Below are positions 1-18,325 of a stretch of 18,325 bases of DNA, in pieces. Both the position numbers and the translations under genes were made by a program. Origin of the DNA: Archangium sp. (lineage in GTDB: Bacteria; Myxococcota; Myxococcia; Myxococcales; Myxococcaceae); assembly GCA_031367385.1 (NCBI GenBank), contig JANLPS010000422.1, positions 1 to 18,325 of the forward strand, written 5' to 3'. Numbering within the stretch: position 1 is the stretch's first letter; every line of letters starts with the position of its first letter. Below the pieces are notes generated by a model. The model was not told the DNA's origin. It worked only from the letters and a program-made list of their open reading frames with translations, and searched no databases.

Positions 1-26
1 CGAAGCTCGTGCGCGCGCTGCTGTAA
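1..26 (+). CDS. Probable 3' end of an upstream gene (…KLVRALL*), partial
   Basis: The frame starting at nt 3 reads AAG CTC GTG CGC GCG CTG CTG TAA with G/C at every third position, followed by a structured intergenic region. Too short to identify. Confidence 0.4.
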
Positions 27-51
27 GACGCACACTCCTGTGAGCGAGCCC

Positions 52-124
52 AACTCTCATGGTGGGCTTGTCGAACCATGGGAAACGGTGCCCGGTTCGT
101 GGTTCGACGCTCACCATGAGAGTT
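52..124. repeat. Long imperfect inverted repeat / hairpin (about 25-bp stem)
   Basis: AACTCTCATGGTGGGC (52-67) pairs with GCTCACCATGAGAGTT (109-124) with one G-T pair. After a 2-nt bulge, GTCGAACCA (70-78) pairs perfectly with TGGTTCGAC (100-108). Confidence 0.9.
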
Positions 125-151
125 CTTCGTTTACGGAGAGGGCAACGAAGA
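124..151. terminator. Second hairpin, possible terminator or 3' stabiliser for the minus-strand radical SAM operon
   Basis: TCTTCGTT (124-131) and AACGAAGA (144-151) form an 8-bp stem with a 12-nt loop, 4 nt past the stop at 156. There is no clear U-tract. Confidence 0.4.
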
Positions 152-155
152 GAGC

Positions 156-356
156 TCACTCGCCCAGCAACGATTGCAGCGTCTTCAACGCGGCCTCGGC
201 ACGGGCGATCGCCTTGAGCTGCTTTCGCTTCAGCACCGCCAAAGAGCCCCCGCACAACGGGCACGTCTGCGCCTGCGGGTAGATGTGCCGATTACACCCC
301 GGGCACCGCGTCAGCTGCGGAGGCAGCCGCCCTTTGACCCTCGGCGCCGTGCTCAC
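156..356 (-). CDS. Small zinc-ribbon protein (CxxC-x10-CxxC) with a basic amphipathic C-terminal helix
   Basis: 66 aa with CPGCNRHIYPQAQTCPLC. Its GTG start overlaps the radical SAM TGA stop (GTGA, 353-356), which indicates translational coupling. Confidence 0.85.
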   Translation of the reverse strand: MSTAPRVKGRLPPQLTRCPGCNRHIYPQAQTCPLCGGSLAVLKRKQLKAIARAEAALKTLQSLLGE

Positions 357-1627
357 GGCAGCACCGGCAACCGCACCGCACGCCCCCGCGGAGGCCGAAG
401 CGTATTCGGCAACGCTGCTGGCAACGGTGCATCAATCGGCTCTTCAACCAGCCGAAACAGCCCTTGGTCGAAGGGCGTGCCCGGCGCGTCTTTCACCTTT
501 TCGACCCGCTCGCGCAGCCCCTCTTTTTCGAGCTCGAGCACCCGGTGGTGGCAGTACGGGTTGTTGCCCGGCTTGCCGAACATGACCGTCGTGGTCCACG
601 AGCAGCCGCCGCGGCAGACGTCGGCGTAGTAGCAGGTGCGGCATCGCCCCCAGAGCTCGTTGACGGTGCGGTCGCGGGTGAAGCTCAGCTCGGGTGACTT
701 GACCCAGATGTCTTCGATGGTCAGGTCGCGAATGTTGCCGCCGGTGTACCCGCTGGTCGGCAGCGAAGGGCACCCCTTCACCGTGCCGTCGGCCTCGAGG
801 CCAATCGTGTTCTGCCCGGCGTTGCAGCCAATCCAATGGCCTTTGCCGGTTTCTCCGCCGCGCCAGAGGTGCTCGTACGGCCCGAAATAGCCAATGTTGT
901 TGCCGGGTACCATCAGCAGGCCCTGCTCGAGACCCCGGTGATAGAGCGAGGCCAGCTGCGGGTAGAGCTCGAGGAGCTGGTAGGGCTGGAGCAGCAGCTC
1001 CGGGTGATCGACCGCGTTGCCCATCGCGACGGTGAGCTGCACCTGCCAGTGGGTCGAGCCGGCGTCGATGATGCTCTGCATCACCTCGGGTAGCTGCTTC
1101 CACGACAGGGCGCCGATTTGCGTGTTGTTGCCGACGGTGATGCCGTGGCGGCGCAGGCGCTCCATCGCTTCGAGGGCCGAGCGGTAGCTGCCTTGAACGC
1201 CGCGAATGCGATCGTGGGTCTCTTCGATGCCATCGATTGAAATCGACACGCCTTGCAGCCCAGCATCGGCCGCGGCTTTGACTCGATCTTCGGTGAAGTT
1301 GCGACCACCGCTGGTCATCGTCGAGTCCATCCCAGCGTCGCGAATGGCGCGAATCAGCCGCGTCCAGTCTTTGCGCAGGTAGGCCTCGCCTCCGATGATG
1401 GTGACTTCGCGGCACCCCAACGCCGCCAACTGGGCGACGACGTCGAGGGCCTCTTCGGTGCTCAGCTCGTCTTTACGGGCCGACCCGGCGCGCGAACCAC
1501 AGTGGTTGCAGGCCAGGTCGCATTTGAGCGTGATCTCCCAGACCGCGTAGACGGGCCGACACGTGCGCAAGTCATCATCGGTGACGAACCGCTTCACCGC
1601 TGGCGCATCGCTTATCGGCCCGAACAT
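353..1627 (-). CDS. Radical SAM/SPASM peptide or protein maturase, splicease-like (PlpX/PcpX; nif11-class maturase 3 / Y_X(10)_GDL-associated type)
   Basis: YAVWEITLKCDLACNHCGSRAG contains CxxxCxxC, and the GGE motif is present (IIGGEAYLRKDW). SPASM cysteines are seen in GCNAGQNTIGLEADGTVKGCPSL, CRTCYYADVCRGGCSW and NNPYCHHR. PGNNIGYFGPYE matches my recollection of this subfamily. Confidence 0.88.
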   Translation of the reverse strand: MFGPISDAPAVKRFVTDDDLRTCRPVYAVWEITLKCDLACNHCGSRAGSARKDELSTEEALDVVAQLAALGCREVTIIGGEAYLRKDWTRLIRAIRDAGMDSTMTSGGRNFTEDRVKAAADAGLQGVSISIDGIEETHDRIRGVQGSYRSALEAMERLRRHGITVGNNTQIGALSWKQLPEVMQSIIDAGSTHWQVQLTVAMGNAVDHPELLLQPYQLLELYPQLASLYHRGLEQGLLMVPGNNIGYFGPYEHLWRGGETGKGHWIGCNAGQNTIGLEADGTVKGCPSLPTSGYTGGNIRDLTIEDIWVKSPELSFTRDRTVNELWGRCRTCYYADVCRGGCSWTTTVMFGKPGNNPYCHHRVLELEKEGLRERVEKVKDAPGTPFDQGLFRLVEEPIDAPLPAALPNTLRPPRGRAVRLPVLP

Positions 1628-1631
1628 TCGG

Positions 1632-2171
1632 CTACCAGTTGGTGCCGACGGAGCCCAAGTCTTTGAGCGCGAGGTTCAGCGCCTTGACCGCCTTCTTCGC
1701 CTCGGTGGTGGCTTGCTTGTTCAGCTTGCCCGCCGCGATCGACGCCTCGATGGTGCTCAAGTTGGTCTCGATGCTGTCGCGAAAGCCCGAGAGGTCATCG
1801 CGCAAGACCACGCCGTACATCGGCATGATGCGAATCGGAGCGGGGCCCGGCAAGGGTCGTGAGGTCGGCAGCCCCGCGAGCACCGGCTTGAGCGAGTTGA
1901 TCGCCGACTGGAGATCTTTCGCCGCCGCCTTGGCGCGGGTCAGCTCGGTGCCTTGCAGCTTGCCGTCACGCGCGACTTCTTTCGCGTTCGGCTTGCCCTT
2001 GGCGATGTTGGCCTTGACCTGATCGAGCGCCACTTGAATGCCATTGCGCAGCGACCCGACCTGGTCGCGAATGAACACGCCGTACATCGGGCGAACAACG
2101 CCACCCGGGCGAGCAGGTTTCACGGGCTTCGCAACGGGTCTCGTCTCTTCGGTGCTTCGAACTGCGGCCAT
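1632..2171 (-). CDS. Two-repeat helical protein with two PMYGV motifs; putative splicease substrate (179 aa)
   Basis: The ATG at 2171 has GAGGGGG 6 nt upstream, so it is preferred over the TTG at 2186. The stop is 4 nt before the radical SAM ATG. The internal duplication has an 89-aa period. Y30 and Y119 are the only tyrosines. Confidence 0.8.
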   Translation of the reverse strand: MAAVRSTEETRPVAKPVKPARPGGVVRPMYGVFIRDQVGSLRNGIQVALDQVKANIAKGKPNAKEVARDGKLQGTELTRAKAAAKDLQSAINSLKPVLAGLPTSRPLPGPAPIRIMPMYGVVLRDDLSGFRDSIETNLSTIEASIAAGKLNKQATTEAKKAVKALNLALKDLGSVGTNW

Positions 2172-2206
2172 GTGGTGCCCCCTCAAGAGGTCCTGCGGTG
2201 TGCGAA

Positions 2207-2223
2207 TGACCTAAACCAGGTCA
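2207..2223. promoter_or_regulatory. Palindromic operator candidate TGACCT-N5-AGGTCA in a divergent promoter region
   Basis: Perfect 6-bp inverted repeat in the 95-bp gap between the divergent starts at 2171 (-) and 2267 (+). Confidence 0.45.
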
Positions 2224-2266
2224 GATTGTTCTGCCAAGGGGGGGAGGGCGAAGTAATTGACGATTC

Positions 2267-3679
2267 ATGGACAGACTGCTGCTGATTGAGGGCCGATGGG
2301 AGAAAAGCGCCTCGAATGCGTCGATTCTGGCGCCTTGGGACCAACGGGTTGTCGCACTCGCGGCACAGGCGTCTGCCGAGCAGGCCGAACGGGCCTTGGC
2401 GTTCGCGTCGGCGGGCCGGGGTCGCTTGGCCGCGCTCTCGGGTGGGCAGCGTCGAAAGGTGCTCGACGGCATCGTCGCTGGGCTGACCGCACGCGCAGAT
2501 GCGTTGGCGCAGGTCATCTGCCATGAGGCGGGCAAGCCGTTGACGGCGGCTCGGGGAGAAGTCGCCCGGGCGATCGAGACCTTTCGCCTGGCCTCGGCCA
2601 CCCTCGCCGGCTTCGGCGGCAGCGTGGTGCCAGTCGATCTCGCCGCGGGCGCTGAAGGCTCGGAGTGCGAGGTGCGGCGCTTTCCCGCTGGGGTGGTGGT
2701 GGGGGTGGTGCCCTTCAATTTCCCGCTGAACTTGGGCGCGCACAAGGTCGCTCCGGCGCTGGCCGTGGGCGCCCCGATCATCGTCAAGCCGCCTCCGCAA
2801 GCGCCGTCAGCGATGGGCATGCTGGCCGAGATCGCGCTCGCCGCCGGAGCAGACCCCGCTGCGATGCAGGTCATCTCGTGTGACAACACCGTCGCCGAGA
2901 AGCTCGCCACCGATGCCCGGGTGCGGGTGATGAGCTTCACCGGCAGCGCGAAGGTGGGTTGGCACTTGAAGGGCCTGGTCAAGGCCAAGGCGGTGCTCGA
3001 GCTCGGGGGCAATGCGGCGGCGATTGTCTGTGCCGACGCCGACCTCGAGAGAGCCGCCTCGAAGCTTGCGCTGGGTGCCTTCATTTACTCGGGGCAGGTG
3101 TGCATCAAGGTGCAGAGGGTCGTCGTCGAAGCCGCCGCGTGGGGTGCGTTCGTGCCGAAATTTCTGGCCGCCGTCGCCGCTTTGAAAGTCGGAGACCCCG
3201 CCAAAGAAGAGACCCAGGTCGGCCCGGTCATCGACGCGCGCTCAGCCGACCGCATTGAAGGGTGGGTCGACGAAGCGATCGCCGCTGGCGCGACCGTTTT
3301 GAAGCGGGGTTCGCGCAAGGGGCAGCTGATCGAGCCAATCGTGCTCACCGACGTGCCTCGAACCGCCAAGGCCTACGCCGAGGAGATCTTCGGGCCGGTG
3401 GTGTTGCTCGAAAAGGCCGCCGATTTTGCGAAGGCCCTCGAGGCGGTGAATGACTCGCAGTACGGGCTGCAAGCGGCCATTTTCACCAATGATTTGAAGA
3501 AAGTTCGCACCGCGTTTCACGAGCTCGAGGTCGGCGGGGTGATCGTCAACGACGCTCCGAGCTTTCGCTCAGACAACATGCCGTACGGCGGCGTGAAGGG
3601 CTCGGGCCTGGGCCGAGAAGGCGTTCGCTACGCGATGGAGGACTTCACCGAAGAACGGGTGCTCGTCTACCGGCCGTGA
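2267..3679 (+). CDS. NAD(P)+-dependent aldehyde dehydrogenase family protein
   Basis: Motifs PFNFP, IIVKP, FTGS, catalytic Glu in LELGGN, catalytic Cys in SGQVCI, EEIFGP and PYGGVKGSGLGREG; 470 aa. Substrate cannot be determined. Confidence 0.95.
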   Translation: MDRLLLIEGRWEKSASNASILAPWDQRVVALAAQASAEQAERALAFASAGRGRLAALSGGQRRKVLDGIVAGLTARADALAQVICHEAGKPLTAARGEVARAIETFRLASATLAGFGGSVVPVDLAAGAEGSECEVRRFPAGVVVGVVPFNFPLNLGAHKVAPALAVGAPIIVKPPPQAPSAMGMLAEIALAAGADPAAMQVISCDNTVAEKLATDARVRVMSFTGSAKVGWHLKGLVKAKAVLELGGNAAAIVCADADLERAASKLALGAFIYSGQVCIKVQRVVVEAAAWGAFVPKFLAAVAALKVGDPAKEETQVGPVIDARSADRIEGWVDEAIAAGATVLKRGSRKGQLIEPIVLTDVPRTAKAYAEEIFGPVVLLEKAADFAKALEAVNDSQYGLQAAIFTNDLKKVRTAFHELEVGGVIVNDAPSFRSDNMPYGGVKGSGLGREGVRYAMEDFTEERVLVYRP

Positions 3680-3682
3680 AGG

Positions 3683-6600
3683 TCACTGAATGAAGCGACC
3701 GGCCATGCGCCACTGGGTACCGTCGGTCTCTTGCCAGGTCAGAAACAGTTGGTCGTTGAACTGCGTGAAGCGGGGGAACGAGGCCAGCAAGAAATTCGGG
3801 AGCGTGGCGTTGTTCCATGATGTGTCCGTTCCTGGCTGGCACGGCACGGGGTTCAACTGGTGGGTGGTCAGATCGTAGAGGCCGAGCAGAATCTTGCCGG
3901 AGGGGAAGGGCTCTGCGTAGGCGACGAGCGCTGTCGAGCCCCAAGGCACCACATCAAACCCAGTGACCGCGGGCACGAGCTGCTGCTTGAAGGGCGTACC
4001 GACGTCGTCGACGCTGTTCGCCATCAGCTGGGTTGAACCTTGAGAGGTGAGCACGAGCGAGCGATCGCGCAGAGCAATGCCCCGCACCTTGTCTGAGGGG
4101 TTCGCCGAGACGGGGTCATTCATCCACCCCGAGCTGCCGTTGACGAAGCGCTTGACCTGCCCCGACGCGTCGGTGGCGACGACCGAGGGCTGACCTTTGA
4201 CGTGAAAGTCGAACATGGCGGTCGAGGTCATCGGTGAGTAGGAGTTGGTCATGTCGACCTTGAGCGGAGCGCTCCAGGTCTTACTCAGGCTGTTGAACGT
4301 CTGAGCCTCGAGGCCGGGCAAGGCGGTGGCGAGCAACGTGAGGGTCGTGCCATCGGTGCCGAGTGCGATGAATGCGGGAGTGTTGTTGATCGGTGCCCAG
4401 CTGCCCGAGTTCGGCGTGTACTCGAAGAGGCCGTTCGCCGGGTCGGTCTGCGAGAGCGCCGCGTAGCCGAGGGGGCCGACGGCGAAGACGGTGGTGCCGC
4501 TGACCGGTGTGGTGTTCGCGCCAGAGAAAGGCGTCAACGTGTTGAAGTCATTGACCGTGCACGGCTGCATGGTCATGCAGCTCGGGTCATAGGTCTGCAT
4601 CCACCACAGTGACCACCTGCCGTCAGACTCCACCTTGCGCCCGACGATCTGCTGCTGTTGGGTGTTGTAGTTGATCGACAGAAACCCGGGCCGGGGTTCT
4701 TGGGTTGAGCTGCCCCGGCTCCGAACGTGAGGGCTGCCTTGGGAGTTCACGTTGAACGTCCCATGCACGTCGGGTATCGCGAAGCCGTCCGTGGTCTTCA
4801 CTCCGGTGAGGGCCACGCCGATGGGCGGCTGGTTGAAGGGCAATGGCTTCGAAAATCGTACGAGCAGGGTGTGGCCATCGACGCCGACCTGCAGTGGGTC
4901 GCTGAACCCCGCGTCGAGCACCCCTGAGCCAGTGAGGGGCCGGTCGCAGCTGTAGAACAAGCCGATGGGCGAGATTCGCAAGTCGCACTTCGGCGGCGAC
5001 GCATTCGTGAACGTAAACCGGGTGTCTTGTCTGATCACCTCGTTGCCCTTGTAGTTGGCATGAAAGGTCACGGTGTAGTCGAGCGTCCCCGTGTTGAAGG
5101 GAGCCGGAAAGCTGACGGTCGTGCCGTTCGGCGTGCCGCTGAAGTTGATGCATGACTCGTTGACGCCCCCGTCGAACCCGGGCCCGGGGCAGGGCGGTGT
5201 CACGGTCCACGAGTAGGTGGCCAGGTTGAAGTCGCTGGGCGCGTTGGTGATGGTGGCCGTGAGGCTCATGGCCGCGCTCCCGTAGCTGGTCACCGGCTGC
5301 ACTGCGCTGCCCGAGGTGATCTTCACCGTCACCGAGAGGCCTCCTGGAGGGTCGATGAAGAGCGTCACCGTGGCGGGGTCGCTCAAAATGCCGAGGGTGG
5401 TCTCGACCTGCAGCGTGAGCACCATCGTGGTGAGCGACGTGACGACTGGCGCTGTGATGGCGAGGGTCGCGCTGTCAGTCGTGTCGATGTTCGCCGAAGG
5501 AGGGCCCGAGGTCTGATGCCACCGGTAGTGTGCGATGGCCTGCGAGTCGTTGCTCGTACTGGTGCTCGCGCTGAAGGTGGCCGGTTGGCCCGATTGCAAG
5601 CGAGCGGGTGAGGTGATGAGCGCGGTTGGTTTTTTGCCGACCAGCACGGTCACATGGGCCGGGCCGCTGGTCTGTTGGCGCGAATCGGTGACCGTCAAAT
5701 CGAAGTCGAGCTTCTGCACGGTGCCCGGCGCGGTGAATCGCGTTGTGCCTGCGACGCTCGAGTCGTTGGGCGAGAGCGCGACCTGCGGGCCGGTTGCCGT
5801 CTGCTTCCAGTGGTACACGAGTGGCTGCACGCCGCTTGAATCAATGCCGTTCAAGACCACCTGCGAGCCCGGGTCAGCGAACACCACGGGTGCCGAGACG
5901 CGGGCCATCAGAATCGAGTTGTCGATGAAGCCTCCGTCGACCTCGCCCAAATCGAGGCGCATCGGAGCGCCGAAGGTGACGGTGAGCACGCCGAGCTCGT
6001 TCTCGCCGGGGCCGACCAAGATGTTGGCGATTTTGAGCGAGCTCACGTCACTGCGCTCGACCCCCGCCTGGTAGAGCCCTGGCGCGAGCATGGGGAAGTT
6101 GAAGTGCCCCTCGCCGTCGGTGTCGGTGGCCCTCGCAATGCCGTTGAGCACCACCCGCACGTGCGCAGAGGCGAGGGGCATGCCAGTGTCGAGGCGCACC
6201 ACGCCGCTCAGGGTTGAAGGCCGAATGTCTCCCGGGGGTGAGGCCTCGAGTGACACGCTCGAAAGCCGCGCTTCTTGCCCGCCCGAGAGCGTCACTTCAC
6301 GGCTCTCGAGCAGGTAGCCGGGCCGGTAGATGCTCAGCTCAACGACGCCTTCGGCGAGGCCCTCGAGCAGAAAGCTGCCGTCATCGCCGGTGGTGGTCAG
6401 AAACGCAGTGCTGGCGACGAACACCGTGGTGCCCGAGTGCCCCGACGAGCCAGGGTGATCACCCAGCAAGACCTTGCCGCTGACGGCGGCGTTGCGGCCG
6501 AGTGAGACTTCGCCGAGCTCGACGTCGCGGCCGGGGCCTGCCTTGACCGCCTCGAAGTCGATCACCTTCTGGCGGTCGACCGTGCCGTCATGGTCGGAGT

Positions 6601-6877
6601 CGAAGGTGATCAGCGCCTGGCCAGACTTTTCGGTGATGCCTCCGATCAAGAAGCGGCCGGTCTCGCCGTTCGAGACGGTCTTGACCGAGCTGTTCATCAG
6701 CTGCACGGTAGCTCCGCCGGCAGGCCTCGAGCCGATGCGGCCCGGCACGGAGTACACCAGCGTACCTTGCAGCGTGCCCGGCCCCGGTGGAGGCGGCGGG
6801 TTGGGCACATCGAGGTCGAAGCAGCCGGTCAGCGACAGCACCGCGAGGGGCACCAGAACCTTCGAAAGCGTCGTCAT
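3683..6877 (-). CDS. Large surface lipoprotein with carboxypeptidase-regulatory-like (transthyretin-fold) repeats, PKD/Ig-like domains and a beta-rich C-terminal region
   Basis: Signal peptide ending in the lipobox LSLTG-C, then a proline linker. Repeats of GTLQGTL/VSGKVLL/LSGVVRL…TxxxGxFxxxxLxxG. Two PKD-like units (LVYHWKQTATGP, AHYRWHQTSGP). A GGAG-like RBS lies upstream; 1064 aa. Confidence 0.8.
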   Translation of the reverse strand: MTTLSKVLVPLAVLSLTGCFDLDVPNPPPPPGPGTLQGTLVYSVPGRIGSRPAGGATVQLMNSSVKTVSNGETGRFLIGGITEKSGQALITFDSDHDGTVDRQKVIDFEAVKAGPGRDVELGEVSLGRNAAVSGKVLLGDHPGSSGHSGTTVFVASTAFLTTTGDDGSFLLEGLAEGVVELSIYRPGYLLESREVTLSGGQEARLSSVSLEASPPGDIRPSTLSGVVRLDTGMPLASAHVRVVLNGIARATDTDGEGHFNFPMLAPGLYQAGVERSDVSSLKIANILVGPGENELGVLTVTFGAPMRLDLGEVDGGFIDNSILMARVSAPVVFADPGSQVVLNGIDSSGVQPLVYHWKQTATGPQVALSPNDSSVAGTTRFTAPGTVQKLDFDLTVTDSRQQTSGPAHVTVLVGKKPTALITSPARLQSGQPATFSASTSTSNDSQAIAHYRWHQTSGPPSANIDTTDSATLAITAPVVTSLTTMVLTLQVETTLGILSDPATVTLFIDPPGGLSVTVKITSGSAVQPVTSYGSAAMSLTATITNAPSDFNLATYSWTVTPPCPGPGFDGGVNESCINFSGTPNGTTVSFPAPFNTGTLDYTVTFHANYKGNEVIRQDTRFTFTNASPPKCDLRISPIGLFYSCDRPLTGSGVLDAGFSDPLQVGVDGHTLLVRFSKPLPFNQPPIGVALTGVKTTDGFAIPDVHGTFNVNSQGSPHVRSRGSSTQEPRPGFLSINYNTQQQQIVGRKVESDGRWSLWWMQTYDPSCMTMQPCTVNDFNTLTPFSGANTTPVSGTTVFAVGPLGYAALSQTDPANGLFEYTPNSGSWAPINNTPAFIALGTDGTTLTLLATALPGLEAQTFNSLSKTWSAPLKVDMTNSYSPMTSTAMFDFHVKGQPSVVATDASGQVKRFVNGSSGWMNDPVSANPSDKVRGIALRDRSLVLTSQGSTQLMANSVDDVGTPFKQQLVPAVTGFDVVPWGSTALVAYAEPFPSGKILLGLYDLTTHQLNPVPCQPGTDTSWNNATLPNFLLASFPRFTQFNDQLFLTWQETDGTQWRMAGRFIQ

Positions 6878-6950
6878 TTCAGGGGGCTCCCAACTGATGA
6901 GGCAGGCGATATTCGGTTCTGGGCCAAGCTTCAGGCATGATGCGAGCTTC

Positions 6951-7634
6951 GTGAAGATTTCGACGCAAGCCCCTTCGACCTCGCTCTCGACCTCGATGGG
7001 CCAGTCGGCCTCGATGCCGAAGTCGATCGGGGGTCAGCAAAGCATCGACGTGGTGCTGTTCGGTAAGAAACCGGCGCGCCTGGTCGACCCGCGCCGCTTT
7101 CCCCACCTGCGCAAGGCGATGCGAAAGCTGGGCATGGCCAAAGACCAATTGGCTGACGTGCTGGGCGTGAGCGAGAACACCTTCACGGTGGCGTTGGCCG
7201 AGGGTGAGAACGCCAGCATCAACCGAGACGGGCAGATCGCCTTCGGCTTCGGTTTGCTCGAAAAGCACGAGCGAGATGATGCCTTGTTGGTGGCAGTGAT
7301 GGCGCACGAAATCGGCCACCAACCGTGGAAATGGCCGAAGGGTGACATGTCGCACCTCACTAAGAAGGCCATCGATTCAATCTCACGCGAAGAAGAGGCC
7401 CGCGCCGATCGCTTCGCCGGGAGAGCCTTGGCGGACCTGGCGGTGTCACCAGACCCGATTTGCGATTTCTTGCTCGCGCACGGCAAGTTCGAGAAGCACC
7501 CGCCGGCTGATTATTACCCGGCCGAGGAGCGCGTTCAGATGATTCAGGCCGCGTTCACCAAGCGGCGCCGTGCGTTGACCACGGCCGCGCACTTGAGCCC
7601 GCGGGCGTTGGAGCGACAGCGGCAGTTGCGATGA
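6951..7634 (+). CDS. M48-like zinc metalloprotease (HExxH), start uncertain
   Basis: ENASIN, LLVAVMAHEIGH and SREEEARADRFAG (third zinc ligand, ExxAD). The listed ORF start at 6474 overlaps the lipoprotein gene, so the GTG at 6951 (MKISTQ…) or the ATG at 6897 is more plausible. Confidence 0.75.
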   Translation: MKISTQAPSTSLSTSMGQSASMPKSIGGQQSIDVVLFGKKPARLVDPRRFPHLRKAMRKLGMAKDQLADVLGVSENTFTVALAEGENASINRDGQIAFGFGLLEKHERDDALLVAVMAHEIGHQPWKWPKGDMSHLTKKAIDSISREEEARADRFAGRALADLAVSPDPICDFLLAHGKFEKHPPADYYPAEERVQMIQAAFTKRRRALTTAAHLSPRALERQRQLR

Positions 7635-7674
7635 CGCCCGCGTGGCGCGGCCGCGCGGTCTGAATCTTCGACGC

Positions 7675-9069
7675 TCACCGAGCAGCGCTCGAAGCTGCCG
7701 CCTTCAGGGCCGCTACTGCCTTGTGAAAGTCGAGCAAGGCGTCGACTTCACGCAAGCGCGCTTCTGCGCTGGCTTGTTCTCTGAGGTTGACGAAGAGCAA
7801 ATTCGATTCACCGAGCTCAAAACGCGTTTGCTCGCCCTGTTCGAGCTGGGTGGCGAGCTCGATTTCTTGCCGAATCAAGGCGACCCGCAATTGCGCCGCG
7901 TGAATCGCAGAGAGGGCATCTGTGGCCTCGAGCAGAACACGTTCGCGCGCCAACTTGAGCTGAGCCTCGAGCTTGCTCGTCACCGCCTGGGCGGCCCGAA
8001 GCCGGCCGAGCGGCCCGCGGTACAGCAACGGTACATCGAGCAACAACGAGAACTCGACCTCCGTCTTGCCCAACGGGTCGTATTTGGCCCCTGGTGAGCG
8101 CCCCACGTCTTGAGACACCGTGGCCGTGAAGTCGAGCGCAGGGAGCAATTGGTTGCGCAGAAACCCAAGCTCGACGTCTTGCTGCTTCATTTGCCCACTC
8201 AGTCGCTGAACTTCAGGTCGACGCTCGACGGCGAGGTCGAGGTCGAACGATGGCACAAGGCCATCATCAGGGTCTGGCAAGGCCGCTGGCAGGCGGGCTT
8301 CGTGTACGAGCGAGGGCTTGGCTTCGTCATCGCGAACGAACAGTGAGAGCTCGAGTGCGGCCTGCTCGAGCCCACGCTGGGCCTGCACCCACAAGGCCTG
8401 TCGTTGCATGAGCGCCCGCTGGTTGTCTTTTTGTTCGAAGAGGGGCACGTCACCGGCGCTCGCCCGCGCTGACAACTGCTCGTCGCGACGCTGGGCGATC
8501 TTGAGGAGCGTACCGGCGATCTCGCGGCGGTGGCCCGCGGCGACCCAGTCCCAGTAACGAGAACTCGCCAAGCGGGTGATCTCAATTCGCTGCTGCTCGA
8601 CGCCCTGGCCGGCCAGCTGGTGGCCAAGCTCGGCGCGCCGAATCGAGGCACGCCGCCGGTCGATTGGCCCGTTTCGCAACAGCGGTATCGCCGCTCCCGC
8701 GCGAAGCTCTCCGCCCGTCCACGTCGTTCGCTCGCCGTAATAGTCCTGAATGAGCCCAGCGCCGAGCCGATAGCCGGCAAAGAGGCTGGTGCCCCACAGC
8801 GGCGTCGGCACCTCGACCGCGGCGTCAATTCGGGTTTGTGGGTAACCGGAGATGGGTACGACCCAGGCTCGGGCGCGGAGGCTCGGGTCGAAGATACCGT
8901 TCGCCGCTTGGAGCTCGCCCTCAGCCGCGTCGACCTCGCTGCGAGCGGCCACCAGCGAGGGAAAAAGTGCCTCTGCGGAGGCCAGCACTTCAGCGAGCGA
9001 AAGCGGGCCCGTTCTCGGCAGCGGCGTTTGCGAGGGGTTCAGAGAAGCCAGCATCAGCGCAAGCAGCAT
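7675..9069 (-). CDS. TolC-family outer membrane efflux protein
   Basis: Short signal peptide MLLALMLAS, LSLAEVL…P start, YWDWVAAG, RRPEV, LLPALDF, a C-terminal RFELGESNLLFVNLREQ and helical repeats. The ATG at 9069 overlaps the HlyD stop (TGATG). Confidence 0.88.
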   Translation of the reverse strand: MLLALMLASLNPSQTPLPRTGPLSLAEVLASAEALFPSLVAARSEVDAAEGELQAANGIFDPSLRARAWVVPISGYPQTRIDAAVEVPTPLWGTSLFAGYRLGAGLIQDYYGERTTWTGGELRAGAAIPLLRNGPIDRRRASIRRAELGHQLAGQGVEQQRIEITRLASSRYWDWVAAGHRREIAGTLLKIAQRRDEQLSARASAGDVPLFEQKDNQRALMQRQALWVQAQRGLEQAALELSLFVRDDEAKPSLVHEARLPAALPDPDDGLVPSFDLDLAVERRPEVQRLSGQMKQQDVELGFLRNQLLPALDFTATVSQDVGRSPGAKYDPLGKTEVEFSLLLDVPLLYRGPLGRLRAAQAVTSKLEAQLKLARERVLLEATDALSAIHAAQLRVALIRQEIELATQLEQGEQTRFELGESNLLFVNLREQASAEARLREVDALLDFHKAVAALKAAASSAAR

Positions 9070-10373
9070 CACTTGACCTTCTGGTCGGCCGAGAAACCGG
9101 GCTGCGGCTCTGCCGGCCGAACCACTGGAGGAAACCCATTGAACCTGCGCCACAGCTCGTAGCCGAGCCTGACCGTGTCGAGCAGCACCCAGCCGTTGGC
9201 TCTGACCCCCTGCCGCAGGTAGGTGCCGCTGGGCCATGCGTCGACGCCGTCAGGGCGAACCAAGACCCGAAACCTGCCTTTGCCATCGTCGCTGGAGTCG
9301 ATGAGTGCAACGGTGCCTCCGAACGAGCCGATCGCCACAGACGGCCAGCCTGAGAATTGAACTGCCGGCCAACCCTCGAACTGCAGCCGCACTGGCCGCC
9401 CCTCTGAGAGCAATGGCATGTCATTGCCATCAACCCAGAGCTCGACGGCGCGCTCAGCTGCGTCGGGCACCAAGATGAGCAGGGGCTCCCCGGCCTTGAC
9501 GAAAGAGTTGCCTTGGCCAATCGACACCCGAAGCACGGTGCCGTTGACCGGGGCCCTGATGTCCATTGTCTGTTGACGCGACAGTCGCACTTCGACTCGT
9601 GCCAATTCAGCGGCTGCGTTCGCCTCTTCTGACAACGCCGCGGCCTCTTGCGCGTGAGCATCGTCGATTGAGGCAGTCAGATCATGCTCGATGCGAAAGC
9701 GGTCGGCCTCGAGGGCGGCCTCCTCGCCCAGCGCCGCTTTCAGTGCCGCTTGCGCACGCTCAACCTCGGTGGCTGCGCGCACATCGTCGAGTTGGGCCAG
9801 CTCAAGAGTACGAACCGAGGTCAACCCGCTCCCGAGGAGCTTGGTTTGGCGCTCCAGGTTCGAGTGCGCGGTGACCGCTGCGGCCTGCGCGGCAGCGAGG
9901 GCCTGGCGAGTGGCGCTGCTTCGCTCTTGGGCCATGGTGATACGGCTCAGGGCTGCGCGCACACCTGCCCCGCGCGACAATTCGAGCGCCCGCTGACGGT
10001 TCTGAATCGATGAGGCGCGCAAGGCCGCCTGTTCTCGCCGGGCGACGCCCGCCTCTCGCTCGTCGGCCAATCTGCTCAGAATCTCTGGCGCGTTGTCACT
10101 GAGCTCAAGGAGCAGGTCTCCCGCCATCACCCGAGAGCCCTCGCGCACATGCCAGGTCGTCACCCGGCCTTCTATCGGGGCGTCGATTTCTTGTGGTCGT
10201 TCATTGGCAGAAACCGCCACGACGCGCCCTGACCCGGCGATGTTTTGCTGCCAAGGGGTGATGATCAACGTAAGCGCGAACAGCGCGCCCGACCCCGCGA
10301 GCAACCGCACGAAAACGCGGGTCGACCTGGGCGTTGGCACCAAGAGGGAGGCGGTTCGTTGGCCCAGCATCAT
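9069..10373 (-). CDS. HlyD-family membrane fusion / periplasmic adaptor protein
   Basis: N-terminal transmembrane segment, PWQQNIAGSGRV, lipoyl half-motifs IDAPIEGRV…VREGSRVMAGDLL and IRAPVNGTV, a long coiled coil, and VRLQFEGWPAVQFSGWP. The ATG at 10373 overlaps the ABC stop (ATGA). Confidence 0.9.
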   Translation of the reverse strand: MMLGQRTASLLVPTPRSTRVFVRLLAGSGALFALTLIITPWQQNIAGSGRVVAVSANERPQEIDAPIEGRVTTWHVREGSRVMAGDLLLELSDNAPEILSRLADEREAGVARREQAALRASSIQNRQRALELSRGAGVRAALSRITMAQERSSATRQALAAAQAAAVTAHSNLERQTKLLGSGLTSVRTLELAQLDDVRAATEVERAQAALKAALGEEAALEADRFRIEHDLTASIDDAHAQEAAALSEEANAAAELARVEVRLSRQQTMDIRAPVNGTVLRVSIGQGNSFVKAGEPLLILVPDAAERAVELWVDGNDMPLLSEGRPVRLQFEGWPAVQFSGWPSVAIGSFGGTVALIDSSDDGKGRFRVLVRPDGVDAWPSGTYLRQGVRANGWVLLDTVRLGYELWRRFNGFPPVVRPAEPQPGFSADQKVK

Positions 10374-12370
10374 GGCGTCTCTCGTCTCTGAGTAAGATCG
10401 CTCAGGTGTCGAACATCGTGGCAAGCGTTTCGAAGCTCAACCGCCGCGTCTGACACCAGGCAGACCAGGGTCCATCGGGCGGCGGGGTTCGTGAGGGCAG
10501 CCACACACTTGAGCCGGGTCACCGAATCGAGCACCTCCAGCGACTCGTTGATGACGATGAGGCGGGGTCGACCAGCGATCGCCCGCGCCACCAACAGCTG
10601 AACGACGTTCGCCTGGCTCAACGTGAAGCCGGTCGAGAGCAGTGGCGCATCGAGCCCGTCGGGCAGCAGGCGCACGGTCTCCAACAAGCCTACGGCGTCG
10701 AGTGCCGCTCGGGCCTCGAGGGCCGAAATGCTCTGCCGCCCCACGGCCACATTTTCGAGCACTGAGCCATCGAAGAGGTCTCCGCGCTGAATCAGACTGA
10801 CCTGTTCGCAGACCGCCGATGCCCGTGCTCGAGAAGTCTCGACGCCATTGAGCACCACCGAACCCGAGGAGGGCGCGCGCAACCCCGCGAGCCACTCCGC
10901 CAGTGGGTGGCCCAGCGCGCCGATGATCGCCAATCGGGCGCCCGGTGCCACCGTGAAAGACAATGGCAGGTACCCCTCGTGAGCGACGGCCTGAACCTCA
11001 ACGCTCAAGGGCCCCTCGAGGGGTATGGCCTCGACGAGGCTCTCGTCTTCGATGGGCACATCGAGCACGTGCCCCAACTTGTCGATTGAGGTCATCAAAT
11101 CGTAAGCGGCATCGAGCAACTTGCCGCTCTTGGCCAGGCCCGAGGTGATGGAGGCCACGATGAGCTCTGCGGCAATCAATTGGCCCAGCGTGAGCTCTCG
11201 CTGCACGACGAGCCACCCGCCCAGCCCGAGCAACGATGCGCTGGCGATGATTTGAAGGCCCAGGCCGCCGACCGTCTGCCCGAACACGACTCGAAAATGG
11301 CGACGTCGTGATTCAAGGTAGCGCCTGGTCAGGGCATCGGCCCGGTCGACCGCGAACTGGGCGCCCTCGGTGCCTCGAAAAATGGCCGTGACCGAGGCGA
11401 GTGTCTGAAGCCATGCCGCGACGCCATATTTGGCTTTGCTCTCGTCGATGCTGGTCGCCAACCCCAATCGCCATGGCGTGACGACCACAAGCCCGATGAA
11501 GACCACCAACACCAGGGCGAAACCCAGCAGCGCAGGGTGATAGAAGGCCAACACGAGCACGCCGATGCCGACTTGCAAGACCGTCGCAATGCCATCGGTG
11601 AGCAACTGACTCGAAGTTTTCTGGAGCGTCACGACCTCGAAGAACCGGTTGACGGCCTCGGCGCCAAACGGGTGTTTGGTCAAACGCTTCACGCGAGGGA
11701 GTCGCCACGCCAGATCCATCGAGGCTCGAATGAAGAGCCGCTCCTGTATCAACTCGACGAGCTGGGTCTGCAGCGCCCTGAAGAGGCCCTGAAAAGTCAG
11801 CGCTGCCAGCAAGATCATCGACAACACGAAGATCGGTTGAAGGAGCGTGCCAAAGGCCACCGAACCGACGAGCGCCTGCACAGCGAGCGGCGTCGCGAGG
11901 GTCAGCAAGCCGACCACTGCCGCATAGGCGACGATGACAGCGAGGTCATCGCGCTCGAGGCGGAGCAGCGCCCACAGCCGTTGAGCGGGTCGCGGCTGGT
12001 GCGAAAGGGCCTCGAGCGGTGCGCTCGGCACGGCGGTGACCCACTCGGCATCAGCCCACGCATCGAGCACAGACCGTTGCAGCCACTGGCCTGGCTCTCC
12101 CGGTCGCTCGACCAACAGCGCCTCTCCGCGCTCCTCACGCACCAGAACGGGTGCCCACCCAGAGGCCGCGGTACCTGCGCTCGCTCGTGGCACTCCTCCG
12201 GCCTTCGCGTCATCAAGCAACAGACCACACGACGCCCCGGCGGCCCTGAGCGAAGGCAGGTCTCGAACGCTTTGTTGAACGTGAAGAGGGTCGAGCTCGA
12301 GCCGCAGCGCGCTGGCCAGCGCCTTGATGAGCCAGATCTTCGATTGTGCTTCTGACAAAGGCAGCGTCAT
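10370..12370 (-). CDS. Type I secretion-like ABC transporter (transmembrane plus nucleotide-binding domain) with degenerate ATPase motifs
   Basis: Six-helix ABC membrane domain (LLTLATPLAVQALV…, LTLGQLIAAELIV) and a nucleotide-binding fold (LFDGSVLENV, LPDGLDAPL, ARAIAGRPRLIV). Walker A reads GALGHP, the signature reads LSQAN and Walker B reads LIVINE. GAGG RBS upstream. Confidence 0.85.
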   Translation of the reverse strand: MTLPLSEAQSKIWLIKALASALRLELDPLHVQQSVRDLPSLRAAGASCGLLLDDAKAGGVPRASAGTAASGWAPVLVREERGEALLVERPGEPGQWLQRSVLDAWADAEWVTAVPSAPLEALSHQPRPAQRLWALLRLERDDLAVIVAYAAVVGLLTLATPLAVQALVGSVAFGTLLQPIFVLSMILLAALTFQGLFRALQTQLVELIQERLFIRASMDLAWRLPRVKRLTKHPFGAEAVNRFFEVVTLQKTSSQLLTDGIATVLQVGIGVLVLAFYHPALLGFALVLVVFIGLVVVTPWRLGLATSIDESKAKYGVAAWLQTLASVTAIFRGTEGAQFAVDRADALTRRYLESRRRHFRVVFGQTVGGLGLQIIASASLLGLGGWLVVQRELTLGQLIAAELIVASITSGLAKSGKLLDAAYDLMTSIDKLGHVLDVPIEDESLVEAIPLEGPLSVEVQAVAHEGYLPLSFTVAPGARLAIIGALGHPLAEWLAGLRAPSSGSVVLNGVETSRARASAVCEQVSLIQRGDLFDGSVLENVAVGRQSISALEARAALDAVGLLETVRLLPDGLDAPLLSTGFTLSQANVVQLLVARAIAGRPRLIVINESLEVLDSVTRLKCVAALTNPAARWTLVCLVSDAAVELRNACHDVRHLSDLTQRRETP

Positions 12371-12458
12371 GCGGCCTCAGAAGTAGGAGCCTCACTTGCT
12401 TTAGAAACTGAGAAAAAATCGATGACCATCTGAGAAAGCACGAATGTGCGCCCCCCGC

Positions 12459-13376
12459 TCACCGCGCGATTCGCTTCTCGCGCCCCATCGCAAGGAGCTC
12501 ACCTTCATCTCGGGAGAGGAGGCCCCGCAGCAGCGGGTGCGCAAAGGTGCGCTCAACGGTGATGGCGTAAAAGGTCTCAAAGAGACCAGGCACCACGCAG
12601 TGCTCATACAGCAGGCCCTGGCGGAGCTCGTCTCGAACGACGACCGATGGCACCAGCGCGAAGGCGGTCGAGTCTCTCGCGAGTAAGCGCATGGTCGCCA
12701 TGTCGTCGACCTCCGCGAGAATGCGGATTCGGACGCCGAGCTGTTCGCAGAGCGCCCCGAACTCGGAGCGAATTTCGCTTTCGGGCCCGGGGAGAATCAT
12801 GGCCGCATCGCCGATGCTGGCCGGAAACCGAAAGGCGCGGCGGCGGCTGGAGCCGACGATGCTGACCGGTTGCCGGGCGATGCGTCGACACCGGAGCAGG
12901 CGCCCTGGTTCGGGCGAGCAGGGCCGGTTCGCGAGCACGACATCGAGCGAATGGTCTTCGAGTCGTACGAGGAGCTCGTCGAGGCCTCCAGCCACCAGGC
13001 TGAACCGAACGTCAGGCAAAGCGAGGAGCGGCTTGATGAACGACTCCTGGAAGTTGCGAGAGAGCGTTGCGACGGCGCCCACCCGTAAGATCTGCTGCCG
13101 CGGCCGGCCAAGCTCAAGCGTCGAGAGCAGCTGGGCGCCCGCTCCAAAGATCTGCTCGGCGTAGGCGAGCGCCAGCTTGCCCGCCTCGGTGAGCGCGAGC
13201 CTGCGCCCTTCTCTGAGAAACAGCGCTGCGCCCAGCTGCCCCTCGAGTTGCCGAATTTGTGATGAGAGCGCCGACTGCGCGACCCGCAGCCTGGCCGCCG
13301 TTCGCGTGAGGTTGCCGTCTTTCGCGACGGCCCAGAAGTAGCGCAAGTGATGAAAGTTGAATTGGTCGAGGTTCAT
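12459..13376 (-). CDS. LysR-family transcriptional regulator, NhaR-like
   Basis: N-terminal helix-turn-helix FNFHHLRYFWAVAKDGNLTRTAARLRVAQSALSSQIRQLE, LFLREGRRLALTEAG, and EVDDMATMRLLAR; 305 aa; divergent from dabB. Confidence 0.93.
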   Translation of the reverse strand: MNLDQFNFHHLRYFWAVAKDGNLTRTAARLRVAQSALSSQIRQLEGQLGAALFLREGRRLALTEAGKLALAYAEQIFGAGAQLLSTLELGRPRQQILRVGAVATLSRNFQESFIKPLLALPDVRFSLVAGGLDELLVRLEDHSLDVVLANRPCSPEPGRLLRCRRIARQPVSIVGSSRRRAFRFPASIGDAAMILPGPESEIRSEFGALCEQLGVRIRILAEVDDMATMRLLARDSTAFALVPSVVVRDELRQGLLYEHCVVPGLFETFYAITVERTFAHPLLRGLLSRDEGELLAMGREKRIAR

Positions 13377-13379
13377 GGC

Positions 13380-13428
13380 TTCTTTAAAATAGAACGATAT
13401 CTGCTCATTAATGTGTTTTTAACGAACG
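13380..13428. promoter_or_regulatory. LysR-type binding sites in an AT-rich divergent promoter
   Basis: Dyad TTCT-N7-AGAA (13380-13394) contains T-N11-A. A second, imperfect T-N11-A site spans 13414-13426. GAACG recurs at 13392 and 13424, 32 bp apart. The 76-bp gap is much more AT-rich than its flanks. Confidence 0.65.
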
Positions 13429-13452
13429 CACAGCCCGCGTACACCTTCGCGA

Positions 13453-15054
13453 ATGAATACGCCCGAAGCGTTGTCGTTCGTTGTCAGTGCCTTGGCGCTC
13501 GCTATACCAACCACGTTCGCGGTGGCCGCATTCGCCTCGCCGCCTCGCCTCCTGAGTCGGCACGCTTCACTGGCTGGCGGCCTTGCGCTCTTGCTTTCGC
13601 TCGTCTTCACCCTCGCGGCGACCCTCGGTGGCGCCTGGGCGGCCGGGACCGTGAGAACTTTCGGGGTGCGTGTCGACACCGTGACGTGCGTGATGTTGAT
13701 GCTCGTGTGCGGCATCGGGTTGGTCATCGCCCGCTACTCTGAGCGGTCTTTGCTGGGCGACCCTGGGCTCGCGAGATACTCGCGATGGCTCTTGCTCACG
13801 CTCGGCACGGTGACCGTGCTGGTGATCGCGAACAACCTGCTCATCGTCGCAGCCTCGTGGACGGCGACGAGCCTCGCGCTGCATCAACTGCTGACCTTCT
13901 ACCCTGACCGTACCGCTGCGCTCGTTGCGGCCCACAAGAAGTTTCTCATCAGTCGGCTTGCAGATGTGTGTCTCTGGTCTTGCCTCGCCTTCATTCGGGT
14001 GAACGTGGGCAGCCTCGATCTCGACCGCATCGCCGACTGGGCGGCCGCGCACCCGGGTCTCACACCGTCGATGCACGTGGCGACCGTGCTCGTCGTCATC
14101 GCGGTGGTGCTCAAGTCTGCGCAGCTGCCTTTTCATGGGTGGCTGACGCAGGTGATGGAGGCCCCGACTCCGGTGTCTGCGCTGCTGCACGCCGGAGTCG
14201 TCAACATCGGCGGCTTCTTGATGATTCGCCTGGCCCCGCTGATGGTGCACGCTGCGCTGGCCCAGACGCTGCTGGTGATGATCGGGCTCGCCACGACGAT
14301 TCTGGCGGCCTTGGTCATGACCACGCGGGTCAGCGTCAAGGTGGCGCTCGCGTGGTCCACCTGCGCGCAGATGGGCTTCATGCTGGTTCAATGCGGTTTG
14401 TATGCGTGGCATCTGGCGTTGCTCCATCTCGTGGCGCACTCGCTTTACAAGGCGCATGCCTTTCTCAACTCGGGCACCGCCGTCGACGACTGGCGTCGCC
14501 AATCGGGAGCGAAACGTCAGGGCCCCCCGTCGTGGAGTCGCCTGTGCATCACGGCAGTGATGACAATCGTCGGAGCGCTCGTGGTCGTCAGAATTCTGCA
14601 GCGCCGGTTCGGGGGGCCACACGATTCGCTCTCGGTCGACGTGCTCGCCTTGATGGTCGGCCTCTCGTTCGTGCCGACATTCGCACGGCGGGGGGGCGCT
14701 GGGTCGACAGCGAGCCCCACCGTCATTGCCCGTGGCCTGTGTGTCTGCGCCCTCTATGTGGCTTGGCATGGGGTCGCCGCGCGACTTGTGCCTTCGCCTC
14801 CACTTGAAGCACCGAATGAGCTCGGGTGGGTTGTGGTCGGAGCGGGGTTCGTGGGTCTCTTCGCCGCCCAAATGATGCTCCAGCTGCACCCGCAGGGGCG
14901 CTTCTCGCGCACGCTCTACCCATGGTTGTTCGCGGGGCTGTACCTCGACGAATACTTCACACGGCTGACGTTTCGCCTGTGGCCGCCTCGACTCCCTCGA
15001 ACCGAAAACCTTCGCCCGATGGCCCGTCAGCAGGCCCTGGTGCCCTCACCATGA
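13453..15054 (+). CDS. dabB: DAB inorganic carbon transporter membrane subunit (NuoL/MrpA-like; DabB/MpsA)
   Basis: Highly hydrophobic; TSLALHQLLTFY, AHKKFLISRLAD, KSAQLPFHGWLTQVMEAPTPVSALLHAGVVN, STCAQMGFMLVQCG, HLVAHSLYKAHAFL and GLYLDE. Lies directly upstream of a DUF2309 gene. Confidence 0.9.
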   Translation: MNTPEALSFVVSALALAIPTTFAVAAFASPPRLLSRHASLAGGLALLLSLVFTLAATLGGAWAAGTVRTFGVRVDTVTCVMLMLVCGIGLVIARYSERSLLGDPGLARYSRWLLLTLGTVTVLVIANNLLIVAASWTATSLALHQLLTFYPDRTAALVAAHKKFLISRLADVCLWSCLAFIRVNVGSLDLDRIADWAAAHPGLTPSMHVATVLVVIAVVLKSAQLPFHGWLTQVMEAPTPVSALLHAGVVNIGGFLMIRLAPLMVHAALAQTLLVMIGLATTILAALVMTTRVSVKVALAWSTCAQMGFMLVQCGLYAWHLALLHLVAHSLYKAHAFLNSGTAVDDWRRQSGAKRQGPPSWSRLCITAVMTIVGALVVVRILQRRFGGPHDSLSVDVLALMVGLSFVPTFARRGGAGSTASPTVIARGLCVCALYVAWHGVAARLVPSPPLEAPNELGWVVVGAGFVGLFAAQMMLQLHPQGRFSRTLYPWLFAGLYLDEYFTRLTFRLWPPRLPRTENLRPMARQQALVPSP

Positions 15055-17543
15055 GCACCGCGAACACTTCTGTCGCTCAGCAGAAGAGCCTCTCGTCGGC
15101 CGATGAAGCCGGCTCGCCGAACGACCTCGCCAGTGCCATTGACGGCGCGTGCGCCCGGGTCGCGCCCATCTGGCCGCTCGACCGCAGCATCGCGGTGAAC
15201 CCCTTCTGGTCGATGATTGACAGGCCGGTCTCCGAGGTCGCCGCCAGGCTGGGCTCGCTCTCGGGCGCGCAGGTGCTCATGCCCCGCGACTGGTATCGTC
15301 AGGCCTCCCGCGATGGTCGTCTTCGCGACGAGCACCTCGAGGCCGCGCTCTTGCGAGACGGGTCTGCCATGACGCTCGATGAGCTGCATGCGCTGCTCGA
15401 GGCCGATGAGCCGCCGACGAAGGTGCGCGCCCGTGTCATCGACGTCGTCGACACTTTCAGAGACCTCGGTCACCAGATGTCGTGGCGCGCTTTCGTCGCC
15501 CACAGCGTCAGTCAGTTCTGCGCATCGTACTTCGATGAAGGCCAGGCATCGTTTGGGCCCAATCGAGAGGGAGGCGTCTATGCGAGCTGGCGTCGTCAGG
15601 CGGAGGACGATCACAGCCCTGCGCTGCTGATGGGCCTTCGATCGTATCGGCGGCAGGTGCGAGAGCTCCCGTCGAGCGCTCGCAGCCTCATCGAGGCGGC
15701 GGTCGAAATACTCGAAGTGCCGACGCACCAGCGCGAGAGCTACCTCTGGGGCCTTCTTCTCGATCAGAACGGGTGGGCGTCGTGGTGCGCCTACCGTCGT
15801 TGGACGGCGCGCATGGCCGGGGCCGATGACGAGGCGATCTCAGACGTGCTGGCGATTCGCCTCGCCTGGGAGCTGATGCTGTACCGAGATGGGGGCGATG
15901 TCGTCGCACGCCGCTGGCGACTCGCCGTGGCAAGCTGGCCTGATCTCGACGCCGCGGCGTTGACCCGCCGAAAAGACGATTGGCTGTTTCAGACCGCGAT
16001 GGAGAGTGCGTGGCGAACGCCCGTGCTGCGCGCGCTCAGACCCTGTCTTCGCACGGCACGCTCCGCCAGCCCGTCGGTTCAGGCCGTGTTTTGCATCGAC
16101 GTGCGGTCAGAGGTCTTTCGCCGTGCGCTCGAAGCGACGTCGCCGTCGGTTCAAACGCTCGGTTTCGCGGGGTTCTTTGGGCTGCCACTCGAGTATCAGC
16201 CGATTGGCGCTGGGTCGTCGCGACCACAGCTGCCAGGCCTCCTGTCGCCACGTCTTCGCGCAGGCGATACGGGGCTGAGCGCCGAAGTTCTGAAGCGCCA
16301 GAGCAAGCACCTCGAGGTTGCGGCGCGTTGGAAGACGTTCAGAACCGACCCGCTCTCGACCTTCACGTTCGTCGAAGCGCTCGGGCCGACGTACGCCGGT
16401 GAGCTGTTGGTTGACAGCCTCGGCCTTCGATTGGGTCGCGGGGTCGACAGCGTTGGGCTCTCAGAGGCCGAAGCCACCCGCCGAAAACCCAGGCTCATCG
16501 GGTTGGCTGATGGCGGCCCCCTCGGTCTCGACGCGCGCTGCGAGCTCGCCGAGGCGATGCTCCGTGCGATGAGTCTCACGCGCGACTTTGCGCGCCTGGT
16601 TCTTCTCGCCGGCCACGGGAGCGCCACCCGAAACACCCCAACCGCTTCAGGGCTCGACTGCGGAGCCTGCTGTGGGCAGACGGGGGAGGTCAACGCTCGC
16701 GCCGCCGCCGCCCTTCTCAACGAACCCGAGGTTCGAAAGGGCCTGGCGCGGCGCGGGGTTTCTGTGCCCGACAGCACTTGTTTCGTGGCGGGGCTTCACA
16801 ACACGACCACCGACGAGCTGAGCCTATTTGATCTCGACGAGCTCCCGGCGTCGCACGGGCACGACGTCGCCATGCTCACCGCCGCTCTGGCCGAGGCTGG
16901 CGCACGCACCCGCACCGAACGAGCCACGCTGTTGGGCCTTCAGGGCGTCGCGGCCTCGCGGCTCGAAGCCTCCATCCGCTTGCGCACCACCGACTGGGCT
17001 CAGGTCAGACCGGAATGGGGCCTGGCGAACAACGCGGCCTTTGTCGTGGCGCCGCGCGAGCATTGCCGTGAGCTGAGCTTCGAGGGGCGCGCGTTTCTTC
17101 ACGAATATCGCCACGAAGAAGACCCAGGCTACGCCGTGCTCGAGGCGATCATGACAGCGCCCATGCTCGTCACCCACTGGATCAATTTTCAGTACTACGC
17201 GTCGACCGTCGACCACACCCACTACGGCAGTGGCAACAAGGTGCTCCACAATGTCGTCGGCGGGCATCTGGGTGTCTTCGAGGGCAATGGGGGTGACCTT
17301 CGATTCGGGCTCCCACTGCAGTCAGTTCATGATGGCCAGCGATGGGTGCACACACCGCTGCGGCTCAGTGTGTTCATCGAGGCGCCGGCCTCAGCCATCG
17401 AAGCGGTGCTCCAGAAACATGCGAGTGTGCGTGCGCTCGTCGAGAATGAGTGGCTCAGCCTCTTTCGACTCGACGCAAAAGACGAGGGCATCTTTGCGTA
17501 TCAAGAGCGCCGTTGGGTACCGCACCCGGTTGAAGATGATTGA
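15051..17543 (+). CDS. dabA: DAB inorganic carbon transporter soluble subunit, beta-carbonic-anhydrase-like (DUF2309/UPF0753; DabA/MpsB)
   Basis: APIWPLDRSIAVNPF, zinc ligands in FCIDVRSE (C, D), LAGHGS (H) and LDCGACCG (C), plus HNTTTD, DWAQVRPEWGLANNA, WINFQYYAS and GSGNKVLHNV. The ATG at 15051 overlaps the dabB stop (ATGA); 830 aa. Confidence 0.93.
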   Translation: MSTANTSVAQQKSLSSADEAGSPNDLASAIDGACARVAPIWPLDRSIAVNPFWSMIDRPVSEVAARLGSLSGAQVLMPRDWYRQASRDGRLRDEHLEAALLRDGSAMTLDELHALLEADEPPTKVRARVIDVVDTFRDLGHQMSWRAFVAHSVSQFCASYFDEGQASFGPNREGGVYASWRRQAEDDHSPALLMGLRSYRRQVRELPSSARSLIEAAVEILEVPTHQRESYLWGLLLDQNGWASWCAYRRWTARMAGADDEAISDVLAIRLAWELMLYRDGGDVVARRWRLAVASWPDLDAAALTRRKDDWLFQTAMESAWRTPVLRALRPCLRTARSASPSVQAVFCIDVRSEVFRRALEATSPSVQTLGFAGFFGLPLEYQPIGAGSSRPQLPGLLSPRLRAGDTGLSAEVLKRQSKHLEVAARWKTFRTDPLSTFTFVEALGPTYAGELLVDSLGLRLGRGVDSVGLSEAEATRRKPRLIGLADGGPLGLDARCELAEAMLRAMSLTRDFARLVLLAGHGSATRNTPTASGLDCGACCGQTGEVNARAAAALLNEPEVRKGLARRGVSVPDSTCFVAGLHNTTTDELSLFDLDELPASHGHDVAMLTAALAEAGARTRTERATLLGLQGVAASRLEASIRLRTTDWAQVRPEWGLANNAAFVVAPREHCRELSFEGRAFLHEYRHEEDPGYAVLEAIMTAPMLVTHWINFQYYASTVDHTHYGSGNKVLHNVVGGHLGVFEGNGGDLRFGLPLQSVHDGQRWVHTPLRLSVFIEAPASAIEAVLQKHASVRALVENEWLSLFRLDAKDEGIFAYQERRWVPHPVEDD

Positions 17544-18201
17544 GGGGGTCACGCGTCTCTCAGCGTACGCCGGAGCGGAGATCGCGCTGCTCACGCAGCA
17601 CGGCAAAGAGCAGGTCATCGCTCCACTTTTTCACCAAGGCCTGGCCGCACCGGTGCGAGTCGTCACCGGGTTCGACACCGACGTCTTCGGCACATTCACG
17701 CGCGACGTTTCGCGTTTCGGCAGCCAGATGGAGGCCGCGCGCCAGAAAGCCCGTGTGGCACTGGCGTTGTCTGGGCTCTCCGTCGGCTTGGGCAGTGAAG
17801 GTTCGTTCGGGCCAGGGCCCGGTGGTTTTGGCCCGTGGAACCTCGAGTTGCTCATTCTCATCGATGCAGCACGGGGCATCGAGATTCTCGGTCGCGGGTA
17901 CGCACCCGGCCGCCATTGCCACGCGCTGGTGACAAACCAGCACGCGCTCGAAGCGCTCGCCCTTCGCGCCGGGTTTCCCGAGCATGGCCTCGTCGTTCGC
18001 CCTGACGGCCCGAGCGGCCAGCCAGTTCTCAAGGGCATTCGAGCCTTGCCGGAGTTGCATCGGGCGTGGAGCGAAGGGCTCAGCGCGTCATCGACGGGCG
18101 GCGTCTTTGTCGAGAACGACCTGCGGGCGCACGTGAACCCAACTCGCATGTCGAACATCGAGGCTGCCGCGCGCGACCTAATTGCAATGCCGATCAGATA
18201 A
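17536..18201 (+). pseudogene. DUF6671-like protein, C-terminally truncated by IS insertion
   Basis: ALLTQHGKEQVIAP, DTDVFGTFTRDV, GLGSEGSFGP, GFPEHGLVV and ENDLRAHVNPTRM match my recollection of this family. The ATG at 17536 overlaps the dabA end. The cysteine-rich tail I expect after NPTRM is missing, and the stop codon lies inside the IS end. Confidence 0.7.
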
Positions 18202-18325
18202 CGGAACGGTTGTGCGGGCCGTAGGGAGGATCATAGTGCGGCGATCTCGAAGTAAGGAGATCGCCCGATGCGCCTTGCCGATGCCTTGGTGACAGTTCCG
18301 CTCGCACTGCCCGAGAATTACGGGG
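18185..18325 (+). mobile_element. Left end of an IS4-family insertion sequence (continues beyond the window)
   Basis: CAATGCCGATCAGATAAC (18185-18202) matches the E. coli IS4 terminal repeat as I recall it (TAATGCCGATCAGTTAAG) at 15 of 18 positions. It is followed by a promoter-like sequence, an RBS and an open frame. Confidence 0.75.
18268..18325 (+). CDS. Putative IS4-family transposase N-terminus (MRLADALVTVPLALPENYG…), partial
   Basis: AAGGAG RBS lies 8 nt upstream of the ATG at 18268, which is the 84th nt of the element. The frame is open to the window end. Only 19 codons are visible. Confidence 0.6.
   Translation, partial: MRLADALVTVPLALPENYG

Follow-up and report, generated by a model that had tools for sequence, protein, structure and literature searches.

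Tyramine splicing is the loss of C8H9NO with formation of a ketoamide. The question raised by three adjoining genes of Archangium sp. is whether they encode a natural system of this kind, and in what respect it differs from those already described. The window, by which we mean the whole stretch of DNA analysed (18,325 nucleotides), is one entire contig of the source genome. In the original prediction, the genes were taken to be a splicease system whose substrate type and gene set might be new. As judged from sequence comparisons, the locus is very probably a spliceotide cassette with predicted activity, and it is likely to be a three-gene tyramine-splicing cassette inherited within a Myxococcota clade.

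Layout of the locus and the repeat protein

The three genes were found, as first described, co-oriented on the minus strand, in the order substrate, enzyme, zinc ribbon, with a 4-nt gap (1628-1631) between the first two and a GTGA overlap (353-356) between the last two. The features are as follows.

2178..2184, minus strand: Shine-Dalgarno-like GAGGGGG ahead of the ATG at 2171 (sequence)
2171-1632, minus strand: predicted substrate gene, ORF of 179 aa, ATG at 2171
2076..2090, minus strand: predicted splice site 1, P28-M-Y30-G-V32 (sequence and site context)
1809..1823, minus strand: predicted splice site 2, P117-M-Y119-G-V121 (sequence and invariant YG)
1627-353, minus strand: radical SAM/SPASM enzyme gene, ORF of 424 aa, splicease clade
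353..356, minus strand: GTGA start/stop overlap of enzyme and ribbon, suggesting translational coupling
356-156, minus strand: zinc ribbon gene, ORF of 66 aa, GTG start

The ATG at 2171 is favoured as the substrate start over a TTG at 2186 because the Shine-Dalgarno-like word stands in front of it, and the 179-residue start recurs in P0001, a database protein of 98% identity. The GC content at third codon positions is coding-like in the three ORFs (0.83, 0.83 and 0.87, compared with 0.81 in the adjacent dehydrogenase). No sigma-70-type promoter was found in positions 1-2400, where terminator-like matches occur at chance level only. The substrate, enzyme and ribbon genes are the only ones common to all loci, and no conserved protease or exporter was seen across 10 wider regions of the clade. 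The TolC/HlyD/ABC (type I secretion) genes of the window, and its aldehyde dehydrogenase, M48 peptidase and DabAB, were rejected as partners, having no match in any of these 10 regions. The ABC protein of the window showed no C39 domain. The sole match of the window's neighbours in the wider regions is one generic LysR.

The substrate protein is composed of two repeats, each comprising a Pro/Gly-rich segment, (M/L)YG and a helical hairpin, and its halves are 35% identical (E 7e-12). It possesses exactly two tyrosines, Y30 and Y119, both in PMYGV, which bears out the earlier reading. The two motifs lie in a 26-nt direct repeat (88% identical, 267 nt apart); PMYG occurs in 12 of the 139,880 six-frame stop-to-stop segments of the genome, and in two copies only in the substrate ORF. 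The protein is basic (pI 10.3), with no visible signal peptide. A low-confidence model (mean pLDDT 61, pTM 0.45) places helices at residues 30-58, 75-93, 121-147 and 152-178, and disordered segments at 1-28 and 98-117. No Pfam or NCBIfam family matched the protein; in fold searches, neither the substrate model nor the ribbon model had a match at E 0.001, and the protein atlas yielded no usable match.

Conservation centres on the two sites. In an alignment of 20 sequences (the window protein, 10 of 11 search matches, the 98% identical one being left out, and nine loci), Y30, G31, Y119 and G120 are invariant (20/20), the residue before the tyrosine of site 2 is Met in 17 sequences and Leu in three, and 40 of 55 tyrosines lie in YG. 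A profile search of 1.84 billion representatives returned 42 proteins, with 62 of 101 tyrosines in YG, preceded by Leu (29), Met (27) or another residue (6); four of the 42 have no YG, two full-length ones are without site 1, and one-repeat forms of approximately 70 residues exist. A stricter first look found the family in at least 12 of 363 genomes of the host order, the source genome included, all belonging to one family; these 12 overlap with the loci of the enzyme scan described below (best 80 of 592). The next gene encodes a 75–100% identical enzyme in 11 of them and a 31% identical radical SAM/SPASM protein in the twelfth. The expectation that M/L-Y-G is retained in homologues of the upstream protein, and that these adjoin the enzyme, therefore held (YG in 20/20 sequences, a radical SAM gene next in 12/12 genomes), and with it the adjacent X-Tyr-Gly substrate of spliceotide systems is present; since the family members are kin, these counts are not independent. 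The context of site 1, RPMYGVF, resembles the characterized sites QPMYGVV of PcpA and AAMYGVVF of PlpA3, as given in the supplement of PMC11414181.

The original prediction had also denied the protein a leader, a double-glycine site, a protease and a transporter. Most of this stood: no Nif11 or NHLP leader was matched by Pfam or NCBIfam models, and no conserved protease or transporter accompanies the gene. The double-glycine claim did not, as a Gly-Gly is present at residues 23-24, just ahead of site 1. A precursor role has to be weighed here. With the same chemistry, the 179-residue protein could be a two-core RiPP precursor from which an unlinked protease frees short ketoamide peptides, perhaps with unlinked export. 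Both sites come after Pro/Gly/Arg-rich segments that are disordered in the model, a Gly-Gly occurs no more than 12 residues ahead of site 1 in 13 of 17 countable members and of site 2 in 10 of 20, and characterized spliceotides are short cores (PMC11626197). Each site, however, leads directly into a conserved helix, a C39-type leader consensus, in the form of the pattern used here, is found in 0 of 20 family members, and the 10 wider regions have no protease or exporter in common, the type I secretion genes of the window being unmatched in all. We regard release of short peptides as rather unlikely.

The enzyme and the splicease clade

The enzyme scores 591.5 bits against TIGR03913, for which the cut-off is 591.75, and covers model positions 5-393 of 477; the last 57 positions of the model come from the next ORF, the ribbon, which adds 37.5 bits. 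Against TIGR04103 it scores 518.9 bits, missing the cut-off of 725 for membership of type I. The remaining families reach at most 161 bits (PqqE 98, NirJ 125), so the profile scoring proposed at the outset places the enzyme with the two splicease-related models. Among 208 genomes of the host family, splicease-like enzymes occur in 80, a high-scoring class (at least 569 bits) comprises 11 genomes and one cut copy, and the enzyme core alone passes the TIGR03913 cut-off in four. The CxxxCxxC motif (C36, C40 and C43) and a full SPASM set (cysteines 268, 286, 329, 332, 338, 342 and 359) are present, as had been claimed, and all ten cysteines are invariant in 43/43 aligned relatives. The C terminus is an LPVL-like tail, common to most of the clade.

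Over 382 aa the enzyme is 53% identical to one from Nostoc whose annotation is nif11-class maturase 3 (type I, TIGR04103). The locus of the latter encodes a Nif11 precursor that contains LYG and, downstream, a small ORF (Y protein), in which the LLPR...KQAL helix of PlpY/PcpY can be recognized by eye against the PMC11414181 supplement. In a tree of 45 rows, a hand-chosen subset of approximately 110 loci rooted on one long branch, enzymes with a free and with a fused ribbon form a single clade (support 100/99), in agreement with the placement sought. Clustering with PqqE, NirJ or Ahb was not found, as judged by the profile scores and by the identity to the Nostoc type I enzyme. A PlpX-clade radical SAM/SPASM enzyme is thus present (by profile scores, 53% identity and tree), and the enzyme is a member of the tyramine-splicease clade, with splicing activity predicted. 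Searched by sequence, the solved structures contain no splicease; nine distant matches were returned, the best of them SkfB.

The TIGR03913 enzymes are reportedly proven spliceases, and the Scott 2022 survey is said to include natural protein-sized substrates. A review (PMC10849128) states that this survey confirmed 27 pairs across many genera. The TIGR03913 family name itself claims no chemistry. According to three papers (PMC9811515, PMC11414181, PMC11626197), splicing takes place at XYG, the tyrosine being lost except for C1 and a new C–C bond being made to the preceding residue.

Could the enzyme act on Y30 and Y119 and yet, like other SPASM peptide maturases, yield something else, for instance a Tyr crosslink? 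It falls below both curated cut-offs, the nearer family name is silent on chemistry, and a homologous substrate beside the 31% identical enzyme has one LYA site. Nevertheless, the 53% identity to a type I enzyme, a site context that matches the characterized splice sites and the invariant Gly after Tyr make a different product very unlikely.

Several kinds of known system bear comparison. The type I systems (PlpA/PlpX/PlpY and PcpA/PcpX/PcpY; TIGR04103) share with the locus the closely related enzyme and its cysteine set, MYG sites in near-identical context, and the gene order, including a small ORF that overlaps the enzyme stop by 4 nt. They differ in that the window substrate has no Nif11 leader and the small ORF here encodes a zinc ribbon; CxxC is present in 0 of 120 Y-family proteins. 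The binary type II systems (RhaA/RhaX, RcsA/RcsX and RasA/RasX) likewise have no Y protein, but their substrates possess an N-terminal leader and a short core, whereas a leaderless substrate and a third gene are found here.

The TIGR03913/DUF1843 system is another. Its fused members are 55–65% identical to the enzyme core (591.5 bits); both contain a C4 ribbon-helix module, substrate genes lie directly upstream in both, and the substrates have a Tyr-Gly followed by a helical hairpin. In contrast, the ribbon here is a separate, overlapping gene, and the substrate consists of a single tandem repeat of 179 aa, in which the helices are longer; it has neither the Y-x10-GDL spacing nor a match to PF08898 (DUF1843). 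That model matched 0 of 20 substrate family members, compared with all 23 short peptides tested from related loci (E up to 0.1), including one peptide from a free-ribbon locus. A short YG-hairpin peptide lies upstream in 49 of the 56 fused loci identified among the best 80 of 592. A profile of the short peptides that precede fused enzymes ranks the window substrate first in the whole genome (E 0.0019); the alignment of the substrate with DUF1843 peptides spans only 17 columns, around YG. The substrate would accordingly be a remote, elongated relative of the DUF1843 peptides.

The zinc ribbon and its separation from the enzyme

The 66-residue ribbon had been put forward as a stand-alone component. 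This was overstated: it matches TIGR03913 positions 421-477 (E 9e-10) and, by this homology, is not a new partner but the C-terminal domain of TIGR03913 enzymes in detached form. The genome-collection scan confirmed 592 stretches, and ribbon placement was determined in the best 80. In 56 of these the ribbon forms part of the enzyme chain, in nine it is a free overlapping ORF, and in 10 it is N-terminal on a downstream precursor-type ORF (nine with YG visible, one incomplete); the others comprise two loci with no ribbon nearby, two cut by contig ends and one with a broken enzyme. A metagenome scan with a narrower alignment gave five loci, three long enough for the enzyme and two for the ribbon. 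All 10 wider regions of the clade contain the ribbon, and its four cysteines are invariant in 43/43 free and fused copies. The model comprises a C4 zinc ribbon and one 26-residue helix (residues 39-64; pLDDT 87).

The separation from the enzyme is real. The ribbon lies in the −1 frame right at the enzyme stop, and it might be asked whether the two parts are made as one TIGR03913 protein by ribosomal frameshifting, or whether the split is a sequencing error. Fusion in 56 of the best 80 of 592 relatives would agree with either, as would the fact that 10 of 12 junctions have no Shine-Dalgarno-like word ahead of the start codon of the ribbon. However, a usable start codon overlaps the enzyme stop in all 12 junctions (ATGA, GTGA or TTGA in 11, TGATG in one), although their sequences otherwise differ, and a programmed frameshift was rejected, as none of the 12 contains a slippery heptamer. 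Contigs from four of four sequencing runs, three of which may be the source of the window DNA, bridge the junction without a difference; because of this agreement, and because homologues keep the split, the junction is not an assembly frameshift. A single frameshifted product or an error is a most improbable explanation. In membership terms, the ribbon differs from that of TIGR03913/DUF1843 loci in being an ORF of its own in another frame, not fused.

The ribbon gene sits in the position of PlpY, yet its product is not detectably homologous to PlpY at the sequence level. A resemblance of the ribbon helix to PlpY/PcpY is striking by eye and failed four tests: against 120 Y-family proteins, hhalign probabilities were 0.4–5.5% and HMM scores about 0 bits, and the substrate helices score as well. 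A short helix look-alike between ribbon and Y proteins remains, below significance. An activator role is therefore proposed by analogy, from gene position and fusion pattern, since homology to Y is not significant. PMC11414181 shows that enzymes are activated by Y proteins and by the RhaA leader helix, which also work when fused to the enzyme C terminus; the engineered RhaX-leader fusion, in which an activating C-terminal helix gives leader-independent splicing, has the layout that fused TIGR03913 enzymes have naturally.

By the same analogy, the ribbon-helix is likely to be a trans-acting subunit of the enzyme, and an activating role, as for PlpY and the RhaA leader helix, is favoured on balance. 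The ribbon could instead be a substrate adaptor, its helix pairing with the hairpin, or a stabilizing and largely dispensable lid, and no activator. Consistent with this, the ribbon-helix form accompanies helical-hairpin substrates in 49 of 56 fused loci (best 80 of 592), precursor-borne ribbons align over the 27 ribbon columns only, a hydrophobic stretch replacing the helix, and the ribbon-helix has no detectable Y homology. Against it, the split locus L103, whose enzyme belongs to the high-scoring class, encodes another type of substrate, in which HPMYGAPI is repeated three times, and the plasmid locus L101 encodes an enzyme with an N-terminal ribbon, as befits an enzyme-docking module. We consider an adaptor or lid rather improbable. 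A complex prediction of enzyme, ribbon and substrate scored 0.00, which counts neither for nor against binding.

Predicted chemistry, product and ribbon history

In the proposed mechanism, the enzyme would act on both M-Y30-G and M-Y119-G, and splicing there would leave two keto-beta-Met residues. Tyramine excision at one or other of these sites, at the least, is predicted with good confidence, and excision at both is probable. As the substrate is leaderless, the hairpin that follows each site is probably a C-terminal recognition element. The ribbon-helix would be made by translational coupling, at about 1:1 with the enzyme, and would dock back on it to do the job of the fused domain in trans.

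Ketoamides are a known protease-inhibitor pharmacophore. The product might be a helical protein of 19 kDa that is cytoplasmic, carries two ketoamide warheads and acts as an inhibitor of Ser/Cys proteases; this is the weakest step of the reading and is offered tentatively. The inhibition of such proteases by ketoamides is documented in PMC9811515, PMC11414181 and PMC11626197.

No new chemistry and no new class is involved. The splicing chemistry, systems without a Y protein and the TIGR03913/DUF1843 pairing are known already; PMC11414181 describes non-cyanobacterial splicease pathways without a Y protein, and spliceases that have neither a Nif11 leader nor a Y protein. The suggestion that substrate type and gene set may be new holds in part: the ribbon is a TIGR03913 domain and spliceases lacking a Nif11 leader and a Y protein are published, but the conserved split and the two-repeat substrate family look undescribed in the searchable literature, although the tables of Scott et al. 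2022 (Chem) could already list the clade. How spliceases are activated and choose their substrates is an active question, to which the Y and leader-helix activators are recent additions. The natural split permits a with/without test of the TIGR03913 C-terminal domain that needs no engineered truncation. Engineered helix fusions are in use for protein labelling. Neither Pfam nor NCBIfam has a model for the substrate family, which would contribute a leaderless scaffold of tandem type with two ketoamide groups.

The locus also connects three placements of one zinc ribbon: on a precursor, free, and on the enzyme. Within the 45-row tree, the fused enzymes are nested as a clade (100/99), into which one separate split, L081, also falls; the clade of the window has support of 95/92, and L103 is not firmly placed. 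The ribbon-on-precursor systems form two clades outside the free and fused one. A history from precursor-borne to free to fused fits this topology, with one fission as the alternative, and the deep branches are unstarred.

A fuller reading joins these points: the free ribbon-helix would be an essential, non-homologous stand-in for Y, in a natural three-part splicease outside cyanobacteria; it would also be an intermediate that has survived, the ribbon having first led a downstream precursor, then lost the core, persisted as a coupled activator and later been fused to give TIGR03913; the intact leaderless product would carry two ketoamide warheads; and enzyme and ribbon would splice short tags in any protein. 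That all of this holds jointly is doubtful.

The myxobacterial systems with ribbon-led precursors provide the homologous ribbon for this comparison (hhalign 96.9% over 27 columns, precursor-borne versus free and fused forms). In five of their 10 loci (best 80 of 592), the ribbon gene overlaps the enzyme stop through ATGA. Unlike at the window locus, the ribbon leads a lipoprotein-like substrate, which continues with a hydrophobic stretch and YG repeats of low complexity, and the enzymes are 46–61% identical to that of the window. A second system, of this ribbon-led type, is located on contig C91 of the source genome, and a profile of precursor-type ribbons ranks the window ribbon second in the genome (E 1.9e-4), behind the true precursor on that contig.

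Splicease-like systems beyond the cassette

The genome that carries the window encodes a second splicease-like system, and further variants at the compared loci differ in the form of the substrate and in the placement of the zinc ribbon:

L001 (contig C91 of the window's genome, G000), about 4828-6443: second splicease-like system
L093, 282-1986: substrate homologue and radical SAM/SPASM enzyme
L101, 2680-4302: splicease-like enzyme carrying an N-terminal zinc ribbon

By sequence comparison, the L001 enzyme is 46% identical to the window enzyme, and the precursor ahead of it is a zinc-ribbon, lipoprotein-like protein with a CYG site. The L093 substrate homologue comprises two repeats, with the sites MYG and LYA. 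The adjoining radical SAM/SPASM enzyme is only 31% identical to the window enzyme, no ribbon gene was seen at this locus, and the enzyme possibly represents a separate lineage acting on the same substrate scaffold. At L103 (genome G211), the enzyme and the ribbon are split, and the substrate has three HPMYGAPIR repeats.

The L101 enzyme lies beside a trypsin-like peptidase and an M23 peptidase. In the database protein P0040, a LysM domain is followed by a fused YG-hairpin unit, and this fusion is a hint that some YG-hairpin proteins are located at the cell wall.

Genomic surroundings and expression

The substrate gene is preceded by a divergent tRNA-Pro(CGG) in six of the 13 sequences scanned (L013, L016, L018, L019, L031 and L096), with an integrase-like gene beyond the tRNA in two of these six loci; in the same scan, the window cassette lacks this upstream tRNA. 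Other features of the window are as follows:

52-124: two inverted copies of a REP-like repeat, in the interval that separates the ribbon gene from a convergent gene
3683-6877, minus strand: lipoprotein-like protein of 1064 aa, whose domains are of the carboxypeptidase-regulatory and PKD types
7675-18201: genes for type I secretion (TolC/HlyD/ABC), for LysR, for the inorganic carbon transporter DabB/DabA and for DUF6671

The genes at 7675-18201 are unrelated to the three-gene cassette. In Chromobacterium subtsugae, an operon combining DUF1842/DUF1843 with TIGR03913 is strongly upregulated under quorum sensing (log2 of about 5), according to PMC12114271, and this induction offers a lead to the timing of such products. 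The 24-nt core of the REP-like repeat has 74 copies genome-wide when up to two mismatches are allowed.
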